From the NCBI GenBank assembly GCA_013202715.1, contig JABMRF010000018.1, forward strand, positions 14,641-78,640: DNA of 64,000 nucleotides. The letters are read 5' to 3'. Positions within the stretch are counted from its first letter, which is position 1. Each line of letters begins with the position of its first letter. Under the pieces are notes generated by a model that was not told the origin of the DNA, did not search any database, and worked only from the letters and a program-made list of their open reading frames with translations. The DNA is from Candidatus Kuenenbacteria bacterium (GTDB lineage Bacteria > Patescibacteriota > Patescibacteriia > UBA11705 > JABHMO01). This document shows, piece after piece, positions 1 to 64,000 of this stretch. Position numbers and translations under genes: made by a program.

Positions 1-175
1 TTTCCTCCTTTACTTCGCGTCTGCAAGCGGTTTCAAACGAATTAAGTTCGTCTTCAAAATCAAAATCTTCAACTCGACCGCCGACAAATTTCCAAAAACC
101 GTCATCACCATGTTTATTGAGCAAAACTTTGTTATTTTCAATAATTACAGGCCCTGAGGCGATTATAAAGTTCAT
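1..175 (-). CDS. NUDIX hydrolase, N-terminal part (runs off the window edge)
   Basis: Reverse translation gives MNFIIASGPVIIENNKVLLNKHGDDGFWKFVGGRVEDFDFEDELNSFETACRREVKEE, a Nudix-box-like GG..E..E....A.RE..EE motif. Its ATG overlaps the stop of the upstream gene as ATGA. Confidence 0.55.
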   Translation of the reverse strand, partial: MNFIIASGPVIIENNKVLLNKHGDDGFWKFVGGRVEDFDFEDELNSFETACRREVKEE

Positions 176-1479
176 ACATTTTTTGAGTTATTAGTTTTAA
201 TTAATGACAAAACTATGGCAAACAGAATTATTCCAAAATAAAAACTCCAGAGATAGTGGTCGAAAAAAGCGAGACTAGCGAGACCAGCAAGACAAGCGAG
301 ACCAGTCAGGCGTTCAGTTGACCAGTTCTCACTTTTGAATAAATAAAACAATAGATAACCAATAAAGAACAAACCCGCGGCCAAACCAACAATTCCAAGT
401 TCCGCAAAAATTAACAAGTAAGTATTATGAACCGGTTGATAGTCCCAAGCCGACTTGGTGGAATCTTGATTGTAAAGATGAGTTGTATAGTTTCCAAGTC
501 CAACCCCTATCAACCAGTTATCTTTTAAGATTGATCCGGCTTCTTTGTATTGCTCAACTCTCGTAACATTAGAAATGTTTTCAACTCGATTGTTGCCCAG
601 TGTTCTGGTTAAAATGAGTTCTGGAAATGAAACTGTAAAAATTATTAATATAAAAAACACAATCAAAGAAAATTTTGTAACTGTTTTGTTCAAAATTTTA
701 TCTTTTCTGGAAATGAAAGCAAAAACAATGATACTCACGACTAAAGTTATAATTGCTGCCCGTGATAAAGTTGTTAAAAGCCCGATAAAGTTAATTACAA
801 AAATTAAACGAAGAATCTTTTGCAATTTTTTTTGTTTAAGGGATGCAATTAGGCCAATAATCAAGATTAATCCGATAACTAAAAACCCCGCCAAGATATT
901 CGGATGTGGCAGAGTGCCGAAACTTCGGAGCCATCTTAAGTTTTCCAATTGCACAACCGGAACACCAAGTGTTTCCGGATTTTGCTCAGCCATTCCGAAC
1001 CACTTGTTGGCGAGAACCTTTTGACTGGCAAATTGTTGGATTGCAATTCCGGCTTGAAAAAGTCCGCTGATAATTATCGCCCAAGAAATTTTTTGCCAAT
1101 CGATCTTCATTACCACGATTACGGCGAATAACGCAGCTGCCAGGATTAAGTGAGTGAACTTGTACAGCGCGATTTCCGGATTAACCGCGAGCGCGCAGGA
1201 AAGCGAGACGAGCAAGACAAGCAAGACTAGCGAGACAAGGCGACGGCCCTTGACGGCGGACCACCGAAGGCTCTGCTTCGTTAGTTTGGAAATAAAAAAT
1301 ATCAGACTTAAAATTAAAATAATTCCAAACAACATTTCAGTCGCATATAAACTCAAAGTCCCATATTCCCATTTTTCATTATTCAAAAATCCCTGCTTGT
1401 AAATCCAGCGGGTTTGAAACGGGAGTAGAAAGATGAAGGTACATAGCAACCACTCTATTGTTTTAGAAAATTTTTGCAT
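172..1479 (-). CDS. polytopic membrane protein, O-antigen ligase/polymerase (Wzy/WaaL)-like
   Basis: 435 aa with more than 10 predicted TM helices, a large loop and a ..TLSRAAII.. segment typical of the O-antigen ligase family. The family assignment is by eye. Confidence 0.45.
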   Translation of the reverse strand: MQKFSKTIEWLLCTFIFLLPFQTRWIYKQGFLNNEKWEYGTLSLYATEMLFGIILILSLIFFISKLTKQSLRWSAVKGRRLVSLVLLVLLVSLSCALAVNPEIALYKFTHLILAAALFAVIVVMKIDWQKISWAIIISGLFQAGIAIQQFASQKVLANKWFGMAEQNPETLGVPVVQLENLRWLRSFGTLPHPNILAGFLVIGLILIIGLIASLKQKKLQKILRLIFVINFIGLLTTLSRAAIITLVVSIIVFAFISRKDKILNKTVTKFSLIVFFILIIFTVSFPELILTRTLGNNRVENISNVTRVEQYKEAGSILKDNWLIGVGLGNYTTHLYNQDSTKSAWDYQPVHNTYLLIFAELGIVGLAAGLFFIGYLLFYLFKSENWSTERLTGLACLAGLASLAFFDHYLWSFYFGIILFAIVLSLIKTNNSKNV

Positions 1480-1484
1480 ACTTT

Positions 1485-1600
1485 AAATATAAATACATGA
1501 TCTACTGATAACTACGTGATGCTACTGATTACAGATTTTCTATCATGTAGAATCAGTAGCCATCATGTTGATCAGTAGTTATCCTTGAAGTTTTTGAATT
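1485..1600. repeat. palindromic word-repeat element, family B (gatctac/cagtag words)
   Basis: Contains atgatctactgat...atcagtagccatcatgttgatcagtag. The same architecture occurs at 10165-10262. Confidence 0.6.
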
Positions 1601-1679
1601 GACGAAGTTATATCCTTCTGTTAATATAATAGTGCTTTTACCGTTTTTTTACAATTCTTTGGGAAAAGGAGACAAACCC

Positions 1680-2084
1680 ATGAAGAATTTTTACTGGATA
1701 TTTTTCATTGTCATGATTATTAGTTGCGGTGAAACAAAAGAAAAGAAGGCTCAGGCGAAAGAATCTGAACCGGTTTTGAAACAGCAGGTAGTCCAGGATG
1801 ATTGCGATAGAGTAGTTCAAGGCGAGATCAGAATTATTAGAAACGGAAAAGTCCTCGATTATCTCAACCGAAGCGAAAAACCGGCTGTGCTGGAAATCAC
1901 CTCAGGACCTCATGCCAACCCGGACTTCAGTATTATATATGATTTACCAGCTAAGTCCGGTCACAGGCTGCGGCTACCCTTTGAAAAATCAATCATCAGG
2001 GCAGATATCTATATAAAAATAGATCAAGGACCCTGGACCGTCTTGTGCTGGAAAAACAAAGCCCACAAGGAAGAAGGCGAATGA
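1680..2084 (+). CDS. small lipoprotein/secreted protein, first member of a tandem paralog array
   Basis: RBS aaggag lies 8 nt before the ATG at 1680. Signal peptide MKNFYWIFFIVMIISCG carries a lipobox. The Cys-containing C-terminal domain resembles the ORFs at 2719, 3357 and 3924. Confidence 0.55.
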   Translation: MKNFYWIFFIVMIISCGETKEKKAQAKESEPVLKQQVVQDDCDRVVQGEIRIIRNGKVLDYLNRSEKPAVLEITSGPHANPDFSIIYDLPAKSGHRLRLPFEKSIIRADIYIKIDQGPWTVLCWKNKAHKEEGE

Positions 2085-2092
2085 TGCTAACA

Positions 2093-2130
2093 CAAAATCC
2101 CACCTCGCAACGCAGGGGGATTTTTTTATT
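2093..2130 (+). terminator. intrinsic terminator (aatccc.ccgc..gcgg.gggatt hairpin plus T-run); first copy of a repeated terminator-promoter cassette
   Basis: Hairpin followed by tttttttatt. Near-identical copies sit at 3248-3290, 3817-3850 and 4212-4250. Confidence 0.6.
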
Positions 2131-2159
2131 TAATTTTAGCTAATAGTCCCAACTGGTCA

Positions 2160-2195
2160 TTGACAAATCATTTCTACCATGATAATATAAGGAGT
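2160..2195 (+). promoter_or_regulatory. sigma70-like promoter TTGACA-17-TAATAT
   Basis: Sequence ttgacaaatcatttctaccatgataatat. It is duplicated at 3320-3352 as ttgacaaatcaattctacgatgatactat. Confidence 0.5.
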
Positions 2196-2232
2196 AACGC
2201 TTTTGTAAATTGACAATCAAAAAGGAGCAATA

Positions 2233-2436
2233 ATGACCACAATAATGTTTTTCTGGCTTTGCGTAGTGGCGGTACTTCTCATTGTAACGGGGCTTATGTG
2301 GCCACTGCCTGTGGAAGATCCGGCTGGTAAACATGCAAAAAAGGAAATAAAGCCACACTGGCTTCAACAAACAGCTTTTTGTTCCGGCCTTGTGCTGGCA
2401 ATAATTTTGCTTCTTATTAAGTCGTTTGGGGGCTAG
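2233..2436 (+). CDS. small membrane protein (67 aa)
   Basis: RBS aaaggag precedes the ATG. Two TM helices. Sits in the paralog array. Confidence 0.4.
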   Translation: MTTIMFFWLCVVAVLLIVTGLMWPLPVEDPAGKHAKKEIKPHWLQQTAFCSGLVLAIILLLIKSFGG

Positions 2437-2437
2437 C

Positions 2438-2722
2438 ATGTACGAACAATTCTTGATGTGGTTTGGTCGAATCGTCTTGATCATAACTATCATCGGCTTG
2501 GTGCCTTTCGCACTCAAGGAGCTTCCGGAACGTTTTTTCATGCTACTTCTTGCAAGTGTTTTGCTGGTAGTAGTGGTTGGGACTTTTGTGCCACGTCAAA
2601 TCAACTACCTGCGATACCCGCCGGTAATCAAAGCTATGAATACCCCGGCGCCTGACCAGATCTCGCGCTGCTTGGAAGGAAAAAGCAATATTCCAATTTG
2701 TCACAACGGGAGGCAGACATGA
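2438..2722 (+). CDS. small membrane protein
   Basis: ORF with two hydrophobic helices. The start is uncertain. Confidence 0.3.
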   Translation: MYEQFLMWFGRIVLIITIIGLVPFALKELPERFFMLLLASVLLVVVVGTFVPRQINYLRYPPVIKAMNTPAPDQISRCLEGKSNIPICHNGRQT

Positions 2723-3243
2723 ACGCTTGGTATGCACTCGCAATTGCCTTTGGGGCGACGGGACTTTTTTTTCTCGTTTTTTATCTTTTTAGCAGCAAAC
2801 CCAATCCCATGCGAAACACAATGAAATGGATCACTATCGGCCTTCTTACGATGGCTTTCGGAATGGCGATTGCTGGAGTCCTTTGCAATGCAGAGACAAA
2901 GCAAATCGAAAATGAGCAGCAAAATGTGCCCGTAGAAAATGAGTGCCTGAAGTTTATTGGTGATCTGCGAATCAATGGCACGCAAGGAAAAATTGTTCTT
3001 GAAAATGAGAGTGATGAAGCTCTAGGCAAAATTGAAGTTGCCCGCGATGCCGGTTTTGTTGGCGGAACTGCGCCAACCGGTCTGAATTCCTCAAAACATC
3101 TGGTCATGTTTGGCTACATGCCGGGCAAAAACCTGTATATTGTGTCAGCGCCCTATTCAGAAGAGAGCAGGGTTTACACGATCTGGCACAACGGACAGCA
3201 TCGGGCAATGGACTTAAGTAAATGTCCGCGTGACCACCTCTGA
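2719..3243 (+). CDS. membrane-anchored paralog-array protein
   Basis: RBS ggagg before the ATG at 2719. N-terminal TM helices. The C-terminal ..NECLKFIGDLRINGTQ.. domain is paralogous to 3357..3806. Confidence 0.5.
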   Translation: MNAWYALAIAFGATGLFFLVFYLFSSKPNPMRNTMKWITIGLLTMAFGMAIAGVLCNAETKQIENEQQNVPVENECLKFIGDLRINGTQGKIVLENESDEALGKIEVARDAGFVGGTAPTGLNSSKHLVMFGYMPGKNLYIVSAPYSEESRVYTIWHNGQHRAMDLSKCPRDHL

Positions 3244-3247
3244 TTTA

Positions 3248-3290
3248 TAACCAAAATCCCACCCCGCATCGCGGAGAGGGATTTTTTATT
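3248..3290 (+). terminator. intrinsic terminator (cassette copy 2)
   Basis: Sequence aaaatcccaccccgcatcgcggagagggatttttt. Confidence 0.6.
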
Positions 3291-3356
3291 TAATTTTAGC
3301 CAATAACTTCAGCCAGCCCTTGACAAATCAATTCTACGATGATACTATAAGGAGTA

Positions 3357-3806
3357 ATGTTTTTGGTTATTTGGCTGGCGTTTAGAAAAAAGGTTCTGAA
3401 CGGTGTTGCAAAACAACTTTTCATCATCATGGGGATATTGAGTCTCGCGATGTGCCTGTATGGATTCCTTCAATACAAAGGAATCATCTCCGATGGAAAC
3501 GCACAGGAAAGCGCATTGGAACAGGAAGATTGCATCAAGCAACTGGGGGACCTAAAGATTGTGGCTCACCACAACTCGGTTGAATTCATCAATAACGCTG
3601 AAACCGGAAGTGTTGAAGTGATGGCCTGGGCTGACGACTTCAAACTCCAGTCAACAATTCCACCGCAAAAAGGCGTTCGAGTTGTGCGCTGGTTTCAGGA
3701 TGACGAAAAAGTCCCCAAGGTTTACGTGAATCATAACCTTGTAAAACACGAATATGATTTCAATGGTTGCACCATGGTGTTTGGAACGACATTTGGAGCA
3801 CAGTAA
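3357..3806 (+). CDS. membrane-anchored paralog-array protein
   Basis: Contains EDCIKQLGDLKIVAHH, paralogous to 2719..3243. Own promoter at 3320-3352. Confidence 0.5.
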   Translation: MFLVIWLAFRKKVLNGVAKQLFIIMGILSLAMCLYGFLQYKGIISDGNAQESALEQEDCIKQLGDLKIVAHHNSVEFINNAETGSVEVMAWADDFKLQSTIPPQKGVRVVRWFQDDEKVPKVYVNHNLVKHEYDFNGCTMVFGTTFGAQ

Positions 3807-3816
3807 GGAAACCAAA

Positions 3817-3850
3817 ATCCCACCCCGCAATGCGGAGGGGATTTTTTTGT
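3817..3850 (+). terminator. intrinsic terminator (cassette copy 3)
   Basis: Sequence aatcccaccccgcaatgcggaggggattttttt. Confidence 0.6.
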
Positions 3851-3923
3851 TGGGTTGACAAAACTTTATTCGTTTGGTAAATTGAAATGTAATCAGTTTG
3901 TAAATTATCAATCTGAGGAGGAA

Positions 3924-4211
3924 ATGAACATAAAAATTGCCTATGAGATCACATCATGGAGCTTTATTGGTTTGGCCATGCTCTTCACGTTTTACCTGGT
4001 ATGTTGGCAATTTGAAATCTCCTTTATCAAAAACCGGTTACCTAAGCTTGCTGTGACATTTGCTATAATGCTTATCTTTGGTATCACGGCGGAAACGCTT
4101 TTTGATAAACTCGCGACTGCCGACAGTAGAGATTCTTTTGTATCTCTTCAAAATGACGATTGTCTGGAAAAATATAATGATTGGCAGAATTGCTTGAGAG
4201 AAAACAGATAG
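3924..4211 (+). CDS. small membrane protein with a two-Cys C-terminal motif (array member)
   Basis: RBS gaggagg before ATG. Two TM helices. Contains DDCLEKYNDWQNC. Confidence 0.45.
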   Translation: MNIKIAYEITSWSFIGLAMLFTFYLVCWQFEISFIKNRLPKLAVTFAIMLIFGITAETLFDKLATADSRDSFVSLQNDDCLEKYNDWQNCLRENR

Positions 4212-4250
4212 GACACAAAATCCCACCCCGCATCGCGGAGAGGGATTTCT
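4212..4250. terminator. intrinsic terminator (cassette copy 4), bidirectional with 4302..5252(-)
   Basis: Sequence aaatcccaccccgcatcgcggagagggatttcttt. Confidence 0.55.
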
Positions 4251-4301
4251 TTATTACCCTGCCCTTTAGGGCGGGCTACTGGCTGAAGGGATAGGCACTC
4301 C

Positions 4302-5252
4302 CTAAAGGGAGGGGTAATTTTGGACCTCGAGCCATGCATCGCGAACTTCCAGTCGCGCATCCTGATCGTGAAATTTGAGAATTTTATTACTGATCACCAC
4401 ATCTGTATTTTCTTGCCAGGCGAGGTCAAAAAGGTGACGAGGCATTTCTTTCAATTGGATCTTTTCCAGCCAAGTATTTATAAACCTCGGCGCTAATAAT
4501 ATTTCAAATATTTTTTTTATGATGTTTTTTTGAGTCATAAACCAACGGCGATTAGTTTTCACATGAATACAATTGGGCAAATACTCTTTTATCCAACTAT
4601 TGGCTTTATAAAACTTATCAATTAGGTCCTGTTTTCCGTAAACGGGCATAAACTGATTTAACCAGTAAATAAAATGGATATCATTTTCATAAGCCAGACT
4701 TTGCATATCTAAATTTTCCTCGGTAATGTAAAAACTCAGACAGATCTTGTCTTTTTGTGTCCTCTCATTTGGCCGTTTATTAAATAACATCATTAATCCG
4801 ACCGCCAACAAACGCACAGTCCAGATTGTATTTTTTGAAGTGATTATCGCTAAATCAATATCAGAATCATCAGGCGCATTTAAGTAGCCTAAATTATTGC
4901 AAATAAAAATCGCTTTTACAAATGGGATTTTCGAAATCAACTTTACATACGGCCGCGCCTTTTTCATCTTTTCCTGGGCGATTAAATATCTTTTCTTTCT
5001 AGTTTTAATGTTTTCTTGATTTCTTGATTTTTTGTTTTCTTCCGAACCTCTCAAACAAAAAAAACCCTCGCGTAAAACGAGAATTTTTTCATCAACCATC
5101 TTCTTCAGTTCCTTGTTAACCTGAGCCAAGGTAAACCTCTGCTCCGGTCGCCAAAGATATTTGTATATTTCAAAAGAAGTTAAAGGATATTCAAAAATAT
5201 CAAAATAAACAATTGTCCCCCTGATGGATTTTTGAATATCTGACACATGCAT
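4302..5252 (-). CDS. hypothetical protein, possibly a Pol-beta-type nucleotidyltransferase fold
   Basis: 316 aa. Contains NNLGYLNAPDDSDIDLAII, which resembles the hG[GS]..D.D nucleotidyltransferase motif. No further homology is recognisable. Confidence 0.3.
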   Translation of the reverse strand: MHVSDIQKSIRGTIVYFDIFEYPLTSFEIYKYLWRPEQRFTLAQVNKELKKMVDEKILVLREGFFCLRGSEENKKSRNQENIKTRKKRYLIAQEKMKKARPYVKLISKIPFVKAIFICNNLGYLNAPDDSDIDLAIITSKNTIWTVRLLAVGLMMLFNKRPNERTQKDKICLSFYITEENLDMQSLAYENDIHFIYWLNQFMPVYGKQDLIDKFYKANSWIKEYLPNCIHVKTNRRWFMTQKNIIKKIFEILLAPRFINTWLEKIQLKEMPRHLFDLAWQENTDVVISNKILKFHDQDARLEVRDAWLEVQNYPSL

Positions 5253-5371
5253 AAACTCAAGTTGGGGAAGCGAATTGAGTGGCCTTCGACTCGTCGTACC
5301 TCCTCCCTCAGGCTGACATAGTTCGTTTGAGTTACGCTTCTACTCCCCTCTGATCCCTTCTTCACAATCTC

Positions 5372-5680
5372 TTAGTTCTCTCTTATCTCAGCATTTGTTG
5401 TGACAGTCTGTTTTACCTCAAAAGGTTTTTTTATTGATTGTTTGATCTGTTCCGCTTCAACATTATCGTTAACAATAATTTTTTCAGCAGTAATGCTCAC
5501 AATCTGACTTGGTGAAACTAAAAGCACCTGCCCCTTGGTTAAAAGTTTTCGACGCACAACCAGATATTTCATAACGCTGTGGTTTTCGATATCCAGCTCA
5601 AAATCGTCAATATTGCCAAGAAGCAAACCTGATTCAGTCTCAACAGAAAGGTCGCGTAGTTTTTTAAAGTTAATTTTCAT
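5372..5680 (-). CDS. PRC-barrel domain protein
   Basis: 102 aa. The pattern ..LLGNIDDFELD..G.V..LVV.. is typical of PRC barrel proteins of the YlmC/YmxH type. Confidence 0.45.
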   Translation of the reverse strand: MKINFKKLRDLSVETESGLLLGNIDDFELDIENHSVMKYLVVRRKLLTKGQVLLVSPSQIVSITAEKIIVNDNVEAEQIKQSIKKPFEVKQTVTTNAEIREN

Positions 5681-5684
5681 ATTA

Positions 5685-5730
5685 GGCGCGGATTAAACGG
5701 ATCTAACGCGGATTACGCGGAATCTTATAG
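5685..5730. repeat. family A word-repeat element (cgcggat words), half copy
   Basis: Sequence gcgcggattaaacggatctaacgcggattacgcggaa. Confidence 0.6.
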
Positions 5731-5747
5731 AATACTGCATTAATGTT

Positions 5748-6656
5748 TTAATGTTTTAATGTTTTAATGTCTTCTTCTTTATTACTGTCAGTATTTTCAA
5801 CAATTTGTTTTGGTTCTTCAGGTGTTTCTGGCTCGATAACTTCTGCTTTTTCGCCCTTTGGACCCATGCCCTCCGGTGGAATGACTTCGACTCCGGTTGG
5901 ATCCTTTTTTCTAAACATTAACTTTTGCTGAGCTGAAGTAAAGACAGTTGTCAAAAACCAATAGAAGGTCAGACCACCCGGCAGGCTCATCCCAATTAGA
6001 ACTGTCATAAACGGCATAAAATACTGCATGCTCTTGTTCATGTTGGCCATGATGCCCTCATCCTTCGCTCCCTTTACATTCGGCTGCTTTTTGCTCATAA
6101 GCATGCGGGTCTGAACATACTGAGCCAAACCTGCCAATATCGCAAGAGCGATACTCGGAGCAGCAAAATCCATAAAACCAAAAGCCATTGTATTGATATG
6201 CTCTGGGTTATGAACAAAAGAATAGAGCATGTCAAACTTCTGTGAAGTTAAACCAACTCTAAACGCCTGATAAACAGCAATCAAAAACGGAAACTGGATC
6301 AAGAGAGGTAAACATGAAGAAAGCGGATTAACTTTTTGCTCTTTGTAAAGCTTCATTGTTTCCGCCGCAAGTTTTTCTTTTTCATCTTTGTATTTCTTTT
6401 TCAATGCATCCATTTTGGGTTGCAATTCCTGCAGTGCTTTTTGGGAACGAACCGCTTGCAGACTCAACGGCAAAAGAATTAGTTTAACAACAATAGTTAA
6501 CAAAATAATTGCCAAACCAATATCATTATAGGGAACAATATTATAAAGCCAAACTAACAAATTAAAAATTGGCTCGTAAAGAATTGTATTGTATAACTCC
6601 ATCATATAGGGCGCGGAGAGAACGGATCTAACGCGGATATTGCGGATGGACATCAA
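5748..6656 (-). CDS. yidC: membrane protein insertase YidC
   Basis: YidC/Oxa1 core sequence ..IVVKLILLPLSLQAVRSQKALQELQPKMDALKKKY..NPLSSCLPLLIQFPFLIAVYQ.. The true start is probably near 6605 (MMELYN). The annotated N-terminus reads through a family A repeat at 6609-6648. Confidence 0.85.
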   Translation of the reverse strand: MMSIRNIRVRSVLSAPYMMELYNTILYEPIFNLLVWLYNIVPYNDIGLAIILLTIVVKLILLPLSLQAVRSQKALQELQPKMDALKKKYKDEKEKLAAETMKLYKEQKVNPLSSCLPLLIQFPFLIAVYQAFRVGLTSQKFDMLYSFVHNPEHINTMAFGFMDFAAPSIALAILAGLAQYVQTRMLMSKKQPNVKGAKDEGIMANMNKSMQYFMPFMTVLIGMSLPGGLTFYWFLTTVFTSAQQKLMFRKKDPTGVEVIPPEGMGPKGEKAEVIEPETPEEPKQIVENTDSNKEEDIKTLKH

Positions 6657-6711
6657 AAAGCCCTTACCGAAATCAACGTATAATATGCACTAACCACGTA
6701 ATTTTTATTTT

Positions 6712-8187
6712 TTATTTCTCGGCCTTTTCTTTATCATCAGCTTTTTTAGTTTTTTTTGCAGTTTTCTTTTTCGGTTTCTCTTCTGTTTCTTCGTCTTCTT
6801 TGTCTTCTTTATTGGTCTTAGTTTTTTTCACGGTCTTTTTGGCAACCTTTTTCTTTTTTTCCTTTTTTTCTTCTTTGGTGCCTTCTTCTACAACTTTTTC
6901 TTCACTCTCTGCCTTTTCTACCTTTCCACCATCTTTAGCTTCCGATCCCTCAACCTCTTTTCCAGTATCTTGATCCTTGATACTAATTTTCCAGCCGGTT
7001 AATTTTGAAGCCAAGCGAACATTTTGTCCTGCTCGACCGATTGTGAGTGACAACTGATCAAGAGGGACAATGACAGTCGCTGTTTTTTCTTCTTCATTAG
7101 TTTCAACCTTAGTAATTTTTGCCGGCAAAAGAGAATTGGCAATAAATTTTGCTGGATCATCATCATATTCTATAATATCAATCTTTTCTCCACCAAGCTC
7201 ATTGATAATGGTTTGAATTCTAGCACCACGCTGACCAATACAAGACCCAATAGGATCAATATTTTCGTCCTCGGTATGAACAGCGATTTTGGTTCTGCTT
7301 CCGGCCTCACGAGAAATACCCTTGATTACAATTGTACCGTTGGAAATTTCTGGAATTTCCAGCGTAAATAAATTTTCTACGATTGCCGGATGAGCGCGAG
7401 AAACAATAATTTCCGGACCACGCGTTGTGAGTGTAACACTTACCAAGTAAACTTTTACGCGCGCACCAACCTTGTGCCGTTCGTTCCGTATTTGTTCACT
7501 TGGAGGAAGAATCGCTGCAAATTTTTCCAGATCAATAATAATATTTGGTCCGTCAAATTTTTGTACCATACCGGTCAAAATTTCTCCTTCTCTTTCTTTG
7601 TATTCCAGATAAATCACATTGCGCTCGGCTTCGCGAAGACGCTGAATAATAACCTGTTTAGCAGTTTGTGCCGCCATTCGGCCAAATTCGCCAGGAATTT
7701 CCAAAGCCGTTTTCACAAAATCACCAATCTTGTATGATTTTTTTATTGCTTTCGCATCTACCTCCTGAATTTCTGTTCGCGGGTTGAAATGCCTTTTTTC
7801 TTCTTCGTCTTCTGCTCCCTCCTCTTTTGGTGCTTCAGATTCTCTTGCCGCTCGAAGCTCTTCATCTTTTTCCTCACGAATTCTCTTTAGTTCCTCAGCG
7901 GTAATTTCACCGCTAGCAATTTTTTCTTTTATCTCTTCTCTTTCTTTTCGAATTTTTTCTAGCTCCTCCAATTCTTCCGGAGTCAAATCCTCTACAACTT
8001 CTTTTAAATCAAAAACCTTTGTACCGCTGGTTTCCAAATCAAATTCAGCAACAACGTTTTGAGTTTTGTCGCCAAAATCTTTTCGATAAGCTGCCGCTAG
8101 TGCGGAATTAATTGTTTCCAAAACATCCTCTTCAGACAATCCCTTTTCTGCACAAATTTGTTTAATCACTTGTTTGATATTATCCAT
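6712..8187 (-). CDS. nusA: transcription termination/antitermination factor NusA
   Basis: N-terminal NusA domain, S1 domain and two KH domains are recognisable. An acidic insertion (EELEELEKIRKEREE...) and a long K/E-rich C-terminal tail are present. Confidence 0.9.
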   Translation of the reverse strand: MDNIKQVIKQICAEKGLSEEDVLETINSALAAAYRKDFGDKTQNVVAEFDLETSGTKVFDLKEVVEDLTPEELEELEKIRKEREEIKEKIASGEITAEELKRIREEKDEELRAARESEAPKEEGAEDEEEKRHFNPRTEIQEVDAKAIKKSYKIGDFVKTALEIPGEFGRMAAQTAKQVIIQRLREAERNVIYLEYKEREGEILTGMVQKFDGPNIIIDLEKFAAILPPSEQIRNERHKVGARVKVYLVSVTLTTRGPEIIVSRAHPAIVENLFTLEIPEISNGTIVIKGISREAGSRTKIAVHTEDENIDPIGSCIGQRGARIQTIINELGGEKIDIIEYDDDPAKFIANSLLPAKITKVETNEEEKTATVIVPLDQLSLTIGRAGQNVRLASKLTGWKISIKDQDTGKEVEGSEAKDGGKVEKAESEEKVVEEGTKEEKKEKKKKVAKKTVKKTKTNKEDKEDEETEEKPKKKTAKKTKKADDKEKAEK

Positions 8188-8334
8188 ATTAATTGAGTAC
8201 AGATAAATACTGCTTATTTTTATCAGTATACCTGTACGATAAGTATTAATTTGCTCCTAAAAAATGCTAGTTTAATTATCATAAACTAGCTTGCTTTGAC
8301 TATAGCATGTTTTATGAAACGTGTCAAAATTTAA

Positions 8335-8480
8335 AGGACAAGAATCAAGGAGCAAAGAGCAAAGCAAGGTCAAAGCATAAAGATAAAAGCATAAAGAATT
8401 TCCGGTTATCTGCTTTTTAGTCCTTATCCCCCTCCTATTGATCTTTCCTTGACCTTTGACCTTTGCCCCTTGCCCTTCCT
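8335..8480. repeat. palindromic word-repeat element (caaag/ctttg words)
   Basis: Left arm gcaaagagcaaagcaaggtcaaagcataaag, right arm ctttccttgacctttgacctttgcc. Confidence 0.55.
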
Positions 8481-8560
8481 GCATAGCAGGCTCTTGCCAA
8501 GTTCATTTATCCATGATAAGATTATAGCAGTCTAATAAATAATAAATATTCTGCACCGAA

Positions 8561-8612
8561 AGGTCATCCTGAGGTGCTTTTACGAGAATACGTAAAAGCC
8601 TCGAAGGGTGCC
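8561..8612 (+). repeat. structured hairpin repeat family G, copy 1
   Basis: Sequence tcatcctgaggtgcttttacgagaatacgtaaaagcctcgaagggtg. Related copies at 33343-33397, 33745-33806 and 33829-33886 carry compensatory stem changes (acg/cgt, atg/cat, gcg/cgc). Confidence 0.65.
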
Positions 8613-8670
8613 TTAAGACCATTAATTTTAGCCACTTCTATTAGCTAAAATTACAGAATATTTCAACATT

Positions 8671-9204
8671 ATGAATCAACATTACGAGTTGACCTACATT
8701 GTGTCAATCAAATACATTGAAGATGATCTGCAAAAGGTCATCAAGTCTGTTAATGAAGTAATTGCAAAAGCAAACGGTGAGATTACAAAAGAAACTGACC
8801 TTGGGAAACAGCGACTTGCTTATCCAATCGACCATGCTCATCAGGGAACTTATATTTCTCTTGAGTTTGATATGGAACAGGAAAAACTGCAAGAAACAAA
8901 TACTCTATTGAGATTAATGCCGGAACTACTACGACATTTGATTATTAAAAAGAAAGTTCAAACAGAAGCTGAAATCAAAAAGCAAGAAGATATTCAGGAA
9001 AAAATTAGAAAAGGAAAACAAGAAGAGCTAAAAAAACTTGAAAATGAAACTGAAGTCGGAATAAAAGCAACTGAACCTATCAAAAAGTCAGCTGACGAAA
9101 CCAAGCCAGTTGTAACCAAGAAAGAAAAACCGGCAAAAGAAAAGGTTACCTTGGAGGACTTGGACAAAAAGTTAGATGAAATTTTATCAGACGACATACT
9201 TTAA
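8671..9204 (+). CDS. rpsF: 30S ribosomal protein S6 with a K/E-rich C-terminal extension
   Basis: The ..ELTYIV...........V..........G.I...........LAYPI.....G.Y.. pattern of bS6 is present. Conserved rpsF-ssb-rpsR gene order. Confidence 0.85.
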   Translation: MNQHYELTYIVSIKYIEDDLQKVIKSVNEVIAKANGEITKETDLGKQRLAYPIDHAHQGTYISLEFDMEQEKLQETNTLLRLMPELLRHLIIKKKVQTEAEIKKQEDIQEKIRKGKQEELKKLENETEVGIKATEPIKKSADETKPVVTKKEKPAKEKVTLEDLDKKLDEILSDDIL

Positions 9205-9316
9205 AAATTAAAATGAAAAAGTAAAAACCACATACTTTAAATAGTAAATTCAAAATATTTTTATTTAATAATTTTGACTGTGGTTTTGCATTTTACATTT
9301 TACATTTAAAAACAAT

Positions 9317-9820
9317 ATGGATTTAAACAAAGCAATGCTAATCGGTCGCTTGACTCGCGATCCGGAGGGAAGAACAACACCACAAGGAACTACTGTCGCT
9401 TCATTTTCAGTAGCTACCAACTTTGTGTGGGTTGACGCAAACGGACAAAAACAAGAAAAAGTTGAATATCACAATATCGTTGCCTGGAGAAAATTGGCTG
9501 ACATTTGTACCCAGTACTTGAAAAAAGGAAGCAAGGTCTACATCGAGGGGCGACTACAAACTCGAGATTGGGAAGGCCAAGATGGTGTAAAGCGTTACAG
9601 AACGGAAGTCGTAGCAGACAACATGATCATGCTCGACAGCAAGCCACGAAGTGATTCTTCTGGTTCTGGATACAACCAGGCTCCACCTCCACAGGCAGAA
9701 GCACAACCTGTAATCCAGGTTGATCAATCACCTGTAGAAGGTACTGAGATTCCTGAGGCAAATGCTCCTACTACTAGTGGTAGTGACGATGAAATTAAAG
9801 TTGAAAACATTCCTTTTTAA
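9317..9820 (+). CDS. ssb: single-stranded DNA-binding protein
   Basis: N-terminus MLIGRLTRDPE..R.T..G...A.FS.A.N, an OB fold, a Gly/Pro-rich linker and an acidic C-terminal tail DDEIKVENIPF. Confidence 0.9.
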   Translation: MDLNKAMLIGRLTRDPEGRTTPQGTTVASFSVATNFVWVDANGQKQEKVEYHNIVAWRKLADICTQYLKKGSKVYIEGRLQTRDWEGQDGVKRYRTEVVADNMIMLDSKPRSDSSGSGYNQAPPPQAEAQPVIQVDQSPVEGTEIPEANAPTTSGSDDEIKVENIPF

Positions 9821-9927
9821 ATAAACGCGGATCCACACGGATCAAACGCGGATAATGCGGACCTAAGAAAAAACTTCTTAGTAAATTCCGTTCAATCCGC
9901 GTTATATCCGCTTAATCCGCGCCCCCT
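9821..9927. repeat. family A word-repeat element, full imperfect palindrome
   Basis: Left arm aaacgcggatccacacggatcaaacgcggataatgcgga, right arm ccgttcaatccgcgttatatccgcttaatccgcg. Confidence 0.65.
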
Positions 9928-10152
9928 ATGAAAAACAACATTCTTACAAAAGAAAGACAGTGCCATTTTTGCCAAAACGGTATCAAGGACATTGACTATA
10001 AAGAAGGAACACTTCTACGCAAGTTCACTTCTTCATATGCAAAAATTGTCCCACGCCGACGTAGCAAACTATGCGCCAAGCATCAGCGAAAAACAGCTGA
10101 GGCTATTAAGCGTGCGCGATTTATGGCTATCCTGCCATTCGTCAACAGATAA
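9928..10152 (+). CDS. rpsR: 30S ribosomal protein S18
   Basis: Contains CHFC....IDYK....L..F.S...KI.PRR.S..C.K.QR....AIKRAR..A.LP. Confidence 0.85.
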   Translation: MKNNILTKERQCHFCQNGIKDIDYKEGTLLRKFTSSYAKIVPRRRSKLCAKHQRKTAEAIKRARFMAILPFVNR

Positions 10153-10164
10153 ATTAAAGTATTA

Positions 10165-10262
10165 TATTTTGTAATACATGATCTACATGATTTACTACTG
10201 ATCTACGTGACGTATGTAACTTTTTATCAGTAGATCATGTAGAAAATCAGTAGATCAAGTAT
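10165..10262. repeat. family B word-repeat element (gatctac/cagtag)
   Basis: Contains atacatgatctacatgatttactactgatctacgtgac...tcagtagatcatgtagaaaatcagtagatcaag. Confidence 0.6.
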
Positions 10263-10266
10263 TTTT

Positions 10267-10830
10267 ATGCTAGACATTTCACAAATCCGTCTAGGAACCG
10301 TAGTAAAGCACGACAACGAACCATACGTTGTTACTTCTTGTGCTCAAAAACAGGTTGGCCGAGGTGGATCAATCAAAGTAATAAAAATCAAAAACCTAAT
10401 TTCCGGAAAAGTCTTGGAAATGACAATTCAGGGAAACACAAAAATGGCAGAAGCGGATTTATCCAGAACAAAAGCAACCTTTTTATATACTGAAGGAGGT
10501 GAGTCTCATTTTATGGACTCAGAATCCTATGAACAGTTCAGTTTGGAAAAAGAAAATGTTGGCGATGGAATCAACTATCTAAAAGACGGAACTGACGTTA
10601 CTGTTTTGAATTTTGAAAGCAAACCGGTTTCAGTTCAAGTCCCGCCAAAGGTAAAGCTCGAAGTGGTTGAATCTCCTCCGGGCGTTCGCGGCGACTCAGT
10701 TGGGACTGCCACAAAAACAATCAAGCTTGAAACTGGATTTGAAGTCAATGCTCCACTTTTCATCAAGAAAGGCGACTCAGTTATTATTAATACTGACACA
10801 GGGCAATACGTTGAGAGAGCGAAGAGTTAA
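10267..10830 (+). CDS. efp: elongation factor P
   Basis: Aligns along its full length to E. coli EF-P. The loop equivalent to KPGKG reads QVGRGGS, so the site modified as Lys34 in E. coli is an Arg here. Confidence 0.9.
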   Translation: MLDISQIRLGTVVKHDNEPYVVTSCAQKQVGRGGSIKVIKIKNLISGKVLEMTIQGNTKMAEADLSRTKATFLYTEGGESHFMDSESYEQFSLEKENVGDGINYLKDGTDVTVLNFESKPVSVQVPPKVKLEVVESPPGVRGDSVGTATKTIKLETGFEVNAPLFIKKGDSVIINTDTGQYVERAKS

Positions 10831-10831
10831 A

Positions 10832-10862
10832 ATGTAAAAGGTAAAATGTAAAAGTATTTTAG
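10832..10862. repeat. family D word repeat (gtaaaag)
   Basis: Sequence aaaatgtaaaaggtaaaatgtaaaagtatttt. Confidence 0.5.
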
Positions 10863-10975
10863 ATATAAAAAAAACAACACCAATCTGAGTGTTGTTTTTT
10901 CATATTGACATATTGATTATTCCTTGTTAAGATAAATCATCAAGTGGGGTGAATCATTAACAATGGAGAAGGGAC

Positions 10976-11203
10976 ATGGAAGCACCTAAAATCGGGCAAT
11001 GGATTGCAACTCATGGTACCAATCATGGCGCTGGCAAAGTAACAAATGTTAATCCAGAAACTGGAGCAGTTACGGCTACTTTTTCACCGCTGTTTGACCC
11101 GCAAGGAAAATTAAACGAAAAAACGGTAACTCCAGCTGAGATTGGAGACCTTATAACCGATCCGGGACTGATTCGGGAGTGCGAGCAGAGTATTCTCTCT
11201 TGA
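10976..11203 (+). CDS. small hypothetical protein (75 aa)
   Basis: Has an RBS and is followed by a terminator at 11205-11247. Confidence 0.45.
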   Translation: MEAPKIGQWIATHGTNHGAGKVTNVNPETGAVTATFSPLFDPQGKLNEKTVTPAEIGDLITDPGLIRECEQSILS

Positions 11204-11204
11204 A

Positions 11205-11247
11205 AACAACCCAAAACAACACCCGCATCCGAGTGTTGTTTTTTAGT
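11205..11247 (+). terminator. intrinsic terminator (aacaacac...gtgttgtt family)
   Basis: Sequence aaaacaacacccgcatccgagtgttgtttttt. The same family recurs at 11575-11612, 12513-12548 and 14255-14292. Confidence 0.6.
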
Positions 11248-11249
11248 CT

Positions 11250-11283
11250 TGACAAATGTAAAAAAATGGAGTATAATGCAATG
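11250..11283 (+). promoter_or_regulatory. promoter TTGACA-17-TATAAT
   Basis: Sequence cttgacaaatgtaaaaaaatggagtataatgc. Confidence 0.5.
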
Positions 11284-11324
11284 TTCGTCAAATTGTAATA
11301 AGCTTCAAATGGAGGGAAGTAAAA

Positions 11325-11564
11325 ATGGCAGTAATTACTCGTTTCGGAATGGAGATAGCGATCAATACTCACTTGGCTGGAAATCGGCTTCACAATTTGC
11401 TTATTCAGGTAGTGCCACAGTTAAAAGTGGATGAAGAAGGAAATATTCGGCCTGAGCAAGTTGCAAATATAAGAAAAACTCTTCGAGCTGCCATGCCACA
11501 TGCCCCTGATGACGCTACTAAAATCAAATGTCAAAAACTTTTAGAGTTCTTGGAACAATATTAG
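11325..11564 (+). CDS. small hypothetical protein (79 aa)
   Basis: RBS ggagggaag followed by ATG. Terminator follows. Confidence 0.45.
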   Translation: MAVITRFGMEIAINTHLAGNRLHNLLIQVVPQLKVDEEGNIRPEQVANIRKTLRAAMPHAPDDATKIKCQKLLEFLEQY

Positions 11565-11574
11565 AGCAAACCAA

Positions 11575-11612
11575 CCAAAACAACACCCGCATCGAGTGTT
11601 GTTTTTTTGTCG
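11575..11612 (+). terminator. intrinsic terminator
   Basis: Sequence aaaacaacacccgcatcgagtgttgttttttt. Confidence 0.6.
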
Positions 11613-11685
11613 AGGAGTATTGACAAATGATTTTTATTGAAGTAAATTGTCCAGTGAGGGATCATTAAAATTGGAGGGAAATAAA

Positions 11686-11958
11686 ATGTCAGAATCTGAC
11701 CAATATGGCTACATCGAATCAGATGACGAAACCGTTTATCTAGGAACAATTGAAACTGTGACTGACTTCGGCATCTTCGTTGATTTAGGAGATGGCCGAG
11801 AAGGTTTGCTACACTGGAAGTCAATACCAGGATGTAAAGACTCGGGAAAGGTAGCTGATGTGTGCAAGAAAGGTAACAAGATAAAAGTAACAATTGAAAA
11901 GGTTCATCGTCGCGATGAAAAGATCGTTCTCAGTTGTGTTGAATTCCCGGTTCACTAG
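11686..11958 (+). CDS. small S1-like OB-fold RNA-binding protein
   Basis: RBS ggagggaaataaaATG. The pattern GTIETVTDFGIFVDLGDGREGLLHWKSI....G.V...KKG..IKV.I.KV is S1-domain-like. Confidence 0.5.
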   Translation: MSESDQYGYIESDDETVYLGTIETVTDFGIFVDLGDGREGLLHWKSIPGCKDSGKVADVCKKGNKIKVTIEKVHRRDEKIVLSCVEFPVH

Positions 11959-12053
11959 AATCAATTAGAAAGTCGCAAAAAAAAATAATTGCGTTAAGAT
12001 AGAATAAGTTCGTTGAGTGGAGAGTCCTGCCAAAGGGCAAAAAGGGGGAAGGT

Positions 12054-12485
12054 GTGACTACGGAGTACAAGGTTTTAGCAGATGTAATGAATGAAGACCT
12101 GAATCGTTTTCAGATTCGAAGAGGCTATATGTTGATCCTGAAACATGGGTTGATGGGGGTATTCCCAGCCATCATTACTGAGAATACAGAACCGGTTGTA
12201 TGCCTGGACAAGGAATTGCTGAAAAAAGCAGGGTTACTACTTCCGGAAAGACCTTTCACGGTTGTGGAGATTATAATGCTGGCCAGTGCAGAATTGGCAG
12301 TTGGTTTCAATGTTTCCAATGATGTAGATGAGAAAACAAAGCCTTTCTTTATTTTAACTGAAACAGAATTTGAGCGACGAGTGAAAGATGAAGAACGGCC
12401 TTTCAGGTGGGCGCCAGGCTTGATCGGGGCTGGTATGGATCGGGAGCATTATGTAGAAACCTTGGAAACTGCTCTAGGTTCTTAA
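12054..12485 (+). CDS. hypothetical protein (143 aa)
   Basis: ORF followed by a terminator at 12513-12548. No recognisable domain. Confidence 0.4.
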   Translation: MTTEYKVLADVMNEDLNRFQIRRGYMLILKHGLMGVFPAIITENTEPVVCLDKELLKKAGLLLPERPFTVVEIIMLASAELAVGFNVSNDVDEKTKPFFILTETEFERRVKDEERPFRWAPGLIGAGMDREHYVETLETALGS

Positions 12486-12569
12486 CCTTAGCACCAAGCT
12501 TAGATTAAACAATTACAAAACAACACCCGCATCCGGAGTGTTGTTTTTTAATTGAACTAAATTATTTTA

Positions 12570-13256
12570 CTATTTCCTCTTCAAATACGCCAACCAGAAA
12601 TTTCGTTTATAACTCTGCCCCTTAAACCTGGTGTAATTTGTCTTTTTCTCCAAACTGAAAACTTCAAAATATTTCGAATAAAAATCGACAAAATCCTGCC
12701 GGGCAAAAACTCTCTCCACCAGATTCATATCTTTATTAATATAAGTATCTCGCTCAGGACCAGGGTTATTTTTGATCAAAGCCTTAGCGTTTTTGTCGCC
12801 GTCTTTGCACAGCGCTTTTACGAAAAAATATCCACCTGATTTCAGTACTCTATGCGTTTCTGATAAATAAACATCGCGCTCTTTTTCGTTCAGAGAATTG
12901 GATGAAGTCACATCGAGCGCAATATCAAAGGCGCCGTCATCAAATGGAAACTTTTCGCCAATGCTCTGAAGTCGATAATCTACCTTTAGTCCCATCTCTC
13001 TAGCGCGTGACTTTGCAAGCTCCACTGCAGTCGCGGAAATTTCAAGGCCAACGGCACTATTGCCACGCTCGGCCAGATAATTTGCGTTTCTACCAGTACC
13101 CGATCCCAGATCCAATACATTTAGATTTTCCAAATCAATATTTGCATTTTTTCGCAAGAATTTCAAAAAACGAAGTACATCCTTTTGTGGCTTCGCATCC
13201 TTTGTGACCAACTGCGGTCTTTTGTATTCATTTTCCCAGGCTGTGTCTTGGGGCAT
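12570..13256 (-). CDS. class I SAM-dependent methyltransferase
   Basis: Motif I VLDLGSGTGRNANYLAERG and a post-I acidic residue. The substrate is unknown. Confidence 0.7.
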   Translation of the reverse strand: MPQDTAWENEYKRPQLVTKDAKPQKDVLRFLKFLRKNANIDLENLNVLDLGSGTGRNANYLAERGNSAVGLEISATAVELAKSRAREMGLKVDYRLQSIGEKFPFDDGAFDIALDVTSSNSLNEKERDVYLSETHRVLKSGGYFFVKALCKDGDKNAKALIKNNPGPERDTYINKDMNLVERVFARQDFVDFYSKYFEVFSLEKKTNYTRFKGQSYKRNFWLAYLKRK

Positions 13257-13262
13257 AATCGT

Positions 13263-14189
13263 TTATTTTTTTACCACTAAATTTATCGGCTCCCCACTTG
13301 CAAAGGCTTCCACATTTCGAACAACAGTTTCGGCGCCATTTAGTTTTGCCTGCTCGGTTGCAAAAGCAATGTGAGGAGTTGCAAGAATCTTCTCGTTATT
13401 TAAAACCTTCTGATAAAAATCATTTGTTGTATCGCCCGGATTTTCAGGATCGCAATCAATTGCCGCTCCGCTAAGAATATTATTATCCAAGGACTTAATC
13501 AGTCCATTCAAATCATATGTATATTGTCTGGCAAAAGACACAAAATACGCGCCCGGTTTTAGCGACATAAAAAAACTTTCATCCAAAAGATTTTTACTTG
13601 TAGTATTACAATTGAGACTATCGATTATCAAATCTGCTTTTGCTGATTTTTCTTGTAAATTGTCGCCCCGAGAAAAGAAATCGACTTCCATACCAAGACT
13701 TTCACATACTGAACCGATTTTCGTGCCAATATTTCCCTTTCCTACGATCAAGGCCTTCTTTCCACTCAAGCTTTGGTTAAATTCCAAAGGAATATTTTCA
13801 GTTACATTGATCATGGCCGGGAATTTTCGAAAAAGTGAAAGAGTCATAAAAATTGCCCATTCCACAATAGAATCCCTATTACTTCCCCGAGTATTTGCGA
13901 TCAGTACACCCGCTTGTTCCAATTTTTCTGAATCAAAATTACCAAGTTCAATATAGGGATAAGTTACAAATACATTTTTGAGATTATAAATATTTTCCAA
14001 TAGTCCACCTGCATCACTGCAAATAACGTCTGACTCTTCTGAAAGGCGAGCCCACTCTTCAGGAGATTCTGGATTGGCTACCTGCTTGACATCACCCAAT
14101 AATTCTAACCGCTTCATCTGCTGATGACTAAAATTTGATCTTCCTACAATTGTAATTTTTTTCATAATGTTATAGTTAATTATGTACAC
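13263..14189 (-). CDS. D-isomer-specific 2-hydroxyacid dehydrogenase family (NAD-binding)
   Basis: Rossmann motif ALIVGKGNIGTKIG. The catalytic region ..TPHIAFAT.. with His is present. Adjacent to the methyltransferase, probably in one operon. Confidence 0.7.
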   Translation of the reverse strand: MYIINYNIMKKITIVGRSNFSHQQMKRLELLGDVKQVANPESPEEWARLSEESDVICSDAGGLLENIYNLKNVFVTYPYIELGNFDSEKLEQAGVLIANTRGSNRDSIVEWAIFMTLSLFRKFPAMINVTENIPLEFNQSLSGKKALIVGKGNIGTKIGSVCESLGMEVDFFSRGDNLQEKSAKADLIIDSLNCNTTSKNLLDESFFMSLKPGAYFVSFARQYTYDLNGLIKSLDNNILSGAAIDCDPENPGDTTNDFYQKVLNNEKILATPHIAFATEQAKLNGAETVVRNVEAFASGEPINLVVKK

Positions 14190-14254
14190 CTACTCATGAT
14201 AAGCCAAAAACTCTCCATTGTAAAGCCTCAAACAACAAATCAAATTGATAAAAC

Positions 14255-14292
14255 AAAAACAACACCCGCATCCGGAGTGTTGTTTTTTATTA
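14255..14292. terminator. bidirectional intrinsic terminator
   Basis: Sequence aaaacaacacccgcatccggagtgttgtttttt. Confidence 0.6.
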
Positions 14293-14302
14293 ATTCTAAG
14301 GC

Positions 14303-14752
14303 TTATTTTTTGGCTTGCTGCCGAGCATCATGAAATTCTTTATCCGCTTTTTCCATTTCAAAAATTAGATTATCAATAATCCCGTTAAATATATCCGCGC
14401 CTTTTTCATTGGGTTTTAATTTTCTATCCTTCAAACTTAAAACAATATTTGTACTTTTTCTTTGTCCATATTCCAGAACATTTATCATGGCCAGGTTAAT
14501 TCTTCTTCTGATTTCTTTCTTTTCATTTTCAGAAAGAGCCTCTTCATCTAACATCTCCAACAATGCTTCATATGTTTCATAAAAGCCCTTGATTACCGTT
14601 TCCTTTGCTACGCGTATTTCATATTCGCCAAATAAATCATTCGCCGCGCGAATTTGGGATTCCCAATCAGAAAAAAATTTGGCCCTATCCCATGTGTGGC
14701 TCGGCATTTCATCATGAATAGTTGAAAATTCTCGCCCTTCAAAAAACGGCAT
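14303..14752 (-). CDS. hypothetical helical protein immediately downstream of recA (RecX-like by position only)
   Basis: 149 aa and predicted all-helical. Lies in the position usually held by recX. No convincing sequence signature. Confidence 0.3.
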   Translation of the reverse strand: MPFFEGREFSTIHDEMPSHTWDRAKFFSDWESQIRAANDLFGEYEIRVAKETVIKGFYETYEALLEMLDEEALSENEKKEIRRRINLAMINVLEYGQRKSTNIVLSLKDRKLKPNEKGADIFNGIIDNLIFEMEKADKEFHDARQQAKK

Positions 14753-14791
14753 AAGCTCATGGTTAATATTTGAGAAATTACTTAATTACAA

Positions 14792-15817
14792 TTAATCGCT
14801 TTCACGACTCTCCTTCACTTTCACCCAAATCTCTTTCTTAATCTTCTCAATCAATTTTGGATTATCTCGGAGGTATTGTTTAGCAGTTTCTCGGCCAACG
14901 CCAAGCTTTTCTTCGCCATATGAATATGAATTTCCAGCCTTGTCAACTACTCCAAATTTCATACCAATATCAACTACATCACCGGAAACGGAAATGCCTT
15001 CATTGTACATGATGTCAAATTCGCAGGTTTGAAACGGTGGTGCAACTTTGTTTTTTACAACTTTGGCTTTAACTCTGTTACCGATTGTGATTTCCGCTTT
15101 TTTAATTTGAGCGGCACGGCGAACTTCTATTCGAACTGAACTGTAAAACTTGAGCGCCATACCACCCGTAGTGGTTTCCGGATTGCCGAAGAAAACACCT
15201 ATCTTTTGTCTAGTTTGATTTATGAAAATAACTGTTGTTTTGGTTTTTCCAACAATAGCAGCTAACTTTCGAAGTGCCTGACTCATCAATCTTGCCTGAA
15301 GGCCCATGTGTCGATCTCCCATCTCACCTTCAATTTCTGCCTTTGGAGTGAGGGCCGCAACGGAATCAATAACAATAATGTCCATTGCATTTGATCGAAC
15401 CAAGGTTTCAACAATTTCAAGCGCCTGCTCTCCAGTATCAGGCTGAGAAATAAACATCTGATTGATATCAATGCCTATTTTCTTTGCGTAATCCGGATCA
15501 AGCGCATGCTCAGCGTCAATAAAAGCTGCTGAACCGCCTGTTTTCTGAACTTCCGCAACAATGTGTTGAGACAAAGTTGTTTTACCGGAAGATTCCGGTC
15601 CGTAAACTTCAATAATTCTTCCGCGCGGTACACCACCCACGCCAAGCGCAATATCAAGAGAAATACTGCCAGTTGAAATTGCTTCAACGTTCAGAGTGTT
15701 AGCCTCGCCAAGTTTCATAATGGCGCCATCACCAAACCTTTCTTTGATCTGTGAAATTGCATCATCCTCAGCTTTTTGTTTTAACGTCCCCTCCGCCCCA
15801 TCTACCTTTTTTGTCAT
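14792..15817 (-). CDS. recA: recombinase RecA
   Basis: Walker [11 protein letters not shown]. Canonical RecA core sequence ..[46 protein letters not shown]...IVIDSVAAL. Confidence 0.95.
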
Positions 15818-15865
15818 AATATTTATTTCAGAAACCTAAGCATGGAAATGCTCCTGAAAATTAGT

Positions 15866-15950
15866 TTTTATGTAAAATGTAAAAGTTAAAAGTATTATTG
15901 GGCCCTATTACTATTAACTTTTACTTTTTACCTTTTACCTATTTTATTCT
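15866..15950. repeat. family D palindromic word repeat (gtaaaag / cttttac)
   Basis: Left arm tgtaaaatgtaaaagttaaaagta, right arm tattaacttttactttttaccttttacc. Confidence 0.6.
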
Positions 15951-16624
15951 TCTGACACCACCACCTGCCTATAAATTACATTTTCTTTGCTGTGTTTCTT
16001 CTGTGCTGATATTTTAATAATATTTAATCCTTTTTGCAAATCCAGCAGCAAGGAAAAATTCCCCTGTTTATCACTCAAAAGTGGTCGCCCGTTAATTTTC
16101 AAATTTACTTCCTTTTCAGTCTGTCCTTGAATTTTGACCTGATGCTCAGTTGTAACTAAATTTTCAGCCGGTGAATTGACAATTAATTCTGGTGGAGATG
16201 TAATCTTGTTAACCGCAGAGCCAATATAAAACAGGACTCCAAGCAGGACAATGATAATACCGATATACTTTAATGTCCTCGGATTCAAAAAATGATTTAT
16301 TACCTTGTATAATCGACTCTCCTTTTTGTTATATTTCTGCTTCTGTGTTTTGATAAAAAGTTCTTTTTCTTTTTTAAATAAATCAACTACTGTATTTGGA
16401 TTCAAATTCAAAAGCTCAGCATAACTTTTCAAAATATTTATGGTATAAACATCAGCCGGCAACTTGTCGTACCTGTTGTGTTCCAAAAGCTTTATATAGC
16501 GTATGTTTAGATTCAAGGCTCTGGACGCTTTTTCTGGCGACAACCCCTTTTCCTGTCGATGCTTTTGCAATCTTTCACCCAATGTTTGTATTGTCTTTAT
16601 CTTTTTTGTTATAAACCCACTCAT
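15944..16624 (-). CDS. XRE-type HTH plus single-TM protein, RodZ-like
   Basis: N-terminal HTH LGERLQKHRQEKGLSPEKASRALNLNIRYIKLLE, then a TM helix and an extracytoplasmic C-terminal domain. This is the RodZ architecture. Confidence 0.45.
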   Translation of the reverse strand: MSGFITKKIKTIQTLGERLQKHRQEKGLSPEKASRALNLNIRYIKLLEHNRYDKLPADVYTINILKSYAELLNLNPNTVVDLFKKEKELFIKTQKQKYNKKESRLYKVINHFLNPRTLKYIGIIIVLLGVLFYIGSAVNKITSPPELIVNSPAENLVTTEHQVKIQGQTEKEVNLKINGRPLLSDKQGNFSLLLDLQKGLNIIKISAQKKHSKENVIYRQVVVSEE

Positions 16625-16629
16625 AGTAA

Positions 16630-16736
16630 TCGCGGATAAAGCGGATCTAACGCGGATAATTCGGACTGCGTTGATTAAAATAACTCACATAATCAATGCA
16701 CTCCGTTATATCCGCATATAATCCGTAAAATCCGCG
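16630..16736. repeat. family A word-repeat element, full palindrome with about 40 nt spacer
   Basis: Left arm cgcggataaagcggatctaacgcggataattcgga, right arm ccgttatatccgcatataatccgtaaaatccgcg. Confidence 0.65.
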
Positions 16737-19169
16737 TCAATAAATTTCGTCTTCAGTACTAGTTCTTTTTTTCTTTTTTGGACTTTCGTCTACTTCTTCT
16801 TCCTCATCCTCCTCGTCTTCTTCATATTCTTCATCTTCTACTTCTTCTTCTGTCTCGTCATCTTCCGCCTCATCATCCTCTGCCTCTTCTTCATTTTCCT
16901 CATCATCTTCCTCGTATTCTTCTTCTGTATTTTCGTCTTCGTATTCTTCTTCATCATCCTCTTCTTCGTCATCTTCCTGTACAGCTTCTTGGCTATGATC
17001 AAATGATTCTTGTTGCGCCATTGCATTAACTTTGTCAACCAAAATCTCACGCGGACGTGCGCCATCTGCTGGTCCGACTATTCCGGCGTCTTCCAATAGG
17101 TCAATCAAACGAGCTGCTCGCGCATATCCAACCCTCAGCCTCCGCTGAAGAAGAGAGGCAGATGCTTTGCCGGCTTGAATAACCAACTGTTTTGCTTCAT
17201 TAAATAAATCATCTTCCCCGCCTCCCTTGAAATCAAAGCTGGTTGACCCGGAACTACTCGGCTTGCTGGTCACGTCATCTAAATATTGTTCTTGACCTCC
17301 AGAGGCCTTTTTCAGAAAATCAACAACCTTTTTGATTTCATTATCACTGACAAAGGCGCCTTGCAATCGACGTGGCTTTGCAGTTTGCGGAGTCATAAAC
17401 AAGCAATCACCTTTTCCAACTAATTTTTCTGCACCTGAAGAATCAAGAATTGTTCTCGAGTCCATCAAAGAGGCTACACTAAACGCCACTCGACATGGAA
17501 TATTTGCTTTGATAAGTCCTGTAATAACATCTACTGACGGCCTCTGTGTTGCTACAACCATATGAATGCCCACAGCTCGCGCCATCTGAGTCAAGCGAAT
17601 AATGCATCCTTCAACTTCTGCCGCGGCGGCAACCATCAAGTCCGCTAATTCGTCAATTATTATTACAATGTAAGGCATTTTTTCTTTGGCCGTTAGATTG
17701 TAACTGGCGATATTTCGTTTCTTGGCTTTAGCAAGTGTGTCAAAGCGAGAATCCATTTCACTGATTGCCCAGCGCAGAGAATAAACCGTTTTTGTTACAT
17801 CAGTAATAACCGGGGTTAATAAGTGAGGAATTCCGTTATAAACAGGAAACTCCACCCTCTTCGGATCAACTAAAATAAATCGCAGGTTATCAGGATTGTT
17901 CTGATACAACAAACTCATGATTATTGCATTTAAACAAACACTCTTACCGGATCCAGTAGCACCGGCAACTAACATGTGAGGCATTGATGATAAATCCTCT
18001 ATCCAGCATTTTCCACTAACATCTTTTCCTAGAGCAACCGACAAATTTGTTTTTCTGTTTTTAAATGTCTTGGTCTGCAGGGTTTCTCTAATGCGAACTA
18101 CGGCAGGTTTCTGATTCGGAACTTCGATTCCAACCAATGACTTTCCTGGAATCGGCGCTTCAATTCTAATCGGATGAGCCGCAAGAGCCAAAGCCAAATC
18201 ATTTCCAAGTGTTGTAATTTTTGAAAGCTTGATTCCTTCTGCCGGCTTCAAGGTGTATTGTGTAACTGTAGGGCCGACCTGGACTGCGCCCATTTCTACA
18301 TCGATATTAAAATTTGCCAATGTTCTGTGAATTCTCTCTGAGCCGACCTTGATATCTCCGCTGGTTGGTTTTGAGCGTTTATCATCAAGAAGACTGAGAG
18401 GTAAATCAATTTTAATTTTTGGCGCTATAATTTTTGACTTCCCCTCTGGCTGACCCCTAGACACGAGGGTACTGGAAGAGACTTTGACATCGCGCACTCG
18501 CGTTGGACTTTCATCCTCGTATTCTTCCTCGTCTTCCTCCTCTTCATATTCCTCCTCGTCATCTTCTTCATCACCATCTTCCATTTCTTTTTTTCTAAAA
18601 CCAAGCCCCCTGAAATCAAATGCATTGGTTTTTTCTAATATTGATTCAAAGCTGGTATTAAACATTAACAAAAATCCCGCAACCAAAAGTCCGATTAAAA
18701 TAATCAAGCTTGCCCAGAATCCCAAATATAACATTAACGGATAATTAACAAGATAACCAATAATTCCGCCTCCCATACCACTAAAAGTTAATTCAAATGA
18801 ATTTGAAAAAGGAATTCTTGAATGAAGTAGACCTTGAAGTCCGATTACAAATAAAAAAATACCAATATAGTTAGGTATTGAAATATCATAACGACTTGGC
18901 CGGGCCAAAACATAACTAAGCAAAACTAAAAACAGAGGGATTAAGTATCTTCCCCAGCCAAAAACAATTCCGAGCGCGTAATCAATATATGTTCCCGCTG
19001 TTCCAGCTAGGCTCAAAAAACTTAAAATGCTAATTATAGAAATTGTAAAAAGTAGAATTACAATAATCCCTTTTTTTGTTTCTGGACTCAGGCTGTAATA
19101 TTCTACATCTTGATAACGGCGTCGCCGCTTTTTTCGTCTTCCCACATTATTTAAAAATGCAAATACCAA
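16737..19169 (-). CDS. ftsK: DNA translocase FtsK/SpoIIIE
   Basis: N-terminal TM domain, motor with Walker A GATGSGKSV and a gamma (winged-helix) domain ..LLQRRLRVGYARAARLIDLLE.. A poly-acidic linker and a long D/E-rich tail follow the gamma domain. Confidence 0.9.
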   Translation of the reverse strand: MVFAFLNNVGRRKKRRRRYQDVEYYSLSPETKKGIIVILLFTISIISILSFLSLAGTAGTYIDYALGIVFGWGRYLIPLFLVLLSYVLARPSRYDISIPNYIGIFLFVIGLQGLLHSRIPFSNSFELTFSGMGGGIIGYLVNYPLMLYLGFWASLIILIGLLVAGFLLMFNTSFESILEKTNAFDFRGLGFRKKEMEDGDEEDDEEEYEEEEDEEEYEDESPTRVRDVKVSSSTLVSRGQPEGKSKIIAPKIKIDLPLSLLDDKRSKPTSGDIKVGSERIHRTLANFNIDVEMGAVQVGPTVTQYTLKPAEGIKLSKITTLGNDLALALAAHPIRIEAPIPGKSLVGIEVPNQKPAVVRIRETLQTKTFKNRKTNLSVALGKDVSGKCWIEDLSSMPHMLVAGATGSGKSVCLNAIIMSLLYQNNPDNLRFILVDPKRVEFPVYNGIPHLLTPVITDVTKTVYSLRWAISEMDSRFDTLAKAKKRNIASYNLTAKEKMPYIVIIIDELADLMVAAAAEVEGCIIRLTQMARAVGIHMVVATQRPSVDVITGLIKANIPCRVAFSVASLMDSRTILDSSGAEKLVGKGDCLFMTPQTAKPRRLQGAFVSDNEIKKVVDFLKKASGGQEQYLDDVTSKPSSSGSTSFDFKGGGEDDLFNEAKQLVIQAGKASASLLQRRLRVGYARAARLIDLLEDAGIVGPADGARPREILVDKVNAMAQQESFDHSQEAVQEDDEEEDDEEEYEDENTEEEYEEDDEENEEEAEDDEAEDDETEEEVEDEEYEEDEEDEEEEVDESPKKKKRTSTEDEIY

Positions 19170-19377
19170 AGAACAAATGGCAAATTATGAATTTGTCATT
19201 AAATTGTCATTCAGCATTTGTCATTAGTCATTTTCTCGTGTCTATATAGACCATTTTACCATATTGAGAAAAGATACACAATAATCAGAGACATCTAAAC
19301 GAGATAAACCTATCTTCGTTGAAACTATGACAGGCAGGCGGGATAAACAAGAGAGAGAAAAAACCGATTAAGGTAAG

Positions 19378-19420
19378 TCCGCTTCAATCCGCGTTAGATC
19401 CGCTTTATCCGCATTTATTT
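19378..19420. repeat. family A word repeat (right-arm type)
   Basis: Sequence gtccgcttcaatccgcgttagatccgctttatccgc. Confidence 0.55.
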
Positions 19421-19429
19421 AAAAAAAAG

Positions 19430-19921
19430 GGAAGCAGTTCACACGGAACGGCTCCCTTTAGTTTTCTGGGAAGTCTTCGAAAACTCCCCAAACGAGTAGA
19501 CAAATGTTCTGTAGCAAGTTGAAAGATCAATTTGTATAGGACAGAGTCCTATTTGCTACGGAACGAGGAGAGAGGGGTCCCCTTAGGGTTGTCTACTCAT
19601 TTGGATAGTTTAGTTGAGTTTAGTTTAGTTTAGTTGTAATTTAACTCCCAATAAACTGATGAGGGTGGCGTACGAGCTCTAAATATAAATTGTAGCCCAG
19701 CCTCTCTCCTCATCAATTTGTTAAGAATTAAGAATGAACAACTTACCAGCAAGATGATGAAGAGGATAATAAGGTAGCATTGAGGGCAATAAGAAAAATA
19801 TCTCCCTGTAGACTGCCTTGGTGTTGATGATAGACTCACCAGTTAAATGGGGAAAACCCCAAAGAACTAGTTAAAATCTCTCTCCTCTTTCATCATTTTG
19901 ATGGTAAATTTTGAGGTATTT
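19430..19921 (-). ncRNA. candidate large structured ncRNA, about 490 nt, identity unknown
   Basis: A minus-strand promoter TTGACA(19958-19953)-17-TATAAT(19935-19930) reads into an ORF-free stretch. A hairpin plus T8 terminator (rc of 19425-19460) closes it. Long-range complementary segments are visible (gatgaagaggagag / cctcttcatc). Confidence 0.4.
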
Positions 19922-20040
19922 AATATTGCATTATAGCACATATATTAAATATTGTCAATACCCACCGACTCCTAATCAATATTTTAGCTAAATTTAGAAC
20001 CAAAAACATGCTATTATTCGCTAACAACGTTCAGGTCCAG

Positions 20041-20070
20041 TTGACAAAATGTTTTTGATTGTTTATAATA
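20041..20070 (+). promoter_or_regulatory. promoter TTGACA-17-TATAAT for clpP
   Basis: Sequence ttgacaaaatgtttttgattgtttataat. Confidence 0.5.
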
Positions 20071-20097
20071 ATCTGTTATAATAGAGGAAGTTGATAG

Positions 20098-20168
20098 TTA
20101 AAATGTCAAATGTAAAAGTATAAAAAATTCAGGATAAGTTACTTTTACCTTTTACCTTTTATTTATTA
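20098..20168. repeat. family D palindromic word repeat
   Basis: Left arm aaaatgtcaaatgtaaaagtat, right arm ttacttttaccttttacctttt. Confidence 0.55.
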
Positions 20169-20179
20169 ACTAAATTTTT

Positions 20180-20752
20180 ATGCACTTAATTCCAACAGTA
20201 GTAGAAAAAACACATCATGGCGAAAGAGCTTATGATATTTATTCTCGTTTGCTAAAAGAGAGAATTATTTTTTTGGGAACTCCAATTGACGACCAGGTAG
20301 CGAATTCTGTAATAGCCCAGCTTTTATATTTAGAAAGCGAAGATCCAAAAAAAGATATTAAAATTTACATCAATTCTCCAGGCGGTTCAGTTAGCGCTGG
20401 CCTCGCAATTTACGATACCATGCAGTATATAAAACCTGATGTAATGACAATCTGTGTTGGCATGGCCGCAAGTATGGGATCCCTACTTTTGACTGCCGGT
20501 ACCAAGGGAAAACGCCTTTCCCTGCCAAATTCCAAAGTAATGATTCACCAGGTAATGGGTGGTGCTCAAGGCCAGGCAAGTGATATTAAGATTCAAGCTG
20601 AGGAGATTTTGAAAGTAAAAGAAAACCTAAATCACATCCTAGCTAAACATACTGGACAACCCCTAGCAAAAGTTGAAAAAGATTCAGATCGAGATAACTA
20701 TATGTCAGCCGAGGAAGCAAGAAAGTACGGGTTGATCGATAAGATCATATGA
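20180..20752 (+). CDS. clpP: ATP-dependent Clp protease proteolytic subunit
   Basis: Core sequence ..[57 protein letters not shown].. Confidence 0.95.
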
Positions 20753-20830
20753 GTCTAGAGTCTTGAGTCAATAGTCAAAAAGTTGTAGGTTGACTCTAGA
20801 CTTTTGACCTTTGACTCCAGACTGTGTTGT
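20753..20830. repeat. palindromic hairpin cluster after clpP (gagtc/gactc and tgacctttgac words)
   Basis: Sequence gtctagagtcttgagtcaatagtcaaaaagttgtaggttgactctagac. Probably serves as a terminator. Confidence 0.45.
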
Positions 20831-21264
20831 GGATATTCTGAGGATAAAGTCTTTATAACTCAAGGGTAGTCCTTAGTTCCATAAAATGATATAATAAAAG
20901 TAGTTCATTATACAGGGGGGAACTACTTTTTATTTGCCGTAAATTTTTATCTAATTTTAGATAAATAGTACGAAATGTTGTCAGGTCTTGACAAATTTTT
21001 TAGGGTATGCTAGAATACTTAGTTGACATGTCTACAGCTATTTGCTACTATATTATGAAATCCTCTTTTCATGGACAGACACGACAAGCATGGGATTTTT
21101 ATTTTAGGTAAAATCAGGCGCTTGCGCTCGATTTCGCCTGAATAAAAGTTTCTTGTCTGTCCTTGAAAGGAGGCTTTTTTATTTGCGTGAATTTAAATAT
21201 AACGCCCTTGATTATTTCAAAAAAAACTGCTACCATAATTAAACATTAATAATAAACCTATATT

Positions 21265-22572
21265 ATGAAAGTAACAAAGAGTGACCTACCAAAAGCACAA
21301 GCAGAACTAATAGTTGAGCTTTCTCACGACGAATTAAAACCTTACTTAGAAAATGCAGCTGTTGAATTTTCAAAAAACAAAAAAATTCAAGGCTTTCGTC
21401 CGGGCAAAGCTCCGTTTGATCTTGTGGTAAAAGAAGTTGGCGAGATGACAGTTTATCAGTCAGCGGCAAGTCAAGCTATTCAAGGCACAATTTATAAAGT
21501 TCTCGAAGAACAAAACTTGGAAATTGTGGATCAACCAACTATCGAAGTACAAAAACTTGCACCGGGAAATCCATTTACTTACAAAGCAACTGTTTCATTG
21601 GTTCCAAATATTGAAGTTTGCGAATATTCAACTATAAAAGTAAAACCACTTGAAAAAATTAAAATCGAAGAAAAAGAAATCGAAAAAGTTTTGAATGATT
21701 TAAAAAAGATGAAGGGCAAAGAAGTTTTAGAAAATAAATCTGCGGAAAACGGCGACAAAGCTGAACTGGACTTTGAAACCTTTGTTGACAACGTTGCCAT
21801 TGAGGGCGGGCAGGCAAAAAAGCATCAGCTCGTACTTGGCGAAGGAAGAATGATTCCAGGATTTGAAGAAAATGTTCTTGGCATGAAAAAAGATGAGGAA
21901 AAAGAATTTAAATTAACTTTTCCAAAAGAATATCATGAAAAAACCTTGCAAAACAAGGAAGCAACTTTCAAAATAAAGGTAACCGCTGTTTTCAAGATTG
22001 AACAGCCAGAATTAAACGATGAATTTGCAAAAGAACTTGGGCTACCAACTCTTGATGCATTAAAAAAGAATATTAAAACTAACTTAACTCAGGAAAAAGA
22101 AAGCAAAGATAAACAACGACAAGAACTTGAGTTGATTGAACATCTGGTTGAAAAATCAAAATTCGAAGATATTCCTGATGAATTAATTAATCAGGAAACT
22201 CATAAAATGCTTCATGAGCTTCAGGATAATATTGCAAAACAAGGAATGAAGTTTGAGGATTATCTAACCCACATTAAAAAGACTGAAGCAGATATGCGCC
22301 TAGACTTTACCCCCGATGCGATTAAGAGGGTAAAAACCGCATTGATTATCCGCCTCATTGCCAAAAAAGAAAATATTAAAGTTGAAGACAAAGATGTCGA
22401 AGAAGAAATCGAAAGAACGCTGGCAAACTATAAGATGAATCCGGGGTATGCAGCTCAGCTCGATGAACTGGAAAAAAATCTGCGTTCGGATAATGCGCGA
22501 CATTACTTTGTGAACTTTTTAACGAATCGGAAGACGATGGAATTCCTTAAAGAAAAAATCATTAAAGAATAG
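21265..22572 (+). CDS. tig: trigger factor
   Basis: N-terminal ribosome-binding motif GFRPGKAP, a PPIase-like middle domain and a C-terminal domain. Confidence 0.9.
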   Translation: MKVTKSDLPKAQAELIVELSHDELKPYLENAAVEFSKNKKIQGFRPGKAPFDLVVKEVGEMTVYQSAASQAIQGTIYKVLEEQNLEIVDQPTIEVQKLAPGNPFTYKATVSLVPNIEVCEYSTIKVKPLEKIKIEEKEIEKVLNDLKKMKGKEVLENKSAENGDKAELDFETFVDNVAIEGGQAKKHQLVLGEGRMIPGFEENVLGMKKDEEKEFKLTFPKEYHEKTLQNKEATFKIKVTAVFKIEQPELNDEFAKELGLPTLDALKKNIKTNLTQEKESKDKQRQELELIEHLVEKSKFEDIPDELINQETHKMLHELQDNIAKQGMKFEDYLTHIKKTEADMRLDFTPDAIKRVKTALIIRLIAKKENIKVEDKDVEEEIERTLANYKMNPGYAAQLDELEKNLRSDNARHYFVNFLTNRKTMEFLKEKIIKE

Positions 22573-22659
22573 AAAATAGCGATCAGAGATTAGTAATTAG
22601 TCAGATACAAATATATACAAAAATAGCCGACTGGGGCTATTTTTGTTATAATATGAAAT

Positions 22660-23022
22660 ATGGAAAATCAAGGATATAAAAACCTACTTGTTTGGCAAAA
22701 GTCCATTATTCTAGTAAAAAATTTGTACCAATTGACATCAACTTTTCCCAAAGATGAAATATATGGTTTAACTTCTCAAATGAGAAGAGCGGGAATTTCT
22801 GTTCCTTCAAATATTGCCGAGGGCTACGGAAGATATTCAAAAAAAGAACTTTGTCGATTTATTAAAATTTCACTAGGATCTAGTGCCGAGCTTGAAACCC
22901 AAGCTATCATAAGTCAGGAGCTAGGCTATATAAACAATGAACAATTACAAAATATATTAGACCAAATAAACGAAGTACAAAAGATGCTGACAGGCTTAAT
23001 GAACTCATCTTCACAAAATTAA
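22660..23022 (+). CDS. four-helix-bundle protein of the 23S rRNA intervening-sequence protein family
   Basis: Contains W.KS..L....Y.LT..FPK.E.YGL.SQ.RRA..S...NIAEG..R.S.KE...F..IS.GS..E, characteristic of this family. Confidence 0.7.
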   Translation: MENQGYKNLLVWQKSIILVKNLYQLTSTFPKDEIYGLTSQMRRAGISVPSNIAEGYGRYSKKELCRFIKISLGSSAELETQAIISQELGYINNEQLQNILDQINEVQKMLTGLMNSSSQN

Positions 23023-23067
23023 CCCTAGTTGCCTAATCTCTAATCACTAATTACTAGTCACTATTAT

Positions 23068-23901
23068 ATGCAATTTGGAGCACATGTAAGTATCGCCGGC
23101 GGAATTGAAAACGCACCAACAAACGCACAGAGTAGTGAGTGCGAAGTTTTTCAAATGTTTTCAAGATCTCCACGAGGCGGACAACCTAAATTTACTGACG
23201 AATCAATTGAGCAGTTCAAAAAAAACTGCCAAGAATTTGGTTTTCAGGAATATTATATTCACACTCCGTATTATATTAACCTCGCGTCTTCAAACAATCG
23301 AATTCGCTACGGATCAATTACGGCCATTCGAGACGAACTTGAGGTCGGGACAAAGATCGGCGCGAAATATATCATGACTCATCTTGGAAGTTCAAAGGAT
23401 TATACCGAAGAGAAAGCGCTTGAACTTGTAATCCAAGGAATCGATAAAATATTAGCCGGCTACAGTGGATCAACCGAGCTTCTAATTGAAAATTCAGCTG
23501 GATCAGGGAATATTATTGGAGATCAGTTTGAAGAAATCGGCTTTATATTAAAAAAAATAAAAAGTAACAAGGTTGGAATTTGTTTTGATACCTGCCACGC
23601 CTTTGCGTCTGGCTATGATCTGCGAGACAAGGCCGCTATTAACAAAACATTAAAAGAGTTTGACAAACATATCGGATTAGATAAACTGAAGATGCTCCAT
23701 ATCAACGATTCAAAAACTGAACTTGGCTCTTTCAAAGATCGCCACGACGACCTTGGCGAAGGATTAATTGGCAAGGAAGCATTCAATGTACTCGTTAACC
23801 ATCCAAAACTAAAAAACATCAACGGGGTGATTGAAACGCCGGGATTGAAAATCAGCGATACGAAAAGTTTGAAGTTATTAAAAAAATTAAGGATAAAATG
23901 A
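23068..23901 (+). CDS. nfo: endonuclease IV (AP endonuclease family 2)
   Basis: Contains GAHVS..GG, H.PY.INLAS, .HLGS, IEN.AG.G, and C.DTCH.FA.GYD, ending in H.NDS. Confidence 0.85.
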   Translation: MQFGAHVSIAGGIENAPTNAQSSECEVFQMFSRSPRGGQPKFTDESIEQFKKNCQEFGFQEYYIHTPYYINLASSNNRIRYGSITAIRDELEVGTKIGAKYIMTHLGSSKDYTEEKALELVIQGIDKILAGYSGSTELLIENSAGSGNIIGDQFEEIGFILKKIKSNKVGICFDTCHAFASGYDLRDKAAINKTLKEFDKHIGLDKLKMLHINDSKTELGSFKDRHDDLGEGLIGKEAFNVLVNHPKLKNINGVIETPGLKISDTKSLKLLKKLRIK

Positions 23902-23919
23902 AACTGAATCAAGTCACTC

Positions 23920-23972
23920 TTGACCACCAGAGGAAGGCGACACGTCGACGTGTCGCCTTCCTCTGGTGCTAT
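23920..23972 (+). terminator. perfect 20-bp hairpin terminator
   Basis: Sequence ccagaggaaggcgacacgtcgacgtgtcgccttcctctgg. Confidence 0.6.
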
Positions 23973-24025
23973 TAGATAATTTATTTAAAAATAAAAACCC
24001 CCCGCATTGCGAGGGCGTTTTGTTA

Positions 24026-24616
24026 TTACTTGACTATCTGAACTGTCACTCGATGCTGGCTGTACATGTACATTTCGTCAGCACAACTGTCAACTTCCCA
24101 TTTATTACCGTCAATCCAAACTAAGCACATATGATTAAATGACAAGTAGATGATAATGCAATCACTACAGTCAGGCTCCTGTAAAACTGTTCGCGATGTA
24201 ACTGAAGCTGAAATAATATCATTTCTTTCGCCCCGCAATCCCCATCCAGGCAACTGAAAACGAACTGAATCACCTTCTTTTGGAATCTGCGGCATGTCAG
24301 CGCAGGGATCAGGAATTTTATCTTCCAGAACCGGCAAATTGGGTCCGTCTGGTGATTTGATTTCTCTCTCACCAAGAAACACCTTGACTTCGTGATTATA
24401 ATGATCCATAAAGCGCCACTCACCCAGATGCGAAACCCAGGTCAACACCAGCTCACAACTAACCGTCAGAGCAGGATCCCCATAGGGATTGATGAACACT
24501 TTCTCAACATAATCCAAGCTACCACGACCAATCGGTTCACTCCCGCGATTAAAACTCTGCCATCTAATTTCCTCTCCAGGGCTAGGAAACCAATCCGGAG
24601 TCTGTTTGTCAGTCAT
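24026..24616 (-). CDS. hypothetical protein, member of a tandem paralog pair (higher GC)
   Basis: N-terminus MTDKQTPDWFPSPGEEIRW matches MIDKQIPDWFPNEGDEVAF of 24613..24960. Local GC is clearly above that of the surroundings. Confidence 0.5.
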   Translation of the reverse strand: MTDKQTPDWFPSPGEEIRWQSFNRGSEPIGRGSLDYVEKVFINPYGDPALTVSCELVLTWVSHLGEWRFMDHYNHEVKVFLGEREIKSPDGPNLPVLEDKIPDPCADMPQIPKEGDSVRFQLPGWGLRGERNDIISASVTSRTVLQEPDCSDCIIIYLSFNHMCLVWIDGNKWEVDSCADEMYMYSQHRVTVQIVK

Positions 24617-24960
24617 GATTTACCTCCGGCAGCACCTTCAGGATTTGGATCTAACCAAAGTTCCTGTTTCTGAATTAGATACAACCGGGATATTTCTGTT
24701 TGCTCAAGAATTCGGACAGGTTCCCCTGAAAGAAGATCTGACGCAACAGAACCGGTAACAAATGAGAGCTTTTTACTTTCAAGGCAGTATACAAGCGCAT
24801 ACGATGTGTAACCCGCCATAAGAGCCCTGACTTCATTATTCACAATGGCTACTTTTCCAATTTTCACCACGCGCATACTCCCGATGCATCCCAAGCTTAA
24901 TCTGAATGCAACCTCATCCCCTTCATTGGGAAACCAATCCGGAATCTGTTTGTCTATCAT
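24613..24960 (-). CDS. hypothetical protein, tandem paralog of 24026..24616
   Basis: Shares its N-terminal 20 aa with the downstream gene. Overlaps it by ATGA. Confidence 0.5.
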   Translation of the reverse strand: MIDKQIPDWFPNEGDEVAFRLSLGCIGSMRVVKIGKVAIVNNEVRALMAGYTSYALVYCLESKKLSFVTGSVASDLLSGEPVRILEQTEISRLYLIQKQELWLDPNPEGAAGGKS

Positions 24961-25085
24961 GATTCACCTCCTGATTAACGTCAAAACACAAACCTCAAAG
25001 AACAAGTAACATAGAAGGTTAACATAGTATTTTTATATTGTCAATAGTTGGACTAAATTTACTCAACATGTTAGAATTTATATAT

Positions 25086-25589
25086 ATGAAGATCGCAATC
25101 TGCTCTGATTCACACGACAACATGCCAAACATCACCAAGTTCTTGTCTTATTGCAAAGAACAAGAAATCAAAACCATGATCCACTGCGGTGATGTAACTG
25201 AGGATGAAACAAAACAATTTTTTATTAATAATTTCAAAGGCAAAATACATTTTGCAGAAGGTAATGCGGATATTGGCGAACAACAAAAACAAAAAAGGAC
25301 CAACCGTTTTCAAAAAATAAAATACGGACCGGTCCCCTTTCTAGATTTAATCCTTGATAATATAAAAATCGCCGCTTGTCACAAAAAGGATAAGGCAAAG
25401 CGATTGGCTGCATCGAAAAGCTACAACATTGTTTTTTACGGACACAGTCACAAACCGTGGCTGGAAAAGATTGAGAATACGCACGTTGTGAATCCCGGAA
25501 ATCTGGCCGGTATGTTCCATCGAGCAACCTTTGCAGTTTATGATACTGTGGGGAAGAAGATGGAGCTGAAGCTATTAGAAAAGCTGTAA
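25086..25589 (+). CDS. metallophosphoesterase of the YfcE/MJ0936 family
   Basis: Motifs MKIAICSDSHDN, HCGD, GNAD and FYGHSHKP followed by NPGNLAG match the calcineurin-like phosphoesterase signatures. Confidence 0.8.
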   Translation: MKIAICSDSHDNMPNITKFLSYCKEQEIKTMIHCGDVTEDETKQFFINNFKGKIHFAEGNADIGEQQKQKRTNRFQKIKYGPVPFLDLILDNIKIAACHKKDKAKRLAASKSYNIVFYGHSHKPWLEKIENTHVVNPGNLAGMFHRATFAVYDTVGKKMELKLLEKL

Positions 25590-25597
25590 TTAATACT

Positions 25598-25645
25598 CCA
25601 CCTGTCATGAGATTGCGTCGTTCCTCGCAAGGACAGGTGAAGGGA
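25598..25645. repeat. degenerate relative of hairpin family G
   Basis: Sequence cacctgtcatgagattgcgtcgttcctcgcaaggacaggtg, with perfect outer stem cacctgt/acaggtg. Confidence 0.4.
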
Positions 25646-25705
25646 AACAAAAAACCCGCTCAATGAAGAACGGGCTCTTGCAAAACGTTGTTGCAAATTG
25701 TTGAT

Positions 25706-26074
25706 CTAGAACGGGGCACAGATGGGAATGGTGAGAGTGTAAGCCTTTGCTTTGCCCCCACCATTGGCCTGAATCATCTGCCAGGTGCCAAGCACCACAC
25801 ATTTGTTCATGGCCAGCCTGTCATCACGCATCTTGGTAACCTTGTCAGCTTTTCCCTGACAGTCCAACCCCTTTCCGTGAGGATGGCAGTACTTGGCCAC
25901 GCTTGCGAACTGCTCTGTGATCGGCTGGAGTTGACCGTGAACATGGATACCTCTGACCACCATCAAGGCGGCAAAGAGGAGCACAACCCACCACCAACGA
26001 GCTAAGACATTCTGCTTGACCCAAGTCACACGTCGTTGAAACCTTCGCTTCTGAATTCTCTGAATTATGGTCAT
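25706..26074 (-). CDS. hypothetical membrane-anchored protein
   Basis: RBS ggagg plus ATG (MTIIQ..). Promoter TTGACA-17-TATACT at rc 26117-26152. One TM helix followed by an extracytoplasmic Cys/His-containing domain. Confidence 0.45.
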   Translation of the reverse strand: MTIIQRIQKRRFQRRVTWVKQNVLARWWWVVLLFAALMVVRGIHVHGQLQPITEQFASVAKYCHPHGKGLDCQGKADKVTKMRDDRLAMNKCVVLGTWQMIQANGGGKAKAYTLTIPICAPF

Positions 26075-26232
26075 TTCGACCTCCATTAAATTTTCAAAAT
26101 TCATTTACCAATACTTACAAGTATAGCATACTCTTAACTTTTTGTCAATCGTACTTCCTCGTTTTTATTCAATTTTAGCTAAAAGATGATTCTTATTCAT
26201 CAGTATATCAGTATAATCAGTAATCAATTCTT

Positions 26233-26841
26233 ATGTTAATCGAAATAAACAATCAAACCCCTGAATACCCAAAAATCAAACAAGCAGTTGATCTTATAAA
26301 AAACAACTGCGGTGTTATTGTTTACCCTACCGATACAATCTATGGCTTTGGTTGTGATATTTTTTGCAAGGAAGCTGTAAACCGGATTTATAAAATAAAA
26401 AAGAAAAAACCTACTGGATTTAGTTTCATTTGTCCCGACCTAAAAGAAATTTCAAAATACGCCATTGTTTCAACCTATGCTTATAAAACGATGAAGCGAC
26501 TCTTACCCGGACCATACACTTTTATTTTCAAAGCTACAAAACTTGTTCCAAACGAATTAATTCCAAACAAAAAAACTGTCGCCATTCGAATTCCTGACAA
26601 CCCAGTTTGTCTAGAATTGGTAAAACAACTTGGCAACCCGATTGTCACAACAAGTGTTAATGTTTTCAAACAACCTCACTTTTCTGATCCACTTGAAATT
26701 GAAAAACAGTTTGGTGATCAAGTAGATCTAATTATTGATGCCGGAACGCTCATAAACGAGCCTTCAAGTGTGGTTGATTTGTCCGGTGATGAACCGATTG
26801 TTATTCGTGAAGGAAAGGGGGACGTGAGTTTATTTGAGTAA
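26233..26841 (+). CDS. tsaC: L-threonylcarbamoyladenylate synthase (TsaC/YrdC/Sua5 family)
   Basis: YrdC-domain motifs: ..VYPTDTIYGFGCD......RIY.IK.R....F......P....I...A.......K..L.LLPGP.T. Confidence 0.8.
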   Translation: MLIEINNQTPEYPKIKQAVDLIKNNCGVIVYPTDTIYGFGCDIFCKEAVNRIYKIKKKKPTGFSFICPDLKEISKYAIVSTYAYKTMKRLLPGPYTFIFKATKLVPNELIPNKKTVAIRIPDNPVCLELVKQLGNPIVTTSVNVFKQPHFSDPLEIEKQFGDQVDLIIDAGTLINEPSSVVDLSGDEPIVIREGKGDVSLFE

Positions 26842-26912
26842 ACTCCTTGACACATACAACAAAATAATTTAACATAACATATCAACCGTTCATTTCACAA
26901 TGAGGATGTAAA

Positions 26913-27146
26913 ATGGAAAAAGCAAAAAAAGAACTGATGTCAGAAAGAACAGCTGGGATCCTTGTTTTAGCAATAATAGACATAATGGTTATGATTGCAG
27001 TCTGTATTATTCCAACAATCCTTCTAGGACTAAAGCTCTTCCCTGTTTTTGGTTCACTGGCGCTTCTGATCTGTGCAATCTTTAATCTGGCGACCATTAT
27101 CTCATTTAGAAAACCCAAGGGCAATAAAATGGAGAAAAACAATTAA
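26913..27146 (+). CDS. small membrane protein
   Basis: Two TM helices with a weak RBS. Confidence 0.3.
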   Translation: MEKAKKELMSERTAGILVLAIIDIMVMIAVCIIPTILLGLKLFPVFGSLALLICAIFNLATIISFRKPKGNKMEKNN

Positions 27147-27195
27147 CTGGACAACCTCAACAAATTTTTCAGATTGGCCGACAGGAAACATCGGC

Positions 27196-27504
27196 ATGAC
27201 GATAATGTTGGTAACCCTTGTTGCTTGCGTATTACTGATTATGCTATTTGACCATTACCACAGACAACAGACAAAAACGCAACGCTTGAATACTTTTTAC
27301 AAAATTTATTCCTGGCTATCCGGTATATTAGGGCTCGCTACGCTATTTGGACTTGTCGTTGCCTGCTTCGACATTACCGTCTACACAATCATTCTCGGCT
27401 ACATCAATTTTGTTGCCTACCTGGCGCTACTCGGTAGCGCGGACACTGCGGGAAACGCAATCCCGCTAGAAGATCAGCCAGACACTTACTCAGAATGGAA
27501 CTAG
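27196..27504 (+). CDS. small membrane protein
   Basis: Three hydrophobic helices. Start is uncertain. Confidence 0.3.
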   Translation: MTIMLVTLVACVLLIMLFDHYHRQQTKTQRLNTFYKIYSWLSGILGLATLFGLVVACFDITVYTIILGYINFVAYLALLGSADTAGNAIPLEDQPDTYSEWN

Positions 27505-27649
27505 TATCTCAAAAAGAATGACCATTGACCTTACCTCAACTAATCAGAGGGAACCATGTTCCCTTTTTTATTTTACATTTTAATGCTAAACTATAAATAG
27601 ATATAAAAAAATCCGCTAATCATGGTAGCGGAAATGTGTTGCAGATTTA

Positions 27650-27940
27650 CTATTCCAAGCCAAGCGCTCGAAGTTCTGCAGAATAAACTTGTAAAACTTG
27701 GAGTCTTTCCTGCGATGGCAAGGCAGATATTGCGTCCTTTAAGTTTCTTTCTGTTAAACGCACGTCGTCTTGCGCAGCGCTCACGGCTCGCAAGGCTCTC
27801 TTTTCTTCATTACTGGTACCCTTAACACCAAAACCAGTCATACGCCTATTTTTCTTTGCCAGTTTCAACATACTAACTGCAGCCTGCCAGTGATTAAAGG
27901 CTGTTCTAAAATGGTTCATCAAATTACTTGTCTGTTCCAT
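27650..27940 (-). CDS. hypothetical protein (96 aa)
   Basis: RBS aaggag lies 5 nt before the ATG. Promoter on the minus strand at rc 27990-28030. Confidence 0.45.
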   Translation of the reverse strand: MEQTSNLMNHFRTAFNHWQAAVSMLKLAKKNRRMTGFGVKGTSNEEKRALRAVSAAQDDVRLTERNLKDAISALPSQERLQVLQVYSAELRALGLE

Positions 27941-28064
27941 AGCGTTCTCCTTTTATATTTGGAGCAACTATTACAAAAGAAACAACCATCTATGTTATAC
28001 TTATCAAAAATAATTTACATTGTCAATAGTAGAAAAGTTAACAATTCATATATTTGCATATAAT

Positions 28065-28286
28065 ATGATTATAAGCGTAAAAGTCACAACCAAAGCATCA
28101 AAAAACGAAGTCATCCAACGGAAGTCTAAACTTTTTCATGTTTTGACAACAGCAGTTCCAGAAAGAGGAAAAGCAAACAAAGCGGTCATCAATCTACTGA
28201 GCGAGTATTTGAAAATCCCAAAATCCAGTATTACAATCAAATCTGGACAAGGAAAAATAAATAAGATACTTGAAATTGAAGACTAG
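28065..28286 (+). CDS. DUF167/YggU family protein
   Basis: The pattern MIISVKVTTKASKNEVIQ...L.V.TTAVPERGKANKAVINLLSEYLKIPKSSITIKSGQGK.NKILEIED is typical of UPF0235. Confidence 0.65.
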   Translation: MIISVKVTTKASKNEVIQRKSKLFHVLTTAVPERGKANKAVINLLSEYLKIPKSSITIKSGQGKINKILEIED

Positions 28287-28409
28287 ATCGCCCTTCTTCT
28301 CTATTGGTAATACTTCAAACCGCCCATACGCGGTTTTTTTGTTTTATTTATTTTAGGTTGACATTCACGCCTAAATCTACTAAACTGACATAAAGGTTCA
28401 TTGAAAACA

Positions 28410-28447
28410 ACCTCTCGGCTCCGCTCGAGACCTACGAGGAGAAAACG
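28410..28447 (+). promoter_or_regulatory. conserved 5'-UTR element, short version
   Basis: Sequence cctctcggctccgctcgagacctacgaggagaaaacgATG. Related copies at 42312-42368 and 35112-35180. Confidence 0.45.
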
Positions 28448-28828
28448 ATGAAATGGAACGATCAAAAAAGGGCAGAAGCTATTATCGAAAGATTGGAACA
28501 TCTTCCGCAAGCATGTGGATTTTTTCTGCGTCAAGGTTATTTTTTAGTTTCTTACTCTAGAGTGGCTGAAACAGTTCCTGTTCCCATTCTACTTTATGAG
28601 AGACTTTGTCGATTTGAAACCAGAACGGGCGCCTTGTGGCAAAATCTACAAAAACTTCTCGCAAAGCATTTTAATAATGAAATTTTAATAAAAGATAAAG
28701 ATTTTGACACCGTTACAATAACCATTTGCGGAGACGGAGAAGTTCTTTACGAACGACCAGCGACTCTGCATGAGGAGCAAAAGTTGAATATCAATTTCCG
28801 TAAACTGCAAACGCCGGTAAATCTCTAA
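28448..28828 (+). CDS. hypothetical protein
   Basis: First of three co-oriented unknown ORFs that end at a terminator at 29835-29875. Confidence 0.45.
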   Translation: MKWNDQKRAEAIIERLEHLPQACGFFLRQGYFLVSYSRVAETVPVPILLYERLCRFETRTGALWQNLQKLLAKHFNNEILIKDKDFDTVTITICGDGEVLYERPATLHEEQKLNINFRKLQTPVNL

Positions 28829-28837
28829 GGAGGGGCC

Positions 28838-29242
28838 ATGCATCACATGACACCACAACAACAACAAACATGGAACGATGCACGACGTGCAGCCTTTATC
28901 ACATTAAAAGTTAGAGCAAAGGCTGCAGCACAGAAATTCTTCAGTCAGGGACAAGTCTTTGATCTGAAAATTTATGAAAAAACGCTAGGAGACAATATAC
29001 CCTCCGTAAGCAGATCTTATGTAATAGAAAGTAGTTCAGAAAATTTCTGGACCGCTCTGGAAAAGGAACTCACGATACTGTTCAATGAAGTTCCTGGTTA
29101 CGCGAAAAATTTTTGCCTGATTCCTTTTCAGATTTTACTCAATGGACGAACGGTCCACAACTATCTCCCTCGGCCAACAACCAGCAGAAACAAGGTTTTA
29201 TGCATTTCCTTTTCAAGGGCAACAAAACCAAGGTCTTTGTAG
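28838..29242 (+). CDS. hypothetical protein
   Basis: RBS ggagggg before ATG. Confidence 0.45.
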   Translation: MHHMTPQQQQTWNDARRAAFITLKVRAKAAAQKFFSQGQVFDLKIYEKTLGDNIPSVSRSYVIESSSENFWTALEKELTILFNEVPGYAKNFCLIPFQILLNGRTVHNYLPRPTTSRNKVLCISFSRATKPRSL

Positions 29243-29371
29243 CAAACCACGCCGTCCTGATACAGGACGGTTTTTGTTTTACTATTGACGGTCACGCGTA
29301 TTACTGCTATACTAGAAAAATCGTCCAATAAACAATTGGATTGATCGTCATCTTCAAACACAGGAGGAACC

Positions 29372-29830
29372 ATGGAAGCAACCCCACGGCAAGTTGAAGA
29401 TTTGTTTGACAATGGCTTCGAAGAAGCCATGAAAACCATTGGCAGGAATTTTCTGACTGATCCGAAAATTCAAGTCTGGCTCAAAAAAATGAAGCATTTT
29501 CACTTCACCGTTTCCGGTAGAATCAACCGCCCAAAACGGCTTGAAATTACTGCTAAGAAATCCAACATTTTCCATGTTGAAGATACTGAAAATGAAAGTA
29601 CCATTTACAAGTTTGCTTTATGCCTGGCAAAATTTCTGGAAGACCTGGAAGTCAAGCCAGGGTTCAACGACTTGTGTTTCATTCAAACTAGGTCCTCCGC
29701 TACCAGCCTGATTTACTACACAAACAGAGAGAGAAATCGACGTAGCTTGATGGAAATGAACTCTGCTGCTGCCATCAATGACGCCCATCTGACTATCGCC
29801 ATTGCTCCTGATGAAATTCTGGAGCTGTAG
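29372..29830 (+). CDS. hypothetical protein
   Basis: RBS aggagga before ATG. Terminator aaagcccgctcatcgctgtgagcggggcttttttt follows. Confidence 0.45.
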   Translation: MEATPRQVEDLFDNGFEEAMKTIGRNFLTDPKIQVWLKKMKHFHFTVSGRINRPKRLEITAKKSNIFHVEDTENESTIYKFALCLAKFLEDLEVKPGFNDLCFIQTRSSATSLIYYTNRERNRRSLMEMNSAAAINDAHLTIAIAPDEILEL

Positions 29831-29938
29831 CGCAAACAAAAGCCCGCTCATCGCTGTGAGCGGGGCTTTTTTTATATTACAACTCAAACAAAGATCACTT
29901 ACTAAATCGGTGGGAAAATTTTTACTGTTCAGCCACTA

Positions 29939-30340
29939 CTAATTCTTCAACTGAATCCAGCCTGTTCGGGCACCACGAGAATTAAAGCTTGGGCATAATT
30001 CAGGATAATTAGGATTACATGTTGTTTTACAAACCTTTTTATATACATCCTCCCACTCACAATGTTCCTCAGAACCAACTCTTTCACGTGTTTTCTTTTT
30101 CTGTCCTTGTTTATCAGTAACAATTTTTACTTCATAAACAGGCACATCACGGCAAACATGGTCCATTGTTTCATTGATATCACATTCTGTTACCGATCGA
30201 ATACAAAGATACTGACTCCCATTACGCGTAATCTCAACTCCAGAAGAACACCCATCTAGATCTGGTGTATAATTATAATGCGGTCCACAATTAAAACAAA
30301 AAACAACCAATAATGAAATAAATGCAAACAAACCTTTCAT
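29939..30340 (-). CDS. secreted cysteine-rich small protein (bacteriocin-like candidate)
   Basis: RBS gggagg before ATG (MKGLFAF..). Signal peptide present. The roughly 110-aa mature part carries at least 12 Cys. Confidence 0.5.
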   Translation of the reverse strand: MKGLFAFISLLVVFCFNCGPHYNYTPDLDGCSSGVEITRNGSQYLCIRSVTECDINETMDHVCRDVPVYEVKIVTDKQGQKKKTRERVGSEEHCEWEDVYKKVCKTTCNPNYPELCPSFNSRGARTGWIQLKN

Positions 30341-30444
30341 CACGCCCTCCCATAATAGAAACTTGCCAAAACACCTTTCAATTTTAATCTTAAACGTAAG
30401 CAACCTTTTTGTCAAGATAAAAACCGCTCAACTTTGTGAGCGGT

Positions 30445-31044
30445 TTATTGGTTTCTGACTAAAGTTCGACTAAGAAATTTCTTTAGTAAAACAACGGATA
30501 ACCAACAAATATTAGTCAAAAAATGATAAAACACAATCATACCAAAAGCATAGAAAAAGTACATAGGTGCATTTCCATAACCAGACCAGTGCGCCAGAAA
30601 AATGAACATAGTCGCTCCAAAAACACCAGTCCAAATTTTAGATAAAGGCGTTTTGTATGCATGATCATATGCAAACAAACTTGAACTTATCGTTGCTATA
30701 ACAAAAAACATTATTGTATTCCCAATTTCCGTTTGAAAATCAAGATAATAAATAGTCGAAAACAACACCAGCACCGGAACTGTCCGATAATAAATCTCTT
30801 CTATTACTGCAGCCTTAAGGTTTAACAACCAAATTTCCTTTGTAAATTTTTGAAAATTAATCAACTCTGGTATTCCTCGTTCTGCCATTCTAATTGACTC
30901 TTCAATTCTTTTAGGAAAAAACATTCTATCTAATTGATTAATAACCAGGTTGATAAAAATATTAATAACCAAAAAAACTATTAAAAAGTATATGGCTGAC
31001 GAAAAATCTTGAGGTATTAAAAATTGACTCAAAAATTCATTCAT
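30445..31044 (-). CDS. CPBP-family intramembrane metalloprotease (CAAX protease self-immunity, Abi)
   Basis: Motifs EEIYYR, FAYDHAY and HWSGY fit the EExxxR / FxxxH / HxxxN-D pattern of the CPBP family. Multi-TM protein. Confidence 0.65.
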   Translation of the reverse strand: MNEFLSQFLIPQDFSSAIYFLIVFLVINIFINLVINQLDRMFFPKRIEESIRMAERGIPELINFQKFTKEIWLLNLKAAVIEEIYYRTVPVLVLFSTIYYLDFQTEIGNTIMFFVIATISSSLFAYDHAYKTPLSKIWTGVFGATMFIFLAHWSGYGNAPMYFFYAFGMIVFYHFLTNICWLSVVLLKKFLSRTLVRNQ

Positions 31045-31139
31045 TACCTACCTCCTTTTAAGGAACTAATCGAATATACCACCTTACTTTATTAAAATTA
31101 CTTTGTCAATGCAACTGACTATTGTATCTTTTATTAAGC

Positions 31140-31175
31140 TTCATCAAAAAACCGCTGAATATTATCAGCGGTTTT
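31140..31175. terminator. bidirectional terminator
   Basis: Sequence aaaaaaccgctgaatattatcagcggttttct. Confidence 0.55.
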
Positions 31176-31356
31176 CTATCTATTTAAAAATTTTCAATTG
31201 CACAAATTGCAGATTAAACTCTGACAGGTCACAAACAGCCTCATGCACTTGTGGGACCTCATCAAATTTCAATCTAACAGCTTCTGGTGGATAGCTTGCC
31301 AAGAGAGAAGAAACACATTGATCAATATAACTGCCGCTACCACATTTGACAACAAG

Positions 31357-32124
31357 CTAGTTAGTTTTTGTTTGGTCGTTGTCACCCCTCTGTTTCACCA
31401 CGCCAAAAACCGGTCGCACCAATCTGCACAATTCCTCAGGCGAAGGCAATTCGTGTAAATAATCAATATCCATAAACCTCACTCGATTTCCTGATATTGT
31501 TTTGTAACCGATCGTAGGTATCTTTCCGTCAACGGTTTTAGTTCCGACACAAATACTCCTCCGACGTCCATTTAGTAATTTTTTGTCTTTCCACCAAAGG
31601 AACAAACCCAATAAAAGTTGTTCTATATAATTCATACCGTCGGCCCGCAAATCAAACCCTTTTTTTTCTTCTTCCAGCAATCCAGGTTCTCGACGGTTTG
31701 GTGTCCAAAAGGCATAAGTATTTGATTCATTACTTCTCGAAAGCTCAGTGACCCTTTGCCTTTCACCACAAAAATCAAAAGTGCAAACATAACACCTTTT
31801 GCGAGTAATATGAATTTCGCTCATACAATTTCTGCGAAGTTCTTGCAGGTATTCAGAATAAGACCCCTTACTCTTTTGCAAACCATCAACTGAATATTCT
31901 GACAAGCAATAATCTTCAACTTGCTGTACTGTTAAGCCCTTTGGAACAATAATCAAAATATCAGATTTCTGCGGTTTTGCCACAACCTCATTCATCATAT
32001 AATTTACATCCAGTGTAATCCGAAAACAATGCTGGAAAAAAATTCCCCAGCTCATCGCCTGAGACATTGTGTCCAGATCTCTTTCGTCATCAAAAATCAA
32101 GATTTTATGGAGAGGAGATTTCAT
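31357..32124 (-). CDS. hypothetical protein (255 aa)
   Basis: N-terminus HKILIFDDE is receiver-like but not canonical. A Cys cluster CYVCTFDFCGE is present. Confidence 0.4.
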   Translation of the reverse strand: MKSPLHKILIFDDERDLDTMSQAMSWGIFFQHCFRITLDVNYMMNEVVAKPQKSDILIIVPKGLTVQQVEDYCLSEYSVDGLQKSKGSYSEYLQELRRNCMSEIHITRKRCYVCTFDFCGERQRVTELSRSNESNTYAFWTPNRREPGLLEEEKKGFDLRADGMNYIEQLLLGLFLWWKDKKLLNGRRRSICVGTKTVDGKIPTIGYKTISGNRVRFMDIDYLHELPSPEELCRLVRPVFGVVKQRGDNDQTKTN

Positions 32125-32149
32125 TTTTATCTTCCTTCGTATTATCTTT

Positions 32150-32584
32150 TTATTGATATATGCTTCTCACGGAAAGATACAATAAAAGCCCTGCACCTGT
32201 CCAATAAGCTATTGCCATTAACACAAACTCTAGTCCGAACGCAAAATAGAAAATAATTGAGCTTATAGCAACTGACACTAAACACATTTTAACAAGAAAT
32301 ACCTTAATGCTTTTTCTAAATCCTTTGTTCAGCTTGTCCCCTTTTTCATTAGATACTATTTTTCTTATGGTCAAATATGCGAATATACCAAAAAAACACA
32401 AACAACTGTCTGTCCATACTATTTGTAAATAGTAACTATCTCTACAGTTCGACGAAATCGAAAAACAAAAAATCAAACAAACAAAAAGCATCAACGCTAT
32501 CTGCATTATCACCTCTAGGATTTCCACGTACTTATTGTTCATCTTTCTCCTCCTTTTTATTTTCGCTAGAAGAGGTTTCGCCAA
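32150..32584 (-). CDS. small membrane protein
   Basis: 144 aa with four TM helices. Confidence 0.4.
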   Translation of the reverse strand: MAKPLLAKIKRRRKMNNKYVEILEVIMQIALMLFVCLIFCFSISSNCRDSYYLQIVWTDSCLCFFGIFAYLTIRKIVSNEKGDKLNKGFRKSIKVFLVKMCLVSVAISSIIFYFAFGLEFVLMAIAYWTGAGLLLYLSVRSIYQ

Positions 32585-32867
32585 TAGTTGCGACTACAAA
32601 AATAAAAAAAGCTAGAATACAACCATATACCCCGATCCCAAAAACCATACCAGCCAATGAATAATCCACGGACTCATTGCATATAGAGTTATTTTCAGCT
32701 ATACCCATCAAAATTATTCCAAAAAACATTAAAAGTCCAAAAATAATAGCCACATACCCTGAAAAACTCTCAAGCCTTTTAGACTCTTTAATTACCTTTT
32801 TCATTTTTCCCTCCAAATTGTCAAGGAACAACTCCCAACCCATAAAATCCTTTTGCAAGAATTGCAT
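32532..32867 (-). CDS. small membrane protein
   Basis: 111 aa with TM helices. Overlaps its neighbour. Confidence 0.35.
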   Translation of the reverse strand: MQFLQKDFMGWELFLDNLEGKMKKVIKESKRLESFSGYVAIIFGLLMFFGIILMGIAENNSICNESVDYSLAGMVFGIGVYGCILAFFIFVVATIGETSSSENKKEEKDEQ

Positions 32868-32915
32868 GAGTTGTGGGAAGAACTAAGATGCTAGTTCTTC
32901 CCAGGTTGAAATAGA

Positions 32916-33188
32916 TTACTCGCCTCTCTTCTTGGTCATGTCCTTGTAAGCAAACCAGCCGAAACCAAGTCCACCCAGCGCTCCAAGAATAATTGCCAGA
33001 ACCCAGTTCAGCACATTGCAATCAAATAAATAGCTGGATGCAACATATGCTAGAAAACCGACCATTCCTCCGATGATGGGAATCGTGACCACCAAGTAAA
33101 TGACAATAATGACCCAAGACATGCGCTTGTTAAATTTTTCCCAATTCATTGATTTCTCCTTTGCATTAGTTAAATGAACATCATCCAA
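32916..33188 (-). CDS. small membrane protein
   Basis: 90 aa with two TM helices. Confidence 0.4.
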   Translation of the reverse strand: MDDVHLTNAKEKSMNWEKFNKRMSWVIIVIYLVVTIPIIGGMVGFLAYVASSYLFDCNVLNWVLAIILGALGGLGFGWFAYKDMTKKRGE

Positions 33189-33342
33189 TTGAATGCAACA
33201 TTATAGCATACATAAAACCTACTGTCAAGGATTATATTAGATAATTTGGCTAATTTTATATAATGAAGCACGAATTATTAACAGCTGTTGTCAAAAATAT
33301 TGACAGTAAAATGAATACTTGCTATACTGAACATAAGAAAAC

Positions 33343-33397
33343 CCTGCCCTGGTTCGAGGTTTTATGTATTCTCATAAAACACCTCACCATGACAGGT
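33343..33397 (-). repeat. hairpin family G, copy 2, in the GIY-YIG 5' UTR
   Basis: Reverse complement is cctgtcatggtgaggtgttttatgagaatacataaaacctcgaaccaggg. It lies downstream of promoter TTGACA(33299)-17-TATACT. Confidence 0.65.
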
Positions 33398-33417
33398 AGG
33401 AAGACACACAAACGCCT

Positions 33418-33741
33418 ATGAAACACCAATATTTTGTTTACATCCTCGAATGCAGTGACGAAAGTTATTACACGGGCGTGACCAATAATTATAAAAAGCG
33501 TAAAAAAGAACACAATGACGGAAAATATCAAACCTGCTATACATATTCAAGGCGCCCATTAAAGCTGGTTTATGTGGAGGAACATAAATATATCAACGAC
33601 GCAATCGCCCGCGAAAAACAAATCAAGAAATGGTCGCGAAAAAAGAAAATTGCGTTAATTAACGATAATCCGACTAACTTGATATTCCTTTCTAAACGAA
33701 AAACAACGCAGGAAAAGATTAAAAACAAGAACAGGGATTAA
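33418..33741 (+). CDS. GIY-YIG nuclease family protein (UPF0213-type, about 100 aa)
   Basis: N-terminus YFVYILECSDESYYTGVTNNYKKRKKEHN matches the GIY-YIG motif. C-terminus is ..AIAREKQIKKWSRKKKIALI. Confidence 0.8.
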   Translation: MKHQYFVYILECSDESYYTGVTNNYKKRKKEHNDGKYQTCYTYSRRPLKLVYVEEHKYINDAIAREKQIKKWSRKKKIALINDNPTNLIFLSKRKTTQEKIKNKNRD

Positions 33742-33744
33742 TCC

Positions 33745-33806
33745 CACCTGCCCTGGTTCGAGGGTTTTTGCGTATTCTCGCAAAAACCTCCTCATCATGA
33801 CAGGTT
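33745..33806 (-). repeat. hairpin family G, copy 3, directly after the GIY-YIG stop
   Basis: Reverse complement is cctgtcatgatgaggaggtttttgcgagaatacgcaaaaaccctcgaaccaggg. It is a direct repeat of copy 2. Confidence 0.65.
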
Positions 33807-33828
33807 AGTCGGGAAACCCAAAGATCCA

Positions 33829-33886
33829 TCTGTCATGCTGAGGTGCTTTTCGACCATAGGGAGAAAAGCCTCGAAGCATGACAAGA
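33829..33886 (+). repeat. hairpin family G, copy 4 (inverted, different loop)
   Basis: Sequence tctgtcatgctgaggtgcttttcgaccatagggagaaaagcctcgaagcatgacaag. Confidence 0.6.
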
Positions 33887-33893
33887 CAAACGT

Positions 33894-34655
33894 ATGGAAC
33901 TTTCCAGTATCCTAAAATCAATCGGCTTTGACTCAAAGCAATCAGCTGTTTACCTTGCCTGTCTTCAACTCGGAGAAGACTCTGTTTTTAATATCGCTAA
34001 GCTTGCAAATGTTAAACGGCCAACAACCTATGTTATTCTTAATTCATTGGCAGAGCGAGGACTGATTAGCCTCCGAAAAACAAATAAGGCGACACTGTAC
34101 AGCGCAGCATCGCCAAAAAAACTTTTGGATCAAATTAAGCAAAGACAAAAGAATCTTGAATCCGCCATTCCAAACTTGATGGCAATCTACAATCAGCAGC
34201 CGAATAAGCCGGAAGTCCAGTTTTTTGAAGGCAAAGACGGAATTGCCCAGGTTTACTATGAAGTTCTAGAGGTTATGAGAAGCGGGCTGGAAGTTGTATT
34301 TTATGGCTCTATTATAGAGCCGGTTGAAATTTACCCTGACCTTTTCGAGGAATACAAAGAAACTCTAAAGAACCTAAAAGTAAAAACACGTGAAATACTA
34401 CCCTGGAATGAAGAAAACATTAAATATGCCAAAATAGTTAGTAAATTCAAGAACCCAAACCACGGACTTCGCTTTTTTAACAAAAAATATGAATGTGGTC
34501 GTGGTGATAATATTATATTTGGAAACAAAATTGCCTTTCTACCCTATCACAAGAATAAATACTATGTAATTGTCATTGAAAATGAAGATCTGGTTATAAC
34601 TCACAAAACATTATTTGAACATGCATGGAAGGCAGCAAAACCGTTAAAACAATAA
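33894..34655 (+). CDS. TrmB-like winged-helix transcriptional regulator
   Basis: The N-terminus LGFDSKQSAVYLACLQLGEDSVFNIAKLANVKRPTTYVILNSLAERGLI resembles the TrmB HTH domain. Confidence 0.5.
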   Translation: MELSSILKSIGFDSKQSAVYLACLQLGEDSVFNIAKLANVKRPTTYVILNSLAERGLISLRKTNKATLYSAASPKKLLDQIKQRQKNLESAIPNLMAIYNQQPNKPEVQFFEGKDGIAQVYYEVLEVMRSGLEVVFYGSIIEPVEIYPDLFEEYKETLKNLKVKTREILPWNEENIKYAKIVSKFKNPNHGLRFFNKKYECGRGDNIIFGNKIAFLPYHKNKYYVIVIENEDLVITHKTLFEHAWKAAKPLKQ

Positions 34656-34995
34656 TTACCCCAATTTCCCACTTTCACCCCCCATTTTTACGATATGGGG
34701 GTTTTTGCATACACTAGTGTGGACAAATAGACGAAAAACAGGCACTTTTCAACACGTTATCCACACTTTGATAAAAATTAAGAATAAATGATTAAAAATG
34801 AAGGATCTACCAAAATCGGAAGTAATTATATAATCAAAAAATACTAACCCACCATGTCAGCAAAAAGTATTTTTACTGCTATGAAAGATTAGTATTCAAT
34901 ATATAAGCCGAATGAGTTACTCGCCTACTGATCTCCATTCAACTAAGAACGCTGGCTGTGCCAGCCGTAGCTCTGACAAAGTACAGAGCGAAGGC

Positions 34996-35070
34996 TGGTG
35001 CCCCCGGCAGGAATCGAACCTACATCTAGACGTTAGGAGTGTCTTGTTCTATCCGTTGAACTACGGGAGC
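34996..35070 (-). tRNA. tRNA-Arg (anticodon CCU)
   Basis: Cloverleaf folded by hand: acceptor GCTCCCG/CGGGGGC, anticodon loop CTCCTAA, T-loop TTCGATT. CCA is encoded. Confidence 0.8.
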
Positions 35071-35111
35071 ATAATAAAGACCAACTACAAACAACTCTTC
35101 TAAATATTTCA

Positions 35112-35180
35112 CTTCTCGGCTACGCCTGCCTACCATTCGGCTTGAGCTCATGACCAAAGGCCACAGGCAGGCTCGAAGTG
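35112..35180 (+). repeat. conserved 5'-UTR element, long version, with no obvious downstream ORF
   Basis: Sequence cttctcggctacgcctgcctaccattcggcttgagctcatgaccaaaggccacaggcaggctcgaagtg. The core is shared with 42312-42368. Confidence 0.45.
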
Positions 35181-35444
35181 TTCCATCTCTCAACTTCGTT
35201 CGAGATGTTCCACGTGGAACATTTCAGTTGTAATATATAAGATAAAAGGGAAAAGTATTGGTAAATTAGAGAACCTTAAGTGTCGTAAAATATTTGTTAT
35301 TACCCGTTTTTCTTCAATAACCAAATAATAGGTGAACAATTTCACCTATCAAGGACCCATTATCTATGTCGGCAATTCGTTACTTTTCCTCTTTTTTTCT
35401 GTTGCTTTTTTATAGCAACTTTTCTTTTTTTATTCATAGTGAAG

Positions 35445-35480
35445 ACGCGGATCCAGCGGATCAAACGCGGATTAAGCGAA
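35445..35480. repeat. family A word repeat (left-arm type)
   Basis: Sequence acgcggatccagcggatcaaacgcggattaagcgaa. Confidence 0.55.
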
Positions 35481-35554
35481 TTAATAAAATAGTTAAATGG
35501 CTTGCCATGAAGTTATGCGAATTCGAACAAAGTGAGAAATGAGCATATACTTCA

Positions 35555-35629
35555 TGGTACCCCCGGTAGGAGTCGAACCTACGTATCCGGCTTAGAAGGC
35601 CGGTGTTCTATCCGTTGAACTACAGGGGC
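35555..35629 (-). tRNA. tRNA-Arg (anticodon UCU)
   Basis: Cloverleaf: acceptor GCCCCTG/CGGGGGT, anticodon stem CCGGC/GCCGG with loop CTTCTAA, T-loop TTCGACT. CCA is encoded. Confidence 0.8.
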
Positions 35630-35881
35630 GGGATCAGCAATGAATAATTAACAATAAAGAATATCTAATTATTGAATTGTGTGTCAGAATTATAGCAAAT
35701 ACTACAAGAAAGTCAAACCATTAACTAATTTTACGATAAAAAAGAACCATCCGTAATGAGACTGACCCATGAAGCGGAGAGCGGCGGGGACGTCATGCGG
35801 GGGATTGCGGTTAAATGAAGGGTCAAGTAAACTGCTTGATAATGTGCACAGAACTGTGTCTGTATTTTATAGCATGAAAAG

Positions 35882-36748
35882 CTACTTCTCAAAATATTTT
35901 AGTGTCGAAGAAATGACCGAATACCCAAGTTTCTTTTTTATATTTTCAATTTTATCGCCTTTTTTAATTAAATTAATCGCATAAGTGTGACGCAATGTTT
36001 GAGGCGTTACTTTTTTTTCTATGTCTGCAACTTGCGCATATTTTTTTACAATTCTCTCCACACTACGAGGTGTTAATGCTTTTGGTTTTCGCGCGTGCAA
36101 CGCTCTATCGTGACCGATAAATAAATATTCGTTATCAACCTTTTTTCGAAATTTAATATATTGCTGTAGCCAATGTTTGGCTTGATTTGTTAAAGTAATT
36201 TTTCTTTTTGCGGACATTATTAAACCTTTTTTCAAATCTAAATCATGGATTGTCAACCTGGCAACTTCAGACACTTTGAGCCCTGTACAGTATAGTAATT
36301 CCAAAATTGCTCGGTCTCGTGCTTGAAATAATTTGTGTTGTTTGACTAATATAGGGGCGCCAAACAAGTCCTGAATCTCTGGCACTTCTAAATACTCGAC
36401 TTTTGTTTGTACCAGTCTTGGTAGTTTAACTTTTTTCGGAGAAAGACTGTTGATCTTTTCTGTTTCCAAATATTTTAAATAATTTCTAAGTGCAATTAAA
36501 TGATAGGTCTGGGTATTTAATTTTAATTTTGCTTTTTTGACGGAGCTTTCGATTTTATCCAGCCAGAGCCGATATCTTTTGACAACTTGCTCAGTAATTT
36601 TTTCCGGATCTGAAATCTTTTTCTTTTTTGCCCAACATGAAAACCGGCGCAAATAAAAATCGTAATTTCTAACTGTGCGTAGAGAACGTTTTTTCTTGTT
36701 TTCCAAATCTTCAAGAAAATCGGTGATTAATGTATTTATTGTTGCCAT
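35882..36748 (-). CDS. tyrosine site-specific recombinase (XerC/XerD/integrase family)
   Basis: N-terminal SAM-like domain. C-terminal catalytic region ..ARDRAILELLYCTGLKVSEV..H.LRHTYAINL...G....I...LGYS.ISSTLKYFE contains the R..HxxR..Y residues. Confidence 0.75.
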   Translation of the reverse strand: MATINTLITDFLEDLENKKKRSLRTVRNYDFYLRRFSCWAKKKKISDPEKITEQVVKRYRLWLDKIESSVKKAKLKLNTQTYHLIALRNYLKYLETEKINSLSPKKVKLPRLVQTKVEYLEVPEIQDLFGAPILVKQHKLFQARDRAILELLYCTGLKVSEVARLTIHDLDLKKGLIMSAKRKITLTNQAKHWLQQYIKFRKKVDNEYLFIGHDRALHARKPKALTPRSVERIVKKYAQVADIEKKVTPQTLRHTYAINLIKKGDKIENIKKKLGYSVISSTLKYFEK

Positions 36749-36994
36749 ATCTCTATCTACATTTTACGACACTAAAAACAATAACGCAAGCTCTTGCAAA
36801 ACTTTTAGATCTATGCTAGAATAAACAAGTTAAAAGTAAGAAAATGAAGGTTGATATTTGAGTCTTATTATACATATAATTAAAGGCTATACTATAAACT
36901 TTTACATTTTACCTATAAACTAACCCGCCTCTGTGGCTCTCGCTATTGAATATTCATAGAATACTCGGCCGGGCTGTGGAAAGCGACAAAAAAC

Positions 36995-37402
36995 ATGTTA
37001 ACAGCAAAGAAAAAGCAGGGGATTATCGGTAAATTTAAAACTCATGATACTGATACAGGCTCTGCTGAAGTTCAAATCGCGATTCTTACTGAAGAAATCA
37101 AGGATTTGACCAGACATCTTCAAGCACACAAGCACGATCATTCTTCTCGAAGAGGCTTATTGAAGAAAGTAGGGGAAAGACGAAGATTACTACGATACCT
37201 CGAAGTGGATAATCGTGAAAGTTATGCAAAACTGATTGTTGAGCTTAAATTAAAACCAAGCAACCGAACACAAAGAGAGGCGGCAATTAAAAAAGTTTTG
37301 GAAGAGGATGCAGCTGAAGAAAAAACTACAGTAGCACCAAAAACTGTCAGTGCTGATGCTCTAGGTGACAAAGAAAAAGAAACTAATGGAAACAATTCGT
37401 AA
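36995..37402 (+). CDS. rpsO: 30S ribosomal protein S15 with C-terminal extension
   Basis: Contains ..GS.E.QIA.LT..I..LT.HL..HKHD..SRRGLL..V..RR.LL.YL. Upstream of pnp in the canonical operon. Confidence 0.85.
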   Translation: MLTAKKKQGIIGKFKTHDTDTGSAEVQIAILTEEIKDLTRHLQAHKHDHSSRRGLLKKVGERRRLLRYLEVDNRESYAKLIVELKLKPSNRTQREAAIKKVLEEDAAEEKTTVAPKTVSADALGDKEKETNGNNS

Positions 37403-37555
37403 TATAATACTCGGAAGCAGCCTTTATTATTCTGGCTGCTTTTTGAAAAAATAGATAATTAATTAAAAAAATAGTAATGCTGGTCATCAGATTTGTAGAT
37501 TTCTTTATAAATTTTATAAAAGAGATCTGTTATTTGATGACCAGAAACAAAATGT

Positions 37556-39706
37556 ATGAACAAAGTTCACACTTTCGAGACTGAGTTTGCCGGAAAAAAA
37601 CTTATTGTAAAATCCGGTGACTTGGCTCAACAAGCCAATGGTAGCTGTACCGTGCAATACGGAGACACAGTTGTTATGGCCACCGCTGTAATGAACAGCG
37701 AAGCTTCTGAAGGAGCATCTTACTTTCCTCTCATGGTTGAGTATTCTGAAAAACTATACGCAGCCGGAAGAATCAAAGGGTCGCGCTTTATTAAAAGGGA
37801 AACACGTCCTAGTGACGAAGCTGTTTTAGTCGCCCGAGTAATTGATCGTGGACTGCGCCCATTATTTGATCAATCAATTCGAAGAGCAATACAGGTAATT
37901 ATAACTGTACTTGCCATTGATGAAGAAAATGATCCAGATATTCCGGCAATCATTGGAGCTTCAATTGCCCTGCACATTTCTGACATCCCACTAAAAGCGC
38001 CGATCGCTGGAGTTAGAGTTGGAAAAATTGAAAACGAATGGGTAATCAACCCAACCTACGCCGAAAGAGAAAAATCAATTCTTGACCTTACTCTCTCAAC
38101 CACCGCCGACAAAGTTATTATGGTTGAATCAGACGCAAATGAAGTAGATGAAAAAACTGCTTTTGAAGCATTTGAGCTAGGGCTAAAGGAAGGAACAAAG
38201 ATTGTTAGCTTTATAGAAGATATTAGAAAAAAAATCGGTAAAGAAAAAACTGTAATTTCCCCTGTCGATGTTTCACTCGAAGATTTGGACGAAAATCAAA
38301 AAATGGGTCTTGATGAATTGAACAAACTGCAAGAAGAATGTAAACAAATTGCAGAAAAAGAACTGGAAAACTATTTATTCAATATCCCAAAGGGAAGCAA
38401 GGGTGAGAGAAGGAAAACTCTACACAACGTAAAGGATATTATTGAAAAACATTTACTTGAAAAACAGGTTGGAAAAGACAGACGTAAAAAGGTCATGGAA
38501 TTTTTCGATGCTTTTATCGATGAACAAATTACCAAAGCATTAATTGAACGAGAACAAAGAGTTGATGCCAGAAAACTGACAGATATTCGAGAATTAAGCT
38601 GCCAAGTCGGAATTTTACCACGAGTTCACGGTACAGGTTTATTCAACCGCGGTGAAACTCAGGTATTATCAATAGTAACCCTGGGCTCTCCCGGAGATGA
38701 ACAGATTATTGATGAAATGGAAACCGTTGGTAAGAAAAGATACATGCATCATTACAATTTTCCTCCATTTTCAGTTGGTGAAGCCTCATTTATGCGTGGT
38801 GCCAGCAGACGAGATATTGGTCATGGCGCATTAGCTGAAAAAGCTATTATGCCAATGCTTCCAAGCAAGGAAGACTTCCCATATACAATCCGAGTTGTGT
38901 CAGAAGTTCTTGGTTCAAATGGTTCGAGCTCAATGGGCGCAACCTGTGGATCAACTTTGGCACTGATGGACGCCGGTGTGCCAATCAAAAAACCGGTAGC
39001 CGGAATTGCCATGGGACTTGCTTCATCTGACAAACACAAGGAATTCAAAATCCTTACCGACATTCAAGATCTAGAAGATGGCGCCGGTGGAATGGATTTC
39101 AAAATGACCGGAACCCGTGATGGACTTACTGCCATTCAAATGGACACAAAAACTGATGGCTTAACATTAGAAATAATTGAAAAAGCGTTAGCGCAAGGAA
39201 GAATTGCTCTAAATGAAATTCTTGATGTAATTGCCAAGACACTTTCGGCTCCAAGAGCAGACCTTTCGAAGCATGCGCCACGAATTGAAACTATCAAGAT
39301 TCATGTTGATAAGATTAGAGAAGTAATCGGGCCTGGCGGAAAGGTTATTAACAAGATCATTGAAGAAACCGGCGTAGCAATTGACATAGAAGAAGATGGT
39401 AGTGTATTTGTCACTTCAACTTCATCTGAAGGAATGGAACAGGCTAAACAAATGATCAAAGATATCGTACAGGAAGCTGAAATGGACAAAGTATACAACG
39501 GAAAGGTAATCAAGATCATGGACTTCGGCGCTTTCATTGAAATCTTCCCTGGAACTGAGGGAATGTGCCACATTTCTGAAATCACTAACGAAGGAAGAGT
39601 AGATGATGTAAACAAACACTTGAAAGAAGGACAAGAAGTCAAAGTTAGAGTCATTAAAATTGATTCAGCTAGTGGCAAGATTGGACTTTCAATCAAAAAG
39701 GTTTAA
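37556..39706 (+). CDS. pnp: polynucleotide phosphorylase
   Basis: Two RNase PH domains, then KH and S1 domains at the C-terminus. 716 aa. Confidence 0.95.
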   Translation: MNKVHTFETEFAGKKLIVKSGDLAQQANGSCTVQYGDTVVMATAVMNSEASEGASYFPLMVEYSEKLYAAGRIKGSRFIKRETRPSDEAVLVARVIDRGLRPLFDQSIRRAIQVIITVLAIDEENDPDIPAIIGASIALHISDIPLKAPIAGVRVGKIENEWVINPTYAEREKSILDLTLSTTADKVIMVESDANEVDEKTAFEAFELGLKEGTKIVSFIEDIRKKIGKEKTVISPVDVSLEDLDENQKMGLDELNKLQEECKQIAEKELENYLFNIPKGSKGERRKTLHNVKDIIEKHLLEKQVGKDRRKKVMEFFDAFIDEQITKALIEREQRVDARKLTDIRELSCQVGILPRVHGTGLFNRGETQVLSIVTLGSPGDEQIIDEMETVGKKRYMHHYNFPPFSVGEASFMRGASRRDIGHGALAEKAIMPMLPSKEDFPYTIRVVSEVLGSNGSSSMGATCGSTLALMDAGVPIKKPVAGIAMGLASSDKHKEFKILTDIQDLEDGAGGMDFKMTGTRDGLTAIQMDTKTDGLTLEIIEKALAQGRIALNEILDVIAKTLSAPRADLSKHAPRIETIKIHVDKIREVIGPGGKVINKIIEETGVAIDIEEDGSVFVTSTSSEGMEQAKQMIKDIVQEAEMDKVYNGKVIKIMDFGAFIEIFPGTEGMCHISEITNEGRVDDVNKHLKEGQEVKVRVIKIDSASGKIGLSIKKV

Positions 39707-39724
39707 CAAAGAATTGAAATATAA

Positions 39725-39760
39725 AAATCAGACCTTTCGACAAGCTCAAGGTCTGATTTT
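39725..39760 (+). terminator. intrinsic terminator after pnp
   Basis: Sequence aaaaatcagacctttcgacaagctcaaggtctgatttt. Confidence 0.55.
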
Positions 39761-39857
39761 GGTTTAAAAAAGAAAAACCGCCACACTTGAGGTAGCGGAT
39801 TGTTTGTTTGTCAGGCTGGCCAGCAAACAGCTGAAACTAGACGGCCTTTTTTATTGC

Positions 39858-40253
39858 TTACGCTTCTTCCATGAGATCAGCGCTGAGAAAATCTCCAACC
39901 TTGTACGCGGTTTCGTCAACCAATTCAGTACCGTAATTAGTCGCCGCAATAACAAAGCCGGATTGATCCCCGTTATACGTTGCGATAATCGGAAAATCAA
40001 CCAGAGAATCAATCACGATCTTCATAGTTGAATCAGGAACCGTTCCAATCACCAAAACCAAGTCTTGGATAAAAGAACTTGAGGCAAGTTCCTCCATCAC
40101 TTCTCGGGCCGTAGCATTGATCTGTTCTTCTGAAATCCCAAAGCCTACGCCGACCTGTAATAGCTCGGCCTTCATTGAATTGAAATAAACCATATCCCTG
40201 TTTGCCACAAAATGAAAACTTCTTTCCAAGTTCATGAGATGCTCCTTTTGCAA
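39858..40253 (-). CDS. hypothetical protein (131 aa)
   Basis: Promoter TTGACA-17-TATACT at rc 40300-40335. No recognisable domain. Confidence 0.4.
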   Translation of the reverse strand: MQKEHLMNLERSFHFVANRDMVYFNSMKAELLQVGVGFGISEEQINATAREVMEELASSSFIQDLVLVIGTVPDSTMKIVIDSLVDFPIIATYNGDQSGFVIAATNYGTELVDETAYKVGDFLSADLMEEA

Positions 40254-40453
40254 ATAGTTGTAAAGACCACTTCAAATCAACAAAATAGTATATCAAAAAA
40301 CTATAACTTTGTCAATACCGGCCTTTTTTCATTGAAAAAATAATGAATTTGAGTTAGAATGCTAACATAGAACATGGAACATGAAGCATGAAACAACATT
40401 TATCCAGTTGCTCTATGGTCTATGAATAATGCTATATTAATAATAAATTATTT

Positions 40454-40879
40454 ATGAAAAACAAAAAACTTTTACCGTCACTTTTTTATTCAATGCTGGG
40501 AATTTTTATTTTCCTTGTGCTTTATTTTGTAACTCCTTTTACCAGGGAAGTAATGCAAAATATTTTTTGGGTAATAGCAATACTTGGTGGAGTCTTTTTT
40601 ATAATGGGAATACTGCTGATTGTTTTCACGGTTAAACAAAAGATCAAGGGTAAACAGAAAGTATTTCTAATTTTAACCGGAGCGTCAGCTGTTGGTGTCT
40701 TGGTTTTTTCAATTTTGCATAATTTAGTTTACGGACTTTTGATTTTCTTATTTAATGAAAACATCTGGGATAAACTTGGTGGGGAAGAGCCTTTCTTTTT
40801 CATTTTAGCGATATTAGTTTGTCCTGTTGTATTTTTGGTTGGAGTGGTGGGAAGTATTGTTGGTTTTGTTAGAAAATAA
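40454..40879 (+). CDS. small membrane protein (four TM helices)
   Basis: Hydrophobic ORF. The upstream region contains gaacatggaacatgaagcatgaaac words. Confidence 0.4.
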   Translation: MKNKKLLPSLFYSMLGIFIFLVLYFVTPFTREVMQNIFWVIAILGGVFFIMGILLIVFTVKQKIKGKQKVFLILTGASAVGVLVFSILHNLVYGLLIFLFNENIWDKLGGEEPFFFILAILVCPVVFLVGVVGSIVGFVRK

Positions 40880-40956
40880 AATTCCTCCTTTGCTTAATCT
40901 CATTTATTTTGCGAAAATAATACCAACCTTCAAACCCTTTTAACCCCTTTTCCCCC

Positions 40957-42222
40957 ATGGGACACATTACCTCCAAATCGTTTCTAAAACTTCAAAAACG
41001 CCTGGACATGAGCGCTCAGGGAGCGCCTGAATCAGAGGCGCTATTTAAGATACTGGAAATTTTATTCACAAAAGACGAAGCGGAAAAGGTTTCTTTGCTT
41101 CCGATTAAACCCTTTTCAGTCGAAACCGCAGCAAAGCGCTGGAAGACTTCAAATGAATCAGCAAAAAAAACTCTAAATGATTTAGCTGACAAAGGGATTT
41201 TGTTTGACATTGAAAACAAAGGGAAACAAACTTACACAATGGCACCGACCATGGCCGGATTTTTTGAATTTTCTTTGATGCGAACTGACGGAAAGTTTGA
41301 CCGCAAAGTTTTATCTGAGCTATATTATCAATACATTAATGTTGAAAAGGATTTTGTCGACCAAACCATGGACCAAAGAACTTCTATGGCTCGAACTCTT
41401 GTCCATGAGACGAGTGTTGATGAAAAATCCTTTATTTTGGATTATGAAAAAGCGAGCGAAGTGGTTGACACTGCAAGTTGTCACGCAGTTGGCACCTGTT
41501 ATTGTCGACATAAAATGGAACACGTTGGCAAAGCGTGCGATGCACCACAAAATGTTTGTCTGACTTTCAATAGTGCGGCTAGAACATTAACAAAACACGG
41601 CATTGCTAAAAAAATCTCCAGAAAAGAATCACAAAAAATTCTGGATGAGTGTGTTGACTACGGCCTGGTTCAGATTGGTGACAATACGCAAAAGGGAGTG
41701 GGCTGGATTTGCAACTGTTGCGGTTGTTGCTGTGAAGCGATTTTGGCTTACAAACAAATTGGTGACTACGAAAGATTAAGTAGCAGTTTCTTTGCTGAAT
41801 TTGATTCGAAAAAATGTACCGGTTGCGGACTTTGTGCAAAAAAATGTCCAGTTGAGGCAATTCAAATCAAAAACAAGAAAGCAAAAATTGATTTATCCAA
41901 ATGCCTGGGCTGTGGAGTTTGTCATCGGTTTTGTAATTTTAAGGCAATTAAAATAAAAAGGCGGGGCAAGACCGCCTTTGTACCAAAAGATACTTTTGAA
42001 AGGTGTCTTTTGAACGCCATTGAAAAAGGAAAACTGCAAAACTATATTTTTGATAATTACGATCTCTGGACAAATGAACTACTCAGACATCTTCTTGGTA
42101 TTTTACTAAAATTAAGTCCAGCAAAATTCTTGGTTGCAAATGAGCAGTTGCGATCAAGGTTTTTGAATGCTCTTAAGAAAGCAGGGAACACAAAAATCTT
42201 CAAAAAACTTTATAAGAAATAG
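40957..42222 (+). CDS. 4Fe-4S dicluster ferredoxin-domain protein with an additional Cys-rich cluster
   Basis: Two C-x2-C-x2-C-x3-CP motifs (CTGCGLCAKKCP, CLGCGVCHRFC) plus CNCCGCCCE. Start is uncertain. Confidence 0.55.
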   Translation: MGHITSKSFLKLQKRLDMSAQGAPESEALFKILEILFTKDEAEKVSLLPIKPFSVETAAKRWKTSNESAKKTLNDLADKGILFDIENKGKQTYTMAPTMAGFFEFSLMRTDGKFDRKVLSELYYQYINVEKDFVDQTMDQRTSMARTLVHETSVDEKSFILDYEKASEVVDTASCHAVGTCYCRHKMEHVGKACDAPQNVCLTFNSAARTLTKHGIAKKISRKESQKILDECVDYGLVQIGDNTQKGVGWICNCCGCCCEAILAYKQIGDYERLSSSFFAEFDSKKCTGCGLCAKKCPVEAIQIKNKKAKIDLSKCLGCGVCHRFCNFKAIKIKRRGKTAFVPKDTFERCLLNAIEKGKLQNYIFDNYDLWTNELLRHLLGILLKLSPAKFLVANEQLRSRFLNALKKAGNTKIFKKLYKK

Positions 42223-42311
42223 AAAATAACAACTAATCACAGAAATAACCTAATTGACATAGTCCAATCGCTTTGATAAAGTTCGTTTGAGAAGGGCTCG
42301 TTAACAATCTG

Positions 42312-42368
42312 ACCTCTCGGCTACGCCTGCCTACCGCAGGCAGGCTCGAGGTCTACGAGGAGGGAAAA
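42312..42368 (+). promoter_or_regulatory. conserved 5'-UTR element upstream of 42369
   Basis: Sequence cctctcggctacgcctgcctaccgcaggcaggctcgaggtctacgaggagggaaaaATG, with hairpin gcctgcctacc/ggcaggc. Confidence 0.5.
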
Positions 42369-43310
42369 ATGAAAAAAGACTGGAAGAAAGTTGGAATCGC
42401 TTGTTTTGCCGGCGCAGTAACATTTTACCTACTGGCAATACTTCTGGCACCGGCATTCAAAATCCTCAGTCTCTTTGGCGGGCTGGCCGCCGGATACGTG
42501 GGATTTGAGTTCAAGGAATTTATACGCGCTATTCCGAAAGCGTTTTTGGAATCGATGGGTAGCGCCAAAGGCGCGCTGATACGATTTGGCAAATGGCTTC
42601 ATCAATCAGACCCTTTTGATTTGTACCCGTCCATAATTGGCCTAATAGCGTCTGCTTTTATTTCACCATGGTGTTGCTATATCACTATCACTATGGATAA
42701 TGGAGCAAGCCTCACACTAACAAAGACCATTTTATGGTGCGCGTTCGTTGTCTTCATAGTAACGTTGTTCACTACCGGTATTATCTGCCTCACGCTAAGT
42801 AGCTTAATGAAGTTTTTAGCAAGCTACGGCGCGAAAATGGAAGAATTCCACATATTTCCTATGTATGAAAGTTTTACTCAAGACACAAGAGATAAAATAA
42901 TCGCCAACTATGAAGAGAGAGGGTACACGAAAGGAAAAATCTCACACAGGAATGTTTACCACTGGATGGCGTTGGCGGTCAAAGATATTTCCTGGACGAT
43001 TTTCGCCTGGACATTCTGGCGTCTTTGGATAAATATCGCCATGATCATCGGGTGGCTCATTGCCTTTGCTTACAACTTCAGCCTGAACATGATCAAATAT
43101 GTTCATTCGAGGGAACGCGTGCTATGCGCGCTGGACGGGACGCTCGGCGGACTGCTTGCCTGGACACACTTGTCATCTGTCGCGAGCGGTGCAGTAGAAC
43201 AACTGTTTGTGGCCTGCATTGGCGGATTTCTTGGCGCTCTGATTGGCATTGCCAATTATGAACTGTTGTCCGTCAGGTATTGGAAATTTTATTTGAAAAG
43301 TAACGTATAA
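42369..43310 (+). CDS. polytopic membrane protein, hypothetical
   Basis: 313 aa with at least 7 TM helices. Confidence 0.45.
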   Translation: MKKDWKKVGIACFAGAVTFYLLAILLAPAFKILSLFGGLAAGYVGFEFKEFIRAIPKAFLESMGSAKGALIRFGKWLHQSDPFDLYPSIIGLIASAFISPWCCYITITMDNGASLTLTKTILWCAFVVFIVTLFTTGIICLTLSSLMKFLASYGAKMEEFHIFPMYESFTQDTRDKIIANYEERGYTKGKISHRNVYHWMALAVKDISWTIFAWTFWRLWINIAMIIGWLIAFAYNFSLNMIKYVHSRERVLCALDGTLGGLLAWTHLSSVASGAVEQLFVACIGGFLGALIGIANYELLSVRYWKFYLKSNV

Positions 43311-43395
43311 AAAACAACCCCTAATCAGCTTTGATTGGGGGTATTTTATTTTAAAAAAACCGCTGAATTTGATCAGTCGGTTTTTAGTTATACTT

Positions 43396-43674
43396 TTACA
43401 CTTCTACTTGTCCCTGTATTGCTCCTCGCAATGTTGGCATAGCATTGTTATTTCTACGGACAAAAACATCTCCAACTGCCCAGCGGATGCAGTCCGGATT
43501 GTCACAGCAGCGCAAAAAAAACAAATCATCGCACACGGCTTCGTGAACTGCAGTGCCTTTACACGTACTGATCTTTCCCCAGTTGCCAGCCAGACAATCA
43601 GTTTTTCCTCCTGGCTCGTAGTTTTGAATTTTTACAGGTGAATCCTGAAAATGGCTTTGACTCAATTCCGTCAT
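43396..43674 (-). CDS. small cysteine-rich protein (7 Cys), hypothetical
   Basis: RBS aaggagg lies 5 nt before the ATG (MTELSQ..). Confidence 0.45.
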   Translation of the reverse strand: MTELSQSHFQDSPVKIQNYEPGGKTDCLAGNWGKISTCKGTAVHEAVCDDLFFLRCCDNPDCIRWAVGDVFVRRNNNAMPTLRGAIQGQVEV

Positions 43675-43744
43675 TATCGCCTCCTTGTAAAATGCCGCCA
43701 CTGAATTCAATAATATCTTAATCTAAAACCTTACAACTGTCAAC

Positions 43745-43782
43745 AACAAAACAGCCGTCCCATAACCGGCTGTTTTGTGTTT
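43745..43782. terminator. intrinsic terminator
   Basis: Sequence aaaacagccgtcccataaccggctgttttgtgttt. Confidence 0.5.
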
Positions 43783-44010
43783 ATGAATTATTCTATTCAA
43801 GCTAGCTTTAAAAAAGAAAACAAAAAATGCTCAATTCAAGAGCATCACATCACTGCGATTAAGATTAGTTAAATGCAATCTAGCACGACAAGCCATATTA
43901 TTTTTTATTATTTTACTGAACATATAAATATAGCATGTATATAAATACTTGTCAAGCTTATATCAAAAAAAACTGCTGATCATGGTCAGCAGTTGCAATT
44001 CTTCGGACAA

Positions 44011-44175
44011 TTACCAGCCTCCGCCGGCATGGAGATCAGCCAGATGCTGGGACTTTGATACGAAAAAGGGACAATCTACGCAGTGAATTCCATCATCATC
44101 CTTGGTGGTCCGTAAATGATACAGACCTGTTTTACAACCCAGGAGCTGAATGCATTTCATGAAAAACTTTTTCAT
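44011..44175 (-). CDS. small CxxC protein (54 aa), hypothetical
   Basis: RBS ggagga lies 8 nt before the ATG. Sequence MKKFFMKCIQLLGCKTGLYHL...CVDCPFF.. Translationally coupled to the upstream small membrane ORF. Confidence 0.35.
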   Translation of the reverse strand: MKKFFMKCIQLLGCKTGLYHLRTTKDDDGIHCVDCPFFVSKSQHLADLHAGGGW

Positions 44176-44178
44176 TTG

Positions 44179-44346
44179 TTATCCTCCGGTAACCCAGTGA
44201 TAGATAAGAATCAATACTGAAGCAATCAAACCAATAAAAAAAACCATCCTTGAGTTTCTTTTTCTTATCCTTTTTTGAAACAAAGAAAACCGGGATAAAC
44301 CACCCACAAATCCGCCAAATATCATCATCCAGTCGGAACCTTCCAT
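44179..44346 (-). CDS. small membrane protein (about 55 aa), hypothetical
   Basis: RBS aggag before ATG. Sequence MEGSDWMMIFGGFVGGLSRF...IGLIASVLILIYHWV. The 88-aa ORF 44132..44398 in the track sits in a different frame and looks spurious. Confidence 0.35.
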   Translation of the reverse strand: MEGSDWMMIFGGFVGGLSRFSLFQKRIRKRNSRMVFFIGLIASVLILIYHWVTGG

Positions 44347-44471
44347 ATCTTTCTCCTCTTCTTGAACTAATTTTAAACTCTAGATAAGAATATAGCAAAT
44401 TTACAAAAATTTGTCAATGATGAACACAAGGCGCAATTGAACTTTCAATTAATTTACTGTAGAATACTAGT

Positions 44472-45746
44472 ATGCACAACTTCTGGCTAAAATTTTTCAG
44501 CTTTATTTTTGCAGTAATCTTATTCTGCGCCTGTTTTGCGTTTTTATTTTTTAATCACGCGGACAATCTTGTTAAATTCGCTCCGGTCAATGCAGAAGTT
44601 TATCTGCATTCTAACGCTAAATTTATTGAGAGGATCCCAGAAAAACATTTTGACGTATATTTGAACTGGCTTGAAGAGAAATCTACGCTAACCAAAGATC
44701 AATGGCAAGAGTTTTTTGATAATACAAAAGGCGAGTTTGGCTTATTTACAATCAATGGCCAAGTGTTTGGAATGGTAAGGAAAGATGACAAAACACTAAA
44801 ACGGTTCCGAAAAGGAACAATTGCCTTTGCTGAAAATGAAAATGCGATCTACTTTCCACCACTCAAACTGTCGGAATCGTATTTGACTGAAACCGATTGG
44901 TATAACGGGGCCAGAAAAAGAATTAATTTTTCTAAATTTACTATATACTCCAAAAATTTTTCGTATTTGAATTTTCCTGTAACCTCAATCACGGCCGATT
45001 CTCAAAAACCGATCGTCATATTTGGTGATAATAAAGAAGAACAACTTAAGTTAACAATATTTGGACTTAACAACCCAAAAACCAAAAACTTTTCTAAACA
45101 AAACATAACATTGTTGTCAGAAGGTACCAACTTTTATGGAAAAAATGTTCTGGCAGATAATATTGCACAGAAAACTGAATATATACCGGAAAACTTTAAC
45201 TTTAATCTACTATCAATAATCAATGGCCCCGTAGAATTTGAAGAGAATCAGTCTGAATTCACTATATATTTACAAAAAGCTGATAATGACCTGGAAGTTC
45301 TTAAATCAGACATTCTTAATATCATTGCTCAAACTGTCCCTGTTGAAAAAGAAAAGCTTTTACCAGATCATTCTGTTGCGGTTCAATTGATTGCCGATTC
45401 AAGTGCCTGGAATTTTGAAAATAAAAACGTCAAGCGAGACGAAGGCGTCGCGCCTGACGTGCTCGAATTAAATGTCCCAGAGCAAAGAATTAATCTTCAG
45501 CTGACTGAAACAGATCTGCATTATATTATTAAGAATCTTTTCAATACGAAAGAGTCAGGCGCGACGCCTTCGTCTAGCCTGACTTCCCATGATTCGCTTC
45601 AAACAAAGAACATACCTAAAAAATGCAAACTATTTGCCAAGTCCTATTTATATATGAACTTGTCAAACACATCACTTTCTGATTACTTTGCACAGGCTAT
45701 CGTTATAAATAACAATCCGAACAAAACTATTATTTGTATAGACTAG
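44472..45746 (+). CDS. hypothetical membrane-anchored protein (424 aa)
   Basis: N-terminal TM helix and a large extracytoplasmic domain. No motif recognised. Confidence 0.45.
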   Translation: MHNFWLKFFSFIFAVILFCACFAFLFFNHADNLVKFAPVNAEVYLHSNAKFIERIPEKHFDVYLNWLEEKSTLTKDQWQEFFDNTKGEFGLFTINGQVFGMVRKDDKTLKRFRKGTIAFAENENAIYFPPLKLSESYLTETDWYNGARKRINFSKFTIYSKNFSYLNFPVTSITADSQKPIVIFGDNKEEQLKLTIFGLNNPKTKNFSKQNITLLSEGTNFYGKNVLADNIAQKTEYIPENFNFNLLSIINGPVEFEENQSEFTIYLQKADNDLEVLKSDILNIIAQTVPVEKEKLLPDHSVAVQLIADSSAWNFENKNVKRDEGVAPDVLELNVPEQRINLQLTETDLHYIIKNLFNTKESGATPSSSLTSHDSLQTKNIPKKCKLFAKSYLYMNLSNTSLSDYFAQAIVINNNPNKTIICID

Positions 45747-45880
45747 TGTATACAAATATGTGGATAAGTCATAGTTATTCACATAGTTATCCACACCCTT
45801 TGAACACATTTTTTATTCAAAATTTACACAAAAAAACCCGCTTTCTCTCCTAAAATTACTTCAAAAAGACGCCTAACTAT

Positions 45881-45909
45881 TGACGTCTTTTTTTTAACAT
45901 GCTATAATA
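45881..45909 (+). promoter_or_regulatory. promoter TTGACG-17-TATAAT that drives an ORF-poor region
   Basis: Sequence ttgacgtcttttttttaacatgctataat. Confidence 0.4.
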
Positions 45910-46352
45910 TGAATGTAGAAAGATGATCCACGAATTATCGGTCTACAACTATTGTTCATTCGCTCTTTCGTACAACAAAACTCAACTTTTCCAAGTTGAA
46001 TTTGGAAAAATTCACTCTGGGACGAGCTAGTCCCAAAACACATCTCTTTACTCTTCCTTTTCTGTCCCTTTTTCGTCTTTATTGACGCAAAAACAAAAAC
46101 AAAAACAAAATAAAACAAAGTCCAGGGGATCCCAACGCGGCTCTCTCCGAGGAGGGGTGAAACAAAGATGTCCACACAGTCTTAAAAGCAGTGTGCTTTC
46201 GAGGATAACGTCTTCTATCAGTTATCTAAAAAAAGCCCAGCTTTAAAAAGGCATGAGCGCGAGCTCACCATATAATTCATTTCATAGGGTGTACAGGTCG
46301 CGCTCTTTTTTTTGTATAAAAAAACCGGTAGTTGTGACTACCGGGTATTTCG

Positions 46353-46739
46353 CTACCAAACCCTTTTCTTTCTGATCATATGCCAATCATAGAAGACTAC
46401 GAGAGGCCAGATGAACATTCCGACTACATTTGAGCCATACGCGAATGTCGATACGTTGTAATAGACAGAGAGGGGGCCCTGGCCCATCGACTCAGCCACA
46501 ATGACTGCAAACATGAGTAAGGCTGTGATGATCATGGCCCAGAAACTCATGCCTTCACTTCTATACTTCATAACCATTTGCCAGAGAAGCACTGCCGAGG
46601 CTAATTGTGCCACCCAGGCAATTACCTTCACTAACACTGGGGCCTCATATCCGTAACGAACCCTAAACCATACCCGCAAAACTACTACAAGTGCGAAAAA
46701 TATTGCACAAATTTGGCGTTTAGTCATTTTGTTCTCCAA
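46353..46739 (-). CDS. membrane protein (four TM helices), hypothetical
   Basis: Third gene of an overlapping three-gene minus-strand operon. Terminator follows it at rc 46318-46352. Confidence 0.45.
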   Translation of the reverse strand: MENKMTKRQICAIFFALVVVLRVWFRVRYGYEAPVLVKVIAWVAQLASAVLLWQMVMKYRSEGMSFWAMIITALLMFAVIVAESMGQGPLSVYYNVSTFAYGSNVVGMFIWPLVVFYDWHMIRKKRVW

Positions 46740-47067
46740 CTGCCTTAACTCGCTCTCCGCTCTCTCCTGTTTTTATTCCGGCAAACTCAAGTATTTTTTC
46801 AAGTGCCGATTGTCTCAATTTCGTAGCCTCTTCATTGTTTCCGCAAAGCTCAGACTTGCATGCCCTTTCGGTTAAACTCTTGATTTCTCGCTCCAAGAGC
46901 TTCGCTTTCCAGGGAAGCCTACTAAACTCAAGTTCCTTTTTCCTGATTTCCTTTTCGAACCTGGAATGGACCCAAACAAAATAAAGAATATTGAATCCGG
47001 GTGTCATCGCGATAACGAACTCCAGCCAATTCAATCGCATCTTTTTCATTTTTTCCGCCTCCGCCAC
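46720..47067 (-). CDS. hypothetical protein with an N-terminal TM helix
   Basis: Overlaps both of its neighbours in the operon. Confidence 0.4.
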   Translation of the reverse strand: MAEAEKMKKMRLNWLEFVIAMTPGFNILYFVWVHSRFEKEIRKKELEFSRLPWKAKLLEREIKSLTERACKSELCGNNEEATKLRQSALEKILEFAGIKTGESGERVKAVGEQND

Positions 47068-47303
47068 TCGTCACTGCCAGTTGTTTTATCAACATCTTTT
47101 CGAATTTCATTGGCAGATGCCCAGGCATCCCTGTTCATTTCATCAGTTCTCTCGATTAAATCCTCAACGTGCCCAAACTGCCTTTGATCGTGAGCATGTC
47201 GCTTTTGGAGTTCTTTCTTAACTTTATTGGCCCAGATCTTTGTCGCAACTACCAAACGAAAACGTACCGCAGCGGTTTTCAACTTTTGTCTAAAGTTTGC
47301 CAT
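47046..47303 (-). CDS. hypothetical basic protein (85 aa)
   Basis: First gene of the operon. Promoter TTGACA-17-TATTAT at rc 47340-47385. Confidence 0.4.
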   Translation of the reverse strand: MANFRQKLKTAAVRFRLVVATKIWANKVKKELQKRHAHDQRQFGHVEDLIERTDEMNRDAWASANEIRKDVDKTTGSDEWRRRKK

Positions 47304-47469
47304 TTATTTCTCCCCAAACTTGTCTAAATTTATGTTAAAGACCGATAAAACATAATATAGCATAAATCAATTTTTGTCAATAGTTACAAAAAACTGTACA
47401 ATTAAGGGGAAGTTGACTAGTTGATTGGTTAATTAGTTAATTGAATTAATTAAGTTAATTTTTTTTCTT

Positions 47470-48444
47470 GTGAAATTATATACACCGGTTCTAATAATTT
47501 GCGTGCTGATGCTCATGATTCTTACCTTTCCGGTTGTCGCCTATTCTCTGAAAGTCAGCTTTAGCTCGCAAGCACCGTTTTTTCACTGGACTCAGCCGTG
47601 GCAAGACGCGTGCGAAGAAACTTCCATTATTATGGTTGATTCTTTTTATAATCAAAAGCACCTTGACAAAGATGCTGCTAAAAAACAAATCCTAAATACT
47701 CTCAAAATTAAAGAACTGTATTTTGGGGAGAGTCTGGACGAAAACGCAAGCAAGGTTACTGAATTAATAAATAATTTTTTCTATTGGGAGGCAAAGGTTG
47801 TTCACAATGCCAGCGTTGAGCAAATAAAAAATGAACTTGATTACGGTCGCCCTGTAATTCTACCCGCCCACGCCAAGTCATTAAAAAATAAATACTTTTT
47901 AAGTAGCGGGGCAGATTATCACATGCTGGTTATTTCAGGATATGATGAAAATACACGAGAATTTATTACTCAAGACCCCGGTACAATGTACGGCAAAGAT
48001 TATCATTATTCATATGAAACAATAATTAACGCCATGCACGACTTTGTACCAAACAACAAAACAATTACCGGACAAAAGGTGGCCGTATTTACCAGTCCAA
48101 AAATTAATTTATCCGCAACGGTTGACGCTGACCACGACGGGCTCTATAAATCAGACGAAATTAAACATCAGACAAGTTTGTTCAAAAGCGATACGGACAA
48201 TGACGGGTATTCTGACTACGAGGAAGTTCAAAACGGTTATTCGCCGGTAGTTAACGAGAGCAAATTAAAAAATAACGCCTTAATCCGATCTGCAATTGAC
48301 AACAAAGTCTACTTTATTGAAAATAATACCAAGCGATATATAATTAGTCCGTCAGCTCTTGAAAAATATTGGCAATGGGGACAGATTACAACCGTTAGTG
48401 AAAAATTTATTAATCAACTAATTAACGGAGCTGAAATTAAATAA
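47470..48444 (+). CDS. secreted protein with a peptidase-C39-like domain and Ca-binding DxDxDG-type repeats
   Basis: Signal peptide or TM helix. DACEETSIIMV resembles the catalytic Cys region of Peptidase_C39_2. The C-terminal DADHDGLYKSDE...DTDNDGYSDYEE resembles thrombospondin-type-3 repeats. Confidence 0.4.
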   Translation: MKLYTPVLIICVLMLMILTFPVVAYSLKVSFSSQAPFFHWTQPWQDACEETSIIMVDSFYNQKHLDKDAAKKQILNTLKIKELYFGESLDENASKVTELINNFFYWEAKVVHNASVEQIKNELDYGRPVILPAHAKSLKNKYFLSSGADYHMLVISGYDENTREFITQDPGTMYGKDYHYSYETIINAMHDFVPNNKTITGQKVAVFTSPKINLSATVDADHDGLYKSDEIKHQTSLFKSDTDNDGYSDYEEVQNGYSPVVNESKLKNNALIRSAIDNKVYFIENNTKRYIISPSALEKYWQWGQITTVSEKFINQLINGAEIK

Positions 48445-48546
48445 TCTAAAAACTCCAATACTTGATTTCACATAATATACTGACTAACTTATTCCGCCAT
48501 ATTTCGCCTTATTCAGTATATCAATACAATCAGTAATCATTTCTTT

Positions 48547-48930
48547 ATGACTCAACTAAACGCTATCTACAAATGTAATGTTTGCGGCAACATCGTTGCC
48601 ATGGTTCATGGCGCACAAGGTATACTTGTTTGTTGCGGACAAAACATGGAATTAAAACTAGAAAATACTGAAGATGCAGCAGAGGAAAAGCATGTTCCAG
48701 TTGTTGAAAAAACTGACAAGGGCCTGAAAGTTAAAATAGGAGAGGTTCCTCATCCAATGGAAGCCGAACATTATATTGAATGGATTGAAGTTTTGGCTAA
48801 TGGAAAATCATACCGACAATTCTTGAATCCAGGTGAAGCGCCGGAAGCTGAATTTTGTATCGAAGCTGAAAAGTTTGAAGTGAGAGAGTATTGTAATCTA
48901 CATGGACTCTGGAGGGCTACTAATTACTAA
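48547..48930 (+). CDS. dfx: desulfoferrodoxin (2Fe superoxide reductase)
   Basis: N-terminal desulforedoxin motif CNVCGNIV...CCG. C-terminal neelaredoxin ligands are present (..H.PV....H....EH.I.WI...........C..H). Confidence 0.85.
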
Positions 48931-48959
48931 TCTGCTACGAATCTACTAATTGCTACTAA

Positions 48960-48995
48960 TGAAAAGTCCGCTCCGGTTTAGGAGCGGGCTTTGTT
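48960..48995 (+). terminator. dfx terminator
   Basis: Sequence aaaagtccgctccggtttaggagcgggctttgtt. Confidence 0.6.
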
Positions 48996-49061
48996 ATTGT
49001 GATCACCTTGAAATTTTTGAATCTGTCCAAACTACAGGACGGTGATAAATCAGAGATGACC

Positions 49062-50279
49062 TTACTCGAGGTCCTTAATGAAATCAATAAGCGCTGTTTC
49101 AAACTCCGTATCCTGAATTCGGATATCACAGAGTTCGGCGAAAACAAGTGAATCCTTGTATGGCTCCCATCCGCCAGGGATTATCATCCCGGCCCCATTG
49201 AGGTACGCGTCCCACAAAAAGCTTGAAGCTCGGTCATAGTCATTATTTGCGCACGGATTCCCTGCAGATACGGCCCAACCAATACCTTTATTATGGTGGT
49301 AAACTTCTTTATAATTGTGGCACTGGAACCACTGACCTTCACCGTACTTATAAACGGCTACTCCAGCGTTACTCTTGTTCGCCACCACAGCATCCCAAGT
49401 ACTGCCAGTTTCTACTCTACCCGGCTTCCAGTCGGGTAGTACCTGGTGAGTATAAATCTTTTCTTTTGGAATACCTGCCCACCAGAACCAATAAACTTCA
49501 GACTGCACATAATCAGTAACTACCTGCTGCCTAAATTTTATCCAAAGATCCCAATGGTTGGCTCCTTCTCTCCTAGGAGGTCCGAAACCATATTGCTCTT
49601 GAAAAGCTTCTACCATACCAGGTTCGTATCCTGCTAAGCCATTTTCATTCTTACGAGGGAAAGAACTTTCCGCGCTGGTAGTTATGCCCGCGAAAAGATC
49701 CGGGTACTCATCATTGAACTGACTCAGGAGGATTGCTACCTCGCGAATATTTCTTTCTCTGTAATACCAGACTTGTTCGGTATATGGAGAAAGAGAGAGG
49801 AAAGTAAAATCCTCATAACCGTCTCCCAAATCGGAAGAAACTGTGTCGTCTGCGTACCACATCACGTTTTCTGGAGATTGTTTAAGATAGTCCAGAAGAT
49901 CGCCACCACCCCTGCCACTACCAGACTGTGTAGCCAATAAAATAATAGCAAAGGGCGTGTTCGTTTCCACGGACAGCTGAAATATTTTATTCAACCTCTC
50001 AGGATTTAACCGATAATCCTTTTCATACCCGTAAGCATCCTCTGCTATTGGCCGAATCATTTCAGTGAAACCAACCCTAATGTTTTCTCCACCAACACCA
50101 AAGGTCTGCTTGAACTCCTTCATACTTTGCAAGTTCTCTTCGTGGCTTCTGTCTACCGCGTTGTCAAACCCGATAAAGACACCAAAATTGGGATCCGTAA
50201 TATTGAGGTTGTCGCAATTTTCATTACAACCTGCCCCAATTAACACTAAAACAATCAAGATCATCCGGTAATAATTCAT
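49062..50279 (-). CDS. lipoprotein, hypothetical (higher GC; looks like inserted cargo)
   Basis: Signal peptide plus lipobox LIGAGC. Promoter TTGACA-17-TATACT at rc 50330-50375. 405 aa. Confidence 0.55.
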   Translation of the reverse strand: MNYYRMILIVLVLIGAGCNENCDNLNITDPNFGVFIGFDNAVDRSHEENLQSMKEFKQTFGVGGENIRVGFTEMIRPIAEDAYGYEKDYRLNPERLNKIFQLSVETNTPFAIILLATQSGSGRGGGDLLDYLKQSPENVMWYADDTVSSDLGDGYEDFTFLSLSPYTEQVWYYRERNIREVAILLSQFNDEYPDLFAGITTSAESSFPRKNENGLAGYEPGMVEAFQEQYGFGPPRREGANHWDLWIKFRQQVVTDYVQSEVYWFWWAGIPKEKIYTHQVLPDWKPGRVETGSTWDAVVANKSNAGVAVYKYGEGQWFQCHNYKEVYHHNKGIGWAVSAGNPCANNDYDRASSFLWDAYLNGAGMIIPGGWEPYKDSLVFAELCDIRIQDTEFETALIDFIKDLE

Positions 50280-50389
50280 TTGTAACCTCCCAAGGTTTAC
50301 ATTTTATTGTCAAAACACATACATCATCAGAATCTTACTGATAATATAGTATAGCTTAAATTTATCTTTTTGTCAATAGTTGTGGTATT

Positions 50390-50455
50390 GAAGCTGAAAA
50401 ATCTGAAGTGCGGGAGTATTGCAATCTACACGGACTTTGGAAAAGGAAAAGTTAA
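50390..50455 (+). pseudogene. truncated duplicate of the dfx 3' end (encodes ..[21 protein letters not shown])
   Basis: About 80% nucleotide identity to 48862-48930. A duplicate of the dfx terminator hairpin follows it at 50490-50525. Confidence 0.7.
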
Positions 50456-50489
50456 TTTAGTTGATTAAGAGATTAAGCGAATTTTAAAA

Positions 50490-50525
50490 ATTAAAAAAAC
50501 CGCTCCTGTTTAGGAGCGGACTGCC
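50490..50525 (+). terminator. duplicate copy of the dfx terminator
   Basis: Sequence aaaaaaaccgctcctgtttaggagcggactg. Confidence 0.6.
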
Positions 50526-50563
50526 TGCCGAAGCTCAGTAGAGCGAAGGCAGGTCTTTGGTTT

Positions 50564-51502
50564 CTATCTACCGCCCTTGAAGACAATAGACCCGAGCAAT
50601 GCATGCATACAAGCAGTCATTTCGGAGATCACAGTTGAAGTCTGACCAAAATCAAAATTGACAAAATCGCAGAGCATGACAATCTTCCTGTACGCAGGAT
50701 TGAGTTCTTTCCGCTCAGCGTCTATTGGCAATAAAATGTCTCTGATCTCATTTTCATCGAATAACGTTAAATCTTCTCTGGTCTCTGAGTCTCCCAAATC
50801 ACTCCACTCAGGAATGTAGAAATCGTATTCTCTGTGAGTACTTAAGGTTCTCGCCTGACTGAGCAACGACTTATACAAAAAGGGAATGGCATTGTGACAC
50901 CACCTTCGGTACAAGGTAAGCAGTTCATACTGCCTACTAACCACCAGAGATTCCATGAGCTGAACTTCGTCCAGTCGCGTCTGTGCCGGGAGAGAAGACC
51001 ACTCTTTTCTGCCAGGCTTGCTATTTCTATGTTGTCTAAGCAATTCACCAAAGATAGCTTTTACCTTTTTCTGATATCTCTTATTCTGGGGATACCAGGA
51101 ATGACGTAAACTCTTCTGCCAAAACTTCACTAAGGCTATCATGAAAACATGCCCAATGGAATAAGGGTTGTCTTCATTTGGTACCAGAAAACGAATTAAT
51201 ACTTGTCTGGCTTCTTCTCTCAAAGAATCAAACGGCTCACTGATATCAACTTCATCACCAATTTCCATCAAAAATTGAGTCACTTGCATTTTAAACGAAT
51301 CTTTCGTCAAACCAAAATTCAAAACTGCCTGCAAAATACCTCTGGCAGTTTCCCACGAGCCTTCCTCGTACTCTCGTCTCCAGGAAGCTAGCTCAAAATC
51401 CCTTCTCTCTTTCATGACGACCTCCACCTTTTGGCTGTCCAGTTTTTTGGACAACAGGAGTGAAAAGAGCTGCCGGCCGGGACCTTCCCGAACGACACTC
51501 AA
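50564..51502 (-). CDS. hypothetical protein, tandem paralog A
   Basis: Shares ETARGILQAVLNFG and QVLIRFLVPNE blocks with 51593..52474. Confidence 0.5.
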   Translation of the reverse strand: MSVVREGPGRQLFSLLLSKKLDSQKVEVVMKERRDFELASWRREYEEGSWETARGILQAVLNFGLTKDSFKMQVTQFLMEIGDEVDISEPFDSLREEARQVLIRFLVPNEDNPYSIGHVFMIALVKFWQKSLRHSWYPQNKRYQKKVKAIFGELLRQHRNSKPGRKEWSSLPAQTRLDEVQLMESLVVSRQYELLTLYRRWCHNAIPFLYKSLLSQARTLSTHREYDFYIPEWSDLGDSETREDLTLFDENEIRDILLPIDAERKELNPAYRKIVMLCDFVNFDFGQTSTVISEMTACMHALLGSIVFKGGR

Positions 51503-51542
51503 TCTTATAGCACAATCCTTACTTTGTCAAACCAGTTTTTCG

Positions 51543-51580
51543 GACAAAAAAACCGCCTCGACATTGTCGAGAGGCGGGTT
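51543..51580. terminator. terminator between the two paralogs
   Basis: Sequence aaaaaaccgcctcgacattgtcgagaggcgggtttgtg. Confidence 0.55.
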
Positions 51581-51592
51581 TGTGTTATTCAA

Positions 51593-52474
51593 CTATGCAC
51601 TTGCGACAATTGTTCCGAGAAGAGCAAAAATACAAGCTACCAATGGCTCCTTGCCAGATGAAACCATAGATCTGTTTGGTCGATCGTAAGAATTTGCCCA
51701 ATCACAAAGTGTAATCATCTGTTTATAGGCCGGCAAGAAAAACGCTCTGCCTGAATCATACTCGAGCAATAAGCTTTTAATCTCGTCTTCATCAAAAAGC
51801 GAACTTGAATAATCAATCAATAACTCTAAGTGCCACTTTTCGATAACACATTTCGAGCTACTAAATTTCCCACAAAAAGAAGACCAAGTGCTTTCAGACA
51901 ATCGATGATACAGAAAAGGAAGCGCCTTCAAACAAAACACACGGGCCACCATCAATAATGCAAATTGATCTGCATTTACGAGGGCTCTCATAAACTCTAC
52001 TTCTTCTTCGACAGAGGTCCAAATAGGCTTCTGGTCAGTTTCTTTTTTATAACTTTTATGCTGGCTCATCATTGACTGACATACTGCCTTTACTTTTTCT
52101 TGATAATTTTTACGTCCATAATGGCTGTGTCTCTCGTGCCGAGCCCAGAACTTAATCAACTTTTTCAATAAAAACTGGCTCACCAAAAACATTTCTTTTT
52201 CATTTGGCACAACAAATCGAATCAAGACTTCTCTGGCTTCTTGCCTTAGAGATTCGATAGGTTCACTGATGTTCACTTCATCACCAATGATCAGCAGACG
52301 ATCAACAATCAGATGCCGTTGCCCGCCATACTTACCGTGAAATGGATGATCTTTCCCAATATTCAAGACAGCTTGCAGAATTCCGCGCGCCGCTTCAGGT
52401 GGACTACGATCGTAATCCCTTATCCACCCAGGAACTGTCAAGTTTTCCCTTCTACTCATAATTCCCTCCAACAT
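51593..52474 (-). CDS. hypothetical protein, tandem paralog B
   Basis: Contains EAARGILQAVLNIG and EVLIRFVVPNE. Confidence 0.5.
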   Translation of the reverse strand: MLEGIMSRRENLTVPGWIRDYDRSPPEAARGILQAVLNIGKDHPFHGKYGGQRHLIVDRLLIIGDEVNISEPIESLRQEAREVLIRFVVPNEKEMFLVSQFLLKKLIKFWARHERHSHYGRKNYQEKVKAVCQSMMSQHKSYKKETDQKPIWTSVEEEVEFMRALVNADQFALLMVARVFCLKALPFLYHRLSESTWSSFCGKFSSSKCVIEKWHLELLIDYSSSLFDEDEIKSLLLEYDSGRAFFLPAYKQMITLCDWANSYDRPNRSMVSSGKEPLVACIFALLGTIVASA

Positions 52475-52675
52475 TGGGCTACTCAGTTTATCGAGTAGCA
52501 GGAGTCAAGGAACACATCACCAGAACCTTACTGGTGATATTTAAATTTACCTAACTTTGACTGTTTTGTCAATCTTGCCCCTCGCGTGGTTGACAAAATA
52601 GTTATAATATATAATAATAGTGAAGACATATTTGCCCATTTGATTTATCCTTTCAAATGAGCTACAATTAACCAT

Positions 52676-53044
52676 ATGAAAAAGAAAGAACTAGAAGCAA
52701 TAAAAAACAAACTGCAGGAAGAAAAAGCCAATCTTGAAGCAGAATTGAATAAATTTGCCAAACAAAATCCTCATAATCCAGAAGATTACAAAGCGCAGTT
52801 TGAGGACCTTGGTGATGACGAAACAGAGAACGCCTCTGAAGTTGTTAAATTTGGTTTAAATTTGACCCTGGAAAAAACTTTGGAAAAATCTTTGCGTGAC
52901 GTGAACAAAGCATTGGATCGAATAACAAAAAAAGATTTCGGTATTTGTAAATATTGCAGTCAAGAAATTAACGCCAAAAGATTACTGGCCAGACCAACAT
53001 CAGGTGCGTGTATTACTTGTAAAACAAGATTAAAATCGCTTTAG
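52676..53044 (+). CDS. DksA/TraR-family C4 zinc-finger protein
   Basis: N-terminal coiled coil. C-terminus carries C-x2-C-x17-C-x2-C (CKYCSQEI...CITCKT). Confidence 0.65.
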   Translation: MKKKELEAIKNKLQEEKANLEAELNKFAKQNPHNPEDYKAQFEDLGDDETENASEVVKFGLNLTLEKTLEKSLRDVNKALDRITKKDFGICKYCSQEINAKRLLARPTSGACITCKTRLKSL

Positions 53045-53074
53045 TCTAGAATCTCGAGTCAAAAGTCAATAGTT

Positions 53075-53542
53075 ATGAAATATATCTTAACAACTTTCGC
53101 GATTTTAACCGGTACCGTAATCATTGTTCTTGATCAATTAACAAAATTTATTATCAAACAAAAAGTCCCCGGACAAGGGATTTTTGTTGTTAATGGAACT
53201 TTTCTTCAAATAAAACTTGAACAACTGGAAAATAAATTTATCGCCTTTGGGTTAGCTATTCCAGAAACTTTAATCTACCTGTTTTTGACCATAATTGTTT
53301 TAGCTCTATTGTATTTGTTATATAAGTCGATTCATGAAAAACATCTTAGCTGGACAATTGTTTTATCAATAATCCTCGGTGGCGCTGTTTCAAACATAAT
53401 CGATCGAATCTGGCACGGCGCTGTTCTGGACTTTTTCTCAATTTCATTTTATAATTTCACCTGGCCAAGTTTCAATCTGGCCGACGTAGCAATTGTAGTT
53501 GCAGTTATTATTTTAATAATTAAAGAACTAAAAAAAAGTTAA
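53075..53542 (+). CDS. lspA: lipoprotein signal peptidase (signal peptidase II)
   Basis: Four TM helices. Contains ..VLDQLTK.. and the catalytic-Asp region FNLADVAIVV. Confidence 0.8.
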   Translation: MKYILTTFAILTGTVIIVLDQLTKFIIKQKVPGQGIFVVNGTFLQIKLEQLENKFIAFGLAIPETLIYLFLTIIVLALLYLLYKSIHEKHLSWTIVLSIILGGAVSNIIDRIWHGAVLDFFSISFYNFTWPSFNLADVAIVVAVIILIIKELKKS

Positions 53543-53621
53543 TTGGTTAATTAGTTGATTAGTTAATTGAGAAAACATCACTTTAGTTAACAAAACAATA
53601 AATAAATTAATAAACCCAAAT

Positions 53622-54152
53622 ATGCAAAAAATAATTTTCTTAATGATCGCCTTCTTGCTTTTAATGCCTTTCATCGGCATTCAGGCAGAAGAAGAAAAAA
53701 CAGCACAAACAATTGACGTTTACATTTTTACTCAAACCGGCTGTCAATATTGCGCCAAAGCCAAGGAACTTCTAGAAACTCTACAAGAAACCGAATATCC
53801 TGAAATAAAAGTCCATGAGTTCGACATGAAAGCCAACCCAAAATATGTAAAAAAATTCGATGAGTTCAATACCGCTTATGATATTTCTCCGTCCGGTGTT
53901 CCAGTTACCTTTATCGGAAACAAATCTGTGCAGGGTTGGAAAGAAAACGAACTTCGGCAATTGATTGAATTTTATCATCTACCAACCAACGAGTATCCAA
54001 ACCCACAGCAAATTGTTGACGACTTTCTAAAAGAAAATCCGGACAAAGCACCGGCCGACGCACCAAGGTCACCGAAAGAAACTCTTGGATGGGTTGTACT
54101 CGGAGTCATCGTTGTTGGTGGCGGGATCTTCATTATCAATAAAGCATTTTAA
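53622..54152 (+). CDS. secreted thioredoxin-fold protein (glutaredoxin/DsbA-like) with C-terminal TM anchor
   Basis: Signal peptide. Active site TQTGCQYCAKAKELL is a CxxC motif. Hydrophobic tail at the C-terminus. Confidence 0.55.
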   Translation: MQKIIFLMIAFLLLMPFIGIQAEEEKTAQTIDVYIFTQTGCQYCAKAKELLETLQETEYPEIKVHEFDMKANPKYVKKFDEFNTAYDISPSGVPVTFIGNKSVQGWKENELRQLIEFYHLPTNEYPNPQQIVDDFLKENPDKAPADAPRSPKETLGWVVLGVIVVGGGIFIINKAF

Positions 54153-54157
54153 CTTTT

Positions 54158-54195
54158 TCAAAATAAAAGCCACCCCAATGTTTCGGGGTGGTTTT
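54158..54195 (+). terminator. intrinsic terminator
   Basis: Sequence aaaagccaccccaatgtttcggggtggttttt. Confidence 0.6.
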
Positions 54196-54202
54196 TGGTT
54201 TA

Positions 54203-54457
54203 TCAACCACCAGCAACTTCAGTATAATCTTCGGGCGTCCGGTCCCAGTTCGGCATGAAGATCCAGAAGAATAAGTACAAGACCCCCCCTACACCATATC
54301 CAAAGACGGCCGCGAGCCACAGCAGACGAACTGCCCAGGCGGGAACGCCAAAGCAATACGCAAATCCGCCGCAAACTCCGCCAATCCATTTTTCACTTTG
54401 TACTTTTCTCAATTTTCTCTTCATCGAGACCTCCTGTGCCCTTCGAAGCTCTGACAA
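54203..54457 (-). CDS. PspC-domain membrane protein
   Basis: Sequence KWIGGVCGGFAYCFGVPAWAVRLLWL...LYLFFWIFMP has the PspC-domain pattern. Confidence 0.7.
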   Translation of the reverse strand: MSELRRAQEVSMKRKLRKVQSEKWIGGVCGGFAYCFGVPAWAVRLLWLAAVFGYGVGGVLYLFFWIFMPNWDRTPEDYTEVAGG

Positions 54458-54597
54458 GGTACAGAGAGAAGGAGGGCTTTTGCATAAGAACCAAAGAACA
54501 ACCTTTAGCCAAGCTTAATGGAAACTTTTGACATTGTCAAGGAAGTGAATTAAAATAGAACTGATAATTCATAGAACATAGAGCATTCAGATAAGAG

Positions 54598-54788
54598 TTG
54601 TTCCATGCTCCATGTTCCATGCTCCATGTTCCACGCTCCATGTTCCATGCTCCATGTTCCACGCTCCATGTTCCACGCTCCATGTTCCACGCTCCATGTT
54701 CCATGTTCCACGCTCCATGTTCCACGCTCCATGTTCCATGTTCCATGCTCCATGTTCCATGTTCCATGCTCCATGTTCCATGACTCCC
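54598..54788. repeat. heptanucleotide tandem array (CCAYGYT)n, about 27 units
   Basis: ccatgttccatgctccatgttccacgct is repeated. It sits in the divergent promoter region between the PspC-like gene and comM. The ORFs that read 'MEHGTW...' here come from translating the repeat. Confidence 0.85.
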
Positions 54789-54790
54789 TT

Positions 54791-56308
54791 ATGTTTGTAA
54801 AAGTAAATTCCTGCGCCAATATCGGCCTGGATTCAGAATTAGTTGAAGTTGAAGCTGATATCACTTTTAGTGAACAGACAGCTTTTGTGATTGTTGGCCT
54901 ACCCGACGCAGCAGTGCAAGAAGCAAAAGAAAGAGTTGGATTGTCAATTAAAAACAGCGGTTATAAACTACCGCGACATCGAAAAATTGTTAATCTGGCT
55001 CCGGCTGATTTAAGAAAAGAAGGTCCCTGTTTTGATTTAGCAATCGCAATTGCAATTTTAAAAACGTCCGAGCAGTTAATTGCCGAAACTAATGATTGCG
55101 TTTTTATTGGCGAGCTGGCCTTGGACGGAACAACCAAACATACCACCGGAATTTTACCGGCCGCGATTTTTGCCAAACAAAACGGCTACAAAAATCTTTT
55201 TATTCCGGCCGTAAACGCACCGGAAGCAAGTTTAATCTCTGGAATAAATATTTTTCCAGTTGATAATTTGAAACAAGTTGCCCTTCATTTACAAAATTCG
55301 GAAAAAATTACTCCGGTTGATAATAAAGAACCGGAAAATTTAAAACATGATTATAATTTTGAAGTTGATATGGCTCATGTGCAAGGGCAAGAGCAAGCAA
55401 AGCGCGCCTTGGAAATAGCCGCGGCCGGAGCTCATAACGTTCTCATGAGCGGTCCGCCCGGATCTGGAAAAACCCTGTTGGCCAGAACATTGCCTTCAAT
55501 TTTGCCGGCAATGGGAGAGGATGAAATCCTGGAGGTGACGAAAGTTTATTCCATCGCCGGACTTCTACCCAAAACAAATCCGGTTATAACTCAGCGACCG
55601 TTCCGCTCTCCGCATCATACCAGCTCTGGCGTGGCCCTAGTTGGCGGAGGGAGAATTCCCAGCCCGGGTGAAATCAGTTTAGCTCACCGCGGAATCCTTT
55701 TTCTGGACGAATTTCCTGAATTCCAGAGACAAGTTCTAGAAAATTTAAGGCAACCGCTCGAAGACGGCGTGATTTCAGTTTCCAGAGCGCAAGGAACTTT
55801 ATCTTTTCCGGCTCGATTCACTCTGATCGCCAGTCAAAATCCCTGCCCATGCGGATATTATTCTGATCCAGATAAAAATTGTGTTTGCTCTCCTTCTCAA
55901 ATCATTAAATACAACAATAAAATTTCCGGCCCGATTCTTGATCGCATTGATTTGCATATTGAAGTGCCAAGAATTGATTTTGACAAAATGCAACAAACCG
56001 GTGGCAATGAACCTTCAGAAAAAATAAGAGCGCGAGTAGAAAAGGTTCACAAAATGCAAAGGCAAAGATTCAAAGATACTTCCATCAAATATAATTCTGA
56101 GATGGGACCGCAAAACATTAGAACATTTTGCCAACTTGACGAGCAATCACTAGAACTAATGAAATCGGCGGTCAATCAGCTCCATTTATCTGCTCGTTCA
56201 TTTCACCGAATTCTAAAAATCTCCAGAACAATTGCCGACCTCGAAGATTCAGAAAATATTACTTCAACTCATATTGCCGAAGCTCTTCAATATAGATCCT
56301 TACGTTAA
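54791..56308 (+). CDS. comM: YifB/ComM family Mg-chelatase-like AAA+ ATPase
   Basis: N-terminal domain ..LVEVEADI..GLP.F.IVGLPDAAVQEAKERV......G...P...I.VNLAPAD..KEG..FDLAIA. Walker A is LMSGPPGSGKT. The true start is the ATG at 54791. The annotated N-terminus is repeat-derived. Confidence 0.9.
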   Translation: MFVKVNSCANIGLDSELVEVEADITFSEQTAFVIVGLPDAAVQEAKERVGLSIKNSGYKLPRHRKIVNLAPADLRKEGPCFDLAIAIAILKTSEQLIAETNDCVFIGELALDGTTKHTTGILPAAIFAKQNGYKNLFIPAVNAPEASLISGINIFPVDNLKQVALHLQNSEKITPVDNKEPENLKHDYNFEVDMAHVQGQEQAKRALEIAAAGAHNVLMSGPPGSGKTLLARTLPSILPAMGEDEILEVTKVYSIAGLLPKTNPVITQRPFRSPHHTSSGVALVGGGRIPSPGEISLAHRGILFLDEFPEFQRQVLENLRQPLEDGVISVSRAQGTLSFPARFTLIASQNPCPCGYYSDPDKNCVCSPSQIIKYNNKISGPILDRIDLHIEVPRIDFDKMQQTGGNEPSEKIRARVEKVHKMQRQRFKDTSIKYNSEMGPQNIRTFCQLDEQSLELMKSAVNQLHLSARSFHRILKISRTIADLEDSENITSTHIAEALQYRSLR

Positions 56309-56336
56309 AAGATGGGACAAAACTTTAGGAGGGCCG

Positions 56337-56597
56337 ATGTCAATTTCATACAAGGATTTTCAAGTTGGGACAAGGGTTCGTTTCAAAGAAGATTATTTTG
56401 ACCAGGCCTCTTTCGCATATGAAAAGCCCACTATTCCAACGCCCGCTAAAAAAGATGATCTCGGCACCGTAACAAGAGTGAGTGGTAATATCTCAACTAT
56501 TACACTGGCCAAAGGTGCCACTGTCAGAATTTTCAAATCAATCGACGGCAATGTCGAACCTTGGGAAAAATATGATAGTTTGGAAATAGTCACCTAA
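56337..56597 (+). CDS. small hypothetical protein (86 aa)
   Basis: RBS ggaggg before ATG. Terminator at 56603-56636. Confidence 0.45.
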   Translation: MSISYKDFQVGTRVRFKEDYFDQASFAYEKPTIPTPAKKDDLGTVTRVSGNISTITLAKGATVRIFKSIDGNVEPWEKYDSLEIVT

Positions 56598-56700
56598 AAA
56601 TAAAAAACGAGCAACACTGCTCGTTCTTTTTTTGTTTAATTTTAGACAAACAAACTAATAAAGCATTGACAGGGTTCACAAAGTACGCTATACTATTGTT

Positions 56701-56841
56701 TCATAAAGGTTGAGCGTTGTGAAAGCTTGCGTAAAGCAGGGGAGAAACTTGCACCAAAGCAAGGACCCCCAGTCTTTCTTGGCACTATAAAGTGCTACAA
56801 CGATTAACCGCCCCCAGGCCGTCGCGACGGCCTGGGGTTTT
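56701..56841 (+). ncRNA. candidate small ncRNA, about 140 nt, possibly SRP-like (unconfirmed)
   Basis: Promoter TTGACA(56666)-17-TATACT(56689). Stable terminator ccccaggccgtcgcgacggcctgggg plus T-run. No ORF. The ends pair (ggttgagcgttgt / acaacgattaacc) to give one long hairpin. Confidence 0.4.
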
Positions 56842-56845
56842 ACTT

Positions 56846-57109
56846 TTAAAATATTAAAAATGCAATGTCAGTCAACGCTTTTATTTTATGATAAGTCTTT
56901 GCCGGAATATTTATTTCTGCTGGAGACTCAACTGTCCGAGTTGAATCTTTCAAAGTTACTTCTGCTTTTCCCGTTATCAAATAAATAACTTCCTCTACAT
57001 TTTCAGAGTTATCACCGGAAACAGTATCCTTGTTTCGATAATATATTTTAAAATCATCCGTTGTGTAGCATTTACCTTTTTGATTTTCCTTGAATAATTC
57101 TATCGTCAT
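56846..57109 (-). CDS. small cupin-like beta-barrel protein, hypothetical
   Basis: 87 aa with a beta-rich composition. The assignment is weak. Confidence 0.3.
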   Translation of the reverse strand: MTIELFKENQKGKCYTTDDFKIYYRNKDTVSGDNSENVEEVIYLITGKAEVTLKDSTRTVESPAEINIPAKTYHKIKALTDIAFLIF

Positions 57110-57160
57110 ATTTTTTACCTTTTTTAACTGTTCAGTTAACTTTATGAACTTTATAACTTT

Positions 57161-58537
57161 CTACTTAACATACGAAAGAGGATTCTTTTTCACACCGCCA
57201 ACAATAACCTCAAAGTGAATGTGAGGGCCCGTTGACCAGCCTGTAGAGCCCATGGCGGCAATTGTTTGTCCTTTGGCAACCTTTTCCCCTTTGCTAACAT
57301 AAAGCTTGCTGGCGTGACCATAAAGAGTTTTTACGCCATTGCCATGATTGATAATAACATTGTATCCATAGCCATTGCTCCAGCCGGATCGCTCAACCGT
57401 ACCTGCTTCAGCAGCATAAAGAGGAGTACCGGATGGGCCAGCAATATCAAGTCCGCGATGACGCCAACTATAATATTGAGAAATTCTTCTCACACTTGTC
57501 GGCCAAAGCATTCCTGACCCTGATGAAATTTTCGAAGGCGGGACAAACAACTTTGAAATCGGAGAAACAGCAGGAACCTGACTTGAAGTATAAGTGGAAT
57601 TACTGACATATGGCGAAACTTTCTTTCCGCCCGGGACCACCAAGTTCTGATTGATCTGAATATCATTAACATCAAATAAATTATTGTAACTAATTATTTT
57701 GTCCTGTTCTACTCCATATTTTTTGGCAATCGCGCCAATATTCTCACCGCGTTTAACTTTATGCGTTACACCTGTTACGGGAAGGATTTCCAGCTTATCT
57801 CCAGCTCGAATTAAAGTATTAATGCCCAGGCCATTTTGCCATAGAATTGTTTCTACGCTAACGCCAAACCTATTAGCAATTGCCGAAACGTTTTCACCGG
57901 ACTGCACAACATAAATTGTAACATCCTGTCTTTCACCGGTATCAAATATAGGAACCTCTGTAATATCAATAGCCTGAATAATATTTGGTTTAACTACGGC
58001 AGCTCCGCCCTCAGTTACCGTTGAAAGTTCAGTGATTAATTGCTCTCCAGCGCCCGGTTGTTGCGAAGAAATTGTTTTTTGACTTTCAACCGATCCGGTT
58101 TTATCCAGGTAACTTAATATTTCTCCAGAAGAAGATAAAACTTGTGTTTCCTCTGTTAGCTCCTCGACCTCTTCTTTTGAAATTACCGAATAGATAACCG
58201 CTTTCTCTCCATAACTATCCTCGCGTAATTCCTTTGCGCTGATACTGTTCATTGTCACGGCCAAACCAATTATCACTATTAAAATGTGAACCAAGTACGC
58301 TTTATTTAAAACATAAAACACCTTACTTTTTGCAGGTGCATAAACATTCAATGCTTTGTGTTTTATAAAATAAAAAAACTTATAAATCGGAAAAATACCA
58401 ATTTTAAAAACCGCTCTTCCAAAGTAATAAGCGCCGGTTCTCAAGAACCCCAATTTCTTTAGCAGGAACTTGCTAAATTTCGCGCCATTTCTAAAAAATG
58501 CGGCTAACGATTTTATTAAAATCTTCTTTATTTGCAT
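57161..58537 (-). CDS. M23-family peptidase with two LysM domains
   Basis: LysM domains YVVQSGENVSAIANRFGVS..IL..N and HKVKRGENIGAIAKKYGV....I...N. M23 motifs HRGLDIAG, G.SNGYGY and HGNGVKT are followed by H.HFEV. Confidence 0.85.
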   Translation of the reverse strand: MQIKKILIKSLAAFFRNGAKFSKFLLKKLGFLRTGAYYFGRAVFKIGIFPIYKFFYFIKHKALNVYAPAKSKVFYVLNKAYLVHILIVIIGLAVTMNSISAKELREDSYGEKAVIYSVISKEEVEELTEETQVLSSSGEILSYLDKTGSVESQKTISSQQPGAGEQLITELSTVTEGGAAVVKPNIIQAIDITEVPIFDTGERQDVTIYVVQSGENVSAIANRFGVSVETILWQNGLGINTLIRAGDKLEILPVTGVTHKVKRGENIGAIAKKYGVEQDKIISYNNLFDVNDIQINQNLVVPGGKKVSPYVSNSTYTSSQVPAVSPISKLFVPPSKISSGSGMLWPTSVRRISQYYSWRHRGLDIAGPSGTPLYAAEAGTVERSGWSNGYGYNVIINHGNGVKTLYGHASKLYVSKGEKVAKGQTIAAMGSTGWSTGPHIHFEVIVGGVKKNPLSYVK

Positions 58538-58700
58538 ATATGTTGCCTTATCAAAATAGCAGAATTAACCCAAAAAGTCAAAGGCTTGGGACAAACGTCA
58601 ATTGTGCGTCACCTCTTGCTTTTTTTATAAAAATAGGGTAGTATACTTATGAAACTAAAAATAAAAACTTGATCTTTCTTGATCTTTTCTAAAAAACCCT

Positions 58701-59213
58701 ATGTCCAACAGACATCTTGCCAGAACAATTGCCCTTCAAACTTTATTTGAATGGGACTTCAAAGGTAAGAAAAAAAAACAGCTCGATGAACTTATCGAAT
58801 ATAATTTTCAGGCTTTTGCGCCGGAATTTAATGACCATTCATTTACAGAGAAAATTGTTCAGGGAGTAATTAAAAATCTAAAAGAGATTGACGGCTTCGT
58901 AGAAAAATATGCGCCAGAGTGGCCAATCGATCAAATAACTATTGTTGATCGTAATATTTTACGAATCGGAATCTACGAACTTATTTTTGACTTAAATATT
59001 CCTTCAAAAGTTGCTATCAACGAAGCAATTGAAACGGCGAAGGCTTTTGGTGGCGAGTCATCAGGGAAATTTGTTAACGGCGTGCTGGGTTCAATTTACA
59101 AGGACATTGGCCCTACTGAAAAAAGCGAGGACAAGGAAATTGAAAAAAAAGAACCCGAAGAGAAAAAAACTGCCAAAGGCTCCGAGCTTAGCCGAGGAGA
59201 GGAAAAGAAATAA
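58701..59213 (+). CDS. nusB: transcription antitermination factor NusB with K/E-rich tail
   Basis: Contains ..R..AR..ALQ.LF..D.............VDR.ILRIG.YEL......P..V.INEAIE.AK.FG....GKFVNGVL. Confidence 0.85.
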
Positions 59214-59292
59214 GCATCTTAAACAAAACAGAGGGCAGTAATTAGCAAATATTAACGCTATTTTCTAATTATTGTTTTCTGTTCTTTGAATT

Positions 59293-59985
59293 ATGAAAAA
59301 AGATTTTTCAAAAATTCAGAAAAGAATTAAAATCAAATTTAAAAATCTGGATTTACTAACCCAGTCAATGGTTCATCGTTCATATTTAAATGAACATCCC
59401 AGTTTTGAATTGGATCACAATGAACGCCTGGAATTTTTGGGTGACGCAGTACTGGAATTGGTTGTCACGGAAAATATTTACCTTAATTATGAAAACCCTG
59501 AAGGAGAGTTAACCAATTGGCGAGCAAGCTTAGTAAATAGTAAAATGCTGGCCAGAGTAGCTGAAGAACTTGAAATTGAAGAATATCTATTCCTGAGCCG
59601 AGGAGAACAAAAAGACACCGGGAAAGCCAGACAATATATTTTGGCAAATGCAATGGAAGCGCTAATTGGCTCAATCTACCTGGACCAGGGATGGGATAAA
59701 TCAAAAAAATTCATTGAGACCTTTATTTTGACAAAACTACCTGATATACTTGAAAACAAATTATATTTAGACCCGAAAAGTACTTTTCAAGAACTTGCCC
59801 AGGAAAAGGCTGGTACCACTCCAAATTACAAAGTTTTGAAAGAATATGGACCTGATCATTCAAAAACTTTTGAAATTGGCGTTTATTTAAAAAGCGAATT
59901 AATTGCAGAAGGAAAAGGGTCCAGTAAACAAGAAGCCCAAGAAGATGCGGCTAGAAATGGATTGGAAAAACAGGGGTGGTCGTAG
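59293..59985 (+). CDS. rnc: ribonuclease III
   Basis: Signature ERLEFLGDAVLELVVTE. dsRBD at the C-terminus. Confidence 0.9.
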   Translation: MKKDFSKIQKRIKIKFKNLDLLTQSMVHRSYLNEHPSFELDHNERLEFLGDAVLELVVTENIYLNYENPEGELTNWRASLVNSKMLARVAEELEIEEYLFLSRGEQKDTGKARQYILANAMEALIGSIYLDQGWDKSKKFIETFILTKLPDILENKLYLDPKSTFQELAQEKAGTTPNYKVLKEYGPDHSKTFEIGVYLKSELIAEGKGSSKQEAQEDAARNGLEKQGWS

Positions 59986-60087
59986 TCAATGAAGAATTAA
60001 TAATTAACAATGGCAGATTTAAGAATGAATACTTATTGTGTTAAGTTCTTAATTATTAATTCTTTATTTCTAATTTTTAATTATCGC

Positions 60088-60164
60088 GGGCCCGTAGCTC
60101 AGTTGGTTAGAGCGCTTGCATGGCATGCAAGAGGTCGCTGGTTCGACCCCAGTCGGGTCCACCA
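60088..60164 (+). tRNA. tRNA-Ala (anticodon GGC)
   Basis: Cloverleaf with the G3:U70 identity pair. Anticodon loop ATGGCAT. CCA is encoded. Confidence 0.8.
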
Positions 60165-60280
60165 TGTACCATTCGTGTACTTCGTTCACTCAGGTACATG
60201 GCAAGCCATATTATTTCAAAACAAGATAATTTAAATTAACTATCAATTATCTTCAGTTAACTTTTATTAACTTTCTTTTT

Positions 60281-60356
60281 GCAGTCGTAGCTTAATGGAT
60301 AAAGCATCTGGCTTCGGACCAGAGGATTGGGGGTTCGAGTCCCTCCGGCTGCACCA
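60281..60356 (+). tRNA. tRNA-Arg (anticodon UCG)
   Basis: Cloverleaf: acceptor GCAGTCG/CGGCTGC, anticodon loop CTTCGGA, T-loop TTCGAGT. CCA is encoded. Confidence 0.75.
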
Positions 60357-60456
60357 TGAAGTACATGCTTATCTGCCTTTGGCAGATGGCGCATGACTTC
60401 ATGGTAAACCATAACAAATTGGTTTACCGTGAAGTCATGAGCATGTACTTCACGGA
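60357..60456 (+). repeat. large branched hairpin element (left flank of GIY-YIG cassette 2)
   Basis: Outer stem tgaagtacatgc/gcatgtacttca is 12 bp. Inner stems are gcatgacttcatggtaaacc/ggtttaccgtgaagtcatgagc and atctgcc/ggcagat. Confidence 0.65.
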
Positions 60457-60494
60457 TCCGTAGATCAAGTGGAGAAACCATAATCAACGTTACC

Positions 60495-60764
60495 ATAAAA
60501 TATATATTCTTTGTTTATATTCTGGAAAGTCAAAAGGATTACAAATTATACACGGGTTTTACTCCCGATGATCCAGATAAACGAACAAAAAAACACAACA
60601 AAGGATTAGTTCCCTCTACGAAAAAAAGGATACCATTCAATCTAGTTTATTTTGAAGCATCTATGAATCAGGATGATGCTCTAAGGAGAGAAAAATATTT
60701 TAAAACTACTGCCGGAAAACGCGCAATAAAGCACATGCTAAGAAAAACACTCAAAAAGAAGTAA
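60495..60764 (+). pseudogene. GIY-YIG nuclease family ORF with no canonical start codon (ATA where ATG is expected)
   Basis: Frame translates to IKYIFFVYILESQKDYKLYTGFTPDDPDKRTKKHNKG...LVYFEASMNQDDALRREKYFKTTAGKRAIKHMLRKTLKKK*. GIY-YIG and C-terminal motifs are intact. The first in-frame ATG lies far inside. The ORF track missed it. Confidence 0.6.
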
Positions 60765-60767
60765 CAC

Positions 60768-60860
60768 GGGTTTACCCTGAAGTTAATCCGCTTTAACACG
60801 GGTTTACCCTGAAGTCATAGGAAAAATTTGAAAGAGTTCAAATTTTTCCTATGTACTTCA
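60768..60860 (+). repeat. right-flank repeat of GIY-YIG cassette 2
   Basis: Direct repeat acacgggtttaccctgaagt x2 followed by a perfect 13-bp hairpin ggaaaaatttgaa/ttcaaatttttcc. The ..gggtttaccctgaagtcat...atgtacttca segment matches the left-flank element. Confidence 0.6.
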
Positions 60861-60936
60861 GGGCGCATAGCTCAGCTGGTAGAGCAGTTGGCTCTTAACC
60901 AATTGGTCGGAGGTTCGAGTCCTCCTGTGCCCACCA
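60861..60936 (+). tRNA. tRNA-Lys (anticodon CUU)
   Basis: Cloverleaf: acceptor GGGCGCA/TGTGCCC, anticodon loop CTCTTAA, T-loop TTCGAGT. CCA is encoded. Confidence 0.8.
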
Positions 60937-61084
60937 TTCAACTCGTTTCACTCGCTCATGGTGTTCCACCGTTAGCTTACAAGAAACGAGGCGAATGTCC
61001 TGAGCGACTATAAAGGAGTCGAAGGACAAAAAAGAATTGACGATAGTCGATTTTTTTTGTTTTTAAAATAAACTGTGTTAAAAT

Positions 61085-61180
61085 AACGGTACGGATTACA
61101 GATTGCTACAGATGTACAGATTCATAACTATAACCTTAAATCCGTACATCCGTATTTGATCCGTAATCTGTAAATCTATG
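61085..61180. repeat. family C palindromic word repeat (tacagat/atctgta, atccgta/tacggat)
   Basis: Left arm ggtacggattacagattgctacagatgtacagatt, right arm aaatccgtacatccgtatttgatccgtaatctgtaaatct. Confidence 0.6.
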
Positions 61181-61807
61181 AAACATTACATTGCTATCGC
61201 GGGAAATATCGGCGCAGGAAAAACTGTCATTTCAAAAAAGTTGGCTAAACATTTTGATTGGCAACTATATCAGGAACCATTTCAGGAAAATCCATACTTG
61301 CGTGATTATTATAATGATATGACAAAATGGGCATTTAAATGCGAAATGTTCTTTCTCGGAAGACGCCTGCAAGATCACCTAGAAATACTTGAAAGTGCTA
61401 ATGTCACGATTCAAGACCGCTGTATTTACGAAGGTGCAGAAATTTTTGTTAAAAATCTGTATTTGAACGGCCATTTAGCTGAAACTGACTGGCAAAATTA
61501 CAATAACCTATATCAATCTATTAAAAAAACAATTACTCCACCGGATTTAATCGTCTATGTAAAATCTTCAACTGATCGTTGTCTGAAAAATATAAATAAA
61601 AGAAACCGCAACGTGGAATTTCATATGAGCTCAGACTATATCGCCAACTTGAACAAGCTTTACGAAGAATGGATCAAAAGCTTTGATCTTTGTCCGATTT
61701 TAATTGCAGATGCTGACAATAATGAATTCAAGTATGTCGAAAACGATTTTGTAAATTTAGCAAACCAGATTCAAGATAGTTTGGAAAAACAAATTACCAA
61801 ACAATAG
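61178..61807 (+). CDS. deoxynucleoside kinase (dCK/dGK family)
   Basis: P-loop IAIAGNIGAGKT. Contains the ..F.E.....R..YL.. and DR pattern of the dNK family. Confidence 0.7.
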   Translation: MKHYIAIAGNIGAGKTVISKKLAKHFDWQLYQEPFQENPYLRDYYNDMTKWAFKCEMFFLGRRLQDHLEILESANVTIQDRCIYEGAEIFVKNLYLNGHLAETDWQNYNNLYQSIKKTITPPDLIVYVKSSTDRCLKNINKRNRNVEFHMSSDYIANLNKLYEEWIKSFDLCPILIADADNNEFKYVENDFVNLANQIQDSLEKQITKQ

Positions 61808-61871
61808 TTTACTGCAAACTTACAACAAATAATAGGTTTTTCACTATTTATTTTTATATTTTTATTGTAAT

Positions 61872-61905
61872 TTTAGCCAAGCCCTTGACAAATTAAAAAA
61901 TGTTT
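61872..61905 (+). promoter_or_regulatory. promoter TTGACA-17-TATAAT followed by a leader hairpin
   Basis: Sequence cccttgacaaattaaaaaatgtttgatataat. A leader hairpin atgagtgtctttttctgagacgctcat plus T-run lies at 61953-61990. Confidence 0.45.
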
Positions 61906-62070
61906 GATATAATACTAATGTGGAAGTATAGAGAGGGCCTTTCCGCCTTCTATATGAGTGTCTTTTTCTGAGACGCTCATTTGTTTTAAATAAGTTATTT
62001 ACATAAAGCGGTAAGTTTAGCAAAATTTACTTGTCGCTTTAACAAGTTACTTAATTAACCCCAAAATCCT

Positions 62071-62232
62071 ATGGCACCAGCCAAAACACAATTTCAAAGG
62101 CAAAAATGTGAGGTCTACTCGAGGGTGGTCGGATATTTAAGTCCAGTGCAACGCTGGAACAACGGAAAAAAGTCCGAGTTCAGTGATCGCCGTACTTTCA
62201 ATGTCTGGTCAAAGACTTCTGCTAAGATTTAA
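62071..62232 (+). CDS. orphan 53-aa ORF resembling the glycyl-radical C-terminus of anaerobic ribonucleotide reductase NrdD
   Basis: MAPAKTQFQRQKCEVYSRVVGYLSPVQRWNNGKKSEFSDRRTF.. The SRVVGYL...WN.GK..EF.DR block corresponds to the NrdD glycyl-radical motif. No NrdD body or nrdG lies adjacent. Confidence 0.45.
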   Translation: MAPAKTQFQRQKCEVYSRVVGYLSPVQRWNNGKKSEFSDRRTFNVWSKTSAKI

Positions 62233-62312
62233 AGTTAAACATTATCGAATTAGTTCCTCACTCCTGTGGGTCCATCCTTTCGACTTTTAACTTTTACCTT
62301 TTCACTGTTTTT

Positions 62313-63920
62313 ATGACACACCACAAACACCTGTCTTACTTTTGGAACACTGAGAAAGCTAAGGCCAAAATTAAAGAAAATAAAATCTACCGAAAAGCCA
62401 AAGACGAAACGTCCGCTTTTCATGTTTTTGGGCACGTTTTATTTTCCTTAATTATAGTCGCAACTGCTGCAGTAAGTTTGAATATTGTAGAAAAAGGTGT
62501 AAATGAACCAAAACAAACCTTTAACAAGGTTATGGGGGTACAAATTGTACTTGCTGCAGAAAATATAAATCAAGCGGAATTAACAGCGCAATCACACGCA
62601 CAGCTCAATATTAAACCAAATGAAGCATTTACATTCAATTTAAGTTTTGAGAATACTGGAATGTCTACCTGGACAAAAGAAACCGTATATCTAAAGTCCA
62701 TATCAACTTCTCTAAAATTCAAACATGAGTACTGGCCTGATCCATATCATCCGGCTCAACTGATTGAAGAGAGCGTTGCACCAGGTGAAACTGGGACATT
62801 TAAATTTGCCCTAAAAGCACCAAAGAAATTTTCCAATCACAAGGGAGATTTTTTATTGGTTAATGACAATGTCATGATCAAAGGAGGAAAAGTGGAAATT
62901 GAAATGAACGTTGTTGAAGATCCGGCAAATTACAAATCCGCCACTAAAATTGTTACCGAAACGACAAACCCAAAACTAAATGTGTGTAATTTAAAATTAA
63001 ATATTGCTAGTGTCAACAGTAGCCTTGATAATGAAACGTGCGTTGAAAAATTTGCCCTGAATGAAGATGGCCCAGATGTTAGAGTCGGACTATTTTATAC
63101 AGACAAAATGATATCTATCAAAAATACAGCAGCCTGGCAAATTTACGACGATAACAATAAACTTTTGGCCTCAATTCCAGCTGAAACCATAATTACCTTA
63201 AACTATATTGATGCAAAAAAAGAATTTGCTTTTGATCTTATTAGTAAGGCAAAGACCGTACGCAGTTTAACCAACCTTACTTTAAAAAACTTCAATCAGG
63301 GTATTTGGGAAATTACAACACTCGAAGACAGACCAAGTTGGAACAAAACAATTAATTATAATAAATTCACGGGAAACCTAGCTCTTAAATTTAATGACTA
63401 CAAAGAAAGAGTGTGGCTTATTGAAACCCTACCGTTGGAAAAATATTTAAAAGGCCTAAAAGAAAGTTCAAACCCGGACCCAATAGAATATCACAAAGCA
63501 CAAGTAACAGCGGCCAGAACCTACGCTCTGTACCATGTCAATAAATTCAAAATTGAGGACAGCCTCTTCGACCTTTACACAGACGAAAAAGATCAGGTTT
63601 ACAAAGGTTACGCAGCAGAACAAATCATGAAAAATCAAGTCAAAGCGGTTGAAGACACACGCGGTGTTATTGCAACTTTTGATAATAGCGTGATTGTGGC
63701 CTATTATTCCGCCAGAAGCGGAGGCCAAACTATTACCCATAAAAGTATCCCCTATTTAAAATCAGTCAAGACGCCATATACAGCGGGAAAAGGCCTTTAT
63801 GGTCATGCGATTGGGATGGATCAGGTTGATGCAAAAAACCGAGCAGAAAAAGATAGCTGGACCTATGACCAAATATTAAAATATTATTACACGGGAATCA
63901 AATTAGAAAAGATTTATTAG
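62313..63920 (+). CDS. SpoIID/LytB-domain protein with N-terminal TM anchor
   Basis: The C-terminal ..VTAARTYALYH......DLY.D..DQVYKGY......V..AV..T.G.V..........YSA.SGGQT.. is the SpoIID/LytB signature. Confidence 0.65.
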   Translation: MTHHKHLSYFWNTEKAKAKIKENKIYRKAKDETSAFHVFGHVLFSLIIVATAAVSLNIVEKGVNEPKQTFNKVMGVQIVLAAENINQAELTAQSHAQLNIKPNEAFTFNLSFENTGMSTWTKETVYLKSISTSLKFKHEYWPDPYHPAQLIEESVAPGETGTFKFALKAPKKFSNHKGDFLLVNDNVMIKGGKVEIEMNVVEDPANYKSATKIVTETTNPKLNVCNLKLNIASVNSSLDNETCVEKFALNEDGPDVRVGLFYTDKMISIKNTAAWQIYDDNNKLLASIPAETIITLNYIDAKKEFAFDLISKAKTVRSLTNLTLKNFNQGIWEITTLEDRPSWNKTINYNKFTGNLALKFNDYKERVWLIETLPLEKYLKGLKESSNPDPIEYHKAQVTAARTYALYHVNKFKIEDSLFDLYTDEKDQVYKGYAAEQIMKNQVKAVEDTRGVIATFDNSVIVAYYSARSGGQTITHKSIPYLKSVKTPYTAGKGLYGHAIGMDQVDAKNRAEKDSWTYDQILKYYYTGIKLEKIY

Positions 63921-64000
63921 TATGAAACCAAAATTCAACAACTTTGATTACGAATTTAGATGAATGTTTCGAATTTAGAATTAGAAACATTCAGAGTATC

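Follow-up and report, generated by a model that had tools for sequence, protein, structure and literature searches.

Small palindromic repeats of bacterial genomes such as REP, MITE and RPE elements are normally genus-specific. Mycobacterial MIRUs are intercistronic repeats within operons, which touch stop and start codons and are thought to preserve translational coupling; they consist of 40-100-bp direct tandem units with small ORFs and form no hairpins. STRRs, found only in heterocystous cyanobacteria, are simple arrays of short tandem 7-nt words in intergenic DNA. We know of no sequence shared by either MIRUs or STRRs with the elements described here, which are called family A in the following. 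REP sequences are recognised by a GTAG/CGTC tetranucleotide tag at one end (PMC3733652). RPEs are palindromic repeats that occur both between genes and in frame within unrelated housekeeping genes, where they code for a conserved hydrophilic peptide in surface loops, and MITEs are found in 3' UTRs or within operons that stay intact (PMC10969869). TIGR arrays repeat a 36-nt unit, which contains two variable spacers of 8-12 nt, and have a Nop-domain Tas gene beside them (PMC12045711). In our analysis, family A behaves like an undescribed and unusually widespread relative of the known selfish palindromic repeats of the REP and RPE type.

The window, i.e. the whole 64-kb stretch of DNA that was analysed, contains eight arms of about 40 nt together with decayed relatives; these arms form two inverted pairs and four single arms. 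Arm coordinates and E-values (4e-12 to 1e-8 for the eight arms) come from a profile that was built on the copies themselves. CGCGGAT is read on the + strand in five arms, namely the single arm A (5684-5726, E = 4e-12), which has four words and no partner arm, arm B (6610-6650, E = 8e-10), the 5' arm of full copy C (9824-9865, E = 1.6e-9), one arm of full copy D (16629-16669, E = 1.4e-11) and the single arm F (35444-35483, E = 8e-11). It is read on the - strand in three, the 3' arm of copy C (9881-9923, E = 1.8e-11; ATCCGCG words on +), the second arm of copy D (16697-16738, E = 1.1e-8) and the single arm E (19379-19414 by the profile, extended to 19418 on inspection of the arm, E = 7.7e-9). 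Each arm holds four words with a CGGAT core at spacings of 9/10, 11 and 9 nt (consensus nCGCGGATnaArCGGATCtAACGCGGATwwwnCGGAn); conservation is highest in the core CGGATC-W-AACGCGGAT, and variation between the words is confined to 3-4 nt. The word CGCGGAT occurs 14 times in the window as compared with 2.9 expected occurrences, and none of 100 shuffles reached 14. Identities between pairs of arms were used only qualitatively, since the overlaps are short and the identity matrix is thus unreliable.

The full copies C and D are 107-112 nt long and hence below 500 bp, have inverted 40-nt arms and carry no transposase gene inside; the fold of copy C has a central mini-hairpin and loop, CCTAAGAAAAAACTTCTTAG, at 9866-9880. 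Palindromy results only from such inverted pairs, and an arm by itself consists of four words in direct orientation. The six loci named in the original prediction all hold the element, and its elements were described correctly as GC-richer than the surrounding DNA (51% in the arms vs 38% in the window). The statement that half copies occur alone was right in that four single arms were found, but 6610-6650 has a decayed partner on the - strand at about 6663-6700, after the nusA stop codon, with the words ACGTGGTT, GTGCATAT, ACGTTGAT and TTCGGTAA as read from the sequence of that strand. A degenerate ninth arm, G, lies on the - strand at 61138-61171 (61138-61166 in the profile match, E = 0.1; ATCCGTAC/ATCCGTAT/GATCCGTA/ATCTGTAA on the + strand). 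Two further relatives are decayed hairpins: one, composed of TACATGATC and TACTGATC words and their complements, spans the distance from the rpsR stop to the efp start (10175-10261), and the other, of the GTACAGAT ... ATCTGTAC type, lies in the nusA 5' leader (about 8196-8238) and has an intact orthologous copy in a related genome. The nusA leader also contains a promoter-like site at 8327-8299.

Family A resembles the REP, BIME and REPIN sequences of Proteobacteria in being short, GC-rich and multi-copy, in its location in intergenic DNA that is transcribed and flanked by co-directional or convergent genes, often a few nucleotides from stop codons, in occurring singly or as inverted hairpin doublets and in having no coding capacity. 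However, its unit is a tandem of four 7-nt words, whereas a REP is a single imperfect palindrome of 20-40 bp that folds by itself. None of the arms has GTAG, GACG adjoins the outer word in only two of the eight (16697-16738 and 35444-35483), and no RAYT gene was found at family A loci. REPs are extragenic and lie in transcription units near gene 3' ends; the arms of the window fit this description, but copies elsewhere can be intragenic. REP families are confined to the genus level, whereas the family A word array is present in at least five phyla. In Pseudoxanthomonas the array lies between two genuine GTAG REPs, and array and REP are therefore distinct. With the RPEs of Rickettsia, family A shares the occurrence both between genes and in frame in unrelated genes at tolerated sites, and no mobilising enzyme is known for either. 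This likeness to RPE-1 to -10 is one by description, in the sense of "works like", as the host taxa are unrelated; RPEs measure about 100-150 bp and are restricted to Rickettsia, whereas family A elements measure 40-110 nt and occur in many phyla. Like MITEs (Correia/CREE, ERIC, Chunjie, QMITE), family A elements are non-autonomous, shorter than 500 bp, have inverted ends and would give hairpin-forming transcripts. Unlike MITEs, they show no target-site duplication, a single arm seems to be an independent unit, and they are GC-rich instead of AT-rich. TIGR arrays, which are found in CPR genomes and in phages, are also short-period tandem arrays with dyad symmetry (PMC12045711), but family A has a period of 9-11 nt, no variable spacers and yidC, nusA, ssb, rpsR and ftsK as neighbours. 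With the wrong period, no spacers and no Tas gene, TIGR arrays were dropped as a candidate. Literature searches for exact 16-mers of the array returned no paper, those for CGCGGATC only BamHI-tailed primers, and no paper turned up that treats REP or MITE elements of Patescibacteria.

All eight arms of the window are intergenic, and within the 64 kb no copy was found inside a gene, a further difference from RPEs. They lie 0-21 nt from a stop or start codon, except for arm E, which directly follows a terminator hairpin (about 19428-19462), that of a conserved non-coding transcript, and precedes ftsK by about 210 nt. The genes next to the copies are yidC, nusA, ssb, rpsR, ftsK and an HTH gene. 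Four arms end in CCGCG-N6-ATG, before the starts at 5680, 6605, 9928 and 16624. On its sense (-) strand, arm A presents ATCCGCG 6 nt ahead of the ATG of the PRC-barrel gene (5680), the arm lying 21 nt past the yidC stop, and arm B, also on the sense (-) strand, has its CCGCG-N6-ATG directly ahead of the true yidC start (6605/6602). The 3' arm of copy C ends 6 nt ahead of the rpsR ATG (9928) and, on the sense (-) strand, the arm of copy D at 16629-16669 lies 6 nt ahead of the ATG of the HTH_25/RodZ-like gene (16624). Two arms start 0-5 nt past a stop codon: the 5' arm of copy C follows the ssb stop codon (9818-9820) by 5 nt, and the other arm of copy D begins, on the sense (-) strand, immediately at the ftsK stop codon (TGA, 16737-16739). 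Arm F is situated between two tRNA genes; on the - strand it has N8-ATG before 35438, and the ORF that begins with this ATG has just 18 codons. Arm G, on the + strand, precedes the ATG of the gene 61178-61807 by 6 nt.

Seven related CPR loci with conserved gene order were compared with the window. In these relatives the ssb-rpsR spacer can be as short as 5 nt (locus L171), and the ftsK-HTH and yidC-PRC spacers measure 2-20 and 1-30 nt, as compared with 107, 112 and 67 nt in the window. As the spacers filled in the window are tiny (2-20 nt) in syntenic relatives, the elements are to be regarded as insertions of about 45-110 nt. The original prediction of a REP/BIME-like family at gene boundaries is thus borne out: multi-copy, GC-rich, intergenic palindromes of the transcribed strand, inserted into formerly tiny spacers. 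Its question whether relatives have elements at orthologous positions can be answered positively, for the ssb-rpsR junction is filled in six genomes, and the relatives that have the same junctions occupied share 65-76% identity in SSB. The words at this junction differ even between close relatives of the window organism and form a series from G-C to G.U to A-U pairing, i.e. CGCGGAT/ATCCGCG in the window, TGCGGAT/ATCTGTAC in L169 and L172, and ACAAGAT/ATCTGTAT in L170 and L173. The words of L169 and L172 can pair only as G.U, on the sense RNA. L169 also has a full copy at the position orthologous to the decayed arm 6663-6700, and, at a distance of 5 nt from the nusA ATG in its leader, an intact TGCGGAT/ATCTGTAC copy, which is orthologous to 8196-8238. 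In L174 the ssb-rpsR element is of the word type seen in the hairpin 10175-10261 of the window. Throughout, the word variants keep the pattern Y-R-C-R-G-A-T, and the word period in the related families ranges from 7 to 11 nt.

The original prediction regarded the family as specific to this lineage. This view had to be given up: the same pattern of words over 21 bases, accompanied by additional words and by partner arms, was found in 45 metagenome contigs of 24-70% GC, and the array was also present in named genomes of Gammaproteobacteria (Pseudoxanthomonas), Planctomycetota and Acidobacteriota as well as in Bacteroidota, other CPR and a reverse-gyrase thermophile. The carriers include the cultivable Pseudoxanthomonas mexicana and Blastopirellula. 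A scan of a genome collection with a 15-base pattern gave mostly chance matches, among them five genuine multi-word copies. In the other phyla an arm reading CGCGGAT followed the stop codon in 10 Pfam-confirmed cases, as opposed to 1-2 arms in the opposite orientation; relative to their flanking genes, the single arms A, F and G of the window are oriented against this rule. A 40-nt module with the same words in organisms from CPR to Gammaproteobacteria and a thermophile would be an unusually widespread example of a small repeat.

Copies inside coding sequences were found in frame in GatB, ThrRS, UvrC, a Mur ligase, class II FBA and a PGM/PMM enzyme (phosphoglucomutase), all Pfam-confirmed. In all of these except the Mur ligase, which holds a full copy, the array is translated as ADxRGSNADxRG; its period here is 10 + 11 = 21 nt, i.e. 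7 codons, and the single in-gene arms all read CGCGGAT in sense. Searching a protein word index with the peptide encoded by the element gave one candidate only and nothing usable. Relative to the solved GatB of T.maritima (3AL0_B), the GatB copy is a loop insertion. It occupies the same loop in 9 of 120 homologues of Parcubacteria; these nine do not form a clade, and neighbours with 83-91% identity have no copy. Between GatB proteins of about 60% identity the words are conserved. For the in-gene copies, bypassing by ribosomes as in T4 gene 60 was considered and dropped; they keep an open frame and so are simply translated.

The reading we prefer, with a probability of roughly 0.6, is that family A consists of short, non-autonomous, GC-rich REP/RPE-like repeats that are selfish, are or once were mobile, are transcribed, and form stop-start hairpins when paired. 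The basic unit is the arm of about 40 nt with four CGCGGAT-type words, single or as an inverted pair. It was inserted between cistrons and into leaders where relatives have no more than 2-20 nt; in many phyla the same unit has landed at unrelated places, just past stop codons and in in-frame loops of housekeeping proteins. Copies would be transcribed together with their operons, and paired copies would form long interrupted hairpins, at whose base only a few nucleotides would separate the upstream stop codon from the downstream start codon. In a genome poor in Shine-Dalgarno sequences, this geometry would keep termination-reinitiation coupling or supply a hairpin for processing or stability. 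Probably, therefore, only insertions with such a stop-start geometry survive at operon junctions. This offers a testable model of how streamlined CPR operons could tolerate, or even use, insertions through coupling or mRNA processing.

A selfish nature is supported by the presence or absence of the array among close homologues (GatB, about 90% identical) and by eight highly similar arms within 64 kb. No target-site duplication is visible and no transposase or RAYT gene was found nearby, so that mobility itself is inferred. No such duplication was seen when the window copies were compared with empty orthologous spacers, nor when the DNA of a filled GatB site was set against that of an empty one. 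An all-against-all BLAST comparison of 122 flanking ORFs from 45 loci revealed no transposase, RAYT or other recurrent neighbour gene, so that no transposase is linked to the array. A parent IS element with matching ends was found neither in the loci nor in the plasmid collection or viral contigs, and the array itself had no match in PLSDB or in the IMG/VR contigs. With no linked transposase and no phage or plasmid carrier found, either a copying mechanism that is not yet known or a universal sequence constraint is indicated. Some findings do not fit selfish repeats well, namely the occupation of the same junctions in relatives whose SSBs are only 65-76% identical and the orientation bias in other phyla (10 vs 1-2). 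The words kept across phyla and in GatB likewise suggest more conservation than decaying junk normally shows. Against bridging by hairpins stand the single arms 5684-5726 and 35444-35483, which cannot form one; lone arms, including these two, fold no better than shuffled sequences.

The inverted pairs, which speak for the hairpins of the preferred reading, are strongly structured: 9821-9927 and 16630-16736 fold with -44 to -53 kcal/mol (z = -7 to -9), and the stems of paired copies begin 0-8 nt past the stop and finish 6-9 nt before the start codon. A different interpretation, which we consider rather unlikely, takes the elements first of all for functional hairpins of RNA, conserved between cistrons or in leaders, where they would provide RNase III-type processing sites, stabilise 3' ends or couple stop to start; the words would then reflect a trans-acting factor and not mobility. 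In a variant, cleavage at the hairpin base could yield near-leaderless mRNAs. It would account well for junctions that remain occupied in several diverged genomes while the arms run through a compensatory series of G-C, G.U and A-U pairs. The three copies of L169, with GCGGAU in the sense 5' arm and AUCUGU in the 3' arm, fold on the sense strand only (-28.9 and -31.1 vs -13.3 and -11.3 kcal/mol), copy B and its decayed partner reach -25.3 kcal/mol in sense vs -15.2 in antisense, and the sense strand is the more stable one in 12 of 16 spacers. However, the overall wobble asymmetry is weak: over 21 hairpins, the sense-strand excess is 57 vs 42 and stems mostly from one lineage. The constant CCGCG-N6-ATG spacing in four arms of the window and the hairpins 5 nt before the first gene of the operon, in the nusA leader, also speak for a role in RNA, as does a host in which many genes have no Shine-Dalgarno sequence and some promoters lie at leaderless distance from the ATG. 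Yet arms without a partner are common, in the window and elsewhere, copies within coding sequences and beside unrelated genes of other phyla are hard to explain as operon-specific signals, and L171 manages with an ssb-rpsR spacer of 5 nt. Moreover, no Rfam family matches: at the gathering threshold the window yields only tRNAs, and in E-value mode 11 loci gave only generic miRNA-hairpin models far below threshold.

An improbable alternative starts from transcription instead. The elemental pause consensus on the non-template strand is G-11 G-10 ... T-3 G-2 Y-1 G+1 (PMC6062546) and is reported to be conserved from bacteria to mammals (PMC6336406). The array core GGATC-W-AACGCG agrees with it at five of six positions, the L169 variants, which read GGATCATTTGCG, at all six, in one orientation only; this is a resemblance in sequence. 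The core might thus be a cis-acting RNAP pause signal, in which an arm in CGCGGAT orientation would stall RNAP about 25-30 nt past the stop codon, and words 1 and 2 of GC-rich versions could form a small hairpin ending at -10/-11. Since this consensus holds universally, the words could have been retained, or have arisen anew, in many phyla, and the array would then be a pan-bacterial, orientation-dependent signal, kept by a universal machine, that holds RNAP at gene ends, operon junctions and hairpin-bridged stop/start pairs. If true, three observations would be accounted for: identical words are met in CPR as well as in Gammaproteobacteria, Planctomycetota and Acidobacteria, one orientation prevails past stop codons, and the words in GatB remain intact despite deep divergence. 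In line with it, GG-N6-YGYG occurs once per arm in all eight window arms in the CGCGGAT orientation and never in reverse, the sense CGCGGAT orientation prevails after stop codons outside the CPR clade (10 cases vs 1-2), and the single in-gene arms all share that orientation. But the consensus is low in information; the window has 47 matches as compared with 47.4 expected by chance, so that one match per GC-rich 40-mer is only mildly surprising. The single arms A, F and G point the wrong way for their flanking genes, the 9-nt word spacings do not fit the consensus, and the orientation bias can alternatively be explained by the reading frames and stop codons that the element offers. It seems more doubtful still, and indeed very improbable, that the arrays are DNA sites for an oligomerising protein such as a winged-helix response regulator, a nucleoid protein or a partition/iteron-type binder, which would recognise YRCRGAT words along one helix face. 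The original prediction had named a protein-binding array as an option. Four direct words at a mean spacing of about 10 bp, arms arranged as inverted pairs and the Y-R-C-R-G-A-T pattern kept by the variants across genomes would suit such a site. The copies, however, abut start and stop codons or sit inside ORFs and not at promoter or origin distance, periods of 7-11 nt in related families lose helical phasing, and the arms of L169 carry different words that match only as RNA, through G.U pairs on the sense strand. In addition, neither a linked regulator gene nor a plasmid match was found.

Several other candidates were considered and dropped. DnaA boxes differ from the words at two key positions (TTATCCGCG vs TTATCCACA), and the copies are dispersed. 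As CsrA sites the words fail since GGA is lost in word variants and missing from the reverse arms. Mimicry of the T-loop or tRNA T-arm (CGCG-UUCGAUC-CGCG) would concern the wrong strand, and the CPR copies do not conserve it. The words are complementary to the 3' end of 16S rRNA or to the 530 loop in part only, and the sense is wrong. Also set aside were integron attC sites, plasmid iterons and Tn7/Mu-type end repeats.

Family A elements also affect annotation. The essential proteins GatB, ThrRS and UvrC are lengthened by 14-40 residues, and at yidC a false N-terminus arises. Here a spurious ORF with a TTG start (5748-6656) reads through arm B and thereby adds the extension MMSIRNIRVRSVLSAPY, as the original prediction had proposed; the extension is missing from all five syntenic YidC orthologues, which start at M18 of the window protein. 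The same false YidC N-terminal extension is present in the JGI gene call.

Family A, the repeats built from CGCGGAT words, is a real and well-defined feature of the window. The heptamer CGCGGAT occurs 14 times where 2.9 occurrences are expected, a count that none of 100 shuffles reached, and element copies are present at all six loci named in the original prediction. A cluster scan for CGGA-type words gave eight arms. Within each four-word arm the words are spaced by 9/10, 11 and 9 nt, and the arms align to the consensus nCGCGGATnaArCGGATCtAACGCGGATwwwnCGGAn. A profile derived from them returned exactly the same eight arms in a search of the window (E = 4e-12 to 1e-8), together with a ninth, degenerate arm at 61138-61166. 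The copies at 9821-9927 and 16630-16736 are full ones, each an arm with its inverted partner, and, as predicted, the arms are richer in GC than their surroundings (51% versus 38% for the window). Both full copies fold into long interrupted hairpins on either strand (-44 to -53 kcal/mol, z = -7 to -9).

The placement at gene boundaries holds as well and is sharper than had been described. Read in the direction of the neighbouring gene, four arms end in CCGCG-N6-ATG (starts at 5680, 6605, 9928 and 16624), the degenerate arm (61138-61171) shows the same word-N6-ATG spacing, and one further arm ends N8-ATG. One arm begins 5 nt past the ssb stop codon and another 0 nt past that of ftsK. The 17-residue N-terminal extension of YidC, which had been judged false, is absent from relatives; all five syntenic orthologues begin at M18 of the window protein.

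NCBI assigns an SSB identical to that of the window to Candidatus Kuenenbacteria (Patescibacteria/CPR), and JGI metagenome contigs match the window. Seven related CPR loci with the gene order groEL ... Wzy-X-PRC-yidC-nusA / rpsF-ssb-rpsR-efp ... recA-HTH-ftsK ... clpP (PRC, PRC-barrel gene; HTH, HTH_25/RodZ-like gene) served for comparison. The ftsK-HTH spacer measures 112 nt in the window versus 2-20 nt in the relatives, except for L175, where it is 139 nt long and contains a hairpin of its own. The yidC-PRC spacer has 67 nt versus 1-30 nt in most relatives, and the ssb-rpsR spacer 107 nt versus 5 nt in L171. Because the spacers are short in the relatives, the Family A elements are insertions or expansions in originally tight junctions, which were probably translationally coupled. 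According to the start-codon contexts throughout the window, this genome is poor in Shine-Dalgarno sequences and most genes have none. Upstream of several genes a -10 box lies at leaderless spacing to the start codon (e.g. 22660, 44472). Strong AGGAGG sites are found in a minority (24026-24960, 28448-29830, 30445, 42369, 49062) and may indicate a block that came from elsewhere.

The ssb-rpsR junction is also occupied in five of the relatives (L169, L172, L170, L173 and L174), with an architecture common to them and the window: a tandem-word hairpin that starts at the stop codon and ends a few nucleotides short of the ATG. The words are CGCGGAT/ATCCGCG in the window, TGCGGAT/ATCTGTAC in L169 and L172, ACAAGAT/ATCTGTAT in L170 and L173, and ACTGAT, ACGTGAT/ATCTGTAC, ATCCGTA in L174, so that the variants across genomes form one series from G-C over G.U to A-U. 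Arm pairing in L169 is restricted to RNA of the sense strand, i.e. the strand of the flanking genes (-28.9 and -31.1 versus -13.3 and -11.3 kcal/mol for antisense). A third L169 copy lies 5 nt before the nusA ATG with the polarity of the other two, and a decayed version of it is kept in the window. The sense strand gives the better fold in 12 of 16 stop-to-start spacers. Yet a symmetric count of wobble mismatches over 21 hairpins yields only 57 of the sense type versus 42 of the antisense type; thus the RNA-level signal is real in one lineage and not general.

At other junctions of the same genomes there are hairpins whose words are unrelated to these (TACAAAT, TAATTA, TAGAAA, CAAGCGAGA; periods 7-11 nt). 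Tandem-word hairpins are therefore a general habit of the clade, and helical phasing is not kept among them. The rpsR-efp spacer of the window (10175-10261) holds a decayed stop-to-start hairpin of TACATGATC/TACTGATC words and their complements; it resembles Family A and seems to be an older relative that has shifted towards AT.

Lineage specificity, another part of the original prediction, was not borne out: the array occurs in several phyla and is far more widespread than supposed. Forty-five metagenome contigs (24-70% GC) match the 21-base pattern GCGGAT-N4/5-CGGATC-N-AACGCGGAT exactly, where about one match is expected by chance, a rough estimate from the 21 specified bases and not computed by a tool. 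Most of these contigs have the fourth word and many the inverted partner arm. At positions left free by the pattern, C precedes GCGGAT in 93% of copies and CG precedes the second word in about two thirds. The hosts include a Pseudoxanthomonas (named from its Rep helicase cluster), in which the element is flanked by two genuine GTAG-type REPs, one Gammaproteobacteria MAG, two Planctomycetota, a Terriglobia, a Pyrinomonadaceae, a Bacteroidota contig (named from Por_Secre_tail), Parcubacteria and a low-GC thermophile with reverse gyrase. No gene family was found to recur beside the elements; the repeat matched neither plasmids, viral contigs nor any Rfam family, and a literature search with its 16-mers gave no match.

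In a Planctomycetaceae genome (L011, 3180-3300) another long hairpin, made of the different words CACAGAG/CTCTGTG, comes after the CGCGGAT array; tandem-word hairpins are thus not confined to CPR bacteria. L134 (1-400) has a BIME-like cluster of whole elements in tandem (period about 116 nt), with CGCGGAT words in the 5' arm and ATCAGCG words in the 3' arm. The search pattern is also matched by (GACGCGGATCCAGGCGGATCC)n, a long and perfect tandem repeat of 22 nt at L143 1487-1670 and L166 508-691 (57-59% GC), but this seems to be a simple array of another kind.

Several copies lie in frame inside bona fide genes, namely those of GatB and ThrRS (L153), UvrC (L158), a PGM/PMM enzyme (L159/L162) and, as full palindromes, class II FBA (L127) and a Mur ligase (L162). 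They always read A-D-x-R-G-S-N-A-D-x-R-G, which is possible because 10 + 11 nt make 21 nt, or 7 codons. Compared with the solved T. maritima GatB, the element-coded segment is a clean loop insertion, and a second, degenerate copy in GatB forms another. The insert occupies the same loop in 9 of the 120 closest homologues; these nine form no clade, and their nearest neighbours (83-91% identity) are without it. When a filled site is set against an empty one (flanks 90% identical), about 80-90 in-frame nucleotides are extra and no clean target-site duplication is seen; the filled lineage has its own word variant, CGCGGAC/GTCCGCG. Among Pfam-confirmed genes ending beside an element, a CGCGGAT-reading arm lies 0-42 nt past the stop codon in ten cases (L128, L163, L145, L151, L155 twice, L167, L154, L164, L135), whereas an arm of opposite orientation does so clearly at gltX (L149) and, in a single further case, ambiguously. 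The stop codon is often supplied by the element itself, as TAG/TAA in the flank TTAGCC or as GGATAG in L135.

These data demonstrate insertion and hairpin potential. We rank first, with a probability of roughly 0.58, that Family A is selfish palindromic DNA of the REP/MITE/RPE type, because its many similar copies have no coding capacity, were inserted into spacers that had been tiny, lie in unrelated genomic contexts, survive in frame in protein loops and are gained or lost between near-identical homologues. The copies would be transcribed, the paired form would be tolerated at operon junctions because stop and start codons stay adjacent, and mobility, present or past, would be real. Closest in behaviour are the Rickettsia palindromic elements (RPE; PMC10969869), with which, however, no sequence tie is known. 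Family A departs from REPs in that its unit is neither palindromic nor marked by a GTAG/CGTC tag. It departs from MITEs in having no target-site duplication, and no parent IS was seen in the element loci, plasmids or viral contigs searched. Family A is therefore REP/RPE-like in its working and belongs to no described family. Of the two kinds of element predicted, the REP/BIME-like one stands as a likeness in working; the other, an array of protein-binding sites on DNA, is the least favoured reading and very improbable.

Selfish DNA leaves unexplained that the same words occur across phyla and inside GatB over about 60% protein identity, that the same junctions and loops are used repeatedly, that copies in one genome share its word variant, and that one orientation predominates past stop codons. 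Functional readings therefore stay alive. An RNA processing or coupling hairpin is possible, if rather unlikely. It is doubtful that the core is an RNA polymerase pause signal: the invariant GGATC-W-AACGCG fits the extended elemental pause consensus G-11G-10 T-3G-2Y-1G+1 (PMC6062546), with one match per arm in all eight window arms and in one orientation only, but this consensus is low in information (47 matches in the window versus 47.4 expected) and the single arms of the window break the orientation rule.

The window contains further elements besides Family A. A second repeat family consists of four near-identical minus-strand hairpins (11213-11242, 11577-11605, 12517-12547, 14255-14287). 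Their sequence is AAAACAACACTC(C)GGATGCGGGTGTTGTTTT, with an A-run and a T-run as flanks, and they resemble intrinsic terminators, (bidirectional) ones, that recur where several of the genes end. The ftsK-clpP interval holds a conserved transcript that is non-coding and about 470 nt long (19430-19960, minus strand). Its promoter, TTGACA-17-TGcTATAAT (19958-19930), is perfect, and it has a terminator hairpin (~19428-19462). Its blocks GAGGAGAGAG, AAATTGATGrGGAGAGAGGCTGGGC, CCCCCCTCATCA and AAATGAGTAGACA are kept in L170, L171 and L173. It gave no Rfam match and no tmRNA call; the GAGGAGAGAGGCUGGGC block resembles RNase P CR-I, and the transcript may be a divergent housekeeping RNA. The nusA leader (8188-8330, minus strand) may be an attenuator: a strong promoter-like site, TTGACA-17-TATAGT (8327-8299), is followed by a terminator-like hairpin with U-run (8266-8290), kept in L169, and then, directly against the ATG, by a word hairpin that has decayed.

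The 9-mer AAGCGAGAC forms two arrays of about four copies each inside the Wzy_C-type ORF (267-305, 1201-1239), which are conserved at the same places in L174 (311-344, 1253-1281); in L171 the intergenic nusA-yidC element is made of this word, too. The yidC gene ends in a perfect tandem 8-mer, TTAATGTT x 3.9 (5740-5770), coding for ..IKTLKH on the minus strand. A putative Lys/Arg-rich ORF of 18 codons, MNKKRKVAIKKQQKKRGK (35385-35438, minus strand), begins 8 nt past the single arm at 35444-35483, between two tRNA genes. FtsK (16737-19169) has long Asp/Glu-rich inserts and a Glu-rich tail, and the C-termini of NusA (6712-8187) and ribosomal protein S6 (8671-9204) are long tails rich in Lys and Glu. 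Such low-complexity extensions are present in the relatives, too.

Follow-up and report, generated by a model that had tools for sequence, protein, structure and literature searches.

A candidate modular structured RNA gene between ftsK and clpP in Kuenenbacteria-type Patescibacteria

Organization of the RNA gene

In the analysed window (the whole 64-kb stretch of DNA), an RNA gene was distinguished between ftsK and clpP of a Kuenenbacteria-type (Patescibacteria) genome. It is very probably a real gene for a structured non-coding RNA (ncRNA), whose product is likely to be a stand-alone or trans-acting RNA rather than a leader of ftsK. With somewhat more reserve, we favour the interpretation that it is an independently transcribed, modular ncRNA gene of an undescribed family, restricted to the Kuenenbacteria/Falkowbacteria-type clade of Patescibacteria. 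A search of the literature found no description of such an RNA, and we know of no large structured ncRNA described as specific to the CPR.

The gene is a self-contained unit of the minus strand (19958-19421), present in one copy in the window and composed of (i) a promoter, (ii) about 504 nt without a conserved ORF and (iii) a terminator hairpin followed by a U8 run. The block found by nhmmer to be conserved in relatives corresponds to this promoter-to-terminator span. The Pfam domains of the neighboring genes (FtsK_4TM, FtsK_alpha, FtsK_SpoIIIE and FtsK_gamma for ftsK, CLP_protease for clpP) agree with the gap assignment of the initial annotation, which had been made from the sequence of this DNA. 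The same annotation had proposed a strong minus-strand promoter (TTGACA at 19958-19953, a 17-nt spacer and TATAAT at 19935-19930), and the predicted sigma-70 promoter (19930-19958, minus strand) indeed shows 12 of 12 consensus matches, with the -10 box extended by TG at 19938-19937 (TGcTATAAT, 19938-19930). Five perfect TTGACA-N17-TATAAT sites occur in the window, compared with 0.05 expected from shuffled sequences, and TTGACA-17-TGnTAnAnT was found in all homologs whose 5' end lies on the contig.

The intrinsic terminator (19421-19459, minus strand) consists of a hairpin (19459-19429) with the stem AAAGGGAGC.GUUC / GAAC.GCUUCCCUUU and a conserved CCGUGUG loop, followed by T8 at 19428-19421. 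The hairpin and T8 run had been recognized earlier, with the end of the unit placed at 19425; since the T8 run extends over 19428-19421, the unit ends at 19421, and the predicted transcript (19421-19924, minus strand; start inferred from the -10 box, end from the U-run) is about 504 nt long. Twelve of the 15 predicted terminator pairs show compensatory changes across the homologs, each of which carries a U-run after the stem. A simple terminator scan missed this hairpin because its loop and bulge exceed the limits of the scan.

Three ORFs overlap the unit: a 69-aa ORF with a GTG start (19630-19839), which is the sole one of at least 60 aa, and two shorter ones of 41 aa (19405-19530, minus strand) and 33 aa (19532-19633, plus strand). 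The GTG ORF had been listed as the only one in the gap; the accompanying judgement that no ORF is credible agrees with our comparison, in which the 17 homologs retain none of the three at a constant position, frame or length. We also rejected a short peptide initiated at AUGAUG, as neither the frame nor the stop codon is conserved.

Secondary structure and covariation

The minus-strand RNA folds with a minimum free energy (MFE) of -168.9 kcal/mol (z = -9.4), and the z-scores of the homologs, rough values based on 25 shuffles each, range from -7.6 to -18.8. The plus strand also folds well (z = -6.4). From 5' to 3', the predicted structure has two three-way junctions (D1 and D3) separated by a long hairpin (D2), then a small hairpin (D4) and, last, the terminator; all homologs are predicted to adopt this three-way-junction fold. 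Compensatory changes were found in four separate helices (D1-P1, D2, D3-P1 and the terminator). In the D1-P1 and D3-P1 helices, about 55 cells of the alignment are G·U and about 8 are A·C, and this large excess of G·U fixes the strand of the RNA. The two pairs of complementary blocks pointed out in the initial annotation are real: they correspond to inverted repeats I4 and I3, which form the closing helices of two domains and are supported by covariation. Its core reading, a promoter-to-terminator unit for a large folded ncRNA, is upheld by signals and helices conserved in about 14 other distinct contigs, by the compensatory changes and by the lack of a conserved ORF; the relatives thus share a conserved structure, contrary to what a trivial UTR would show.

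Domain D1 (19740-19910, minus strand) is closed by the P1 helix (about 23 bp, with arms at 19889-19910 and 19740-19761) and bears two variable hairpins, P2 and P3. Changes on both sides were observed in 15 of the 23 P1 pairs, 91.8% of the cells are paired, and 0 of 500 shuffles reached any of the observed covariation measures. The P1/P2/P3 architecture appears in the MFE folds of 17/17 D1 modules, with unrelated sequences in P2 and P3. The inner end of the P1 5' strand, extending into the junction, is formed by purine tract 1, GAGGAGAGAGA (19877-19887, minus strand); its part GGAGAGAGA is identical in 14 of the 17 modules, with one substitution each in L113, L112 and L115m3, and the exact purine 10-mer occurs in the window within this RNA element only. 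The junction strand J2/3, UCUAUCAUCAAC (19823-19834, minus strand), contains the block (A)UCAUCAAC conserved in alignments A1-A3. It is unpaired or just partly paired in the MFE folds and is also complementary to UGAUG of the P1 5' strand; its pairing with the D3 loop was rejected as inconsistent among the homologs. We discarded the idea that the AUGAUGA...CUGA motifs represent a box C/D element or a k-turn, as these strands form a continuous covarying helix.

Domain D2 (19641-19731, minus strand; inverted repeat I3) forms one long hairpin, interrupted by an internal loop (AGAGA), a GGC/GCC step and a bulge with the conserved sequence GYAC, and capped by an AU-rich apical loop; 11 of its 30 predicted pairs show compensatory changes. 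It contains purine tract 2, GAGGAGAGAGG (19711-19701, minus strand). This domain is dispensable: it is missing as a whole in L112, and the purine tract was lost in the clade comprising L100, L105, L106 and L111. The following linker (19607-19640, minus strand), which carries an (AACUA)n microsatellite (direct repeat D5), is specific to this genome, the repeat being present in no homolog of the alignment.

Domain D3 (19486-19606, minus strand) comprises a P1 helix with the core GAGUAGACAA/UUGUCUACUC, a short purine hairpin or strand, and the P3 hairpin, whose loop contains the conserved motif UUG(A/U)UCUUU (19533-19522, minus strand). In D3-P1, 7 of 17 pairs have compensatory changes and 98.2% of the cells are paired; no shuffle out of 500 reached the observed values for four of five measures, and 7 of 500 did so for further pair types. 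P3 forms in 16/16 sequences, from at least 10 different stem sequences. A covariance model of D3 (R1) scores 56-91 bits on the sense strand vs. 17-33 bits on the antisense strand. The D3 junction carries the pyrimidine tract (C/U)CUCUCUCCUC (19565-19575, minus strand), in which the CUCUCC core is invariant in 16/16 sequences, 12 of which retain UCUCUCUCCUC. The small hairpin D4 (GGGGAGU...ACUUCCC; 19468-19489, minus strand) belongs to the centroid fold, and a hairpin of another sequence occupies its position in the homologs.

A few unpaired strands are invariant, namely GAGGAGAGAGA and AUCAUCAAC in D1, and UCUCUCUCCUC and the UUGWUCUUU loop in D3; the alignment covers about 15 distinct sequences, all from a narrow clade in which ClpP is at least about 81% identical, and the invariance of such short tracts therefore has limited weight.

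The pyrimidine tract of D3 is an exact complement of the purine tracts, at 11/11 positions for tract 2 in D2 and at 10/11 for tract 1 in D1 (inverted repeats I9 and I7). Judging from this complementarity, D1 and D3 may be joined by a long-range pseudoknot of 9-11 bp, an interpretation to which we give slightly less than even weight. An unbiased scan for stacked complementary columns recovered the D1-D3 pairing as a 10-bp run. Three double changes within it were traced to a two-column MAFFT shift in L113, and one genuine compensatory change is left: L113, the sole homolog with a substitution in the pyrimidine-tract core (C to U), shows the corresponding change (G to A) in the D1 tract. The covariation in favor of the pseudoknot thus amounts to one event. 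In the majority of the homologs (not all), the pyrimidine tract also has a local alternative, a hairpin with a neighboring run of purines, and the GAGGA portion of the D1 purine tract is already engaged in P1.

Distribution and modularity

Homologous units were identified in the same ftsK/clpP gap of about 14 other distinct Kuenenbacteria/Falkowbacteria-type contigs, all from uncultured bacteria. Promoter and terminator are alike in all homologs in which the respective ends are present, 17/17 loci have the RNA upstream of ftsK and co-oriented with it, and the predicted transcripts of the family are about 430-800 nt long.

Among the GTDB representative genomes, searched via ClpP, the best match was 79% identical and the element was found in 0 of 80 loci, ClpP being too conserved to serve as a bait for this set. 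A metagenome scan with a D3 pattern yielded 12 loci, several of them identical to loci found otherwise; this pattern requires the invariant blocks, and more distant members may therefore have been missed. A D3 pattern gave 0 matches in the viral contigs of IMG/VR, and BLAST against phages and plasmids gave no match except a low-complexity one to the AACTA repeat. The R1 model revealed no new family members. Its one extra match (L112, 3668-3772) led to a different small RNA located downstream of clpP.

The family is variable in its modules. The number of D1 copies ranges from 1 to 3, with three modules in L115, and D2 is optional, as described above for L112. Unrelated insertions of 100-160 nt separate D1 from D2 in L096 and L110, and L085 carries a 290-nt insertion with terminal inverted repeats directly before the terminator. 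Hairpin tips and linkers drift freely or accept insertions, and the helices are maintained by compensatory changes.

Comparison with known RNA families

At the gathering thresholds, Rfam 15 showed no match to the RNA in the window or in 15 homolog loci, and with E<=10 the gap (19100-20250) gave only chance matches to miRNA and snoRNA models. The window contains tRNAs only, and no tmRNA, according to ARAGORN. The candidates initially named (RNase P RNA, tmRNA, 6S, OLE, GOLLD, ROOL and HEARO) are thus not borne out by Rfam 15 in the window or in the 15 homologs. RNase P RNA (type A/B) was rejected on account of the missing covariance-model match, ends that do not pair as P1, and an architecture that varies (L112 and L115); tmRNA (defined by a tRNA-like domain with an acceptor end and a tag-peptide reading frame), on account of the missing Rfam match and of ARAGORN, by which only tRNAs were called. 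6S RNA was discarded as well, given no match to RF00013 and folds with three-way junctions instead of the single long helix with a large central bubble. None of the Rfam covariance models for OLE, GOLLD, ROOL, HEARO and raiA match. TIGR-type guide arrays (PMC12045711) were rejected, since 36-nt repeat units are missing and no Tas gene lies in the vicinity. As for generic stand-alone sRNA or ncRNA genes, the locus shows the traits expected at the sequence level, i.e. its own conserved promoter and terminator, a covarying structure and no conserved frame.

With OLE, ROOL, GOLLD and the raiA motif, the RNA shares a length of several hundred nucleotides, a multi-domain and non-coding nature, covarying helices combined with short invariant strands, and the lack of an obvious cis-regulatory role. 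It differs from them in its much narrower occurrence (a single clade of Patescibacteria), in a module number that varies between species, and in having no association with prophages, tRNAs or oap genes. Higher-order assembly has been reported for ROOL, GOLLD and OLE (PMC12286853), and a possible self-complementary contact of the RNA described here could allow the same.

The CsrB/RsmZ sponges are likewise stand-alone genes with a strong promoter and an intrinsic terminator, and their repeated units, differing in number between species, each show the same purine-rich GGA motif. The present RNA differs in that its units are three-way junctions of about 165 nt and not short hairpins, its motif occupies a helix/junction boundary and not hairpin loops, and one exactly complementary pyrimidine tract lies on the same molecule. 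Membership of the CsrB/Rsm sponges is not supported, considering the few GGA-containing tracts (2-4), their location at helix/junction boundaries and the lack of an Rfam match. The tandem glycine riboswitch, whose core is of the ACCGAAGGGGCAA type, resembles the RNA in its tandem three-way-junction modules and in a conserved GGAGAG-type strand at the P1/junction boundary. The core of this type is missing from our RNA, which ends in a terminator and precedes ftsK, not a gene of glycine metabolism. The glycine riboswitch was rejected accordingly, as RF00504 gave no match even at E<=10 and a separate ftsK promoter follows the terminator. Bacterial RNase P RNA is similar in size, and its CR-I and CR-V, which form P4, loosely resemble the conserved purine strand GAGGAGAGAG with its distant complement; the present RNA lacks a P1 formed by its ends, and its modules are dispensable or duplicated in some homologs.

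Alternative explanations

Its constant placement upstream of ftsK, in the same orientation in every locus, makes some read-through coupling possible. An attenuator or riboswitch would go further: its domains, in which tandem three-way junctions with conserved junction nucleotides resemble aptamers, would detect a signal and regulate transcription past the terminator into ftsK. We consider such a cis-acting leader improbable. In 14/14 loci an extended -10 box (TATGCTAAAAT / TATGATAAAAT / TGGTAAAAT) is conserved between the terminator and the ftsK start (TGGTAAAAT at 19253-19261, minus strand, outside the RNA), and this ftsK promoter downstream of the terminator argues for an RNA gene and not a leader. 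Moreover, the spacer from the terminator to ftsK varies in length (48-275 nt) and contains repeats that are species-specific and unrelated, the 290-nt insertion immediately before the terminator is tolerated, and no Rfam riboswitch matches. Reading of the homolog tails revealed no conserved antiterminator alternative; one could form between D4 and the terminator of the window sequence, but was rejected for lack of conservation. The gene's own strong promoter and terminator would suit a base-pairing regulatory sRNA. C/U-rich seeds aimed at Shine-Dalgarno (SD) regions are a known sRNA design, and the C/U-rich tract UCUCUCUCCUC would be the seed for purine-rich ribosome-binding regions of mRNAs (GGAGAGAG-like sites near start codons), masked by the internal GAGGAGAGAG tracts or accompanied by them as decoys. 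In line with this, the pyrimidine tract is invariant, but the sequence and register of its possible local partner vary, and this partner is missing in L115 and L112. We nevertheless regard an sRNA of this kind as unlikely, since most genes of the window lack an SD-like sequence and many look leaderless, exact GAGGAGAGAG occurs in the 64-kb window only in the RNA itself, six one-mismatch sites are not convincingly at start codons, and about 500 nt with two covarying three-way junctions far exceed the needs of a seed-bearing sRNA. An SD mimic was rejected because this genome rarely uses SD sequences.

Two further readings have very little to recommend them, the less probable being an extremely divergent universal RNA (RNase P RNA, tmRNA, 6S or SRP RNA) missed by standard models. 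The size of the present RNA, close to that of RNase P RNA and tmRNA, a long-range purine/pyrimidine helix reminiscent of P4, and the stretch GAGGAGAGAGGCUGGGCUACAA of D2, which loosely resembles the RNase P CR-I sequence (GAGGAAAGUCCGGGCUCCA), speak for it. This CR-I-like stretch is lost in the L100 clade and goes with D2 in L112, the 5' and 3' ends are unpaired, with a terminator and not an acceptor stem at the 3' end, and a varying number of modules is unexpected for an essential catalytic core; Rfam 15, applied with E<=10 to the 1.15-kb gap and with gathering thresholds to the 15 homologs, gave no match to these families, nor did ARAGORN find a tmRNA. Scarcely more credible is the absence of any RNA gene, with either a DNA-level element (an inverted-repeat relic of a mobile element, or a replication or segregation site by ftsK) or a small-protein locus in its place. 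It would account for the good folding of both strands, the short ORFs placed by gene callers in several homologs and the change of GC-skew sign near 19300-19500. Against it, strand, frame and position vary among the called ORFs, the skew changes where the gene orientation switches, promoter and terminator are conserved in one orientation, and the frequent G·U pairs would turn into A·C mismatches in DNA or on the opposite strand. A mobile element or MITE was rejected in view of the single copy in the window, the fixed syntenic site between ftsK and clpP and the absence of matches in IMG/VR, phage and plasmid collections.

Proposed function and significance

Under the preferred reading, an independently transcribed modular ncRNA, the consensus sigma-70 promoter would drive a transcript ending at the conserved intrinsic terminator, and the RNA would work in trans and not on ftsK. 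The purine/pyrimidine pseudoknot between D1 and D3 would clamp the two junctions together and so compact a modular scaffold, in which the 1-3 D1-type modules may be repeated display units for a partner (possibly a protein, a different RNA or additional molecules of the RNA itself). A role as scaffold or sponge is put forward tentatively. Large structured ncRNAs are few, and each new class (RNase P, OLE, ROOL, GOLLD) has led to unexpected biochemistry. It is conceivable, if rather doubtful, that the RNA represents a large "ornate" class specific to this lineage of ultra-small symbiotic bacteria, in which repeatable three-way-junction modules, with invariant purine tracts (1-4 per molecule) pairing with a single invariant pyrimidine tract, would build a self-assembling multimeric RNA/RNP or a catalytic core with a cellular role new for any RNA. 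The purine tracts outnumber the pyrimidine tract, so the surplus ones could pair between molecules.

Patescibacteria (CPR) have tiny genomes with little spare DNA. Despite this, about 0.5 kb following a consensus promoter has been retained in the clade for an RNA that combines two covarying three-way junctions with a few invariant strands. The narrow distribution limits the immediate impact of the family; within the clade, the RNA may be used as a marker gene. Its variants (1-3 D1 copies, an optional D2, tolerated insertions) constitute a natural experiment in modularity, and the proposed 11-nt purine/pyrimidine pairing offers a simple, testable tertiary contact.

Identification of the large RNA gene

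The gap between ftsK (16737–19169, minus strand) and clpP (20180–20752, plus strand), both confirmed by their Pfam domains, contains an element that represents, as judged from comparative sequence analysis, a new family of large, modular noncoding RNAs confined to one clade. Its predicted minus-strand promoter (TTGACA, 17 nt, TGcTATAAT; 19958–19930) matches all 12 sigma-70 consensus positions and carries a TG extension. The terminator, a bulged hairpin (19459–19429) followed by eight T's, lies approximately 504 nt 3′ of the promoter; its loop and bulge alone caused a pattern scan to miss it. The promoter-to-terminator unit proposed in the initial annotation was thus real, with minor coordinate corrections (end at 19421). 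In the 64-kb window, five perfect TTGACA-N17-TATAAT sites were found (starting at 11249, 19958, 20041, 33228 and 61885) vs. 0.05 expected from shuffled sequences, and they are therefore most probably genuine promoters and not AT-rich noise. One of them (20041–20069) is the predicted own promoter of clpP, divergent from the large-RNA gene.

The ClpP protein matches a Candidatus Kuenenbacteria bacterium entry at NCBI with full identity, and an identical ftsK/clpP locus is present on three public contigs. Relatives with ClpP proteins 81–91% identical retain the order ftsK, gap of approximately 1 kb, clpP, and the element is detected in their gaps with nhmmer E-values of 1e-41 to 1e-173, the conserved block coinciding with the promoter-to-terminator extent. 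A metagenome scan with the pattern of domain D3 revealed 12 further loci, each with the full or partial element; once duplicates were dropped, approximately 15 distinct sequences were obtained. Every homolog with its 5′ end present carries TTGACA-17-TGnTAnAnT, and the 3′ end of every homolog is a hairpin followed by a U-run. Some of the metagenome-assembled genomes concerned are labeled Falkowbacteria or Parcubacteria. No clpP-adjacent element was found among 80 GTDB representative loci (approximately 20 other Patescibacteria included), and the element had no match in IMG/VR or in phage or plasmid collections.

At gathering thresholds, neither the window nor any of 15 homolog loci matched Rfam 15 (4227 models); at E ≤ 10 the ftsK/clpP gap yielded only chance miRNA and snoRNA matches, and ARAGORN detected no tmRNA. 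The element is therefore not assigned to RNase P RNA or tmRNA, identities suggested by the initial annotation and not supported here, nor to 6S, OLE, GOLLD, ROOL, HEARO, raiA, the glycine riboswitch or CsrB. Literature searches returned no description of such an RNA. Orphan large noncoding RNAs are closest in size, multi-domain covarying structure and absence of an assigned role, while sponge or scaffold RNAs are closest in their repeated motif-bearing modules. The family should be of relevance to RNA biologists and to CPR genomics, tempered by its narrow distribution and the small alignment.

Evidence for a noncoding RNA on the minus strand

The minus strand folds with a minimum free energy of -168.9 kcal/mol (z = -9.4; plus strand, z = -6.4), and the z-scores of all homologs are strongly negative (-7.6 to -18.8; 25 shuffles each). 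A 69-aa GTG ORF exists in the window and has no conserved counterpart: ORFs of the homologs vary in start codon, length, position and strand, and indel lengths within conserved stretches are not divisible by three.

In P1, the closing helix of domain D1, 15 of 23 pairs are changed on both sides and 91.8% of cells are paired. For no measure did any of 500 shuffles attain the observed value, and the paired fraction falls to approximately 40–56% once the register is slid. In P1 of D3, 98.2% of cells are paired and 7 of 17 pairs show double changes (0/500 shuffles for four of five measures, 7/500 for further pair types). Double changes also occur in 11 of the 30 D2 pairs and 12 of the 15 terminator pairs. 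The two P1 helices combined contain approximately 55 G·U vs. 8 A·C cells, an excess that makes sense only with the minus strand as the RNA. The element is thus predicted to be a noncoding minus-strand RNA, and the earlier proposal of a large structured RNA devoid of a credible ORF proved correct in kind.

Domain structure and modularity

From 5′ to 3′, the predicted RNA consists of: (i) D1 (19910–19740), a 23-bp P1 around hairpins P2 and P3, which are unrelated in sequence between species yet folded in every case, with conserved strands GAGGAGAGAGA (19887–19877; inner end of the P1 5′ strand) and UCUAUCAUCAAC (19834–19823; between P2 and P3); (ii) D2 (19731–19641), a 95-nt hairpin with a conserved GYAC bulge, an AU-rich tip, and a base (UGAUGAGG/CCUCAUCA) and AGAGA internal loop that mimic the D1 base; (iii) D3 (19606–19486), with the P1 core GAGUAGACAA/UUGUCUACUC, an invariant pyrimidine tract at the junction (19575–19565), and a P3 with at least 10 different stem sequences and the conserved loop UUG(A/U)UCUUU; and (iv) D4, a small hairpin between D3 and the terminator, whose loop CCGUGUG is also conserved. 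An (AACUA)n microsatellite forms the linker between D2 and D3 in the window's genome only.

Comparison of the homologous loci indicates that the family is modular. Locus L115 (1046–1846) has three tandem D1-type modules ahead of a D2-like hairpin and D3, L112 (2474–2830) has no D2, L096 and L110 carry differing 100–160-nt hairpin insertions between D1 and D2, and the L100/L105/L106/L111 clade has lost the D2 purine tract. In L114 (1418–1699), the equivalent site has a promoter and a terminator that delimit a weakly similar predicted RNA of 282 nt. The L114 RNA contains a GAUCCUCCUUA stretch, like the 16S rRNA 3′ end.

Possible pairing between D1 and D3

The exact sequence GAGGAGAGAG occurs three times in 64 kb, always within the element, as two purine tracts (D1 and D2) and one complement; 1.8 matches would be expected by chance at ≤1 mismatch. 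Complementarity of the D3 tract extends to 11 of 11 positions with the D2 tract and to 10 of 11 with the D1 tract, and the D1:D3 combination emerged as a 10-pair run when the full alignment was scanned blindly for columns with stacked complementarity. Covariation is scarce because both tracts are nearly invariant. After correction of the MAFFT register, one genuine compensatory event was recognized, in L113 (GAGGAGAGAAG in D1, UUUCUCUCCUC in D3; G-C to A-U at the same pair); the chance that a second substitution hits the right position and base is approximately 0.05 by our rough estimate. Counting against this pairing, GAGGA of the D1 tract already lies within P1, and the D1 5′ UGAUG is complementary to the junction CAUCA. 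In most homologs, a neighboring purine run could also pair locally with the pyrimidine tract to give a hairpin; the sequence and register of this partner vary, and neither L115 nor L112 has it. On balance, a D1–D3 pseudoknot is a tentative proposal with slightly less than an even chance of being right.

Relation to ftsK and putative mode of action

The RNA is always located 5′ of ftsK in the same orientation, and its reading as an ftsK leader was considered and rejected. In 14 of 14 loci examined, a conserved extended -10 box (TATGCTAAAAT, TATGATAAAAT or TGGTAAAAT; 19261–19253 in the window) separates the terminator from ftsK within a 48–275-nt spacer, the remainder of which is unrelated across species and often consists of species-specific short repeats. 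No conserved antiterminator alternative was found among the homologs, and L085 tolerates a 290-nt insertion directly 5′ of the undisturbed terminator. This insertion within the RNA gene (L085, 2520–2860, minus strand) is MITE-like, with 23-nt terminal inverted repeats (GGGTACGGGATTCGAATTAGAAT/ATTCTAATTCGTATCCCGTACCC). The mechanically called ftsK TTG start (19169) is probably too far 5′, as an in-frame GTG (19145) matches the M-(G/A)-(K/R)-R-K-K of the relatives; in L113 the called start is an ATG within the promoter box TATGATAAAAT.

The alignments show a predicted RNA that is separately promoted, terminated and structurally constrained, and that probably acts in trans. Two three-way junctions and one loop hold its constrained nucleotides; linkers and hairpin tips vary freely. 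Variable D1 copy number, dispensable D2 and tolerated large insertions speak against one rigid catalytic core and in favor of D1-type modules as repeated units presented to a partner. Within a molecule, the lone pyrimidine tract could hold D1 and D3 together, or it could link molecules where purine tracts are in excess. The main rival is a base-pairing sRNA seeded by the C/U tract; it loses weight because Shine-Dalgarno (SD)-like sequences are scarce in the genome and the window offers no obvious targets of this tract.

Other elements in the window

Most long ORFs of the window have no SD, and several are preceded by a -10 box a few nt 5′ of the ATG, which suggests leaderless mRNAs. Short SD-led ORFs follow the perfect promoters at 11249 and 33228, and that at 61885 precedes a short predicted RNA (hairpin and U-run) ahead of an ORF at 62313.

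A second candidate small RNA gene (20988–21185, plus strand) was distinguished in the 513-nt clpP-tig gap; the gap after clpP is 270–580 nt in all relatives. Its putative promoter (TTGACA-17-TGcTAGAAT; 20988–21016) is followed by a hairpin RNA of approximately 115–150 nt that has the closing helix GGACAGACA/UUGUCUGUCC and terminates in a U-run close to 21180. L112 (3620–3790) has an almost identical core, and no Rfam match was found. In its closing helix, this candidate resembles P1 of D3 in the large RNA.

A dispersed intergenic repeat of GCGGA units, spaced 9–11 nt start to start (12 matches vs. 0.12 expected), occurs at 5708–5721, 6633–6646, 9848–9920, 16632–16656, 35447–35471 and, immediately 3′ of the large-RNA terminator, 19378–19412; relatives carry other species-specific repeats (CTGTAC, TTCGTAA or ACGCTA units) at the equivalent site 5′ of the ftsK promoter. 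The clpP 5′ leader contains an AT-rich palindromic element (20089–20177; 32-nt arms, 81% complementary), with similar intergenic copies at 15857–15942, 10825–10856 and 36890–36923. Finally, a 120-aa gene located 3′ of tig (22660–23022, plus strand) matches 23S_rRNA_IVP/bAvd, a family that includes accessory proteins of diversity-generating retroelements.

Follow-up and report, generated by a model that had tools for sequence, protein, structure and literature searches.

A GIY-YIG nuclease gene bracketed by directional hairpin repeats in a Patescibacterium: a likely Ssn-type unit with a hairpin class other than NTS

A gene for a 107-amino-acid GIY-YIG protein and the directional hairpin repeats that surround it are likely to form an Ssn-type unit, that is, a small single-domain GIY-YIG endonuclease gene accompanied by copies of its cognate repeat. 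New here is that this Ssn-like unit carries a hairpin type that goes undetected by the published SRM pattern. The unit was studied in a 64-kb stretch of DNA, referred to below as the window, from Candidatus Kuenenbacteria, a Patescibacterium. Members of the Ssn family, including the characterised SsnA of Neisseria meningitidis, are site-specific single-stranded DNA (ssDNA) nucleases of about 94 amino acids; their genes lie between directional hairpin repeats (NTS/SRM) that carry a conserved 5' (C)GTCAT box, and the enzymes bind in a strand-specific manner, to ssDNA only, and cut upstream of the repeat (Chenal et al., Nat Commun, March 2025, PMC11893778). An earlier, sequence-only reading of the window had held that no system combining a GIY-YIG gene with repeats was described, a claim overtaken by the Ssn/NTS report, in which the architecture and the GTCAT box are the same.

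Table 1. Features of the GIY-YIG locus and of the dispersed hairpin copy (positions in the window; the strand of a hairpin copy is the one reading GTCAT...TGAGG...CCTCGAA)
Feature	Position	Strand	Remarks
Hairpin copy D	8558-8617	+	54 nt upstream of rpsF (S6-ssb-S18 cluster); model R1 62.6 bits
Putative promoter TTGACA-17-TATACT	33300..33328	+	sigma-70-like; 11/12 consensus positions plus TG extension
Hairpin copy A	33341-33398	-	ends 20 nt before ATG; model R1 64.2 bits
GIY-YIG nuclease ORF, 107 aa, Ssn-like	33418..33741	+	Pfam PF01541, alignment, AF2 model
Hairpin copy B	33745-33806	-	starts 4 nt past stop codon; model R1 63.3 bits
Hairpin copy C	33827-33887	+	86 nt past GIY-YIG stop; model R1 65.2 bits
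TrmB-family gene	33894-34655		just downstream of hairpin copy C

The four hairpin copies of the window (Table 1) share the organization GTCAT-NN-TGAGGNG-[stem-loop]-CCTCGAA-N'N', in which the 2-nt spacer after GTCAT pairs with the 2 nt following CCTCGAA in every copy; copy A, on the minus strand, reads GTCAT-GG-TGAGGTG-TTTTATG-loop-CATAAAA-CCTCGAA-CC. GTCAT is found on one side only in all four, so that the repeat is directional, with a non-palindromic 5' flank. Hairpins lie within 500 bp of the GIY-YIG gene on both its 5' and 3' sides, and the repeat is also dispersed, copy D being 25 kb away, where a weak promoter match (8494-8522) precedes it. This distribution, three copies at the gene and one far off, had been described from the sequence alone; all four were located again, and the stems given for them (cttttacg/cgtaaaag, gttttatg/cataaaac and ggtttttgcg/cgcaaaaacc) are correct. 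Copy C is inverted relative to copies A and B and differs in its apical loop. The GTCAT box of copy B points away from the gene, which is the commonest downstream orientation in relatives, and copy A has the minority orientation for upstream copies. The promoter attributed to the gene in the sequence-only reading is supported by its match and its conservation at an orthologous locus (L122, 84% identical), and its position would put copy A in the transcribed leader of the GIY-YIG gene.

Neither the number of copies nor their folding is readily attributed to chance: GTCATNNTGAGG is seen four times against 0.04 expected, GAGGTG..CTCGAA three times against 0.11 expected, and the folding of each copy compared with shuffles gives z = -2.5 to -5.3. 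With filters off, the covariance model R1 retrieves exactly four copies at 62-65 bits, the next match scoring 16 bits. In an alignment of 20 copies from five lineages, 10 of the 19 pairs have changed on both sides; the observed covariation is reached in 0/500 shuffles, and slid controls fall far lower. Covariation of the stems, first proposed from the window copies, thus holds in this wider alignment. From the same stems it had been concluded that structure and not sequence is selected, of which the first half stands and the second does not: neither the GTCAT box nor the TGAGG.G / CCTCGAA core varies, and selection on the hairpin acts on sequence as well as on structure.

The protein is matched by the Pfam GIY-YIG family (PF01541) at E=1.1e-16 over residues 4-77. 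Residues Y8, Y18, R28, H32 and E66, which are of the catalytic type, and G20 are invariant in 37 relatives (alignment A1), and judged by this alignment the catalytic GIY-YIG residues, namely both tyrosines, the Arg and the metal-binding Glu, are intact. An AF2 model (pLDDT 86.9) consists of a single domain and a C-terminal helix, and its Foldseek matches fall on GIY-YIG domains only, the nearest solved folds being those of UPF0213 proteins and of the Slx1 nuclease domain. In size and domain make-up the protein is like Ssn proteins, being a single-domain GIY-YIG protein of <=150 aa without an extra DNA-binding domain; an NCBIfam search with it matched no family. Proteins whose genes adjoin exact NTS repeats, such as that of Aurantiacibacter (L263), served as stand-ins for N. 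meningitidis SsnA (CAX49033.1), and a search with the L263 protein aimed at Neisseria SsnA returned Sphingomonadales-type proteins for all of its best 120 matches. Against these stand-ins the window protein shows 37-43% identity, 52-64 bits, about 75-80% query coverage and pairwise E values of 5e-19 to 4e-14, with CYTYSRRP where the NTS-flanked homologs have GF(T/S)xRYGV. Since UPF0213 proteins, whose function is unknown, score almost equally (47-55 bits), it appears, from sequence comparison, to be no nearer to the NTS-flanked Ssn proteins than to UPF0213.

The UPF0213 proteins (BH0048, PDB 1ZG2; EF2693, PDB 1YWL; and the E. coli YhbQ family) are the nearest matches both by sequence (phmmer E=4e-11) and among solved structures (Foldseek E=1e-5), and share with the window protein its size, its single-domain fold and a central KYT..R.P-like motif. 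We know of no repeat partner described for them, and they lack the C-terminal helix signature REKQIKxWxRxxKxxLI that is common to the window clade and the NTS-flanked Ssn proteins. In the case of Slx1, the GIY-YIG fold matches less closely (Foldseek E~5e-3, TM 0.55), and the likeness may extend, by analogy, to action on structured or branched DNA; Slx1 is a eukaryotic protein that has a RING domain, requires Slx4 and has no sequence-specific repeat.

The hairpins are associated with GIY-YIG genes well beyond the window. At 80 metagenome loci, the density of GTCAY..TGAG..CGAA hairpins is 1.0/kb up to about 400 nt from the gene versus 0.053/kb farther away, with at least one hairpin at 30/80 loci and hairpins on both sides of the gene at 14/80; a relaxed pattern applied to 86 loci gives 2.0/kb versus 0.19/kb, at least one hairpin at 51 and both sides occupied at 28. 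The enrichment, roughly 10-19-fold, is centred on the GIY-YIG genes of 86 diverse loci with unrelated neighbours. Searching simply for GTCAY ahead of any perfect stem of >=6 bp yields only 3-fold enrichment, and is too crude because the hairpin core is mismatched. Both hairpin orientations are found on both sides of the gene among relatives, but '+' outnumbers '-' by 19 to 8 within 200 nt upstream and '-' outnumbers '+' by 20 to 4 within 200 nt downstream, so that the commonest arrangement has the GTCAT boxes facing outward. The association crosses phyla: a Methylobacterium bullatum homolog of 48% identity is flanked by hairpins of the same extended TGAGGTGC..GCCTCGAA class, which is multi-copy in Alphaproteobacteria and Peribacteria. 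A tblastn search against plasmids gave only 10 weak matches, one of them from Methylobacterium. Seen from the side of the repeat, most copies in other genomes are solitary, a GIY-YIG ORF being present in only 1/118 extended-hairpin loci (within the fetched locus, <=8 kb). The count of flanking versus solitary copies suggested earlier comes out differently from the two sides, with relatives' genes often flanked and repeat loci mostly without the gene. Solitary copies are not counted against the association, because NTS and REP repeats are likewise mostly solitary, and the enrichment beside relatives' genes supports the view, also put forward in the sequence-only reading, that nuclease gene and hairpin make up a real functional unit comparable to REP/RAYT.

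Comparison of orthologous loci shows that the repeats turn over. The window gene and its ortholog L122 occupy the same syntenic site with the same neighbours, and both copies A and B persist in L122, altered by compensatory changes, to which the counterpart of copy A adds a paired 2-bp extension. The counterpart of copy C is nested inside another hairpin copy; a composite of this kind, one hairpin in the loop of another, is duplicated on both sides of the L122 gene. A near-identical match of copy D adjoins the GIY-YIG gene in L122, with one compensatory pair differing. Presence and absence of copies differ between the two loci, L122 having extra ones, and the comparison of related genomes recommended at the outset thus reveals copy-number polymorphism.

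The window system has in common with Ssn/NTS a GIY-YIG protein of one domain and about 100 aa, encoded between copies of a directional hairpin repeat that recurs at other sites as well. The hairpins of both have a 5' GTCAT box directly before the stem, a T...A pair closing the stem and then a (G)AA 3' end. In both, outward-facing boxes are commonest around the gene, as at the NTS-gene-NTS locus L263, and a wide phyletic spread goes together with the pairing of each protein with its own repeat variant. The cores differ: TGAG...CGAA with tandem G.A in the window class, TCCCGCG...CGCGGGA in NTS, and the window hairpins additionally have G.T, a Y.C mismatch and a 7-10-bp apical stem, unlike NTS. 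The published SRM pattern, HGTCWYN(0-2)YYVSBRHN(0-5)WNVSBRGN(0-2)RNCYNB, has no match in the 64-kb window and none within about 450 nt of 80 relatives, only its HGTCWY box being common to the window hairpins (GGTCAT in copy D), and the window hairpin is therefore of a class other than NTS. The text of the Ssn report mentions neither UPF0213, COG2827, Bacteroidetes nor Patescibacteria, the group to which the host of the window system belongs (PMC11893778).

By analogy with Ssn, the window protein is probably a hairpin-directed ssDNA nuclease with a cognate repeat. It would act only on the repeat in single-stranded form, such as may arise in replication, repair or DNA uptake, and bind the folded hairpin on the strand 5'-GTCAT-NN-TGAGGNG...CCTCGAA-N'N'. 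The features recognised would be the GTCAT box together with the conserved non-Watson-Crick core (T-A, G.A, A.G, G-C, G.T, Y.C, G-C), while the flanking and apical stems would need only to pair; that strand would then be cut a few nucleotides to the 5' side of the GTCAT box. The repeats spread and turn over, with indels, nested copies and scattered ones, among them that ahead of rpsF. The role of the unit may lie in the control of ssDNA recombination or uptake, or in its own selfish maintenance.

A different reading, raised for Ssn by the authors of that work themselves (PMC11893778), is that gene and hairpins form an active IS-like mobile element that does not serve the host, the hairpins being its ends and MITE-like derivatives and the GIY-YIG protein its transposase or homing nuclease. 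The outward-facing, inverted arrangement in most relatives, the duplicated nested composite at L122, the presence/absence differences between 84%-identical orthologous loci and the occurrence of one hairpin class in Kuenenbacteria, Peribacteria and Alphaproteobacteria would all suit such an element. We nevertheless consider it unlikely: the shared syntenic site of the window gene and its ortholog argues against a recent move of the gene, neither a target-site duplication nor a clean empty site was identified, copies A and B of the window are direct and not inverted, and we know of no strand-transfer activity among GIY-YIG enzymes. The hairpins also invite comparison with the REP/RAYT (REPtron) and IS200/IS605 TnpA systems, in which a small nuclease gene is likewise bracketed by short, genome-wide hairpin repeats and, by analogy, a folded ssDNA hairpin with an adjacent short box may be recognised in the same manner. 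REPs have a 5' GTAG box, not GTCAT, and the RAYT enzyme is a HUH/Y1 transposase, whereas the bracketed gene of the window encodes a GIY-YIG nuclease. The analogy has been made explicitly for Ssn/NTS (PMC11893778). That the hairpins are REP-like elements served by such a Y1/HUH transposase, with the GIY-YIG gene merely sitting in a repeat hot spot, could draw on a Peribacteria relative in which a Y1_Tnp (PF01797) gene is divergently adjacent to the GIY-YIG gene, and on the general tendency of intergenic clusters to accumulate hairpin repeats; we give this very little credence, given the difference in box, the centring of the enrichment on GIY-YIG genes and the failure to find a Y1_Tnp homolog in the 64-kb window (tblastn best E=1.9).

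The hairpins might also act as structured RNA, that is as leaders, terminators or protein-binding sites, with copy D as an rpsF (S6:S18) leader and copy A as an autoregulatory 5' UTR element. As RNA their folds are stable, the stems covary, and copies A, C and D each have a promoter-like site or a gene before them and a start codon after them. This is highly improbable in our view, since the conserved-motif orientation of copies A and B is antisense to the GIY-YIG transcript and relatives show both orientations on both sides of the gene; the mixed orientation relative to transcription favours an element acting at the DNA level. The 5' UTR/RNA framing of the sequence-only reading was accordingly given up, all the more as Neisseria Ssn does not bind RNA (PMC11893778). 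Rfam searches of the whole window at gathering thresholds and of both hairpin regions at E<=10 returned only tRNAs and chance miRNA/snoRNA matches. An rpsF leader was rejected for copy D on this result and because the same element flanks the GIY-YIG gene here and, as the near-identical copy, in L122, where it does not adjoin rpsF; the known rpsF leader, a stem-loop with bulged CC, is another structure (PMC3895269). An intrinsic terminator was likewise rejected, as no T-run follows copy B or copy C.

A broader and distinctly tentative proposal is that the window clade (CYTYSRRP...REKQIKGWSRKKKxALI) might stand outside the published Ssn family (cd10448), as a sister family that bridges Ssn and UPF0213 and has a hairpin code to itself, GTCAY-NN-TGAG-[loop or extended stem-loop]-CGAA-N'N' around tandem G.A pairs, and that nuclease and hairpin might be transferred together across phyla as far apart as Patescibacteria and Alphaproteobacteria while still proliferating, as the nested and duplicated copies may indicate. 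If so, hairpin-directed ssDNA cleavage would reach far more uncharacterised small bacterial GIY-YIG proteins, and a partner enzyme would be assigned to the CTCATCCTGAGG...CTCGAAGGATGA-type repeats that abound in Alphaproteobacteria. As this hairpin class escapes the published pattern altogether, such systems are probably more widespread than is currently recognised. The conserved non-canonical core (G.A/A.G, G.T, Y.C) beside freely covarying stems amounts to a concrete, putative recognition code. Ssn enzymes are, to our knowledge, the only known site-specific nucleases acting on ssDNA alone; every pairing of enzyme and hairpin could supply ssDNA tools with a further specificity. In Neisseria, natural transformation is modulated by Ssn. 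Competence genes are reported to be prevalent in Patescibacteria, for which DNA uptake has been proposed (2025, PMC12455944), and it is in this group that the window locus places an Ssn-like system.

The 107-aa GIY-YIG protein consists of a single domain according to Pfam, a structure model and structural matches, and its catalytic residues Y8, Y18, R28, H32 and E66 are invariant in an alignment across 37 relatives. NCBI annotation assigns the protein to a Candidatus Kuenenbacteria bacterium (Patescibacteria). The gene has its own promoter-like site, and three of the four copies (A–D; see table) of a hairpin element of ~55–60 nt lie at most 150 nt from this 324-nt gene in a 64-kb window, an arrangement, including the distant copy D, in which the sequence-only reading is borne out. 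The sequence GTCATNNTGAGG occurs four times in the window versus 0.04 expected by chance, each of the four has favourable folding (z = -2.5 to -5.3), and a covariance model built from 20 hairpin copies, the kind of search which that reading had proposed, recovered exactly these four over the whole window with filters off (62–65 bits), with any other hit staying at or below 16 bits. Copy C is followed by a TrmB-family gene, and rpsF (S6-ssb-S18 gene cluster) begins 54 nt beyond copy D, which is itself downstream of a weak promoter match. A decayed fifth copy may be present between genes (GTCAG-CC-TGAG-GGAGGAGGTACGACGAG-TCGAA-GG), with a weak score from the hairpin model.

Features of the window, with candidate and side features
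Feature	Position	Strand	Remarks
Hairpin copy A	33341-33398	-	strand reading 5'-GTCAT...TGAGG...CCTCGAA
Hairpin copy B	33745-33806	-	as A
Hairpin copy C	33827-33887	+	as A
Hairpin copy D	8558-8617	+	as A
Candidate decayed fifth copy	5273-5322	-	12.8 bits, E=0.25
GIY-YIG ORF, 107 aa	33418-33741	+	Pfam PF01541, E=1.1e-16, residues 4-77
Promoter-like site TTGACA-17-TATACT	33300-33328	+	11/12 positions match, TG extension
Divergent promoter TTGACA-17-TATAAT	33200-33228	-	12/12 match, TG extension
Second small GIY-YIG ORF	60441-60764	+	local HMM E=3e-12
GGTTTACC[GC]TGAAGTCAT repeat	60420-60438, 60798-60816		bears GTCAT
GTCAT plus hairpin	60812-60860
GTCAT plus hairpin	60397-60346	-
ATGTACTTCA / TGAAGTACAT motif	60346-60359, 60443-60452, 60851-60860, 35539-35555		directly at tRNA gene ends
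TCCATG[CT] heptamers	54574-54800		tandem, ~30 units
Inverted heptamer partner	40364-40430		shorter, 14 kb away
CGCGGAT(N3-4) repeat	5684, 6609, 9824, 16628, 35443	+
CGCGGAT(N3-4) repeat	9881, 16696, 19373	inverted
GTAAAAG/GTAAAAT units	10825, 15863, 20089, 36891, 62283

Every copy follows the same layout: GTCAT, two spacer bases (NN), T-GA-G-G-N-G, an apical stem-loop, C-C-T-C-GA-A and N'N', with the spacer bases pairing with the two bases 3' of CCTCGAA (GG/CC, GC/GC or CC/GG). The core sequence is constant, with the oppositions T-A, G.A, A.G, G-C, G.T, Y.C and G-C, including conserved non-Watson-Crick ones (A.C at the Y.C position in copy B), and the apical stem varies freely provided that pairing is kept. 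Among 128 distinct copies from many genomes, chosen by the box alone with pairing ignored, spacer pair 2 is C-G in 64 and G-C in 61 (125/128 paired), and apical pairs 5–8 each show three to four Watson-Crick types. Of 19 pairs in an alignment of 20 sequences, 10 vary at both partners, and none of 500 shuffled alignments reached the observed covariation; sliding the partner by 1–3 columns halved the paired fraction. The claimed stem covariation therefore holds, on both the pairing counts and the alignment statistics. The further claim that selection acts on structure, not sequence, stands as to structure but falls as to sequence, as box and core are strongly conserved.

Hairpins also accompany the gene in relatives. 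At 80 metagenome loci encoding such proteins, GTCAY..TGAG..CGAA hairpins reach 1.0/kb within ~400 nt of the gene versus 0.053/kb farther out, with at least one at 30 loci and hairpins on both sides at 14; a relaxed pattern gives 51 and 28 of 86 loci, at 2.0 versus 0.19/kb. Most of these are mini-hairpins (e.g. GTCATGC-TGAG-CTTGT-CGAA-GCATGAC), and the window hairpin is an extended version of their TGAG...CGAA core. Outward-facing boxes (upstream '+', downstream '-') are the commonest layout, with both orientations found on both sides. Since the orientation relative to transcription is thus mixed, an element acting in DNA is favoured over one acting in RNA. Beside relatives L147, L151, L157, L161, L187 and L194 another hairpin class, GTCAC-TT-CGAG-...-CGAG-AAGT, replaces TGAG...CGAA, which suggests that hairpin specificity differs between protein sub-clades.

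At L122, the locus of an 84%-identical ortholog, the neighbouring genes are those of the window, and copies A and B keep their positions with compensatory substitutions (ATG/CAT to GTG/CAC, GG.../...CC to GC.../...GC); compared with the window, the counterpart of copy A also carries a paired 2-bp extension. Additional copies include one near-identical to copy D, and at 300-400 and 885-990 a composite, present in duplicate with one on either side of the gene, places one hairpin exactly within the apical loop of another. Extra and nested copies amid the same gene neighbours show that the gene has kept its place as the repeats turned over. Copy C resembles this composite minus its middle layer. 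In the window a perfect promoter match drives the divergent small membrane-protein genes upstream, and the entire divergent promoter region is nearly identical at L122.

Beyond this phylum, the extended TGAGGTGC..GCCTCGAA hairpin class of the window also flanks a homolog from Methylobacterium bullatum (48% identity). Scanning one genome per species revealed this class in more than 118 places, often in several copies per genome, with many of them in Rhizobiaceae, Methylocystaceae, Beijerinckiaceae, Rhodospirillales and Peribacteria. A GIY-YIG ORF is present at 1 of 118 such loci (fetched locus up to 8 kb), so most extended copies are solitary, like the Neisseria repeat NTS and REP repeats. The lack of enrichment that the sequence-only reading had named as counting against it is thus seen from the repeat side, in letter and not in spirit, whereas from the gene side hairpins are enriched 10–19-fold. 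At Peribacteria loci L123-L126 a Y1_Tnp gene (PF01797, IS200/RAYT-like; 2356-2784, minus strand) divergently adjoins a GIY-YIG homolog with 62% identity to the window protein, with a GTCAT-AC-TGAGGAG hairpin between both genes.

The statement that no such GIY-YIG-plus-repeat system had been described fails, because a system of the same kind was published in 2025. The Ssn proteins (CDD cd10448; Chenal et al. 2025, PMC11893778) are GIY-YIG nucleases of ~94 aa with a single domain, and their genes are flanked by hairpin repeats, NTS in Neisseria (CGTCATTCCCGCGMAVGCGGGAATCYRG) and SRM in general. These enzymes bind the repeat solely as ssDNA, on one strand, and cut upstream, leaving dsDNA and RNA unbound; an SRM lies near 71% of homologs and on both sides of 42%, and the analogy with REP/RAYT and IS200/IS605 was already drawn by the authors (PMC11893778). 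In common with these systems, the window unit has this architecture, a GTCAT box on the 5' side, a T...A pair closing the stem and a 3' end in (G)AA, but its hairpins fall outside the published SRM pattern, one operational criterion of Ssn systems, which matched neither the window copies nor the hairpins beside 80 relatives. As a proxy for N. meningitidis SsnA (CAX49033.1) we used NTS-flanked proteins, found via the exact NTS consensus in viral contigs, where GIY-YIG ORFs adjoin NTS at six loci. Locus L263, from Aurantiacibacter (Sphingomonadales, an order named as having such repeats; PMC11893778), is a clean NTS-gene-NTS unit, also with outward-facing boxes. The window protein shows 37–43% identity (52–64 bits) to NTS-flanked proteins and comparable similarity to BH0048 and EF2693 of UPF0213 (47–55 bits). 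Scores between these two groups are lower, at 0–41 bits, which places the window clade between them; it has a C-terminal REKxIKxWxRxxKxxLI helix in common with the former and a KYT/CYT..RRP motif with the latter. With the defining architecture in place, the unit would work like an Ssn system, as a variant and not a plain member.

The observation itself is confirmed, and its first interpretation is right in part. We think it likely that the nuclease recognises the hairpin folded on ssDNA of the GTCAT strand (bottom for A and B, top for C and D), reading both the box and the non-canonical core, and makes a nick a few nt 5' of the box. The ssDNA specificity, cut position and role proposed here are modelled on the Ssn enzymes (PMC11893778). 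The enzyme could plausibly deal with ssDNA that enters the cell or arises in replication, and a link to competence, whose genes are reportedly prevalent in Patescibacteria (PMC12455944), is speculative. An IS-like element that moves autonomously, mobilised by the GIY-YIG protein, would also fit the nesting, duplication and cross-phylum spread of the hairpins, but gene synteny is stable and the strand-transfer chemistry would be without known example, and we regard it as unlikely. Considerably less probable is that the hairpins are structured RNA or an rpsF leader, since their orientation, the D-like copy adjoining the nuclease gene in L122 and the different structure of the published leader all speak against it, and no Rfam family matched copies A–D even at E<=10. 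We give least credence to REPs served by a RAYT, as a Y1 gene was not found in the window, despite the Y1_Tnp neighbour at one Peribacteria relative.

The window holds further repeats. Between tRNA-Arg(tcg) and tRNA-Lys lies another small GIY-YIG ORF, more divergent than the first. It lacks an in-frame ATG/GTG/TTG start, so it may be a pseudogene or be translated from an unusual codon; its flanks (60340-60860) carry the different GTCAT-bearing repeat and GTCAT-plus-hairpin units. The ATGTACTTCA / TGAAGTACAT motif follows tRNA-Arg(tcg), precedes tRNA-Lys and also adjoins tRNA-Arg(tct); it may represent complementary leader/trailer sequence, or it may belong to the repeats that accompany this second ORF. 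In addition to the heptamer arrays, there is a dispersed intergenic CGCGGAT(N3-4) repeat (e.g. AACGCGGATTAAACGGATCTAACGCGGAT), which occurs in either orientation close to the promoters of several genes, and a second dispersed family of GTAAAAG/GTAAAAT units.

Of continuing interest are the window clade and its TGAG/CGAA hairpin class, which the published motif definition misses: together they link Patescibacteria with Alphaproteobacteria and offer a clear, testable recognition code.
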